Virus record (IMG/VR): IMGVR_UViG_3300048598_000507
Span: 1 to 37,057 of that record
Strand: one strand, 5' to 3'
DNA length: 37,057 nucleotides
Source: a virus
Lineage: Duplodnaviria > Caudoviricetes
Translations under genes and position numbers: made by a program
In this document: one piece after another, positions 1 through 37,057 of the stretch
Position numbering within the stretch: position 1 is the stretch's first letter
How the letters are laid out: every line of letters begins with the position of its first letter
The notes under the pieces: generated by a model
The model's database searches: none
What the model was told of the DNA's origin: nothing
The model's input: only the letters and a program-made list of their open reading frames with translations

Positions 1-468
1 TCAACCTGACCTCACCGAGCTCCTCACCCTCCTCGCCTCCCACGTCCAGTCCGTGACCCGGTAGCCCGGCTCCCGCGGCTCGCCGCTCATCACGAGCCCG
101 TGCCGACGCCGCAGCTTGCCCACCGTCTGCCAGATCTTCACGTGGTCGGCCTCGACGCCGTACTCGGCGAGCGCCTCCCGCAGGTAGAGCGGCTGGCCGG
201 GGTGCAGCGCGTCGTGGGTCAGCATGATGCCGGCGACCAGCTCGAGGAGGTTCACGTCGGCCGGCGCCTGCTCGGTGCGCTGGATGCCGGCGAACGGCGC
301 GCACGAGCGCAACAGGCGCAGGCAGGGGTCGCAGAGGCCGTGAGGGTTGTCGGCGCTCGGCTCGTGGCCGGCGCGCAGGTAGGAGCCGCAGCGGGGGCAC
401 GTGGGGCGCTCATCGATGCCCGCGAAGGGCGGAGGCCCCTGCGGCTCCGATGAGCGCCCCAACGTCAT
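1..468 (-). CDS. Zn-ribbon plus winged-HTH-like protein, putative late regulator (paralog of 34125..34502)
   Basis: ATG at 468 overlaps the RuvC stop (ATGA); CPRC...CDPC followed by a helical region and RRHG...GY. Confidence 0.6.
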   Translation of the reverse strand: MTLGRSSEPQGPPPFAGIDERPTCPRCGSYLRAGHEPSADNPHGLCDPCLRLLRSCAPFAGIQRTEQAPADVNLLELVAGIMLTHDALHPGQPLYLREALAEYGVEADHVKIWQTVGKLRRRHGLVMSGEPREPGYRVTDWTWEARRVRSSVRSG

Positions 469-989
469 GCGCAGCGTGCCTCCACGGCCTGCGGCCAGGC
501 GACCTTGCCGGCCGCCTCGGCCTGGACCTTCGGCACGTCGACGACCGGCACCCCGTAGGCATGCCGAGCGAGGCACCAGAGGAGGTAGGCGTCGGCCTCG
601 TTGTTGTCGAAGCCGGCGAAGCCGAAGCGCCGGATGGCCTCGGCGATCATCGCGTCCTTTGGCGAGTTACCCTTGCCGGTCGCGAACTTCTTGAGCGTCG
701 CCGGCGGCACGTCGACGTACTGCATGCCGAGCCGGTGGAGCAGGAAGCGCACGCAGCCGCCGAGCTCCGCCACGTCGAACGTCGCCCGCCCCTGGCTGCC
801 GAACGAGTAGCCCTCGATCACCACCAGGTCGGCGCCGCGCGCCAGGGATTGGACCTGGCGCGCGATGTCGTCGATGCGCGGCATACCGCGCAGGTGGCCG
901 GTGCGGATCACGCTGCAGCTGCCGTCGGGCCGGCAGACGCCGGTCCGCGTCAGCGAGAGGTCAAGCGCGAGGATCCGCGGGGCAGTCAC
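465..989 (-). CDS. ruvC: RuvC-like Holliday junction resolvase
   Basis: ILALDLSLTRTG, VVIEG, LKKFATGKGN, NEADA motifs; GTG start overlapping the upstream stop. Confidence 0.9.
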   Translation of the reverse strand: MTAPRILALDLSLTRTGVCRPDGSCSVIRTGHLRGMPRIDDIARQVQSLARGADLVVIEGYSFGSQGRATFDVAELGGCVRFLLHRLGMQYVDVPPATLKKFATGKGNSPKDAMIAEAIRRFGFAGFDNNEADAYLLWCLARHAYGVPVVDVPKVQAEAAGKVAWPQAVEARCA

Positions 990-1708
990 GCAGCCGGCTC
1001 CTGCGCCTCGCCGACCTCGCTGCGATCGACGGCGCCGAAGCCGCTGCAGGTCTCGCACGTGCCGTTGTGACCGCCACCGGTGCGATCGAGGATGCGGCCG
1101 TCGCCCCGGCAGTCCGGGCACATCGCGATGTCCTCATCGCTGTCGAGGTCGATGACGATGAGCTCGGCGCCGCGGTCATCGACTGCGACAACGTCGCGCA
1201 GCCGGCGCAGCCTGCCATCGGCTGCCCCCAGAATCGCGTAGTGGCTGAGCTCGCGCTCGTCGTGCTTCTCGGCGGCCCACTCGGCCGCCAGCTGCCCGTA
1301 GGTCGTGTACTCGCCGACCTCGCGCTCAGCGACGGTGCCGTCAGGGTGCTCGACTTGGACCGCGGCGACGTCGCCGGCGCGCTCCTCCTTGCTCGTCACC
1401 TCGCCGGTGATCGGGTCGACCGTGTCGCCCTCGATCTGGTGGGACTCGTCGACGACCTCCGCGTCCTCGACGTCCTCAGCCTCGACCACCTCGCCCTCCA
1501 CCGGCGCCGCTTCGGCCGCCGGCATCTTGTCCTGCAGCCAGGCGATCACGCGGCGCTGCTTGTGCACCCGGTCGATCGCCTCGCTCAGCTTCTTCTCCGC
1601 GTTCTCGACCGCGGTGCCGGCCTTCTCCTCTTCGTTCAGCAGGTGCGTCAGCACGGCGTGCGCCTGGTCGAGTTCGGTCTTCGGGAACATCTCGGTCTGC
1701 GTGGTCAT
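986..1708 (-). CDS. Acidic coiled-coil protein with a C-terminal DnaJ-like Zn finger
   Basis: ATG at 1708 after a purine-rich RBS; CPDCRGDG...CETCSGFG. Confidence 0.7.
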   Translation of the reverse strand: MTTQTEMFPKTELDQAHAVLTHLLNEEEKAGTAVENAEKKLSEAIDRVHKQRRVIAWLQDKMPAAEAAPVEGEVVEAEDVEDAEVVDESHQIEGDTVDPITGEVTSKEERAGDVAAVQVEHPDGTVAEREVGEYTTYGQLAAEWAAEKHDERELSHYAILGAADGRLRRLRDVVAVDDRGAELIVIDLDSDEDIAMCPDCRGDGRILDRTGGGHNGTCETCSGFGAVDRSEVGEAQEPAA

Positions 1709-1745
1709 GCGGTCTCTCTCCCCTTCGTGATGGTCAGTTGGCTTC

Positions 1746-2000
1746 TCAGCGCCGCACCCGGCGCGCATCGGCGACCTTGGTCACCATGGCGGCCGGCACG
1801 ACGGTGTGCGTCGGCTCGTAGACGTCGGCGCAAATCCGCTCGTCTGCGCTGCGGTAGGCGCTCACCAGAGCGAGCTGCTCGGCAAGCACCTCGGTCACCA
1901 CCCACAGCTCGCCGTCCGGCGTCTCGATCGCGTCGCCGGGCTTGATCAGCGCGCGGTACACCTCGGCCTTCCGGCCGGGGTGGGCTGTAGAGTCGTCCAT
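1746..2000 (-). CDS. Hypothetical protein (84 aa)
   Basis: AAGGAGG RBS and protein-like composition. Confidence 0.65.
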   Translation of the reverse strand: MDDSTAHPGRKAEVYRALIKPGDAIETPDGELWVVTEVLAEQLALVSAYRSADERICADVYEPTHTVVPAAMVTKVADARRVRR

Positions 2001-2075
2001 GCGATCGCCTCCTTGCAGGCGTCGTCACGCCCCGGGCTGTTGCTGCAGCGCCGGGGCTCTTCTTGGTCAGGGCGG

Positions 2076-3134
2076 TCATGCCGCCCCGCTTTCGGTGGGC
2101 TCGAAGCCGTTCGCAGCGCCCCGAGACTGCGCGAAGCCGGGCGGCAGAGCCTCCGCGATGGGCCGCGGCTCGCTCTTGCGCTTCGGCCGTCGGGCGGTTC
2201 GTAGCTCCTTGACCAGGTCGTCTCCGACGAGGTCACCGAGGTGGCCTGCACGCTTCGTCGCCACCCGCAGGTAGGCGGGCAGGTTGCCGATGCGCTTCTC
2301 GGCGCTGCGGACCCGGATTCGCTCGAATGCGCTCCGCCGGCAGTCGTCTCGGCGCCCCTCGAGCATCGGCCCTTGGGCCGCCACCAGCTCGTCGATGCGA
2401 GCCAGCAGGCCGGCGGCCGCTGCGGTCAGCTCAGCGTCCGCGGTGTCGGCCTCGACGCCAGTGATCTCGGCGACGATGGCCAGGATGGCGTCGGGTACCT
2501 CGGGCCGCTCTGAAGTGCACGCCGGTGCAGCATCCGAGGCTGGGGCGTCAGCCGCCTGATCTTGGTCGATAGACTCTCCCCGCTCTTGATCTGCGGAGTT
2601 ATCCACAGGGGGCGCCTCGTCTACCGCTACCCTAGGTCTACTGTGCTCTTTGGAGTTGGAGTTAAGAGCTGGAGCTAGAGCTGGAGGTTCGGGTATGGGT
2701 TCGCCGAACCGTTCCGGCAACAGTTCAGGCAACCGTTTGGCGAACGGTTCGCAGTAGAGCCGCGCCGAGGCTAGAAGGTCGCCAAAGAGCGGCGTTTCGG
2801 GCAGTTCGCGGAGCTTCTTCGCCGCCGACTTTCGGCAGTTGTCGTTGGCCGGCGCCTGGTACTTGAGAGCGTTGACGACGAACACCACGCGAGCGGTTTC
2901 GTCGTACTTCATGAACCCGTCCCGAGACAGTTGGGCGAACGGTTCCGCCAACCGTTCCGCTGACCATTTGAGGTCACCCAGGATGTAGTCCTTGGGCAGC
3001 CTGTAGAGGCCCTCCGCGATGCGGTGCTCGTTGGTGAGCAGATAGAGCGCGAGCAGCTTCGCATCGTCGCTCCAGCCGTCCTCGTACCAGATGCGCGGGC
3101 TGACGCGGAAGTAGACGAGGTCCTCAGGGATCAC
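2076..3134 (-). CDS. Phage replication initiator (N-terminal HTH)
   Basis: N-terminus IWYEDGWSDDAKLLALYLLTN resembles phage initiators; internal iterons and DnaA box; position in the replication module. Confidence 0.75.
   Translation of the reverse strand: MIPEDLVYFRVSPRIWYEDGWSDDAKLLALYLLTNEHRIAEGLYRLPKDYILGDLKWSAERLAEPFAQLSRDGFMKYDETARVVFVVNALKYQAPANDNCRKSAAKKLRELPETPLFGDLLASARLYCEPFAKRLPELLPERFGEPIPEPPALAPALNSNSKEHSRPRVAVDEAPPVDNSADQERGESIDQDQAADAPASDAAPACTSERPEVPDAILAIVAEITGVEADTADAELTAAAAGLLARIDELVAAQGPMLEGRRDDCRRSAFERIRVRSAEKRIGNLPAYLRVATKRAGHLGDLVGDDLVKELRTARRPKRKSEPRPIAEALPPGFAQSRGAANGFEPTESGAA
2599..2968. promoter_or_regulatory. Putative replication origin: DnaA box plus 12-bp-phased AACNGTT iterons
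   Basis: TTATCCACA at 2599-2607; AACNGTT at 2707, 2719, 2731, 2743, 2938 and 2950, with degenerate copies at 2926 and 2962. Confidence 0.75.
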
Positions 3135-3421
3135 TCTGGATCGCCCTCCTCCGCAGGCTCCTCCGTGAAGAACGCCGGCGAGAGGATGTGGTGCGAGGGC
3201 ACCTCAACCAGGCCAGCGTCGGTCAGGTTGAGCGGCTCAAAGCAGGCCCTTGGCACGACGATCCTCACCTTCACGGCGATCTCGTCACGGAGCAGCCGGC
3301 TGGGCTTGTTGACCGTCGCTCGAGCGACGCGCCCTTCGTAGATCTCCTTCTTCCAGTAGCGGTTTCGCTTGCCGACGATGACGAGGTAGGCCTCGACGGT
3401 GATGGTGTCCTCGGTCGTCAC
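3131..3421 (-). CDS. Hypothetical phage protein (96 aa)
   Basis: GTG start overlapping the upstream stop; its own stop overlaps the downstream start. Confidence 0.7.
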   Translation of the reverse strand: MTTEDTITVEAYLVIVGKRNRYWKKEIYEGRVARATVNKPSRLLRDEIAVKVRIVVPRACFEPLNLTDAGLVEVPSHHILSPAFFTEEPAEEGDPE

Positions 3422-4233
3422 TGCTGACCCTCGCTGCCGACCTTCCACCACGCGGGCAGCTTCTTGCCGCCCTTGCCCTGGTTGATGATCTCGACGGCAG
3501 CGCCGGCCATGGCCACTGGCTGCGTGCAGCCGAACCTGTCCTTCATGATGGCCGAGAGATTCTGCAGGCCTCTGACGCCGCCGCGGGCGTTGCCGAGCTT
3601 CTTCACGGCGAAGTCGAAGTCCAGCGCCCCGTTGTAGCGCTGACAGACCATGCCGATGCCCTTGATCACCGCCCCCTCGAGGCCGGCGTCACCGTAGGAA
3701 TCGACCACGATGCGCAGCGTCTTGCCGAGGATCTGGCCATTCCCCTTGCCGTACACGTGCCGCAGCGCGTCGACCGCCACGATGCCGCCCGGACCCTTCC
3801 CGCGGGTGACCTTGAGGCCACACGCCTGTACGACGGCGTTGATGCTCACCTCGGGCTCTCTGCCGGCGTTCACGGCCTTGTCGAACTTGTCGAAGGCGCC
3901 CACGTTGAGGTGGATCTGCAGCTTGAGGAATAGGTCGGCCTCCTCGGCGTCGCCAAGCCCGTGGTAGACGCGGCACCGGACGCGCTGCTCCTCCCATTCC
4001 GAGCCCATCCACTTGCGAGCGGCGGCGCAGCGCTGCTGACCATCCAGCAAGTGGTACACAGTGCCTCTCTCGCTGACCACAGGGACGCCGAAGAGGTCGG
4101 GGTCGAACGGCTCGAGCGTGTCGACGAAGTGCGGTTTGAGGTCGCGCTGCGCGTGAGGCGGGATGCGCATGTCGCCCAGGCGCACCCACTCCAGCGTAGC
4201 CGTCGATTCGTCGTTGATCTGCTTGGTACTCAT
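3418..4233 (-). CDS. ParB/Srx-fold protein (DUF6551-like)
   Basis: AQRDL...GVPVVSER...LLDGQQR motif; GGAGGG RBS and ATGA overlap. Confidence 0.75.
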   Translation of the reverse strand: MSTKQINDESTATLEWVRLGDMRIPPHAQRDLKPHFVDTLEPFDPDLFGVPVVSERGTVYHLLDGQQRCAAARKWMGSEWEEQRVRCRVYHGLGDAEEADLFLKLQIHLNVGAFDKFDKAVNAGREPEVSINAVVQACGLKVTRGKGPGGIVAVDALRHVYGKGNGQILGKTLRIVVDSYGDAGLEGAVIKGIGMVCQRYNGALDFDFAVKKLGNARGGVRGLQNLSAIMKDRFGCTQPVAMAGAAVEIINQGKGGKKLPAWWKVGSEGQQ

Positions 4234-5060
4234 GAAATGCCCTCCAGGTTGCGAAGCAGGCGCCGAAACACGCGCAGCGACTCCGCGATCGACTCGGCCC
4301 ACTCATGGGCCTGCTCTTTCGTGAATGGCAGTGCGTCGGGCAAGGATCCGAGGCTCAGCGCCTCTGCCTCCAGGCTGGCCGCTGTACGGCCCACGACGCG
4401 CTCGAGATCGACCCTTCGGCCCCTGCCCATCACCTGGTCAGGAACAAGAGCGATACCGGATCTCTTGGCGGCGCTCTTGACGCCTTCTCGCGTCATGCCG
4501 ATGACCTCGCCGATCTGCTCTGCTGTGTGACCTTCGTTCGCGAGGCTTTCGATGCGCTGCAGACGCTCGCGCGTGGCCGCACGGCTCTTGTCAACTGACT
4601 TCTGCGACGGTCTCTTGGCGGGATAGGACTTGCCATCGGTGCCGGTGACACGTGGTGCAGGCGCACCACCTGACAGGTCGCGAACGACCGTGGAGTGGTC
4701 AACCCCAACGGCGCCAGCGATGGCCCGGGTCGAATGCCCCTCCCGTCTCAACGCCTTCTCGACCTTGAGGCGCTGTCTCTTCGGCATGGGCCGGCGGTCT
4801 TCGTTCAGGGTGCGGGCGATCTCTCGGGCTCGATTCTCGTCAGCTACAGTGAAGACTCGCTCCGGGCATGAGGCTCCAAGCGACTTCGCGATGCGCAGTC
4901 GCTGATGGCCATCCAAGACATTGCCATGCTGGTCTCTGACAATCGGCACCAACACGCCGAAGCGCTCGATGCTGGCGCGGAGTGCAGCGTCGACGGCAGG
5001 CGAGAGATCCTTGTAGAGCTGGTAGGGCGCGGCTTCGCTCTGCGAGGCGATCTCAGCCAT
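4230..5060 (-). CDS. ParB N-terminal domain protein with HTH domains
   Basis: SIERFGVLVPIVRDQHGNVLDGHQR; HTH STRAIAGAVGVDHSTVVRDL; GGAGGAG RBS. Confidence 0.85.
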   Translation of the reverse strand: MAEIASQSEAAPYQLYKDLSPAVDAALRASIERFGVLVPIVRDQHGNVLDGHQRLRIAKSLGASCPERVFTVADENRAREIARTLNEDRRPMPKRQRLKVEKALRREGHSTRAIAGAVGVDHSTVVRDLSGGAPAPRVTGTDGKSYPAKRPSQKSVDKSRAATRERLQRIESLANEGHTAEQIGEVIGMTREGVKSAAKRSGIALVPDQVMGRGRRVDLERVVGRTAASLEAEALSLGSLPDALPFTKEQAHEWAESIAESLRVFRRLLRNLEGIS

Positions 5061-5274
5061 TGGCGGACTCCTCCGGGAAGTCCGCATGCACCGCGCCCTC
5101 ACGCTCCGCCAGCTCGTGCCACTCGAGTGCCGACCGGCGGCTGTGCATGATCGTCGTGGTGCGAGGCCGGCCATCGATCGCGCTGCGGAACTCACGCCGG
5201 GTCGTGAAGCGACCTTGCTCGTAGTGCAGCTCGACGCGGCCGAGCTCTGTGACCACGTGCGAAAGGAGGCTCAC
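5053..5274 (-). CDS. Hypothetical protein (73 aa)
   Basis: GTG at 5274 with a GAGGAGG RBS, overlapping the upstream stop. Confidence 0.6.
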   Translation of the reverse strand: MSLLSHVVTELGRVELHYEQGRFTTRREFRSAIDGRPRTTTIMHSRRSALEWHELAEREGAVHADFPEESANG

Positions 5275-5384
5275 CGGCGGCCTCCTCTCCGCTCGCGCCG
5301 CTCCCGGCGATCGCGCACAAGAAGCCAGGCGACGAAGGCGTACAGGGCGACGGTGAAGGCCGTCGCCGCGATGACGGCGGTCAT
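5271..5384 (-). CDS. 37-aa single-TM peptide (absent from the ORF track)
   Basis: MTAVIAATAFTVALYAFVAWLLVRDRRERRERRGGRR; overlaps neighbours at both ends. Confidence 0.65.
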   Translation of the reverse strand: MTAVIAATAFTVALYAFVAWLLVRDRRERRERRGGRR

Positions 5385-5710
5385 GCGGCATCACCCCCGT
5401 ACAGCTGGTCGAGAAGCTCGCCGTCGAGGCCGGCGCTCGTGTACCAGCGGATGAAGGCGTCGCGCGGGATGATGTAGCGGCCGCCCTTGTAGGTGCCGTT
5501 CGGCTGCGGCGCTCCCCCGCGATGAATGCAGGGGACGTGCCGGCGCATGCCCTCGAGGTCGCCGAGGATCCGTGCGGCGTCGAACTGCCGGCAGGAGGCG
5601 TAGACGCTCCCGGTGGAGATGTGGAGCAGCCTGGCCACCTCCTTCTTGGTGACCGGGTCAGAGAGCGTCTGCTCGAGGCGCTCGGTGGTGGTGGGAGCGG
5701 AGACAGCCAT
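5381..5710 (-). CDS. Xis/HTH_17-like DNA-binding protein
   Basis: VTKKEVARLLHISTGSVY...GGRYIIPRDAFIRW. Confidence 0.75.
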   Translation of the reverse strand: MAVSAPTTTERLEQTLSDPVTKKEVARLLHISTGSVYASCRQFDAARILGDLEGMRRHVPCIHRGGAPQPNGTYKGGRYIIPRDAFIRWYTSAGLDGELLDQLYGGDAA

Positions 5711-6861
5711 CAGGCTGCTCCCCGCTCAACCTTGTGGGACTCGAGATAGGCGAGCACATCGGCAAGGCGCGTCTGCGGAATCTCCTCGACGCCGGCGACG
5801 CCGATCTCTGCCTGGAGCCACTCGAGGAGCTGCGGCTCCTCGACGCCGTGGATCGTCGCCTGCGTGAAGACCCTGTTGACGTCGCGCCGCGCGATCGGCT
5901 TCGCCAGCTCTCGGGCCTCTGCCTGAGCGGCGAGGTCGGCGGCCATCTGCGACGGACTGCGCGTCTCCTTCGCTCGCTGCGCAGGCGCGTCGCTTGGGCC
6001 CTGAGAGGACTGCGGGCCCTCCTGGACGGCGGCCGAACCATCGTCCGGCCCCGCGGCCTCCTGCGAGCGCTCAGCGGCCTCGCGCGCCGCGGCGGCGTTC
6101 TCCTCGGCCGCCTGCTTCATGGCGCGAAAGAGTTGGACACCGATCGCGCGCGGCATCTCCGGGCCCGGGCCTTCGTACAGCAGGGCGCCGGCGTTGGCGA
6201 CCACGTCGTCCTCAGAGAAGCCGAAGTCAGCGGCCGAGGAGAGGAGGTTCGCCCAACCATCGTCGCCGAGCGTCTGCACCTCCGTCGCGGTTCCTTCGAT
6301 GACCTCGCCGTCGCTGATCCGCTCGGCCTCGTCTTGGTCGTAGATGCCGGAGAGGCCGAAGGCGATGCGGCCGGTCTGGTTGATGCCCTTCCACTCGAGC
6401 ATGCGCTTCGTGGTGTCGTTCCAGGGGCCGGTGTTGCGGTACATCTCGTCGATGTACTCGCGGTGCACCGTCGGGTGGTCTGCGTGGCTCTTGTGGTGGA
6501 TCGTGACCTCGACCCATTCAGGGCACCGCTTCGCCTGGGGAGCCGGCTGGACCATCTCATCGGACCAGCGGATGTCCATGCCGGCGAAGTCGGGGTGCTC
6601 ACGGATGAGCTTCAGCCACCCGTCGATGGGCACCAGCGGGACGATGCCGCCGCCCTTCTTCGGGAAGGCGTAGATCTCGCGCATGAAGGGGTCGAGGTCG
6701 TACTTGTTGGCGACCGCGACGAGAGCCACGAACTCAGCCGGGCTCGCGCCCTTGAACGCGGTCTGCATGAGCGTCCGCTCAAGCTCCGCCGGCTCTACGG
6801 CGACGCGCTGCGCCATGAGAGCGAGCGCGGTGCCTGGCCGCTGTCCGTTACCCGCGGGCAT
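5710..6861 (-). CDS. bet: RecT/Red-beta single-strand annealing protein
   Basis: ANKYDLDPFMREIYAFPKKGGGIVPLVPIDGW, GPW...KRML, AFGLSGIYDQDEAERI. Confidence 0.9.
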   Translation of the reverse strand: MPAGNGQRPGTALALMAQRVAVEPAELERTLMQTAFKGASPAEFVALVAVANKYDLDPFMREIYAFPKKGGGIVPLVPIDGWLKLIREHPDFAGMDIRWSDEMVQPAPQAKRCPEWVEVTIHHKSHADHPTVHREYIDEMYRNTGPWNDTTKRMLEWKGINQTGRIAFGLSGIYDQDEAERISDGEVIEGTATEVQTLGDDGWANLLSSAADFGFSEDDVVANAGALLYEGPGPEMPRAIGVQLFRAMKQAAEENAAAAREAAERSQEAAGPDDGSAAVQEGPQSSQGPSDAPAQRAKETRSPSQMAADLAAQAEARELAKPIARRDVNRVFTQATIHGVEEPQLLEWLQAEIGVAGVEEIPQTRLADVLAYLESHKVERGAA

Positions 6862-7514
6862 CAGGCGCTCCTCACGGTCGTGTTCAGCTCGTAGACCGCG
6901 GTCACGCCGGGCACGTCCTGGCCGGCCTCCAGCAGGCCCTGGATGAGCTTCGCGTTCGGGATGCGGATGAAGCAGTGCTCGGGGAGCAGCGACTCGTCGG
7001 TGACGGCGAACTTGAGGCGGGCGCCGACGATCACCATGCCGCCGGCAGTCTTCACCGTGCGCTTCGGCGTCGCGCCGCCGGGGACGAACGGCACGACCTC
7101 GGCCTCACCGTCAGCCCTCTCGATGAGCTTGTCGAGCGCCTTCTGCGCCTTGGCCGTCTCGCGCTTGAACTCGCGGGAGCGGTAGGCGACGATGCCGCCC
7201 CGCAGCTGCTCCTGCAGCTCGGGCAGGTACGTGTCGCCCACGGTGAGCGTCTCTGCGATGAGGCGGTCGTTGCGCTTCTTCGCCTCGGTGATCGGCTCGT
7301 TCAGGTGCTTGCGCACCTTCTCGGCCGGGTCGACGACCTGGGTCTTGATCGCGACCAGGGCGGCCGCGGCCTTCTCGAGCTCGGCCTCGGTGCGCGGGCG
7401 CACGAGGGCCGTAGCGCTCGCGACCACGTCGGCGGCGGCGAGGCGGATCGGCTTGAGGTCGGTCTTCACTTCGGGCGCCTCGAAGGGCACCACGTCAGCA
7501 GGCCTAGTAGCCAT
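6861..7514 (-). CDS. Coiled-coil protein typical of phage recombination modules (Gp157-like C-terminus)
   Basis: VTDESLLP...IPNAKLI...VPGV C-terminus; lies between exonuclease and Bet. Confidence 0.6.
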   Translation of the reverse strand: MATRPADVVPFEAPEVKTDLKPIRLAAADVVASATALVRPRTEAELEKAAAALVAIKTQVVDPAEKVRKHLNEPITEAKKRNDRLIAETLTVGDTYLPELQEQLRGGIVAYRSREFKRETAKAQKALDKLIERADGEAEVVPFVPGGATPKRTVKTAGGMVIVGARLKFAVTDESLLPEHCFIRIPNAKLIQGLLEAGQDVPGVTAVYELNTTVRSA

Positions 7515-8191
7515 TAGATCTTCACTCCTTGACTCCAGTGCCACAGGGACAGGCAGGCGCGAAACGCCAGCTCGTCGGTGCTGTGGGCTCTCAGCGGGAT
7601 TGGGTGGAGCGTCGGCGCTTGGCCGTACTCCGGGGCCGGCATGTGCAGGATCAGGCGGTCGCAGGTGAGGCCGACCCACTCGCGCACGATGGCGCGGTAG
7701 GCGGCCTGCTGCAGGCGGTCGCCCTCGTAGACGCCCTTGCCGGTCTTGTAGTCGACGATGGTCGGCAGCTTGTGCCCGCGAAGCCGGCACACAAGGTCTG
7801 GCTTGCCGGCGACCTTCATCGAAGGGCTCGCCATGGTCTCCTCGACGTGGAGCACCTCGACGAGGTTACGGTCGAGCCACACGCGCAGCAGATCCAGCGT
7901 CGGCTGCCAGCGATCGCCGAGGTCGAGCGGCATGAGCTTGTGGCCGCGGACCCAGATGGCGGCCGCGGCGTGAAGTGCCGTGCCGAAGTGAGCCGCCTGC
8001 TTGGCGATGCGCTCGGCCTCGTGGTAGCCGACTCTGGCCCGCCAGTCATCGAGGCCGGGCTTGTCGAGCACGTGGGTGACCGTGGTCACGGCCGGCACCG
8101 ACGCGCCGTCCAGCTTGTAGGCGTGGAGGGCAGGGTCGAAGGTCAGCTCATGCGCCTCACAGGCGCGGCGCTTGGCGGTAGATGTGATCAT
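7514..8191 (-). CDS. PD-(D/E)XK exonuclease (RecE/Cas4-like partner of Bet)
   Basis: VTTV..VLDKPGL, GTALH, AGKPDL, IVDYKTG, QQAAY. Confidence 0.85.
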   Translation of the reverse strand: MITSTAKRRACEAHELTFDPALHAYKLDGASVPAVTTVTHVLDKPGLDDWRARVGYHEAERIAKQAAHFGTALHAAAAIWVRGHKLMPLDLGDRWQPTLDLLRVWLDRNLVEVLHVEETMASPSMKVAGKPDLVCRLRGHKLPTIVDYKTGKGVYEGDRLQQAAYRAIVREWVGLTCDRLILHMPAPEYGQAPTLHPIPLRAHSTDELAFRACLSLWHWSQGVKI

Positions 8192-8499
8192 GCCGCAGCC
8201 ATCGCGTCGACCGGCACGTACACCGGGTTCTCGGCGCCGTTGAATACGACGAGGGCGGCGCGCTGGCGCCGGACCACGTCGAAGTAGAGCGGCCTGCCAA
8301 CGCTCTGCTGGCCGGAGTTGTGGACGCGGACGTCCATCAAGGTGCGATAGCCGATGAGGATGCCAACGCGAGGCTCCAGAGCTTCGCGTCGCCACACCTT
8401 CTTGTACGGGCCCCCGTACTCGCGCTCTTCGCTGAAGTCGAGTCCGCGCCGCAGCTTCTGCAGGCAGCTCACGCGGTCGCCGAACCTCGGCGCGGCCAT
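8188..8499 (-). CDS. Hypothetical protein (103 aa)
   Basis: Start and stop both overlap neighbouring genes. Confidence 0.65.
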   Translation of the reverse strand: MAAPRFGDRVSCLQKLRRGLDFSEEREYGGPYKKVWRREALEPRVGILIGYRTLMDVRVHNSGQQSVGRPLYFDVVRRQRAALVVFNGAENPVYVPVDAMAAA

Positions 8500-8696
8500 C
8501 AGAGGCCCGCCCGTGCGAGAACGGCGTCGTAGGCGGCGTCCTCATGCGCCCTGATCGCGTCGTCGTTGCTGTACTCCAGCCCACAGTCGGGGCAGGCGTA
8601 GCTGTCGCGTGCCCGGTCATACTCGGCGTCTTCCTGCGAACAGCCGCACTTCGGGCAGCGGTACCAGACGTCGTCGGGCGGGTCGTAGTAGCCCAT
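8499..8696 (-). CDS. Small Zn-ribbon protein
   Basis: YRCPKCG...YACPDCG. Confidence 0.75.
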   Translation of the reverse strand: MGYYDPPDDVWYRCPKCGCSQEDAEYDRARDSYACPDCGLEYSNDDAIRAHEDAAYDAVLARAGL

Positions 8697-8893
8697 CAGG
8701 CCACCAACCAGACGAGGGCACAGAGCCCAATGAGGATGGCGGCCAGGCCGAGCGAGACGACGGCCATGCCGGCGAGATCGCTCAGGGTGAGGCGGTGCGC
8801 GGATGCGCGCGGTGTGTTAGCTTGGTAGGTGGTCCTAGCGGACTGGGGGCTCCCTGATGCTGTCCAGGCGGGGGAGCCTTCTTCTTTGATCAT
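8696..8893 (-). CDS. Small membrane protein
   Basis: C-terminal hydrophobic helix; purine-rich RBS. Confidence 0.6.
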   Translation of the reverse strand: MIKEEGSPAWTASGSPQSARTTYQANTPRASAHRLTLSDLAGMAVVSLGLAAILIGLCALVWLVA

Positions 8894-8974
8894 CCCTTCC
8901 CCTTGTTTCGATTACCCGTCTTCGGTGGGCTCTCTGCGCGCCTCCTTCCTCTCAATGTTTGCGTTCCCTTTCAG

Positions 8975-9003
8975 TTTTTACCCCACGCTGAAGCATGAGT
9001 CAA
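8975..9003 (-). promoter_or_regulatory. Sigma70-type early promoter
   Basis: TTGACT-N17-TAAAAA in an AT-rich spacer upstream of the early operon. Confidence 0.65.
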
Positions 9004-9016
9004 GTAGTGGACCGGG

Positions 9017-9208
9017 TCAGGCTTGGGGCTTCAGAAAGTCGTCGATCGACTCGCGCGTGACGTACCACCAACCGCGCTCGCCGAGTTGCCTGCCGCGCAG
9101 GGCGCCGGTGCGGATGTACTTGCGCCACGTCGGTCGGGACCACGTGATCCCGTAGTGCTCAAGGAGATACTCCTCGGCCTTGCCCAGCGTCATGTAGTGC
9201 TCGCCCAC
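9017..9208 (-). CDS. Xis/HTH_17-like DNA-binding protein
   Basis: YMTLGKAEEYL...TWRKYIRTGALRG...WYVTRESIDDFL; RBS GGGAGAGG; -10-like TAGACT at 9238-9243. Confidence 0.8.
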   Translation of the reverse strand: MGEHYMTLGKAEEYLLEHYGITWSRPTWRKYIRTGALRGRQLGERGWWYVTRESIDDFLKPQA

Positions 9209-9258
9209 GCCTCTCCCAGGGTCGAGTGAACCTAGAGAGTCTACCTGCTGCTCTCGTT

Positions 9259-9465
9259 TCAGTCATTACCATCCGCTTCGGACGGTCCGTCGAACACGGC
9301 ATGCAGGTCGGCAGGGTCGATCAGGATCCGGCCGCCAGAGGTCCGTGTCGCCCGCACGGCCTCCTTGGCGACCCAGCGTCGCACCGTTTCCGGATGGACG
9401 CGGAGATGCCACTCGCGCTCGATGTACGCGGCGGCTTCTCTCGGGCTCAGGCGATCTTCAGACAC
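9259..9465 (-). CDS. Xis/MerR-like HTH protein, first gene after the SOS box
   Basis: LSPREAAAY...HPETVRRW...TSGGRILI; GTG start with an AGGAGG RBS. Confidence 0.8.
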   Translation of the reverse strand: MSEDRLSPREAAAYIEREWHLRVHPETVRRWVAKEAVRATRTSGGRILIDPADLHAVFDGPSEADGND

Positions 9466-9550
9466 GCGCTCCTCCTGGGCCGGTATCACGCCCCGGCCGC
9501 GGCTTCCTCGTGGTTGCGCCCGATGCAGGTGGCCCCTGGACTCAGAGCGG

Positions 9551-9582
9551 ACACGAACATGTGTTCGTGTACGTGCATAGTA
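9551..9582 (-). promoter_or_regulatory. LexA (SOS) box just downstream of a TACTAT -10 element
   Basis: CGAAC-ATGT-GTTCG at 9554-9567 (8-bp arms 9551-9558 and 9563-9570); TACTAT at 9582-9577 on the minus strand. Confidence 0.8.
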
Positions 9583-9588
9583 GCGGGC

Positions 9589-9906
9589 TCAGCTGACGGA
9601 ATGAGAAGCCTTCGAGGCGCGCGGCTTGAACCAGAGCACGTAGAAGCCGTTGGCAGTCGCGTAGACGGCGCCGATGAAGGCGAAGACCTGGGCCGCGGTC
9701 AGGGTGCCCCAGGTGGAGACGAGACCGAGCACGTCGCCGGCGAGCCAGCTGGTGGCAAGACCGACGGCGATCGAGAGGGCGACGGAGAGGATCCACTTCG
9801 CGCGGGCACTCCAGCCCGAGCCCTTGATGAACTCGACCAGGCGGCTGGCGACGCCGCCGGCGAGCAGGATCATGGCGACGAGAGTGATGGCTTCGACGAT
9901 GTTCAC
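9589..9906 (-). CDS. Putative holin (about 3 TM helices, 105 aa)
   Basis: GTG start with an AAGGAG RBS; hydrophobic helices, LVEFIK motif and basic C-terminus. Confidence 0.7.
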   Translation of the reverse strand: MNIVEAITLVAMILLAGGVASRLVEFIKGSGWSARAKWILSVALSIAVGLATSWLAGDVLGLVSTWGTLTAAQVFAFIGAVYATANGFYVLWFKPRASKASHSVS

Positions 9907-10145
9907 GCTGCGCTCCTTTGTGCGATGGGTCGCGCGAGCGGGGCGCCGGCGCCGCATCTGTGCCGGCCACCACCGGCAGCCGAGGCCTGCTCCCCGCTCG
10001 CGCTCGGGACGCACGACCCGACACAGCGCAGCGAGGAGCGAGAAGGAGCCAAGCAGATGGGCGTCTGCGAAGACGGGCCGTCGCCGAAGGGGAGCGGCGA
10101 CGTAGGACTCCTCGGACCTGCGCTGCGTCGGGGCGTGCATGACGC
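9907..10145 (-). ncRNA. Candidate structured RNA or holin leader
   Basis: Nested stems of 21 bp (one G-U, one mismatch), 7, 8 and 5 bp, plus a second domain with 12- and 6-bp stems; has its own promoter. Confidence 0.6.
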
Positions 10146-10150
10146 TGGGG

Positions 10151-10192
10151 AGGGTAGCGAGGGAGAGTGCGGGGGGCTGAATAATCTTGGCC
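10151..10192 (-). promoter_or_regulatory. Conserved phage promoter motif, copy 1
   Basis: GGCCAAGATTATTCAG-N20-TACCCT; matches the copy at 34509-34550. Confidence 0.75.
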
Positions 10193-10268
10193 GTGACTGC
10201 CCTCATGGCGGGTGCTAGGCTCGTACGGCGACACGACTCGGATTCGCATCCAAGCTCTAGGAGGCGAC

Positions 10269-11369
10269 TTGCAGGGAAGCGAAGCGGCAGCAGAGAGTGC
10301 GACGCTGTACGCCGCATGGTGGGTTCGACTGCTGGCAACGGTGATCGATCTCGCCATCATCCTCGTCCCCATGTCCATAGCCGTGGCCGTCCTCGATGCA
10401 TTCGGTGTGAACTCAGATGCGCTTCTGGGAGTCGCAGCTCTCATCGTTCTCCTGCTCTATCTGGTCGTCCTCGAAGCGACCCTGGGCCGAACGGTCGGGA
10501 AGATGCCGTTCAGGGCCCATGTGATCCGCGCCGAGGGAGGCGCCATCGGCTGGGGCCAAGCTCTGGTCCGCAACCTCTTCAAGGTTGTCACCATCGGCAG
10601 CCTCGCCCTCATGGCCGTCGCCTTGGTCTGCGTCCTCTTCAGCCGGCGCTCGCAGCGCGTGGGCGACATGGTCGCCGGCACCATCGTCGTGGAGAGACTG
10701 CCCGCCAGGCGCCCTAGAAGGCAGGCTTCGCCAGTGGTGCCATCTCGGGCGCAGGAGATGACTCCGTCGGCCGAGCAAGTGACAGCGGTCGATGAGCCTG
10801 CCGGCGTTGCGTCAGCCGCCGACGCCGTGTTGCCTGCCGCTCACCCGGTTCCTCAGCACGGCGGCATCGTTGGCTTCGTCCTCTCGCTCGTCGGGTTTCT
10901 GCTGCCGGTGCTCTGGCCCTTCGCAGTCGTCTTCTCATGGCGGGACCTCAGACGCGAGTCGAGGAACGGGCAGCAGCATGGATTGTCGATGGCTGGACTC
11001 GTCATCTCGTCAGTGGGTACGACGCTGACGCTGGGCGTGGTTGTGATGTTCATCGTGGGCGTTCCGCAGACTGCTTGGTCCAACCTGACGGATTCGCCCG
11101 AGGAATCGAGGACCAAGGATGGGGTCCGGGCGATCCAGGCAGGCATCGAGGCGTGGGCAGCCGACCACTCGAACCTCTACCCCGACGAATCGAGCGTCAA
11201 CGCCGACGGTCTGGCCGAGTACGTGCAGTCATGGCCGCTGAACGGCTACACCCTCCTGCCGATGAGAAAGCGAGAGCGAAAGGGCGACTATACGTACTGG
11301 ACGAACGGCCTCAAGTACGAGTTGGTCGGCTACGATTCAAGCGGAGAGCCGGCCATCTCTGTTCCCTAG
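10269..11369 (+). CDS. Membrane protein: RDD domain, DUF4190-like TM pair and pilin/pseudopilin-like C-terminal domain
   Basis: RLLATVIDL, GRTVGK, QRVGDMVAGTIVV (RDD); TTG start with an AGGAGG RBS; extended -10 TGCTAGGCT at 10213-10221. Confidence 0.8.
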   Translation: MQGSEAAAESATLYAAWWVRLLATVIDLAIILVPMSIAVAVLDAFGVNSDALLGVAALIVLLLYLVVLEATLGRTVGKMPFRAHVIRAEGGAIGWGQALVRNLFKVVTIGSLALMAVALVCVLFSRRSQRVGDMVAGTIVVERLPARRPRRQASPVVPSRAQEMTPSAEQVTAVDEPAGVASAADAVLPAAHPVPQHGGIVGFVLSLVGFLLPVLWPFAVVFSWRDLRRESRNGQQHGLSMAGLVISSVGTTLTLGVVVMFIVGVPQTAWSNLTDSPEESRTKDGVRAIQAGIEAWAADHSNLYPDESSVNADGLAEYVQSWPLNGYTLLPMRKRERKGDYTYWTNGLKYELVGYDSSGEPAISVP

Positions 11370-11439
11370 GTGCGCTCAGAGTTGCGTCGGGCACCTCGGA
11401 CCCAGGCGGGCACTGAACCCTTGGGGACTCCTCCGCAGC

Positions 11440-14214
11440 TCAGTGATCCTGGCCGCCTGCGCTGAGGTTCATCTCGAGCAGGCGCGCAAGCACCTCGTCG
11501 TCGTCGAGTGGATAGGGCCAGCCATAGGCCGCGTGTACGGCACGGTCGAGCCGCTCGTGCGACTGCCCAAGCCAGGTCGGCGGCGAGTTGTAGAGGTTGG
11601 TCAGCGTGCGTTTGGCGAGCTCGCTGGGAGTCAATCCGGGTGGGTTCTGCCAGCCCACGCGTAGCTCGTTGAGCTGCCGCGCCGCATCGGCCACCTCCGC
11701 GGCCGCATCCGCCGGCGGACTTGCGGGGAAGGGGAAGGTCTCGAAGGTAGAGGTCGGGGTATAGCGGAAGCCCGACTCCACCTCGCGCAGCTGCGTGCCT
11801 AGGCCGCGCGCCCAAAGCTCGTGCGGACGTGAGTGCAGCACGCCGAAGAAGTAGTCGTCCTCGCGGGCGAAGACGATGATCTGGTGGTCAGGCAGCGTAC
11901 CTGCCGGCAGCCACGCGAACAGTCGGTGCTTGGTGACGATGGGGGTGCCGACGAAGCGCGCGAGGCCGGCCAGCCCCGCGCGCATGTCGACTCGCGGACG
12001 TTCGTGAAGCCACCATTCGGCCCTCGTGCTCCGCGACGAGTCGCGCTGGGGCTTCACGTGCTCGCGCACATACTCGAACGGCCCCTCATAGAGCGCAGCC
12101 TGCTCCAACGGCATGCCAGTGCCGAAGTCGATGATCCACATGCCACGCGGGCGCCGCGTGACGTCGAGGCCGTTGACCCACGGACGCACGACGTCGGCGT
12201 TGCTGCGCCCGTCTGGGTTCGGCATGGTGAGCAACCGCGCCGCCAACTCGGTGGAGACGTCGAACGCCCCGCCCTTGGTGTCACCCATGAAGGCGACGCC
12301 GCGGTTCTCGGGCAGCCGCCGCACAGTCGTCAGGTCGATGCCCGTAGTCAGGTTGGCGTTGACGAAGGTGACGCGCGCACCGTCCAGCCAACGCTCCTGC
12401 TCACTGCCGTCGTCGAAGCCGACGAACGAGATGTGCACCGCGGCGCCCTCCAGCACCCAGGGCTCGTCGGCCCAGGCCAGGAAGATGTCGCCGCTGCGCT
12501 TGATGCGCTCGAGGATGCGGCGGTTGGCGCCGCCTCGGATGCCCTGTGTGGCCAGCAGACCGACACGCCATACCACACCGGCCTCGACCATAGCGCGCGC
12601 CTTCTCGTGCCAGTAGCAGACGAAGTCCGCCTCGCGCGGCACCCGACCCTCGTAAGCGCGGAAGAGCAGGTCGACGTACTCGTCGCCAAGGTTGGCGCGC
12701 AGCAGCTTGCCACCCAAGAACGGCGGGTTGCCGATGATGCAGGTTGCGCTCGGCCACTGCGCCTCGCCTGGACTCTCGGGGTCGCTAAGGTCGAGCAGCG
12801 CGTCTCGCTGTTCAATAGTGTCCAGCGGCTTAAGGATCGGGTCGCGGTCATACGCGAATCCGTGCGAGAGCATCCACTGGATCTCGCCGATCCAGATGAC
12901 CACGCGAGCGAGCTCGGCCGCGTAGGGGCTCAGCTCAATGCCGAGCACCGCCTCGGGCCCGACGCGCGGGAACTGGATGGGCACGCCCAGAGCGCCCGAC
13001 GCCCACACGTTGGCCTCGTGCTCGAGGTCCTTGAGGGCGAGCAGCGCCAGGTACAGGAAGTTGCCAGAGCCGCAGGCGGGGTCGAGCACGCGCACCGCAT
13101 GAAGCCTCTCGAGGAAGGCGTTGAAGACTGCTGCGGGGTTCTTGCCCGCCGGCGTACGCGCCGTGATCGTCTTGCCCTCAGCGAGCAGCGCCTCGATTCT
13201 CGCCTTGGTCGCCTCGAGGTCTTTGCGCAGCGGCGTGAGCAGCACCGGCTCAATCAGCCGCATGATCGAGGAGCGGTCGGTGTAGTGGGCACCGAGCTGG
13301 GTGCGCTTGGCGGGGTCGAGGCCGCGCTCGAAGAGCGTGCCGAAGATGGCCGGCTCGACCTGCGACCAGTCGAGCCGCGAGACACGGTCAACGAGGGCGA
13401 TCTCCTCGCGCGAGAGCGCAAGTACGGCAGCGCTGTCGAAGAGGCCGCCATTGAACCACTCGATGCGCTCGGCGCCAAAGAGGCCGCCACCCTCGGCCAT
13501 CTTGGCGAACAGCTCGCGCAGGCCACCGGTGAACACCTCGGGGTCATCCTTGCCGGCGGCGGCGAGGCGCCGCAGCAGATTGCGCGGCAACAGACCGGCG
13601 TCCTCTGCAAACATGCAGAACAGCAGCTTGTCGAGAAAGTGGGCGACCTCACGCGGCTCGTGGCCCCGGGCGCGCAGCCGCTCCGCCAGCGAAGCGTAGT
13701 CGGTGGCCGCCTGTGCGGTCAGCTCGTCGCGTGTCTTGCCAGGCCTCAACTCTTCCGGATGCTCCATGACTGCACGCAGCAGCCGCAACGGCTCCGCGGG
13801 CTCGGCAAGGAGACGTTCCAGGTCGAAGCAGTGGACAGTGGCCGGCGTGTTGGTGAAGTTGGTATGGACCTCGAACCGGTCGAGGTCGCAGACGACGAGC
13901 AGCGGCGGGTTGTCCAGCGCCTCGCGGTACTGGAGCAGCTGCTGGTACGCCGCCTTCAGGTCCTTGTGTTTGCCTTTGTACTCCCATGCAAAGTGGCCGC
14001 GCTTCCAGACGTCGGCGAAGCCGTCGCCGCCGGCTGACTTCTCGACGCCCTTCTCGAAGGCGTACTCGTCGCCGATCGGGTCGGCCTCATTGGGCGTCTG
14101 GACGCCGAGCATGCGACAGAGGTCGATGAAGTGTTCCTGCGAGGCGGCACGCTCAGTGCGTGCGTTCCCTGCCCACTTGCGGACGAAGTCCGCCGGAGTG
14201 AGTGGCGCCGTCAC
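11440..14214 (-). CDS. MmeI/YeeA-family type IIL restriction-modification enzyme
   Basis: N-terminal ADVWKRGHFAWEYK nuclease motif; GAHYT, LDPACGSGNFL and GNPPF m6A-MTase motifs; C-terminal TRD (RYTPTSTFETFPFP, TLTNLYN). Confidence 0.9.
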   Translation of the reverse strand: MTAPLTPADFVRKWAGNARTERAASQEHFIDLCRMLGVQTPNEADPIGDEYAFEKGVEKSAGGDGFADVWKRGHFAWEYKGKHKDLKAAYQQLLQYREALDNPPLLVVCDLDRFEVHTNFTNTPATVHCFDLERLLAEPAEPLRLLRAVMEHPEELRPGKTRDELTAQAATDYASLAERLRARGHEPREVAHFLDKLLFCMFAEDAGLLPRNLLRRLAAAGKDDPEVFTGGLRELFAKMAEGGGLFGAERIEWFNGGLFDSAAVLALSREEIALVDRVSRLDWSQVEPAIFGTLFERGLDPAKRTQLGAHYTDRSSIMRLIEPVLLTPLRKDLEATKARIEALLAEGKTITARTPAGKNPAAVFNAFLERLHAVRVLDPACGSGNFLYLALLALKDLEHEANVWASGALGVPIQFPRVGPEAVLGIELSPYAAELARVVIWIGEIQWMLSHGFAYDRDPILKPLDTIEQRDALLDLSDPESPGEAQWPSATCIIGNPPFLGGKLLRANLGDEYVDLLFRAYEGRVPREADFVCYWHEKARAMVEAGVVWRVGLLATQGIRGGANRRILERIKRSGDIFLAWADEPWVLEGAAVHISFVGFDDGSEQERWLDGARVTFVNANLTTGIDLTTVRRLPENRGVAFMGDTKGGAFDVSTELAARLLTMPNPDGRSNADVVRPWVNGLDVTRRPRGMWIIDFGTGMPLEQAALYEGPFEYVREHVKPQRDSSRSTRAEWWLHERPRVDMRAGLAGLARFVGTPIVTKHRLFAWLPAGTLPDHQIIVFAREDDYFFGVLHSRPHELWARGLGTQLREVESGFRYTPTSTFETFPFPASPPADAAAEVADAARQLNELRVGWQNPPGLTPSELAKRTLTNLYNSPPTWLGQSHERLDRAVHAAYGWPYPLDDDEVLARLLEMNLSAGGQDH

Positions 14215-14419
14215 GGCTCGAGAGTCCGTTCACGACGAACCCGTCCCCCATTGCAGGCGAGACCCGGGCGCTGGTCACGATCGCGCGCGAAACGCTCGAC
14301 CAGCTCAAGTACGGCATCAGGTGCGGCCACGTGGCCCTCCGCGGTCGTCCAAGCAGCCTCGAGTGGGCCACGGTTGACGCCTGGAGGCTATCACTCGGAA
14401 GAAGGTCTTAGTAGAGCAA

Positions 14420-14455
14420 GCGCCCCACCGGCGGAGGATGACCGGCGGGGCGCCC
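14420..14455 (-). terminator. Possible terminator hairpin after the fibre module
   Basis: GCGCCCC...CCGG / CCGG...GGGGCGC inverted repeat; weak U-tract. Confidence 0.4.
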
Positions 14456-14497
14456 TTCGTGATGCGGATCCTCCGCACCACAGACCAGCGGCGAACC

Positions 14498-14827
14498 TCA
14501 GGAAGCCGAGAGCGAGATCCCGGTGCTGCTCGCCTGCAGCGTGTACGTCCCCGGGTTCCCGAACGTCACCTGAGTAAGCGGAGCCCCGCCGTAGTCGGTG
14601 CCGCCGCTCGCAGCGGAGTAGCCGCGCCAACCCGCGACGACCTGGCCGGCGCTCATGTTGAACACCAGGTTGGCGCTCATCAGGAAGTCGCCGTCGCCGT
14701 CGTTCGCGCCCCAGGTGACGGCCTTGCGTGCGTCGCCAACGGGCGTGCCGCTGGCGTTGACCAGGCCGATGTGGGTGATCAGGCCCTTGCCATGCGTGGC
14801 GAGCGCCTCGAGGTATGCGTCGTTCAA
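14498..14827 (-). CDS. Small beta-rich virion fibre-associated protein
   Basis: TTG start with an AGGAGG RBS; ARKAVTW...LVFNM...GWRGYSAASGGT pattern of phage fibre proteins. Confidence 0.7.
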   Translation of the reverse strand: MNDAYLEALATHGKGLITHIGLVNASGTPVGDARKAVTWGANDGDGDFLMSANLVFNMSAGQVVAGWRGYSAASGGTDYGGAPLTQVTFGNPGTYTLQASSTGISLSAS

Positions 14828-14845
14828 TCTGAGAGACCTCCTGTC

Positions 14846-15160
14846 TCAGACGACCGGCAGCCCGCAGGTGCGGGTGATGCGCTGGCCGTCGCTGATGGTG
14901 AACACTGCCGTGATCCGGTACGAGCCGGCCGAGCCGGGGACCGTGATGCGGAAGTCGACCCGGCCGCCGGTCTCCGGCGGACTGATGCCGCTCACGGCGT
15001 TCTCTTGCTGCGCTCCGTCGCCATCGGCGAGCGTGAGCGCGGCGTCCGTCACCGTCTCGTCGCCCTCGAGCTCGGCCGAGACGTCGATGTAGCGGTCCAC
15101 GATGTCGCCGCGACGCACCGCGTCGAGGCTCCCGATCCAGACCGGCTCTGATTCGCTCAT
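14846..15160 (-). CDS. Ig-like fibre adaptor protein
   Basis: 104 aa, beta-rich, ...GSYRITAVFTISDGQRITRT; ATGA overlap. Confidence 0.65.
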   Translation of the reverse strand: MSESEPVWIGSLDAVRRGDIVDRYIDVSAELEGDETVTDAALTLADGDGAQQENAVSGISPPETGGRVDFRITVPGSAGSYRITAVFTISDGQRITRTCGLPVV

Positions 15161-16746
15161 ATGGGCGACCTCCTCGCCTTCTGCGTGCTGATGCCCCGCG
15201 AGCCGCGAGACCCGAGCCCCGGGGCTCCTGCTCCCGTACTGATGCCGCCGGCGGCCGGCCGCGCAGCGAGGCCCCGGCGCGCAGCTCCGGTCGTGATGCC
15301 GACGGCCGCGGCGACGCCGGAGTCGCCGGCGCCGATGGCGACCATGAACAGGGCTGCAATCGCGCCGCCCTGCGCTTCCTCGAGGCCCTGGCCCTCCCCG
15401 TATACGACGGCTGCCACGACGGCGGCGCCGGCGCCGGCGACAAGCTCGCGCGCCTGCCCGCCGCCCGCGGCCTGCGCGGCGACGCCGGCCCAGGATCCTC
15501 CAGGGACTTGCTCTACCGCGGAGCCGTCGCCTGCGGCCGAGATTGCCGTCTCGGCGACCCCATCGCCCGCAACGACCTCGCGGGCGAATCCGCCGCCGGT
15601 GGCACCGATGGCGACGCCAGCGACCGATCCACCGAACTCGTTCTGCTCCGGCTGCTCCTCACTGCCGCTGCCGCCGCCGCTAGCCGAGACCACGAGAGCG
15701 GCCGCCCCGCCGCCAGAGGCGGCCTCGTTCGAAGCGCCGGCCCCAGCTCCAGCGGCGCCGACGCCGACGACGGATCCGCCGCTCGCTTGCTCGCTCGCCC
15801 CGCCGGCGCCCGACGCCTGGACCGTGACGACCACCAGCGATCCGCCGCCGGCCGCTTCTGCAGCTGCTCCGCCGCCGCCCACGCCGACGCTGACGCCAGC
15901 AGCCGAGCCGGCGGCCGCTTGCTCGACCGCCGTGCCCTCTCCGGTGGCAGAGACGATGGCGCCACTGGCTGCCCCGCCGCCCGCCTGCTCATGCGCGACG
16001 CCGGCACCGACCGCGCCACTGTCCGCCGCGGCGACCGACCCGCCGGAGGCCGACTCCTGGGCAGAGCCGCCTCCGCTCGCGGCCACGCTGACCGGCGCGT
16101 CTGACCCGCCCACCTCGCTCTGGGTGGTCGGCCTGAGGGCCAGCGTGAAGGCGATCGAGTCGTCGGTGGTCGCGCCGCCCGAGTAGGTCGCGTTCGGCGG
16201 GCTCACCGTCCCCGGGCTTGCCGCCTCCTTGTAGGCCGCGAGCCCGGTCGCGTCGCTCCCGGCGGTCGCCGTGTCTCCGGATGCCAGCGTCCAGCCACTC
16301 ATCGCCGGCGCGGCGCTCGCGTCGTTGTTCTTACCAGCGATCGCGACGACGAGCGCGGCGGCCGTCTGCGTCGTCACAGACGGGAACTGCGTCGAGTTGC
16401 TGTTCTGCGTCGTGCGCGCGGCCGCGCAGACGGCGTCGATCGCGTCGTACCCACGGTAGAGGTCGGCCGACCAGATCGTGGTCGAGTTCGCGACCGAGGA
16501 CGAGGTCCAGGCCTGCGCCCCGTCACCGGCCTGCAGCACCCGGCAGCCGACCCAGAGGCGCCCGTAGCCGCTCGAGGCGTAGTTCACGAGCTCGGTCATC
16601 CCGGCGGGCTTTGCGAACGCCTTCGCGGCGTCGTAGGTGTAGAGCCAGCCGATCAGCAGGTCGCCCGCCTGCCACCCTGACGGCAGGGCGAAGGAGCCCG
16701 ACGTCGGGTTGTTGCCGGTGCTTGTCGCGTTGCCGATGAGGCCCAT
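15157..16746 (-). CDS. Fibre protein with an N-terminal beta domain and Gly/Ala-rich 22-aa repeats
   Basis: LPSGWQAGDLLI N-terminus; repeated EQAxGGS... units. Confidence 0.75.
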   Translation of the reverse strand: MGLIGNATSTGNNPTSGSFALPSGWQAGDLLIGWLYTYDAAKAFAKPAGMTELVNYASSGYGRLWVGCRVLQAGDGAQAWTSSSVANSTTIWSADLYRGYDAIDAVCAAARTTQNSNSTQFPSVTTQTAAALVVAIAGKNNDASAAPAMSGWTLASGDTATAGSDATGLAAYKEAASPGTVSPPNATYSGGATTDDSIAFTLALRPTTQSEVGGSDAPVSVAASGGGSAQESASGGSVAAADSGAVGAGVAHEQAGGGAASGAIVSATGEGTAVEQAAAGSAAGVSVGVGGGGAAAEAAGGGSLVVVTVQASGAGGASEQASGGSVVGVGAAGAGAGASNEAASGGGAAALVVSASGGGSGSEEQPEQNEFGGSVAGVAIGATGGGFAREVVAGDGVAETAISAAGDGSAVEQVPGGSWAGVAAQAAGGGQARELVAGAGAAVVAAVVYGEGQGLEEAQGGAIAALFMVAIGAGDSGVAAAVGITTGAARRGLAARPAAGGISTGAGAPGLGSRGSRGISTQKARRSPI

Positions 16747-16880
16747 GAGCGGCTCAGGCGGCGCTCAGGGCGCTAGGACCACGCGCGAGCTGAGCGTTCC
16801 TAGTAGGCGCGGGCCGCCGGGGCGAATTCCATCCCACTCCAAGCCGGCGGCCCGCCCCCCTTCCTTGGGGGCTCGTCACG

Positions 16881-17576
16881 TCAGGCGGCCCTCTGGCTGC
16901 GCCGCCAGCGCATCATCTTCGCCCACCAGGACGGCCGCCGCTTCGGCACCGGGATCTCGATGCGGTCGTCACTCCGCTCCGTGTCGACGCGCTTCCCGGA
17001 CCCCTGGTCACGCAGGCGCTCGATGTAGGGCACGAGGCCGTGGTTCCACCAGCCGGCGCGGTGCGGCTTGTGCATGCGCGGCACGGTGATGCTGTCCTTG
17101 GTCAGCTCGATCCGCGCCGGCTCCTTGGGAGCGCCGCCGGTCACCTTGGCGAACGGGTAGTACTTGCCGGGGCAAGCAGTCGAGTTGCCCGGCATCTCGC
17201 TGTGCCGCTTGTCGGCCTTGCCCACGTTCGGCCGCTTGTGGAGCCAGTCGCGCAGCTCCTGCAGGGCCCGCAGCTGCTTGGCCGGCATCGGGTTGTTCTG
17301 CTCGTAGCGGCCTTCCGCGCAGACCCCGACCCAGTCGTTGTGATCCAGGCAGTGCGCCCCACGCGTGCCGAGCGGCCGGCCCACGTGCACCTCGCCATTC
17401 AGGCGCACGTAGAAGTGGTAGGCGATGCCGAGGTCCGGGGGACTCAGGCGCTGGTGATAGGCGTGGATGGCCTCAGGGCTCCCGTAGCCGTCTGAGTGGT
17501 GCCAGACGACGCCCGGGTGGTAACTCACCTTGGTGAGTGCCCCGAGCCAGTGCCAGGCGTGCTTGATGAGCTTCAT
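16881..17576 (-). CDS. Endolysin, N-acetylmuramoyl-L-alanine amidase (Amidase_2/PGRP fold)
   Basis: WHHS, IAYHF, GAH, RH...TACPG Zn-ligand motifs; AGGAGG RBS. Confidence 0.9.
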   Translation of the reverse strand: MKLIKHAWHWLGALTKVSYHPGVVWHHSDGYGSPEAIHAYHQRLSPPDLGIAYHFYVRLNGEVHVGRPLGTRGAHCLDHNDWVGVCAEGRYEQNNPMPAKQLRALQELRDWLHKRPNVGKADKRHSEMPGNSTACPGKYYPFAKVTGGAPKEPARIELTKDSITVPRMHKPHRAGWWNHGLVPYIERLRDQGSGKRVDTERSDDRIEIPVPKRRPSWWAKMMRWRRSQRAA

Positions 17577-17586
17577 GGTGGTCCTC

Positions 17587-17841
17587 CTAGCGGACGAGAG
17601 CGATGATCGAGACGGTGAGCGTCGGCAGCCCAACGATGAGGCCCGCGACGATGGACGAGGTGAGCGCGCGGCGGCCGCGAGAGGCTGAGTCGATCTCGCT
17701 CTTGATGTCATCGAGCTTGCGGAAGATCGTCTCCTGCCGCTCGTCCATGCGGGCGACCTGGACGCGCAGGCCCTCGGACCCGTTGCCATTCACGTCGTGG
17801 TCGAGCTCGCGCACCATGGCGCAGGGGCACTCGTCGGGCAT
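17587..17841 (-). CDS. XhlA-like lysis membrane protein
   Basis: Coiled coil plus C-terminal TM, directly upstream of the endolysin. Confidence 0.65.
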   Translation of the reverse strand: MPDECPCAMVRELDHDVNGNGSEGLRVQVARMDERQETIFRKLDDIKSEIDSASRGRRALTSSIVAGLIVGLPTLTVSIIALVR

Positions 17842-17852
17842 CCTCGCCTCCT

Positions 17853-18404
17853 CTACAGCGTCACAGGTTCGAAGTCGTGTCGGTGGTGGCGGGCGAACCA
17901 CTCACGGTCGAGCGTGCGCATAGTGCGCATCGGATGCGCGAGCCGCGGGCGTGCACCGTATCGAGCTCGCAAGAGACGCAGGACGTCGCGCGCGTCAGCC
18001 TCCGTGTTCTCGCTCGCGGGATTCCTGGACTCCAACCACTCAGCAGTCTTGCGCCACTGCGCGATGCTTCGGCGCCCTGGGCGCTTGATGAGGTCGATGA
18101 GCCGGTCAGCGCGGGTGCGGAACTGCTCACGCAGGAGCTGCATCTCAGCCGTCGCTGCCTTCCACACCTCGAGGTCGGCCTCAGCCTCCGCCGGCGTCTC
18201 CCAGTCGCGCGCCATGACGCGGGCGCCGCTCACGCAAAGCGAGGCCCCGGCCATGCGGAACCAGGCGACCTGCGCCACCTCGTACTGGCGCGCGAACGCG
18301 GACTTCGCGTCCGCGAGCTCGTCGGCCCGCGCCGGGGCCGCGGCCGCAAGTGCAGCGCCGATGATGAGCGCGCAGAGCGCGCAGATGACAAGACGTCTCT
18401 TCAT
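17853..18404 (-). CDS. Secreted helical protein of unknown function
   Basis: Sec signal MKRRLVICALCALIIGAALAAAAPARA|D; GGAGG RBS; ATGA overlap. Confidence 0.75.
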   Translation of the reverse strand: MKRRLVICALCALIIGAALAAAAPARADELADAKSAFARQYEVAQVAWFRMAGASLCVSGARVMARDWETPAEAEADLEVWKAATAEMQLLREQFRTRADRLIDLIKRPGRRSIAQWRKTAEWLESRNPASENTEADARDVLRLLRARYGARPRLAHPMRTMRTLDREWFARHHRHDFEPVTL

Positions 18405-20122
18405 GCGTAGTAGCCCTCCTGGTTGACGAACCGGTACGCCCACCGCCACCAGCGCTTGCCGCGCTTGTGCCAGCCCCGGCCCTTGGGCTTGGTCTTGGAC
18501 TTGCTCCACTTGCGGTAGCGCTCCCGAACGCGGCGCGCCCGGTAGTAGCGGCCCTTGAACGGCAGCCGGTATGGGCTCTCGAACGAGTAGCCCTCAGTGG
18601 CGCCGATCGCGATGTCCGCGATGCCGGCCTGGATCGTCACCTCGTCGATGAGGAACGGTCCGGCCTTCTTGGCGTCGACCTTGCCGACGTTGACGATCCA
18701 GTCGCCGGACTCGATGTGCTCGATCGAGCGCAGGTTGCCGGCGCCGTCGTGGAGCTCGTAGGGGACGGATGCCTGGCCTTGCACGAGCTCGTGGTAGTAG
18801 GCGTAGGCCTGGACCACGGCCGCTGCGGCCTCGCTGCCGGGGAGGTCGGCTCCGGTGTCGATGCGCGCGACGCGGGCGGACCAGTCCTGCTCGGCGACGT
18901 ACTTGGCGTTGATGGCGCCGTCGGGGAAGTACTCGACGAACGGCTGGCCGCTCGGGTACTGCATCGCGGTCGTGATCGTGCGGTTGTAGGTGAGCGCGAC
19001 GAAGTCCTTGGAGGCGGCGCCGTCGTAGCCGACCCGCCACTTGAGCCCCGGCGTGAGGTCCTTCGAGACCACCCAGAGGCGCGAGAGATCGCTCGGAGCG
19101 GTGGGCCGGTTCACGCAGGTCGGCACCCGATGGAACACCCCGCACCGCGGCGGCACGGCGGCCTTGGCGAGCATCTCCTGGACGGCCTCCGCGGGCGTCT
19201 CGAACGGGTCGATCATGAGCTGATTGAGCGCCCCGCCGATCGCCTCGGTGCGCTGGGCCACGCCGGGGTACACGTCGCTGAACACGGCGCCCACGGCCTG
19301 GTCGACGCGCGGCGCCGGCCAGTTGTCGATGTGGCGGGTGAAGAAGCGCAGCTGGATCGAGTTCTCCACCGTGGTGGGAGCAGCGGTGGTGAAGGTCGAA
19401 TACGCCGAGCAGGCGATCAGGCAGCCCTTGTAGGTGCGGTCTGCGACAGAGACACTGAAGCTGCCGGAGGAGCCCGGCTGCGAGTAGACCGTCTGGGCGA
19501 CGTAGTCGGCGGTCGCGTTGAACGGCTCGTCCGTGAACATGAAGATCTTGCAGACGAGCGCCGCGTTCCCCGCGCAGGTCCACTGGCCGCCTAGCGCGTT
19601 GACCGCGAGCGCGCGCTTGCCGTCGAGCGGCCACCAGTAGAGCACGACGCCATGCCCCGCACGGATGATGGAGCCCTGCGGCAGGATGAAGTTGATCTGC
19701 TTGCCGTCGTTCTCGACCGAGAGGACGTCGTTCAGCGTGACCCCCACGAGGCTCTTGTAGGGGTGCTCGAGGATGTTGTCGTACCGCGTGTCGACGAAGG
19801 CGCGCGAGTAGTCCTCGCGGTGGTGCATGCGGTCCCACTCGCCGGCGCACTCGACGGAGAGAACGAGATCCTGCGGATCGGGATCCTCGATGTCCACGAC
19901 GTGCCCGCACCAGCGAGCCTCGCCCTCGACGATGATGTCGACGGCGGCGTCGCGGCGCAGGGCATTGGAGACCACCTCGTTCTCGCCCTCCACGAGGATG
20001 TCGAACACGGCAGCCGACTCGCCGCGCAGGGTCATGCCCCGCTGCAGCGAGTCCTGCTCGACGACGTCGGTGAGGTCCTCGCCGCCGACGACGATCGTCT
20101 TGATCGGCAGCGTCAGGCCCAC
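18401..20122 (-). CDS. Minor tail (Tal/baseplate hub-like) protein
   Basis: Second gene after the tape measure; IVVGGEDLT...WCGHVVDI; start re-called to GTG at 20122. Confidence 0.75.
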   Translation of the reverse strand: MGLTLPIKTIVVGGEDLTDVVEQDSLQRGMTLRGESAAVFDILVEGENEVVSNALRRDAAVDIIVEGEARWCGHVVDIEDPDPQDLVLSVECAGEWDRMHHREDYSRAFVDTRYDNILEHPYKSLVGVTLNDVLSVENDGKQINFILPQGSIIRAGHGVVLYWWPLDGKRALAVNALGGQWTCAGNAALVCKIFMFTDEPFNATADYVAQTVYSQPGSSGSFSVSVADRTYKGCLIACSAYSTFTTAAPTTVENSIQLRFFTRHIDNWPAPRVDQAVGAVFSDVYPGVAQRTEAIGGALNQLMIDPFETPAEAVQEMLAKAAVPPRCGVFHRVPTCVNRPTAPSDLSRLWVVSKDLTPGLKWRVGYDGAASKDFVALTYNRTITTAMQYPSGQPFVEYFPDGAINAKYVAEQDWSARVARIDTGADLPGSEAAAAVVQAYAYYHELVQGQASVPYELHDGAGNLRSIEHIESGDWIVNVGKVDAKKAGPFLIDEVTIQAGIADIAIGATEGYSFESPYRLPFKGRYYRARRVRERYRKWSKSKTKPKGRGWHKRGKRWWRWAYRFVNQEGYYA

Positions 20123-21360
20123 AGCGCGTGCCTCGGGATGGCCTTGACGGTGCAGGTCGCGCCAAGCGTCCCGCCAGTCGGTGAGTCGGCGATGCCGACG
20201 ACGAGCAGGCGATCGCCCGGCTGCGCGAGCAGGCCGCCGGAGTGCCCGAGGAGGGCGCTCACCGCGACCCCGCCCTCGTCGTAGACGAGGTGGTCGTAGT
20301 CGAAGGTGAGGCTTGCCTGGTCGGCCGCCGATCCCGGAGGCGGCGCATAGCGCGCCCAGCCGCACCGCGTGGGGACCATCGCGTAGTAGTCGAGCGAGGC
20401 CTGGCCGGAGACCGTCGCCCCGAAGCCGATCGAGTGCGAGCTGGCGCCGCTGCCGCGGACCTTGCGCACTGGCAGCTTGAGGGAGCCGGTCTCGAACAGA
20501 TGCCATGCGGAGCCGACCCCAGCGAACGTCTTCTGACAGGGCTCCGCTCCCGTGAGCGGGTCCATGATGCGGTAGGTCCCCGTCCCGGTGAGCAGGCCGC
20601 GCATCAGCGCGATGTGCGTCCCGGCGGGCAGGTCGGTGTCCGTGACCGCCGCGTACAGGGGCGCGTTCAGGACGTCGTTACGCACGTAGGACCCGCCGCG
20701 CGCGTTCGAACTGCTGGCCGTGACCGCGGTGCCACCTGTCCACGTCCTCGCCTCGCCCTCGCGCACGTAGGCGCCGATGGGGTTGGCCGTGTCGCGCAGG
20801 ATCGCCAGATAGACGGCTCGCACCTTGGCGCCGCCGGCGCCTGCCAGCGTCACCTGCAGCGGCGTCGCGTAGTCGCCCGTGAGGCCGGGAAGGTCGACGA
20901 TGCAGGGGGCCGTGATCGAAGCGGCGTTCACGAGCGTGAGTTCGGACCGGCGCGCGTACTGCTCGCACTTCAGGAGAAACGGCACCCGCCCGGCCACCTT
21001 GACGCTGTCGGCCTCCCAGAGGCCGTCGTCGAATGGCGGCACGGCGCGCGGGCTGGGAAGCACCGTGAGGGTCACGGATCTGGTCGCGCCGCGGGAGCGC
21101 AGGATGAGCGTCGTACCGGTCCGGAAGAGGGTGTTGATGGCCGCGAGTTGGGCGATCGCCGCGTCCTTGGTGTCGGCCTCGATGAGCAGAGTACCGGCCA
21201 GTTCGCGCACGTCGTTGTGGTCGACGGCGACGACACGCGGCACGCCGCTACGCGCGCCCTTGCCGTAGATCAGGTTGTGCAGAACCTCGGAAAGCCGCAG
21301 GTCTGAGAGGTCGAGCCGCAGATGGATGGGGCCCGGCATCATCGCGAAGAAGTCGGCCAT
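20113..21360 (-). CDS. Distal tail (Dit-like) protein
   Basis: Immediately after the tape measure; beta-rich, 415 aa. Confidence 0.7.
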   Translation of the reverse strand: MADFFAMMPGPIHLRLDLSDLRLSEVLHNLIYGKGARSGVPRVVAVDHNDVRELAGTLLIEADTKDAAIAQLAAINTLFRTGTTLILRSRGATRSVTLTVLPSPRAVPPFDDGLWEADSVKVAGRVPFLLKCEQYARRSELTLVNAASITAPCIVDLPGLTGDYATPLQVTLAGAGGAKVRAVYLAILRDTANPIGAYVREGEARTWTGGTAVTASSSNARGGSYVRNDVLNAPLYAAVTDTDLPAGTHIALMRGLLTGTGTYRIMDPLTGAEPCQKTFAGVGSAWHLFETGSLKLPVRKVRGSGASSHSIGFGATVSGQASLDYYAMVPTRCGWARYAPPPGSAADQASLTFDYDHLVYDEGGVAVSALLGHSGGLLAQPGDRLLVVGIADSPTGGTLGATCTVKAIPRHALWA

Positions 21361-23768
21361 CAGTAGCCCGCCCTCGTCGCACGCTCGGTGAGAACCTCGC
21401 CGCGCGACTGACCGGCGGCCACGTCCTGCGCTGCCTCGACCGCGATCTCCTGGATGAACTCACCGTCGAGGTAGAGCCGGGCGGTCAGGTTGATGGGACC
21501 GAGGGCGGCGAGCTGCCGAGGTCCGGCGCTCACGGCCCGCCCTCCTGGGCCCATGGCGCTGCCGATCATCTGCTCAGCAGCGGATGCCACTCGAGGGATG
21601 CCGGCAAGCAGACCGAGAGCGAAGCCTCCGGCCATGTCGTCGCGGCCGAAGGCGATCATCTTGCGAGAGGGCGAGCGAGCATCAGCCGCTTGCTTGGCCC
21701 GCGCAATCGCCATGCGCACCATCTGCTCGGCGCGGGCCGCGACGCTGTCGGTCGCGCTGGAGATCCCGGCCGCGACGCTGTTCGCGAGGTTGGCGCCGAG
21801 GCCCTGGCCGTAGCCGGGCAGAGCGTCTAGCTGCGTGCGGATCGCCTGCGCCGCCTTGGCGGCCGAGACGCTGTACGGAGCCGGCCGGTTGGCGCGCTGG
21901 AAGGCGGCGATGAGCTGCTGCGCGGCGGCCGCGCCGTTCTTGTTCGCCACCTTGGCCACAAGCTCGGTGTTCTTCTCGAACTCCGTCGGCAGCCGATCCC
22001 AGGCACTCGTGTTGACCTTGGGCATCTTGATGGCCTTGTACTTCTTGCCGAAGATGCCACTGAGGATCTGGTCGGCCTCGCGCTCAGTCACGTGCAGCTG
22101 ACGGATGATCTCGGTGCGCAGCTTGTTGAACGTGTAGGTGAGGTCGGCGCCCTTCAGCTTGCCGGTCTTGATGTCGAGGGTGAGGCTGGAGAAGCCTGGG
22201 TACTCGAACTTCGCGAAGCGCTTGAAGAGGGCCATCTTGGCCTCGAGCTTCGAGAGGTCGGCGGTGCCGTTCGTCTCGACCGTGACCTTCATGATCTGGT
22301 CCTGGATGCGCCGCGTCATGCGGTTGGTGACGCCCTCGGGGCGCGCACGCTGCAGCTGGCCCAGACGGTTGATCTGCTCGGTCACCTGGTCGGAGAGCGC
22401 ATCCACCTCGGCGTAGATGTCCATGGTCTCGTCGTGGATGTCCTTGAGCTTCCAGAGAAGCGCCCCGGCGGCAATGCCGATCGCCCCCAGCCCCGCGACG
22501 CCGGCGCCGCTCATCAGCGGCATCGCAGTGCGCAGCGCCGTGGTCTCACCGAGAAGGGCGCCCGTGGCAAGGGAGCCAGCCACCTGGGAAGCCGTGAGCG
22601 TCGCCTGCGAGGCAGCCGCCGTCGCTGCGGCGGCGGCCAGCGACCCATAGGCGGCCACCAGGGCGTTCCCCACGTAGACGAGCGGTCCGATGGCAGCGAC
22701 CGCAGCGGCCACGGTCAGGGTGGCCTTCTGCGTGCCTTCGTCGAGCCCCGCGAAGGCATCGACGCCCTTGCCGAGAGCGCCGAACAGGTCAGAGAGCATC
22801 GGCTCGAGCTCGACCAGGGCCTTGTTCTTGAGCAGGGTGAGCGACTCGCGCCAGTCGGCCGTGTCGTCGGCCGCCTTGGCGATCGTGTCGCTGCCCTTGA
22901 CGATCGACTTCTCGAGGTCCTCGTAGCTGAAGCGCTGCTCGCGGATCGCGGCCACCATGTCGTTGGCCGCGCGCACGCCGAAGACCTCCTGGCCGATCGC
23001 CTTGGCCTTCGCCTCGGTGCTGCTCTGGATGGCCTTGACGGTCTCATTCCAGACCTCGATGCCGTCGCGGCCCTCCTTGGTCGCGTACTTGTTCAGCTGC
23101 CCGAAGCCCTGGATCACCTTGCTCGCGTTGACGCCCTCCTTCTCGAACTTGGAGAACATGGTGATCGAGCCCTCGAGGTCGAACCCGAGCTGGCGCAGCG
23201 TCGCACCGTTGTCGACCACCACGGTGGAGAGCTCTGAGACGCTGAGCCCGGACTGCTGCGAGGCGCGGTAGAGCATGTCGAGCGTCGCCGCCTGCCGCTC
23301 GCCGGCTACCGACCAGTCACCGTAAAGGCGCGTGACGTCGCGGATGTTTGCGGCGACGTCGGTGCCCGTGATGCGGCTCAGCTCGAGGAACTGCTCGGAG
23401 CGCTCCTGCAGCTGCTCGCCGGTGATGTCGAGCCGGCGGTTGAGGTCGCCGATCGCCGTCGACGCCGAGGCGAAGTCGGTCGGCACGCTCGAGACGACCT
23501 GCCTGAAGTCCGCCTCGAGGCCGGCGAGCGCGTCGCCGGTCTTCCCGGTGGCGATGCGGATACCGTCGTAGGCGGAGTCGAACTCCTCACCGAAGTGCAG
23601 CGCGGCGAGCCCGGCGCCGGCGAAGCCCCCGGCGATGCCGGCCAGTGCCGCGACGCCGCCGGCCTCGAACGGCCCGAACTTGCCGAGCAGGCCGTCGAGG
23701 CCAGTGCCGAACCCCTGATCGTCGATGCCAAGCGTCGCGACCAGCTCTGCGACAGTGAGCCCGCTCAC
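21360..23768 (-). CDS. Tape measure protein
   Basis: 802 aa, Ala-rich and helical; VAELVATLGID N-terminus and ARSPSRKM motif. Confidence 0.92.
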   Translation of the reverse strand: MSGLTVAELVATLGIDDQGFGTGLDGLLGKFGPFEAGGVAALAGIAGGFAGAGLAALHFGEEFDSAYDGIRIATGKTGDALAGLEADFRQVVSSVPTDFASASTAIGDLNRRLDITGEQLQERSEQFLELSRITGTDVAANIRDVTRLYGDWSVAGERQAATLDMLYRASQQSGLSVSELSTVVVDNGATLRQLGFDLEGSITMFSKFEKEGVNASKVIQGFGQLNKYATKEGRDGIEVWNETVKAIQSSTEAKAKAIGQEVFGVRAANDMVAAIREQRFSYEDLEKSIVKGSDTIAKAADDTADWRESLTLLKNKALVELEPMLSDLFGALGKGVDAFAGLDEGTQKATLTVAAAVAAIGPLVYVGNALVAAYGSLAAAAATAAASQATLTASQVAGSLATGALLGETTALRTAMPLMSGAGVAGLGAIGIAAGALLWKLKDIHDETMDIYAEVDALSDQVTEQINRLGQLQRARPEGVTNRMTRRIQDQIMKVTVETNGTADLSKLEAKMALFKRFAKFEYPGFSSLTLDIKTGKLKGADLTYTFNKLRTEIIRQLHVTEREADQILSGIFGKKYKAIKMPKVNTSAWDRLPTEFEKNTELVAKVANKNGAAAAQQLIAAFQRANRPAPYSVSAAKAAQAIRTQLDALPGYGQGLGANLANSVAAGISSATDSVAARAEQMVRMAIARAKQAADARSPSRKMIAFGRDDMAGGFALGLLAGIPRVASAAEQMIGSAMGPGGRAVSAGPRQLAALGPINLTARLYLDGEFIQEIAVEAAQDVAAGQSRGEVLTERATRAGY

Positions 23769-24031
23769 TGGGGGTCCGCCTTGGGGAAGCGCGCGAAGTA
23801 GTCGGCGGCGTTCTCAGCCGTGTAGACCCTGGTCGGACCGCCGGCGAGGAGGGCGCGGTAGACCGAACGCCCGGAGAGGCCGGCGAGCAGCACGCGGAAG
23901 CGCCGCCAGGTCATGCCGGCGTCCAGTTCGGCCAGGAGGTCCATGCGGTACTCACGCGCGAAGTCGGCCTCTACCGCGACCCAGTGCTCGAGGAAGGCGT
24001 AGGGCCCGTCTGGGGCCCCTCCGCTTCCCCC
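23765..24031 (-). CDS. -1 frameshift extension of the tail assembly chaperone (GT form; absent from the ORF track)
   Basis: Slippery G-GGG-GAA at 24031-24025; the -1 frame reads ...HWVAVEADFAREYRMDLL...MTWRRFRVLLAGLS...DPQ*. Confidence 0.8.
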   Translation of the reverse strand, partial: GGSGGAPDGPYAFLEHWVAVEADFAREYRMDLLAELDAGMTWRRFRVLLAGLSGRSVYRALLAGGPTRVYTAENAADYFARFPKADPQ

Positions 24032-24351
24032 TCGGCGCCCGCTTCGGCATCGCCCTGGTAGACGTCGAAGACGAGGCGCAGGAGCCGCCCCAGCTGCTCG
24101 ATCGTGAGGCCGCCGTCGAGCCAGGCGTCGAGCACCTCGCCCGGCACCATCTCGGCCATGAAGGCGAGCATCTCGGCACGCCCCAGCTGCGCCTCGCCGA
24201 GCCCTTCTGCCTGCAGGCGCAGGAGCCGGAACGCTGGCTTGGCCGGCATCGACGGGTAGAGCTCCCAGTCGCGGGCGAGGTAGCGGACGACGACCGGCCG
24301 CTCCTCAGACTCGGCGATGGCCGCGTCAAAGTCGATGTACTTGCCGGCCAT
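23971..24351 (-). CDS. Tail assembly chaperone (G form)
   Basis: Lies between the tail tube and tape measure genes; ATG at 24351. Confidence 0.8.
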   Translation of the reverse strand: MAGKYIDFDAAIAESEERPVVVRYLARDWELYPSMPAKPAFRLLRLQAEGLGEAQLGRAEMLAFMAEMVPGEVLDAWLDGGLTIEQLGRLLRLVFDVYQGDAEAGAEGEAEGPQTGPTPSSSTGSR

Positions 24352-24353
24352 GT

Positions 24354-24812
24354 TCACGCCCTCGTGGGGATGCCGTCGACGAGCAGTGTCGCGCCCCAGC
24401 TCGCCTTGTTGCTCGTGTCGCCGAGGCCGGCGACCGAGACGGCGGCCATGAAGGTGATGGTCTCGGGGGTCGCAGCCGGCGGGCTCTCGATCTGGAACTG
24501 AGCCATGTTGTCCGCCACGACCTCGTCCTGGAGCAGCTCGACCGCGGCCTGACCGGGGTCGCGCGTGCCGTCGCTCGCCGCCTCGAGGCGAGCGCCCTTG
24601 AGGGTGTAGGTGTAGGACCGGCCGATTACGCGCGGGCGCGCGGCGCCGCCCGAGTTCGCGTCCATGAAGTCGGTGGTGCGATCCGAGCGGCTCTCGGTGA
24701 TGCCGTCCTCGTCGAGGCCGCCGATCGGCGTCCAGACGGGCACGGCGACGGTGCCGGTGTTGATCTTGCACGTGAAGTCCCTCAGGAGGACCTTGTCGGG
24801 GGTGCCTGCCAT
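24354..24812 (-). CDS. Major tail (tube) protein
   Basis: WTPIGGLD...DPGQ motifs, 152 aa, gene order. Confidence 0.85.
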   Translation of the reverse strand: MAGTPDKVLLRDFTCKINTGTVAVPVWTPIGGLDEDGITESRSDRTTDFMDANSGGAARPRVIGRSYTYTLKGARLEAASDGTRDPGQAAVELLQDEVVADNMAQFQIESPPAATPETITFMAAVSVAGLGDTSNKASWGATLLVDGIPTRA

Positions 24813-24828
24813 GGCGTATCTGCCTCCG

Positions 24829-25263
24829 TCAGTTGCGGTGTGCGGTCAGCGCCCTGACGTGCAGGGCGAAGTTGAGCGAGTAGCGGTAGCGGCCCTTCTC
24901 GTCGGGGCCGATGTTCACGGGGGCGGTCTGCAGTGAGCTGCACTCGACGAGGTAGGCCTCGTCCTCGCCGCCGTCGTCGAGCGTCAGGTAGCGCAGGCCC
25001 TGGAGCTCGTCGTAGAGGCGCGTGGCCCACACCAGCGGGCTCTCGGCGTCCTCGGGCACCCCGCGCGTGAGCAGCTGCACGGTCGGCTCGTTGTAGCCCC
25101 AGGTGGAGGCCGCCGGCGTCGGATTGCCGCCGGTCGAGAGGATCTGCAGGGCAACGTCCGGGTCGTCGGGCAGATGCTCGAGGAAGCAGTCGCCGCAGCC
25201 GGCCGGCCGGTAAGTGGCCAGGCTCTTGGCGTCGAGGTACTTGGCGAGGGCGCGCGAGATCAT
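24829..25263 (-). CDS. Tail terminator / completion protein
   Basis: PTVQLLTRG, DEKGRYRYSLNF; gene order. Confidence 0.75.
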   Translation of the reverse strand: MISRALAKYLDAKSLATYRPAGCGDCFLEHLPDDPDVALQILSTGGNPTPAASTWGYNEPTVQLLTRGVPEDAESPLVWATRLYDELQGLRYLTLDDGGEDEAYLVECSSLQTAPVNIGPDEKGRYRYSLNFALHVRALTAHRN

Positions 25264-25622
25264 CCCAGGCGCTCCCGGACGCCGGTCGCGATGCTCATGC
25301 CGAGCCGAGCGGCGTTCTCCTTGGCCGCATACTCGAGCCACTTGGCGCGGCCCTTGCCGGGGTGCGAGAGCGTCGTGTCCTCGTGCTGGCGCACGGCGTA
25401 GGCCGAAGCCTCGCCGCCGTAGCTCACCTGAGCCTTCTTGCCGGACGCGTCGACGCTCACCTCGCCCGAGCCCTCGAGCACGCCCTCGCGGTACGGCACG
25501 GACTCGTTGGCCGCCCGCAGCAGCTCGTTCGCGGCGTCCTCGACGGATCCGGCCGCGGCCTTGCCGGCGGCGGCCTTCACCTGAGCCCGGTTGTCGCTCT
25601 TCACGGTCATCCGGAAGCCCAT
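25260..25622 (-). CDS. Neck protein (HK97 gp10-like)
   Basis: VPYREGVLEGSG, YAVRQHE, AKWLE. Confidence 0.8.
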   Translation of the reverse strand: MGFRMTVKSDNRAQVKAAAGKAAAGSVEDAANELLRAANESVPYREGVLEGSGEVSVDASGKKAQVSYGGEASAYAVRQHEDTTLSHPGKGRAKWLEYAAKENAARLGMSIATGVRERLG

Positions 25623-25948
25623 CAGCGCCTCACCTGTCCACCGGGGGATCCCAGCTCGACCTCGTAGCCGATGAGCCGCGTGAGGTCCCGCAGCGGGGTC
25701 ACCTTGAGGACCACGAATGTGCTGCCGTCGACGAGAGCTTGGTCACCCGTGGCGACCGCGGCATCTGGCCGGAGGGTGGCGACGAAGTCGCTGGTGCGCA
25801 CGATGCCGCTCGCGTCGCGGGACTGCCGGTGCTTCGCCTCGATGCGCGCCCTGTAGGTGACGGGGCCGCCGTACAGCGGACCGGCCGCGCCCTCGCCGGT
25901 GCGCGGCGTGATGGTGAGCGCCTGCCTGAGAGCAGCCGAGGGGATCAC
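25622..25948 (-). CDS. Head closure / stopper protein
   Basis: 108 aa, beta-rich; gene order. Confidence 0.7.
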   Translation of the reverse strand: MIPSAALRQALTITPRTGEGAAGPLYGGPVTYRARIEAKHRQSRDASGIVRTSDFVATLRPDAAVATGDQALVDGSTFVVLKVTPLRDLTRLIGYEVELGSPGGQVRR

Positions 25949-26292
25949 AGGAGGCCTGCCTTCCGCAGAATGCGGATGGCCCGCACCGAGTTGGCCGGCG
26001 CGCGCCTGCCGGTGAAGCCGCCGGCCGAGACCGGCGTCCCCGCGAGGCCGTCGAGGTCGTTCTCCTCGCCGACCTCCATCCAGAACTCGACCACGGCGCA
26101 GCAGGCGTCGCGCAGGGCGCGGGCCGTACCTGCGTCCGTGGGAATGCCGTCCGAGTCGACGGCGAAGCCCGCGGTGACGAGGGAGTCGACACGTTCGCTG
26201 GCGCGGCGAAGCAGCCGCTCCGCGTCAATCGGCGCCGAGCGGCTGCCCAGGAAGTCCGCGAGCTCGTCGATGGTGGCGTACGGCGAGAGCAT
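25945..26292 (-). CDS. Head-tail adaptor (connector)
   Basis: YATIDEL...LLRRASERVD...ACCAVVEFW. Confidence 0.8.
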   Translation of the reverse strand: MLSPYATIDELADFLGSRSAPIDAERLLRRASERVDSLVTAGFAVDSDGIPTDAGTARALRDACCAVVEFWMEVGEENDLDGLAGTPVSAGGFTGRRAPANSVRAIRILRKAGLL

Positions 26293-26462
26293 CAGCCGGC
26301 CTTCGCCTCGCTCTCGGCGGGCTTCTCAGCGGCCTTCTGCTTGCGCGCCGGCTTCTCGCCGGCCGCGGCCGCCGGCGCCTCCGCCGGCTCGAGGTCGGGG
26401 CGCTCGCGGTCGAAGTACATCGGCACGCCGCCGGTGCGCGGGATCTCGTACCAGGGGGCCAT
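26292..26462 (-). CDS. 56-aa hypothetical protein (absent from the ORF track)
   Basis: MAPWYEIPRTGGVPMYFDRERPDLEP...; fills the gap and its stop overlaps the next start. Confidence 0.6.
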   Translation of the reverse strand: MAPWYEIPRTGGVPMYFDRERPDLEPAEAPAAAAGEKPARKQKAAEKPAESEAKAG

Positions 26463-26465
26463 GCG

Positions 26466-26774
26466 TCAGTCCCCCTGGCCGTCGTCGTCGCCCGCCGGCT
26501 TCTCGTCGCCGTCCTCGAGCCCGCTCGCGACGTCCCCGGAGTCGCCCGCGTCCGAGCCTTCGCCGCCTGCCGGCTTCTCGTCGCCCGTGGGCACCTTCGG
26601 CTTCTCGTCGCCGGAGGGCTCCGTCGGCGCCTTGCGCGTGGTCTTCGTGCCGCGCACCAACTCCAGGTAGCCACACTCGATCTGGTTGCGGATCGCTGGC
26701 GAGTCGTCGACTTCCCACACGGCGCCGCCGCCGCCCCTGACGATCAGGGTGTCGGTCTTCTTGGCCTTGGCCAT
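26466..26774 (-). CDS. Capsid-associated small protein with an acidic low-complexity tail
   Basis: AAGGAGG RBS; GDEKP repeated three times. Confidence 0.7.
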   Translation of the reverse strand: MAKAKKTDTLIVRGGGGAVWEVDDSPAIRNQIECGYLELVRGTKTTRKAPTEPSGDEKPKVPTGDEKPAGGEGSDAGDSGDVASGLEDGDEKPAGDDDGQGD

Positions 26775-26857
26775 CGCTCTCCTCCTTGAAGGAGAGCCGA
26801 GGCGAGGGACCCATCGGCGCCCCGCCCCGGCTCGTCACTGCTCGTCCGGTGGTGGGG

Positions 26858-27700
26858 TTAGCTGACGGCGGTCTTGCTCGCCTTGAGGACGGCGAGAGCC
26901 TTGGGCTCGACCACCTTGGCGCCGTAGAGGTGCAGCCCGCGGACCAGGTCCGCGAAGCGCTTCTCCATGCGCATGGCCTCGGTCTCGTTGATCTGGTCCG
27001 CGAAGGTGATCGCGTCCTCAGTCATGGCCGTGACCGCGTAGTCGTCGCCGGTGATGACCTTCACGTTGTTGCTCTTGTGGAGCATGAAGCCGGCGATCTC
27101 GCCGATCTTGCCGCTCTGGATCGCGGCGTTCGCGGCCTGGAAGGCAGCGTTGGTCGCGTACTTGCTCGTGACCAGGAGGCCGAAGAACCAGGGCGGAGCG
27201 ACGGCGTTGCGGCCCTCGTCGGGGACGTTCGCCTGGTCGAGGAGCACGCCCAGGTTGATGAGCTGCTCATAGGCCGTGTCGCCCGAGTTGATGTGCACTG
27301 TGTTGATGACGTTGCCGGAGTCGGCGCCGGTGTAGAGGCCGGCGACGTACTGGTCGGCCGCATCCTTCATCTTGTAGGCCGCGCGCTGCATGCCCTTGGT
27401 CAGCATGTTGCCGGCCGCCTGGCGCTTGTCGCAGTCGTCGACCTTGAAGGCGAAGTACTTACACTGGTTGATCAGCAGGGTCTGATCCGTGGTGGACAGA
27501 TCCTCGACGGTGATGTCCTCGTCACCGTCGTAGTCGTCCACGGTCGGCTCGCCGATGCTGTTGATGTGCACCGTGTCGCCGGACTGGGCGATGTCGCCCT
27601 CGTAGTCCCGGTTGCAGAGCGAGCCGAAGACGAGGTTCTTCTCGTAGGCGGCCCGGAGCTCCTGACTCCAGACCTCAGGAATGAACGTGTCGACGCTCAT
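26858..27700 (-). CDS. Major capsid protein (HK97 fold, P22 coat-like family)
   Basis: FIPEVWS, NRDYEGDI..GDTVHI, VRGLHLYGAKVV. Confidence 0.93.
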   Translation of the reverse strand: MSVDTFIPEVWSQELRAAYEKNLVFGSLCNRDYEGDIAQSGDTVHINSIGEPTVDDYDGDEDITVEDLSTTDQTLLINQCKYFAFKVDDCDKRQAAGNMLTKGMQRAAYKMKDAADQYVAGLYTGADSGNVINTVHINSGDTAYEQLINLGVLLDQANVPDEGRNAVAPPWFFGLLVTSKYATNAAFQAANAAIQSGKIGEIAGFMLHKSNNVKVITGDDYAVTAMTEDAITFADQINETEAMRMEKRFADLVRGLHLYGAKVVEPKALAVLKASKTAVS

Positions 27701-27704
27701 AGAT

Positions 27705-27826
27705 GAGCCTCCCACCTCAGATGTGAACGGTCCCGCTTTGAGCCCGTCGGCTGCCTCTGGGTGGGAGGCTCTTGCCCCTGGCCGGATCGACCCCGTTTAG
27801 AGCCCGTCGGCTGCCCCCGTGGGGGC
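27705..27826 (-). promoter_or_regulatory. Structured capsid leader: anti-SD stem plus a duplicated 16-bp motif
   Basis: 12-bp perfect inverted repeat 27705-27716/27760-27771 covering the RBS; direct repeat 27740-27755/27800-27815. Confidence 0.7.
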
Positions 27827-27890
27827 GTCATGCTGCTGCGACTCTAGGGCGCGATCACTGGGGAGGCGCGGCCATTTGCCGCGACTCGGC

Positions 27891-28595
27891 TCAGGCCTTG
27901 TAGCGGCCCTCGCGCATCGCGGCCATGATCTCGTCGCGGTGCTCGGCGTACTCCTTCGGGCTCATGGCCTTGACCTCGTCGGAGGTGAAGGTGCGCTTGC
28001 CCGCCCCGCCGCCGAAGTCGCCGCCATTGCGGTCGGCCGACGACGAGCCGAACAGCTCCGGGATCTCGCCCTTGAGCTTCTCGACGGCCTTGCCGATCGC
28101 CTTGGCGTCGACCTTGCCCTCGTCCACCGTGACGCCCTCGAGGTCGAGCAGGCGGATCGCCTTCTCGAGCCGTTCGGCCGACACGCCGGCGGCGAGCGCC
28201 GCGACCTCGGCCTTGGACTGGATGAGGATGCGGTCGCGCTCGGACACGGCGTCGCTGGCGGTCTTCTCGGCGTCGGCTTTCTCGGCCTTCACGCGCTCGA
28301 GCTCGTCCATCTGCTCGCGGTCGCGCTGCTGCTTGGCTTCGGCGAGCGCCTGATCCTTTGCCGTCTTCTTGGCACGCTCGACGCGGTCAGCCACAACCGC
28401 GTCGATGTGCGCCTGCTGCTCGGGGGTGAAGGTCACCTTGCCGGCGTCGCCGCCGCCCTTGTCGTCTCCGCCGCCACCCTTGTCGTCTCCGCCCTGCGGG
28501 TTCGGCTTGTTCGCGTCGTCGTCCGTGCCACCGGCGCCGCCGTCCGCACCTCCGGTGGCGTCGGGCTTGCAGAGCAAGAATCGTCTTCCGATCAT
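27891..28595 (-). CDS. Capsid scaffolding protein
   Basis: Gly/Asp-rich N-terminus, TFTPEQ..., coiled coil, PELFG; AAGGAGG RBS. Confidence 0.85.
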   Translation of the reverse strand: MIGRRFLLCKPDATGGADGGAGGTDDDANKPNPQGGDDKGGGGDDKGGGDAGKVTFTPEQQAHIDAVVADRVERAKKTAKDQALAEAKQQRDREQMDELERVKAEKADAEKTASDAVSERDRILIQSKAEVAALAAGVSAERLEKAIRLLDLEGVTVDEGKVDAKAIGKAVEKLKGEIPELFGSSSADRNGGDFGGGAGKRTFTSDEVKAMSPKEYAEHRDEIMAAMREGRYKA

Positions 28596-28611
28596 GGTCC
28601 CTCCTTGGGGG

Positions 28612-29673
28612 TCAGATAGCCTTGCCGATCTGTTCGCGGTAGTAGAGCCGCGGCAGACCGTTGGTCGAGACGTGTTCGCGCAGGCGCGCCTGCCACTCGC
28701 GCGCCTTGGCGCCCGCGGCCGCCTGTGCTTGGTCGTCGAGCGCCGCCGCGGCGCGCATCTTGTACTGGCGCACGCCGCGCTCGAGGTAGCGCTGCTGCTG
28801 GAGCGCCGCGTAGCGCTCCGGGTCGGAGCGGACCACGGTCTGCTCCGCGGTGAGGCCGGGCACGTAGGGGTCGGCTTGGTGGCCGCAGTTCGGACCGAAG
28901 AGGTGGCCGGTCGTGGCTTCGTCCAGCGTCGGGTAGCCCGCAGTCGCGCCGTCGATCGAGACGACCTCGCCCTCCCAGGCGGCGCAGTCCTCGCAGCCGG
29001 CCGAGTTGCCGCTGATGATCGCGAGGTCGTGGCCACGAGCGCGCATCGCGTCGAGCTTGCCGGCCCGCCCGGCGCTGATGACCGCCGTGCGGCAGGCCAT
29101 CTCTGCGTAGCTCGCGAGGTTCCAGCTCTTGCCGGCCGCGTCGATGAAGCCGGTGATGCCGCGGCCTGCGAACATGTCGAGCGCCGCCTGCGCGGCCTGC
29201 CTGCGCGTCATCCGGCCGAGGAGGCCCTCGGTCGTCGCCCTCGCGATCACCTGACGGTAGACGTCGTCGGTCGCCCTGAGGATGCGCGTCTCGGTGGCCG
29301 CCAGCCGCGCCGTGAGGTCGCTGGCGAGCGCCGCGAGCGCGCGGCGAGAGGCGACGCCGGCGGCGGCCTCGCTGGCGATCGCGCGCGTGACGCCGGCGGC
29401 GGCCAGCATCTGCGCTGCTTCCTTGCCCGAGGCACCGTAGACCTCCTGAAGCACAGAGGCGACCTCGGTGCTCATCGTGCTGCGCAGCGCACGCACCACG
29501 GCCCGAACCTCACCTCGCATCTTCGTCTGGTCGAGAACCCGAAGGCGCGCCCAGTCGTCGCCGTCGAGGTCCCGCCTGAGGTACTTGGCAAGGATGACGA
29601 CGACGTCGGTCTCAGCGTCTCGGTAGCGCTCGGAGATGCGCCGAGCGAAGGCCTGTAGCTGCTCGGGGGTCAG
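28612..29673 (-). CDS. Minor capsid / head morphogenesis protein (Phage_min_cap2-like)
   Basis: GITGFIDAAGKSW, YAEM, C..WEG, LFGPNCGH, QQRYLERGVR; start uncertain (CTG 29673 or ATG 29751). Confidence 0.85.
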   Translation of the reverse strand: MTPEQLQAFARRISERYRDAETDVVVILAKYLRRDLDGDDWARLRVLDQTKMRGEVRAVVRALRSTMSTEVASVLQEVYGASGKEAAQMLAAAGVTRAIASEAAAGVASRRALAALASDLTARLAATETRILRATDDVYRQVIARATTEGLLGRMTRRQAAQAALDMFAGRGITGFIDAAGKSWNLASYAEMACRTAVISAGRAGKLDAMRARGHDLAIISGNSAGCEDCAAWEGEVVSIDGATAGYPTLDEATTGHLFGPNCGHQADPYVPGLTAEQTVVRSDPERYAALQQQRYLERGVRQYKMRAAAALDDQAQAAAGAKAREWQARLREHVSTNGLPRLYYREQIGKAI

Positions 29674-31133
29674 AACGCCGGCTCCGGGACATTGGTGCCA
29701 CGCTCGTCGAGGATCCGCGCGACCTCGGCCTGGACCTGCTTGTCCTCCCACTCGGGATGGACCATGCGCACGCCGGTCTCGATCGAGACGGCCTCGGCCG
29801 AGTGCAGAGCGACCAGCGTCTCGGCCGTCTCCTGCGGGGTCGCCGTCTCCTCAGGCCAGGTGACCGCGGGGCGCTCCGGCGTGAGCGCGCGCCCGAACAC
29901 CGCCTTCTCGATGATCAGCAGGATCTCGCAGGCCTCGGCGGTCCCCGGCGCCCAGTAGCGCTGCTTGCGCGCCATCGTCTTGAAGGTGCGCGCCTCGCGC
30001 AGACGGAGCGCGGTGCCGCTCTCCGCGCGGCCCTCGATCCGGAGGCCGAAGCTCTGCGGCGAGTAGCCTGACTCGGAGACGATGCGCTCGACAAGGTGCA
30101 GCGCCGTGTCTGAGTAGCTTGCGACCTTAAGGTTGAACTCGACCGGCGTGATCGCGCTCGCGCCCATCTCGGCGGCGTCGAGCTCGAGCTCGGTGAACAC
30201 CTCGCGGTCGGCGTCGAAGGTGCGCCCGGATCCGCGGCCGGTGCCGCCCGCCTCAAGCGCCCCGTTCGGCACGACCACGTAGCTCTTGCAGACGCGGATC
30301 TCGCGCATCCAAGCGGTGTAGGTCTCGTCGAGCGCATCGAGCAGCGTCTCGCAGCCCTCGACGTCGGCGCGGCCCTGGGGCGAGGTCGGCCGGCGCTTGT
30401 CGGGGAGCACGTTCGGCACGTAGACGACGTCGAGGCGCCGCGCGAGCGGTTCCGGCAGCGCGACGACCTCCTCGAGGCCGGCGGTCTCCTCCGAGGCCTC
30501 GAGGCTCACCGGGTGGCCGAGGAGGTTCTTCTCGCCGCGGTAGAGCCCGTGCAGGACGACGCCCGGCTCGTGGCGCTCGAGGTGGCGGTACACGACGCCG
30601 CTCTGCCCGTCGCCGGCGTCGACCTCGCGCCAGAAGGTGACCGCGGTGAGCCGCCCGTAGCGGAACTCAGGCACCGCGTGATCGGGGAGCATGGTCGTGA
30701 GGAACGCAGCGTCGGCGACCGCCTTGTCCCAGGTGGCGCGCAGGTAGGCGCCGCCGAGGGCGCTGCAGGTCTCGGCCGCCTCGAGGAGCTTGTTCTGCAG
30801 CGAGGTCACACCGCGCAGCTCGTCGAGCCGCTTGCCCGCTTCCTTGTCTGCGACCGTGAGGTCGAAGGCGTCGCCGAACAGTAGGTCAGCGGAGACGCTC
30901 GCGACCTCACCGGCGAGCGGCAGGTGCAGGCCGGGCTTGGGCTTGCCTCCGCGCACCGGCTCCCGGCTCTTCCAGAAGAACAGCCGCGCCAGCGGGTTCT
31001 TGCCGCCCTTGGGAGCAGCGTCGGCCATGAGCCGCTTGGGGTCGCCGGAGTACCAGGCGCCCCAGGTGGCGAGGTCGTCGGCGTTCTCCACCCGTGGCGG
31101 CCACTTCAGCTTCGAGTTGGTGGGCAGGCTCAT
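29670..31133 (-). CDS. Portal protein (SPP1/A118-like)
   Basis: SADLLF, LDALDETYT, GYSPQSFG; follows TerL. Confidence 0.92.
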   Translation of the reverse strand: MSLPTNSKLKWPPRVENADDLATWGAWYSGDPKRLMADAAPKGGKNPLARLFFWKSREPVRGGKPKPGLHLPLAGEVASVSADLLFGDAFDLTVADKEAGKRLDELRGVTSLQNKLLEAAETCSALGGAYLRATWDKAVADAAFLTTMLPDHAVPEFRYGRLTAVTFWREVDAGDGQSGVVYRHLERHEPGVVLHGLYRGEKNLLGHPVSLEASEETAGLEEVVALPEPLARRLDVVYVPNVLPDKRRPTSPQGRADVEGCETLLDALDETYTAWMREIRVCKSYVVVPNGALEAGGTGRGSGRTFDADREVFTELELDAAEMGASAITPVEFNLKVASYSDTALHLVERIVSESGYSPQSFGLRIEGRAESGTALRLREARTFKTMARKQRYWAPGTAEACEILLIIEKAVFGRALTPERPAVTWPEETATPQETAETLVALHSAEAVSIETGVRMVHPEWEDKQVQAEVARILDERGTNVPEPAF

Positions 31134-32440
31134 GCGGCCTCCTCTCTCTTGGCGGGCAGACGCAGCCAGCGCCGCCAGGTTGTGCGGTAAGACCGCACGC
31201 CGTAGCGGCAGGCGTCCGGTCCGTGGTCGGCTGCCTTGAGCGGCTCGTCCTCGCCGCGCTCGGTCGCCTTCGGATCCCAGACGTAGCCGGAGTGCTCGGC
31301 GATCGTCTCGGCGCAGGACTCGTGGAAGGCGAGGAGGCCGCCGGCGAGCAGGCTCGCCTCCTCGCGGATGCCGTCCTCGACGGCGTTGCTTGCCGGGTGC
31401 GTGACCTGGCCGAAGTGCGACTTCCAGGCGGCCCGGAACGAGGCGGCCGACGGGTCGACGACGACGCGCCCGATCGGCACCGGTAGTCCGGGCAGGTAGC
31501 CGCCGCAGCCGGTCGCGATCCAGTTGCCGACCTCGCGCGCGTACTCGGCGTCCGTCAACTGGCGGTGCTTCTTCCTCGAGTCCCAGCGCCACTCGCGCGC
31601 CACGTAGAGCCGTGGCTCGGCCGAGACGCCCATGAGGAGGGCGACGAACGGGTTGGTGGTGCCGTAGTCGATCGCGAGCCGCAGGTCGTGCAGCTCGGGC
31701 AGCTCGGTGACGATGTGCCGGCCGCCGGCGGTCACGTCCAGCATGTCGTAGATGGCGCCTTCGGCGGCCACCCACTCGCCGAGCACGAAGCGTCGGCGCC
31801 AGAGCCCCGTGTTCTCGCGTTCAAGCGCTGCGATGAACTCAGGCGAGAGCGTCTCGTTGTCGGCCAGCCGAAAGGAGAAGCGAGCCAGGTCGAGCGCCTG
31901 CTCGTCACCGAGGATCATCTCGCCGTCGCCGCGGATCCAGACCGCCGGCCGGTCGAGGTAATCGCGCTTCAACCAGTGCGTCGGCGAATCGGGGTTGGTC
32001 GTCGCGAAGAGCCGCGCCCCGGTGACCGAGAGGCGGCTGAGCAGCATGCGCCAGAATGACTCGGGCAGGATGGAGGCCTCGTCAACGTAGGTTCCGGCGA
32101 GCGTCTTGCCGCGGATCTTCTCCTCGGCGCGCTCGTCGTTGGCCCCCACGACGTAGATGACGCGGCCGCAGAGCTCAAGCTCGCCGCGGCCCTGTACGTA
32201 GTGGCAGCGCTTCGGCCCGAGCATCTCCGTCAGCTGGTCGATGACGTTGTGCTTCGCCGTGCGTTCGGTCTTGCCGACCAGGGCGAGCGGTCCCTCGGGC
32301 CCGTCGATCACGTGGCGCAGCCAGGGCACGAAGCTGGAGAAGGTCTTACCGGAGCGGACAGACCCCTCCCAGATGTTGAGGCGCCGGGTCGCGGACTTCA
32401 CGGCCGCACGCTGCTTGGCGGAGAGCTTCTGGACCTGCAT
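31130..32440 (-). CDS. terL: Terminase large subunit (PBSX-like)
   Basis: Walker A GSVRSGKT, Walker B YVDE, TTNPDSP, DYGTTNP, DHGPDA. Confidence 0.95.
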   Translation of the reverse strand: MQVQKLSAKQRAAVKSATRRLNIWEGSVRSGKTFSSFVPWLRHVIDGPEGPLALVGKTERTAKHNVIDQLTEMLGPKRCHYVQGRGELELCGRVIYVVGANDERAEEKIRGKTLAGTYVDEASILPESFWRMLLSRLSVTGARLFATTNPDSPTHWLKRDYLDRPAVWIRGDGEMILGDEQALDLARFSFRLADNETLSPEFIAALERENTGLWRRRFVLGEWVAAEGAIYDMLDVTAGGRHIVTELPELHDLRLAIDYGTTNPFVALLMGVSAEPRLYVAREWRWDSRKKHRQLTDAEYAREVGNWIATGCGGYLPGLPVPIGRVVVDPSAASFRAAWKSHFGQVTHPASNAVEDGIREEASLLAGGLLAFHESCAETIAEHSGYVWDPKATERGEDEPLKAADHGPDACRYGVRSYRTTWRRWLRLPAKREEAA

Positions 32441-32820
32441 CAGCTCTCACCCTCGAGAGCGTCGAGGAAGCGGCGCACCTCGTCGCGGTCGTCGACCCTC
32501 GAGGCCCTCAGGTTCAGGAGCTCGATGCGCTCACGCTCGGCCATGAGCGCGGTGCGACTGTCGTTGCGCGCGAGTGCTTTCGCGTAGAGCGAGTCGAGGC
32601 GTGCGATCGCCTTGCCGAGTTCGGCGCCGCGGCGCACCTTGGACTCCTCCTCGAAGCGCTCCTTGGCGAGGGCGATGTAGGTGTCGATGCTGCGCGGCGA
32701 GACGTCCCAGCCGTGCTTGTCGCGGGCCAGCTTCACGATCTGCTCGCGGCGCAGGCCGCTGAGGAGCATCGCGTAGACCTCGTTCACGCGGGCCGTGACG
32801 GTGGCGCTCCTGCGTCTCAC
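32440..32820 (-). CDS. terS: Putative terminase small subunit
   Basis: HTH-like N-terminus plus helices, directly upstream of TerL; GTGA overlap. Confidence 0.7.
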   Translation of the reverse strand: MRRRSATVTARVNEVYAMLLSGLRREQIVKLARDKHGWDVSPRSIDTYIALAKERFEEESKVRRGAELGKAIARLDSLYAKALARNDSRTALMAERERIELLNLRASRVDDRDEVRRFLDALEGES

Positions 32821-34118
32821 CCACAGCGCTCCTCGGCGAGTTCGGCGTGGCTGCGCCCGTCTCCCTCGAGCGTCGCCTGCTTGCCGGAGAACCGCTCCCA
32901 GCGCTGCACGGCCACGTCGACGAACGCCGGCGAGAGCTCGATCGCGTGGCAGCGGCGACCGGTCTCCTCCGCCGCAATCAGCGCCGTGCCGGAGCCGGAG
33001 AAGGGCTCGTAGATGAGCTGGCCGGGCTTCGTGTGGTGGTCGATGCAGCGACGGATCAGCTCCACCGGCTTCATCGTCGGGTGGACGGCGCCGGGGTTGT
33101 CCTCGATCGCGCTGCCGACCTCCCAGGTGGCGGTCGCGCCAGCAGGCGGGCGCATGCTCGGCATGTGGCCCTGGACCCAGCCGTACATGAACGGCTCGTA
33201 GTCCCAGAGGTAGTGCGCGTGGGTGAGGATGCCGCGGCTCTTCTTCCAGATCATCAGCTGGTGCGGCAGGAGGCCGGCCTCGCGCCAGGCTGCGAAGACG
33301 ATGTCGGCGCGCATGCCGGCGAACCACTGGTAGACGGCCGGGTTATCGGTGAGCGCCTCCTGCCTGGCCGCCATGATGAAGTCGCGGTAGAAGGTGATGC
33401 CCGACTCGTGGTCCTGGTACTTGTCCCACTCGCTGGCCAGGCCGGCCGGCTGGGCATGCACGCCGCCCTTGGTGGTGAGGTGGTTCGAGCCGTCGTAGTC
33501 GACGAGGTAGGGCGGATCGGTGGCCATGAGCACGGCGCGATCGCCGGCCATCAGGTGCGCGACGTCAGCGGCGTCGGTCGAGTCGCCACAGAGAATGCGG
33601 TGGTCTCCGAGCAGCCAGAGATCGCCGATGCGTGACACAGGCTCGTCCGGTGGTGCCGGCGCCTCATCGGCGTCGACGTTGCCCACCGTAGGCTCCGCCA
33701 GGATCGCGGCCAGCTCATCCTCGTCGAAGCCGGTGGTCGCCAGGTCGAGATCAAGCCCAAGCAGCTCCTCGATCTCGACGGCGAGCAGCTCGTCGTCCCA
33801 GGTGGTCTCCTGGGCCGTGCGGTTGTCTGCGAGCCGCAGCGCCTTCACCTTCGCCGGCGAAAGGTCGGCGCAGACGATGACGGGCACCTGCTCGAGAGCG
33901 AGCCGCGTCGCGGCCGCGAGGCGCGTGTGCCCTGCAATGATGACGCCCTCACCGTCGACCAGGATCGGGTTCTTGAAGCCGAACTCCTGGATGCTGCCCG
34001 CGACCTTGACGATCGCCTGCTCGGGACACACGCGGGCGTTGCGGGCGTAGGGGATGGGGCGACTGATCAGCCACCACTCGACGTGGAGGCGCGCAGTATC
34101 GGGGGTCGCGTCAGACAT
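32817..34118 (-). CDS. ParB-domain-fused N6A/N4C DNA methyltransferase
   Basis: PYARNAR, IIAGHTR, LADNR; DPPY, HPTMKP, EPFSGSGT. Confidence 0.93.
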   Translation of the reverse strand: MSDATPDTARLHVEWWLISRPIPYARNARVCPEQAIVKVAGSIQEFGFKNPILVDGEGVIIAGHTRLAAATRLALEQVPVIVCADLSPAKVKALRLADNRTAQETTWDDELLAVEIEELLGLDLDLATTGFDEDELAAILAEPTVGNVDADEAPAPPDEPVSRIGDLWLLGDHRILCGDSTDAADVAHLMAGDRAVLMATDPPYLVDYDGSNHLTTKGGVHAQPAGLASEWDKYQDHESGITFYRDFIMAARQEALTDNPAVYQWFAGMRADIVFAAWREAGLLPHQLMIWKKSRGILTHAHYLWDYEPFMYGWVQGHMPSMRPPAGATATWEVGSAIEDNPGAVHPTMKPVELIRRCIDHHTKPGQLIYEPFSGSGTALIAAEETGRRCHAIELSPAFVDVAVQRWERFSGKQATLEGDGRSHAELAEERCG

Positions 34119-34124
34119 CGCCCG

Positions 34125-34502
34125 TCAGGATGACCGACGACCCCGGCGCCGGGCGCGGCCATTTCGGACCGCACGCTGGCCGCGGTACTCGTAGGTGCCG
34201 TCGTGGCGGCCGATGATGCGGTGGCCGTGGCGACGGAAGCGGCGCACATGCACCTGGACGCAGCGCCAGGCGATCAGGCCGTAGGGCTCGACGCCCAGCT
34301 CGCGGTAGACGTTGACCGGTCGGCGCCGGTTCGACTTCAGAAGCTCGAGGAGGCGGCTGGCGAAGGTCGGGTCGTGGCGGGGGTCACAGGCGCAGCGGGC
34401 CCGCTGGCAGGTGCTGCAGAAGAGGTCGAAGCCGTGATCGTGGGCGAGGGGGGTGCCGCAGTCGCGGCAGCGGTGGTCGGTCTGTGAGGCGGTCTGGTGC
34501 AC
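34125..34502 (-). CDS. Zn-ribbon plus winged-HTH-like protein, probably translated from a leaderless mRNA
   Basis: CRDC...CSTC, RRHG...TY; GTG lies 6 nt after a TACGCT -10 and has no SD. Confidence 0.7.
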   Translation of the reverse strand: MHQTASQTDHRCRDCGTPLAHDHGFDLFCSTCQRARCACDPRHDPTFASRLLELLKSNRRRPVNVYRELGVEPYGLIAWRCVQVHVRRFRRHGHRIIGRHDGTYEYRGQRAVRNGRARRRGRRSS

Positions 34503-34508
34503 GGCGCC

Positions 34509-34550
34509 AGCGTAGGGCGCCGCCGCTGTGAGACCTGAATAATCTTGACC
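34509..34550 (-). promoter_or_regulatory. Conserved phage promoter motif, copy 2 (head of the late operon)
   Basis: GGTCAAGATTATTCAG-N20-TACGCT. Confidence 0.75.
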
Positions 34551-34731
34551 AGCTCTCCGGGCCTAGTCTGCCGGCTTCTAAGGGAATCGCCGACGTCTGC
34601 CGAACCATGTCCGTGAGGGGCAGGGGAGCCCCCTCTCAGGGGTCTGATCAACAACGAGGCTCCTCGCACGATGCCCGCAGTGGTATGGTTGCGGTCAAGA
34701 GCAGGTGTACGGACGGGCACTGGGGAGGGGA

Positions 34732-35634
34732 ATGCCCACCGCAACTCCGAACAGCGTCAATGAGTTCATCGAACAACAGCTCGATGCTCGGATTCTGGAT
34801 CTCCAGAAGACCTTCGACGCAGACGCCATCGCCTTCACCGGCCCACTTGTCAGTGGCGTGGACACGGTCATTCGGAACGCCGTGGACAGTCGCAGTCCGA
34901 GTAGTCCCCGGTTGGTGTGCATCCTCACCACGGAGGGCGGCTACGTAGAGGTGGTGCGACGCATCGTCGATGTGTTCCGCCGAGACTACGGGCACGTCGA
35001 GTTCATCGTGCCCGACTATGCCTACTCAGCGGGAACCATCCTTGCCATGTCGGGCGACGCCATCCACATGGACTACTACTCTAGGCTGGGGCCCATCGAC
35101 CCTCAAATCGAGGGGCGTGACGGACAGATGCTCCCGGCACTCGGCTATCTCGAGAGGTACGAGGCCCTGGTGAAGAAGGCCAAGGATGGAGACATCACCA
35201 TGGCCGAGGTGCAGCTCATGATCTCCGGCTTCGACCAAGCTGAACTGTACAAGTACGATCAAGCCCGCGAGCTGTCAATCACCCTGCTCAAGGAGTGGCT
35301 AGTCAAGTACAAGTTCAAGAGCTGGTCCAAGACCAGAACCTCACAAAGGCCCGTCACCATGCGCATGAAGAAGATCCGCGCGGCTACCATCGCCAAGAAG
35401 TTGAACGACACGCGTAGATGGCACTCCCACGGACATGGCATCTCTCGAGAGGTTCTCGAGAGAGATCTGAACCTGATCATCGACGACTTCGGGGCGAACG
35501 CCGAGATTGCCGAGGCCGTCCGCTGCTACTACAGTCTATTGGACGACTACATGATCAAGCTGGGTCACGTTGGCGCAGTGCATATGGTGGGTAGCTATAC
35601 ACCATTCATGTCGATGAGGGGAGGAGGCGTATAG
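34732..35634 (+). CDS. SDH-family ClpP-fold serine protease
   Basis: TTEGG, AYSAGT (Ser), LGPIDPQ (Asp), HSHG (His); ATG with a GGAGGGG RBS; extended -10 TGGTATGGT at 34681-34689. Confidence 0.85.
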   Translation: MPTATPNSVNEFIEQQLDARILDLQKTFDADAIAFTGPLVSGVDTVIRNAVDSRSPSSPRLVCILTTEGGYVEVVRRIVDVFRRDYGHVEFIVPDYAYSAGTILAMSGDAIHMDYYSRLGPIDPQIEGRDGQMLPALGYLERYEALVKKAKDGDITMAEVQLMISGFDQAELYKYDQARELSITLLKEWLVKYKFKSWSKTRTSQRPVTMRMKKIRAATIAKKLNDTRRWHSHGHGISREVLERDLNLIIDDFGANAEIAEAVRCYYSLLDDYMIKLGHVGAVHMVGSYTPFMSMRGGGV

Positions 35635-35636
35635 CG

Positions 35637-35846
35637 ATGCGCACTCTCGAACTAGACGACATCTTGAAGGCGAATCCGCAGGTCGACCCGTCAGAGCTGG
35701 CGGAGAGCCTGGACTTCGCACATCAGCTGAAGGCGGCTGGGCTGGAGCCTCCGGGCTACCGTTTGGCGTCTGCGGGAGAGTCCCGCCGAGTTCACGTCCC
35801 GGACACTAGGGGTCAACGCCGCGCAGTCAGTCTCCGCGTTCGTTAG
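35637..35846 (+). CDS. 69-aa partner ORF of the SDH protease
   Basis: GGAGGAGG RBS inside the protease 3' end, 2-nt gap; stop overlaps the integrase stop. Confidence 0.75.
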   Translation: MRTLELDDILKANPQVDPSELAESLDFAHQLKAAGLEPPGYRLASAGESRRVHVPDTRGQRRAVSLRVR

Positions 35847-37057
35847 TCCGGAGGCGTCAACTCTAGACGCCTCCTAGGAAGCAATCCCCGCAGCATCGGC
35901 TCTACCGCAGCTGCCGCCGACTCCTGCATGTCCGGCAGCACGTGCGAGTAGGTCCGCATCACGGTCGCCTCGCTGTCGCCCAGCCTCTCGGCCACGATCT
36001 TGATGTGCACGCCAGCGCGCAGCAGCTCAGTGGCGTGCGTGTGGCGAAGGTCGTGGAAGCGCGCGACAGCGAGCTCGTCGCCAGCCTCCTCTGCGAACGG
36101 ATCGTCCATCGCCTCGGCGTCCCGGCGCATGATCTCGGCGGCACGCGCCCGCACGTGGCCCCAGGACGACTCGAAGCCGTCCAGCGTGTACGGCGTGCCT
36201 GCAAGCGTCAGGAAGAAGGTGTTGCTGCGCGTCTTCGGCCGCTGGGCGGCGTACTCGGCGAGCAGGTCCGCCACTGACTGTGGCAGCACGACCGTGCGTC
36301 GGCTGCGCCGGGTCTTGCAGGGCCCGATCGCTGAGCTGCCGTCGCGCTGCTTGCGCAGCGCCTGGCGCACATGGATCCGCGAGCGCGCGAGGTCGACATC
36401 GGTCGTGCGCAGCCCGAGCAGCTCGCCGCGGCGCAGACCGGTCGCGAGGTCGAGGACCAAAGGCACGTAGAGGTTGCCGTCGCTGCGGCCTCGGTGGTTG
36501 CCATCCGGTGCGCCGTCCGCCGGCGCCGCGGCAGAGAGGAGCGCAGCCTGCTCGGCGGGTGAGTAGACGTGGAACGGCGGCGGCTCCTCTCCCGGCAGCT
36601 CGACGAAGCGAAGCGGGTTCTCGGCGATCAGCTTCCAGGCGACGGCGCGATCCATGGCCGCTCGCACGAAGACGAGGTGCTTGCGGACCGTGCTCGACGA
36701 GAGGTGGCTCTCGAGCTGCTTCCTCTTCCAGCTGACTGCGACCTTCGGCGTGAAGCGGGCGAGCGTCACTGCAGCGAGATCGCGGCGCACGTGCTTCAGG
36801 TAGCCCTCGTACCGATTCCTGGTCGCCGGCGCCAGCTTGTCGCGGCCGTCAAGGAAGCGCTGACAGAAGTCGGGCACGAGCTCCGTCGAGGGCTTGATGT
36901 GGCGGCCCTCGTAGACGTCGTGCTGCAGCTTGGCGTCGAGGCGCTTGGCCTCTTCCTCGGTGTCCACAGCGCGGCAGACGCGCCGGCGGATGCCGAACTC
37001 GTCGCGGCCTGACTCGGCCGTCACCAACCACTTGTTGCCCCTCTTGCGGATGCCCAT
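35843..37057 (-). CDS. int: Tyrosine integrase
   Basis: N-terminal arm-binding GIRKRGNKW; GLRRGE, PCKT, FHDLRH, TYSH. Confidence 0.95.
   Translation of the reverse strand: MGIRKRGNKWLVTAESGRDEFGIRRRVCRAVDTEEEAKRLDAKLQHDVYEGRHIKPSTELVPDFCQRFLDGRDKLAPATRNRYEGYLKHVRRDLAAVTLARFTPKVAVSWKRKQLESHLSSSTVRKHLVFVRAAMDRAVAWKLIAENPLRFVELPGEEPPPFHVYSPAEQAALLSAAAPADGAPDGNHRGRSDGNLYVPLVLDLATGLRRGELLGLRTTDVDLARSRIHVRQALRKQRDGSSAIGPCKTRRSRRTVVLPQSVADLLAEYAAQRPKTRSNTFFLTLAGTPYTLDGFESSWGHVRARAAEIMRRDAEAMDDPFAEEAGDELAVARFHDLRHTHATELLRAGVHIKIVAERLGDSEATVMRTYSHVLPDMQESAAAAVEPMLRGLLPRRRLELTPPD

Follow-up and report, generated by a model that had tools for sequence, protein, structure and literature searches.

The window analysed here, the whole of a 37-kb provirus record (37,057 nucleotides), encodes on its minus strand a folded RNA of 130 nt, D1 (10009–10140), which is very probably a real and conserved phage RNA, likely made late, and without a match to any known family. 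In many copies it is followed by a second hairpin, D2 (9932–10003; core of 60 nt, 9938–9997); the two are separate modules, D2 being optional. Coordinates below refer to the minus strand of the window unless another locus is named. The window reads as integrase, methyltransferase, terminase, portal, head, tail, an amidase endolysin at 16881 and cargo (MmeI-like, RDD), followed by the folded RNA, the gene for a membrane protein of 105 aa, a pair of small HTH genes, and genes for recombination and replication. In this order, the integrase falls between early and late genes, and the defence-type cargo lies just upstream of the promoter of the RNA, where it varies in every relative. Two close relatives occur in genomes titled Thermoleophilia, and the titles of these genomes point to a host of the same class for the window.

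Fold and conservation of D1 and D2

D1 consists of a 21-bp closing stem, a 7-bp stem that includes GAGGAG, hairpin A, a linker, hairpin B and a pyrimidine-rich 3' junction strand (10040–10050), which contains the anti-SD-like GCUCCUU singled out by the initial annotation. Loop A (10086–10095), a predicted antisense seed, carries a run of 4–6 C in every D1 copy; hairpin B (10053–10068) is variable in stem sequence, with a mostly C-rich loop of 3–5 C (not C-rich in L043 and L216); and the conserved linker CCCGUC (10072–10077) persists even in L002, a variant that has lost 48 inner bases and kept the stem, one C-rich loop and the linker. D2 has an invariant CUCGGCU in its 12 copies. On the minus strand, the helices proposed from the letters alone pair at 20 of 21 positions of the long stem (one G-U, one C-U mismatch), 7/7 of the 7-bp stem, 8/8 of the 8-bp hairpin and 12/12 of the D2 stem. 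The proposed 5-bp hairpin (10062–10066/10071–10075) is complementary at all five positions, but is absent from the minimum free energy and centroid structures, which use 10064–10068/10053–10057 instead, and it would take up the conserved linker. As the initial annotation had supposed, the element folds better than shuffled sequence (-136 kcal/mol, z -3.83, none of 200 shuffles as good; z -2.61 for its plus strand), while the D2 core of the window taken alone does not (z -1.10, 24/150).

Homologs were gathered via the membrane protein, DNA patterns and a covariance model, which yielded 16 distinct D1 and 12 D2 copies in related prophages, all hosts seen being Thermoleophilia; of 89 genomes from the host family, the covariance model had matches in four. 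These counts leave out L007, L026 and duplicates as partial or identical loci. D1 folds with z at or below -3.7 in 13 of the 14 copies tested (the exception being L027, +0.5), and two copies found after model building, and thus held out, gave -9.45 and -5.15. In a plain MAFFT alignment, 9 of the 35 pairs of D1 have changes at both positions, compared with a shuffled mean of 3.8 (3/500), and in the closing stem together with D2, 96.5% of cells pair (0/500 shuffles), with both-side changes in 4 of 43 pairs (52/500), both controls ignoring relatedness. Covariation in homologs, named beforehand as a check, is seen as compensatory changes that preserve pairs, at the level of shuffle controls blind to relatedness. 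The in-frame ORF upstream, the coding explanation envisaged by the same annotation, lacks protein-type conservation: measured from its first ATG it falls in frames 0, 1 and 2 in 3, 4 and 5 of 12 loci, with lengths of 52–187 codons, and a protein-coding uORF was rejected, as no frame is kept across these loci. Palindromic DNA operators were likewise rejected, both palindromes being broken in the window and in L216 with pairing retained. D1 folds equally well on the opposite strand, its wobbles (25 G-U versus 16 A-C cells) favouring the minus strand weakly, so its strand assignment rests on the promoter; those of D2 favour the minus strand (36 G-U versus 2 A-C cells).

The RNA had been called undescribed, and this holds in Rfam, where no relevant match was obtained at the gathering threshold or at E 10. 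GenBank phages returned one 32-nt chance match only; DNA pattern scans gave mostly chance matches (119 and 25 loci), with no new D1 among them; and a pattern scan of 401 genomes of the class gave four matches, of which two were copies already in hand and two did not resemble the element on inspection. None of the papers listed by literature searches was seen to describe the RNA. A pair of sequence strings and three record identifiers were unmatched in four supplements of a survey of ten thousand phage RNA candidates (PMC10690425), among whose remaining candidates it may stand. One copy, L219 (G043), lies with its promoter amid non-phage genes as a remnant or domesticated copy, its hairpin A lengthened to 16 bp.

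Three complementarities between the domains had been put forward as alternative pairings. All three are present where they were reported, but their number is within chance (three perfect cross-domain 7-mers versus 2.05 expected, p 0.33; 11 6-mers versus 6.35, p 0.10), and the CAUCUG/CAGAUG pairing does not generalize, CAGAUG occurring in only one of 12 D2 copies, that of the window. Multimerisation after the fashion of phi29 pRNA had also been suggested. That RNA has two mutually complementary loops and serves a phi29-type motor without a two-subunit terminase. The likeness is limited to the two-domain outline, namely a long stem, a junction, a second domain and a similar size, whereas loops A and B of D1 are both C-rich and cannot pair together, D2 is optional, and the phage encodes a terminase large subunit and a portal for terminase-type packaging, which makes a packaging RNA of this kind exceedingly improbable.

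Promoter, module arrangement and the putative holin

The initial annotation placed the start of the element right behind a conserved phage promoter; the promoter stands, but the RNA start predicted from its spacing is 10140 and not 10145. The upstream box of this predicted late promoter is a 12-mer (10177–10188) with the core TATTCA, fixed at 20–21 nt before the -10 hexamer in D1 loci (TACCCT, 10151–10156, in the window), and in the copies listed a further 7–10 bases lead to ATG/GTG ahead of D1. The 12-mer occurs twice in the window against 0.01 expected, the second promoter copy (34500–34546) preceding a leaderless 125-codon ORF that heads the terminase operon, with no D1 behind it. The same motif is likewise found before D1 and the terminase operon in G003; in G186 the upstream motif is a different one, and is itself repeated ahead of the terminase operon. 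Because the promoter motif of D1 recurs before the terminase operon, D1 is likely a late RNA, and we infer that both promoters are late and activator-dependent. Two CxxC proteins are candidate late activators, one leaderless and heading the late operon (34125–34502), the other encoded by the final gene of the early set (1–468); no family was found for either. In the distant relatives G186 and G133, the same place is occupied by a hairpin shorter than D1, with a single C-rich loop on a long stem (z -1.2 and -3.8 in 125-base windows), and given these values and the weak covariance-model matches (E 0.33 and 1), homology to D1 is not shown.

Could D1 act on the transcribing polymerase itself? The put RNA is an antiterminator that acts on RNA polymerase, and D1 is always promoter-proximal. 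However, the long terminase operon lies behind the same promoter without D1, and no terminator was found downstream of D1, be it one to read through or one that would free the RNA, so such a role is very improbable. In two unrelated copies, the promoter and the first 20–25 bases of the RNA are duplicated around an insert of 0.7–1 kb (L033:4677 and 5728; L243:10521 and 11189), which possibly marks a hotspot of cargo capture.

D1, D2 and the holin gene are contiguous in 11 of the 16 copies, four of these with a truncated holin. D1 does not adjoin D2 in the other five, and in some of these it is a tRNA or a transglycosylase-like gene that comes next, or the holin is missing: D2 is absent from L043, L034, L010 and L219, and in L166 the gene behind D1 is transglycosylase-like, D2 being found 1.4 kb further on before another gene. 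As D1 is present without an adjacent D2 or holin, it belongs to the promoter and not to the holin. The D2 of L166 (2494–2558, minus strand) lies inside a predicted 280-codon ORF that links a Cys-rich portion to the gene downstream, which has an SD of its own. In L025, L027, L028 and L029, the holin retains about 37 residues, to which a tail is fused that is presumably akin to the C-terminus of a type I restriction subunit, HTH1 is missing, and D1 and D2 are intact.

In L010, a tRNA-Met starts within a few bases of the D1 stem, in the place of D2. A tRNA-Met(CAT) belongs to the late unit of the RNA at L010:3302–3376 and L243:11443–11517, a tRNA-Met shares the unit in G186, and the window has none. 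Alignment of D2 with the two tRNA-Met gave z-scores of 0.6–3.4, compared with -0.2 to 2.7 for a control tRNA-Ile, and a tRNA origin of D2 is a lead only. CC directly follows the stem in 13/16 copies and CCA in 6/16, a tRNA-like NCC check that was given no weight. The tRNA in the slot of D2, the start of the 20–23-bp helix within 0–2 nt of the predicted 5' end in almost every copy, and its survival in L002 would also suit a structural leader whose terminal stem protects the late message, with D1 and D2 as processing sites in keeping with the habits of RNase III and RNase P, and with no antisense loops. We regard this as unlikely, since it leaves the C-runs, the CCCGUC linker, the covariation of loop A with an SD described below and the C-rich loop of the distant type unexplained.

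The 105-aa membrane protein (9589–9906; SD at 9912–9918) has three hydrophobic segments. Its description as an isolated holin is right as to its position, apart from the lysin and behind its own promoter, but its identity comes from context, as no curated holin family matched it in Pfam or PHROG, nor, in Pfam, any of 52 distant homologs. The phrog_1299 holin matched weakly in 2 of 19 relatives (E 0.005–0.009), and the Atlas placed the protein at 0.88 in a cluster in which 15% of members carry Phage_holin_5_2, a lead only. Upstream of six homologs tested are three amidases, one weak SLT and two genes without a match, so that a small multi-helix membrane protein beside a lysin is found among homologs, the window copy not being beside its lysin. 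The protein is likely a holin, with a predicted lytic function. An 84-aa protein directly before the amidase (17587–17841), with one C-terminal hydrophobic segment, is a possible second lysis factor.

That the RNA is a switch timing holin translation, its pyrimidine strands and loop A rearranging with D2 and the holin SD so as to delay the holin, was proposed in the initial annotation, and it is poorly supported by the comparison of loci, the anti-SD not covarying with the holin site. The contiguity of D1, D2 and holin and the distance of the latter from the endolysin speak for it, as do energies in the window: -4.8 kcal/mol for the junction strand with the holin SD, and -8.3 kcal/mol for loop A on the nascent D2 strand (-3.3 once D2 has folded). 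In L216 there is moreover a 9-bp match to its own SD (top 0.4% of windows), and in two loci, the window and L216, loop A pairs best with the D2 strand of its own locus (p 0.027 and 0.25 in two settings), a pairing that may be real. Against this, five single-stranded segments had no preference for the RBS of their own first gene (14 loci, p 0.16–0.91), a longer segment reaching p 0.02–0.03 in 2/9 settings and 0.09–0.18 with one locus per clade; the holin RBS outscores other windows in L216 and L002 but not in the remaining 11 of the 13 loci; the holin SD is mostly unpaired in the ensemble of the window; and in L010, L166 and L219 what follows D1 is a tRNA or a gene other than the holin. A holin timer acting in cis is thus improbable, to much the same degree as the structural leader.

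Loop A and the early operon

A LexA-type SOS box, CGAAC-N4-GTTCG (9554–9567, the only exact match in the window), lies behind the holin stop codon, just past a predicted -10 (9577–9582), and is present in 9 of the 11 loci that reach HTH1 (half a box in L043, none in L010). The box fits the LexA motif described for Streptomyces (10.1101/2022.03.28.486056). No CI-like repressor was found among 59 and 27 ORFs scanned. This absence, together with the box before HTH1, leads us to infer that host LexA holds the early operon off, and the phage family is likely held in this way. LexA-type boxes at the early promoter were also noted in L040, L181, L185, L187, L189, L216, L006, L008, L243, L245, L014 and L035.

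The first gene of this operon, HTH1 (9259–9465), encodes an excisionase-like protein (Pfam HTH_17, E 8e-7), and its leader (9467–9498), the predicted target of loop A, comprises a conserved hairpin with a G-rich loop (9478–9498) and then the SD (9467–9477). Loop A and this SD change together, as judged by eye: GCUCC/GGAGC in the window, CAC/GUG in L003 and L008, GUCCCC/GGGGAC in L010 and UUCCCC/GGGGAA in L034. The preference of loop A for its own HTH1 SD gave permutation p-values of 0.0027 and 0.0001 in 10 of the 16 copies (L002 and L219 being without loop A or HTH1, and L025, L027, L028 and L029 without HTH1), 0.016–0.039 and 0.003–0.004 with one of each twin pair, and 0.0047 with accessibility. 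These values are those of a post hoc idea, formed by eye after the holin tests had failed, among some 40 pairing tests and on about four independent changes, and without the four loci that prompted it they are 0.10 and 0.017. Controls of loop A against HTH2 or the first gene gave p 0.55–0.80, and loop B has no cognate preference (p 0.65 and 0.97).

The predicted pairing has a net energy of -6.4 kcal/mol in the window, and is weak in four of the 10 loci (L006, L033, L043 and the held-out L216, -0.8 kcal/mol). With windows fitted to the geometry of HTH1, its leader ranks 1/48, 2/45, 7/47, 4/37, 3/46, 2/50, 1/15, 3/5, 1/3 and 1/4 among gene starts; with accessibility the ranks are 3/47, 12/40, 13/44, 2/36, 7/36, 8/43 and 12/17, and a generic anti-SD probe does equally well, loop A presumably resembling the 3' tail of 16S rRNA. 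Enrichment of early over late genes (p 0.004 and 0.001) drops to 0.13 with accessibility, and in two distant relatives HTH1 ranked 43/66 and 12/15, without a match. HTH3 was rejected as a target: its raw duplex ranks are 6/48, 1/45, 1/47, 3/46 and 1/19, but the cognate p is 0.08–0.13 and its RBS is buried, in all five loci, in a hairpin of 11–15 bp with the start codon in the loop (5690–5730 in the window; L042, L043, L033 and L223), which likely serves translational coupling to the upstream gene for an annealing protein. In the window only, a 13-base stretch is common to the 5' strand of D2 (9997–9987 region) and the HTH3 RBS (5727–5715).

The reading that we favour on this evidence, tentatively and at a little short of even confidence, is that D1 is an antisense RNA of the 6C/c4 kind, whose C-rich loop would act on the SDs of early genes, HTH1 first, and damp the early operon. 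Several C-rich segments exposed in D1 would also suit an action on the host, either as a 6C-like repressor of mRNAs with G-rich RBSs or as a decoy for a protein that binds C-rich RNA such as Rho. 6C represses many host genes, and its C-rich loops have also been proposed as termination structures (PMC6486639). A host-directed role, although compatible with the antisense reading, is quite improbable, the sole covariation found being with a phage gene.

Known systems and the proposed circuit

Several described RNAs share parts of this design. The 6C RNA of Actinobacteria (Mycobacterium B11), from a similarly GC-rich Gram-positive background, also has two hairpins whose loops are C-rich and bind G-rich RBSs without a chaperone (PMC6486639), and the loops of D1 are predicted to repress such RBSs as those of 6C do. 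Nevertheless, D1 is unmatched by the Rfam 6C model even at E 10, and differs by its 20–23-bp closing stem and internal SD-like strand. While 6C is a stand-alone chromosomal sRNA with a poly(U) end, D1 is prophage-borne (one remnant lying amid non-phage genes), stands behind a phage promoter and leads a longer transcript without poly(U) end or terminator. The two stem-loops of 6C carry runs of about six C; in D1, loop A has 4–6 C and loop B 3–5 C. The c4 antisense RNA of phages P1 and P7 also has a closing stem and two hairpins, as in the three-stem junction of D1, and is cut from a longer transcript, one loop covering an RBS (PMC5320573; PMC2864571 also bears on the mechanistic likeness). D1 has no Rfam C4 match, is 130 versus about 77 nt long, and has a promoter matching that of morphogenesis genes, which argues for late expression; c4 serves lysogen immunity. 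The loops of c4 pair with a bipartite target; in D1, loop A covaries with the HTH1 SD (p 0.0001–0.003), and a pairing of the second loop is not supported (p 0.65–0.97). The RNase P processing of c4 has a possible counterpart in L010, where a tRNA follows D1.

The CI RNA of satellite P4 and IsrK of Gifsy-1 are promoter-proximal structured RNAs with complementary sites downstream in the transcript (PMC4825925); here, in contrast, a separate promoter with an SOS box serves the early operon, and neither a seqA-like upstream site nor a termination site was found. GIL01, a temperate phage repressed by host LexA, similarly keeps its lytic genes behind SOS boxes, but it is of an unrelated type and uses the protein gp7, with no RNA regulator mentioned in the abstract on it (PMC4551915). 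By analogy, D1 would work like 6C and c4 and would resemble P4 CI and IsrK in layout, while being a member of none.

In the antisense model, host LexA would hold the early operon off until induction, after which late transcription would make D1 from its likely activator-dependent promoter. D1 would then be freed from the holin transcript, or act within it; in L010, RNase P would release it from the following tRNA-Met, for which D2 may be a stand-in signal. Loop A would cover the HTH1 Shine-Dalgarno, giving negative feedback on the early operon, and might in addition capture the D2 strand as it emerges, with an effect on the holin. The fuller picture is more doubtful, if still somewhat likelier than the holin timer or the structural leader: a repressor-less phage family would rely on host LexA and a D1 released in tRNA style, whose loop would shut off the first SOS-induced gene and gate the holin via D2, a remodelled tRNA stand-in, as an RNA clock from early to late.

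A late-made RNA braking an SOS-controlled early operon would be a circuit unlike c4 and CI, which hold lysogeny, and would come from the phages of an actinobacterial class that has hardly been studied. Natural swaps (D2 present or absent, a tRNA in its place, the 48-nt deletion and the one-loop type) and a defined pair of seed and target make it testable by reporter assays in Actinobacteria that are grown in the laboratory. Should the target prove wrong, D1 is still an RNA family with covarying pairs that Rfam 15 lacks.
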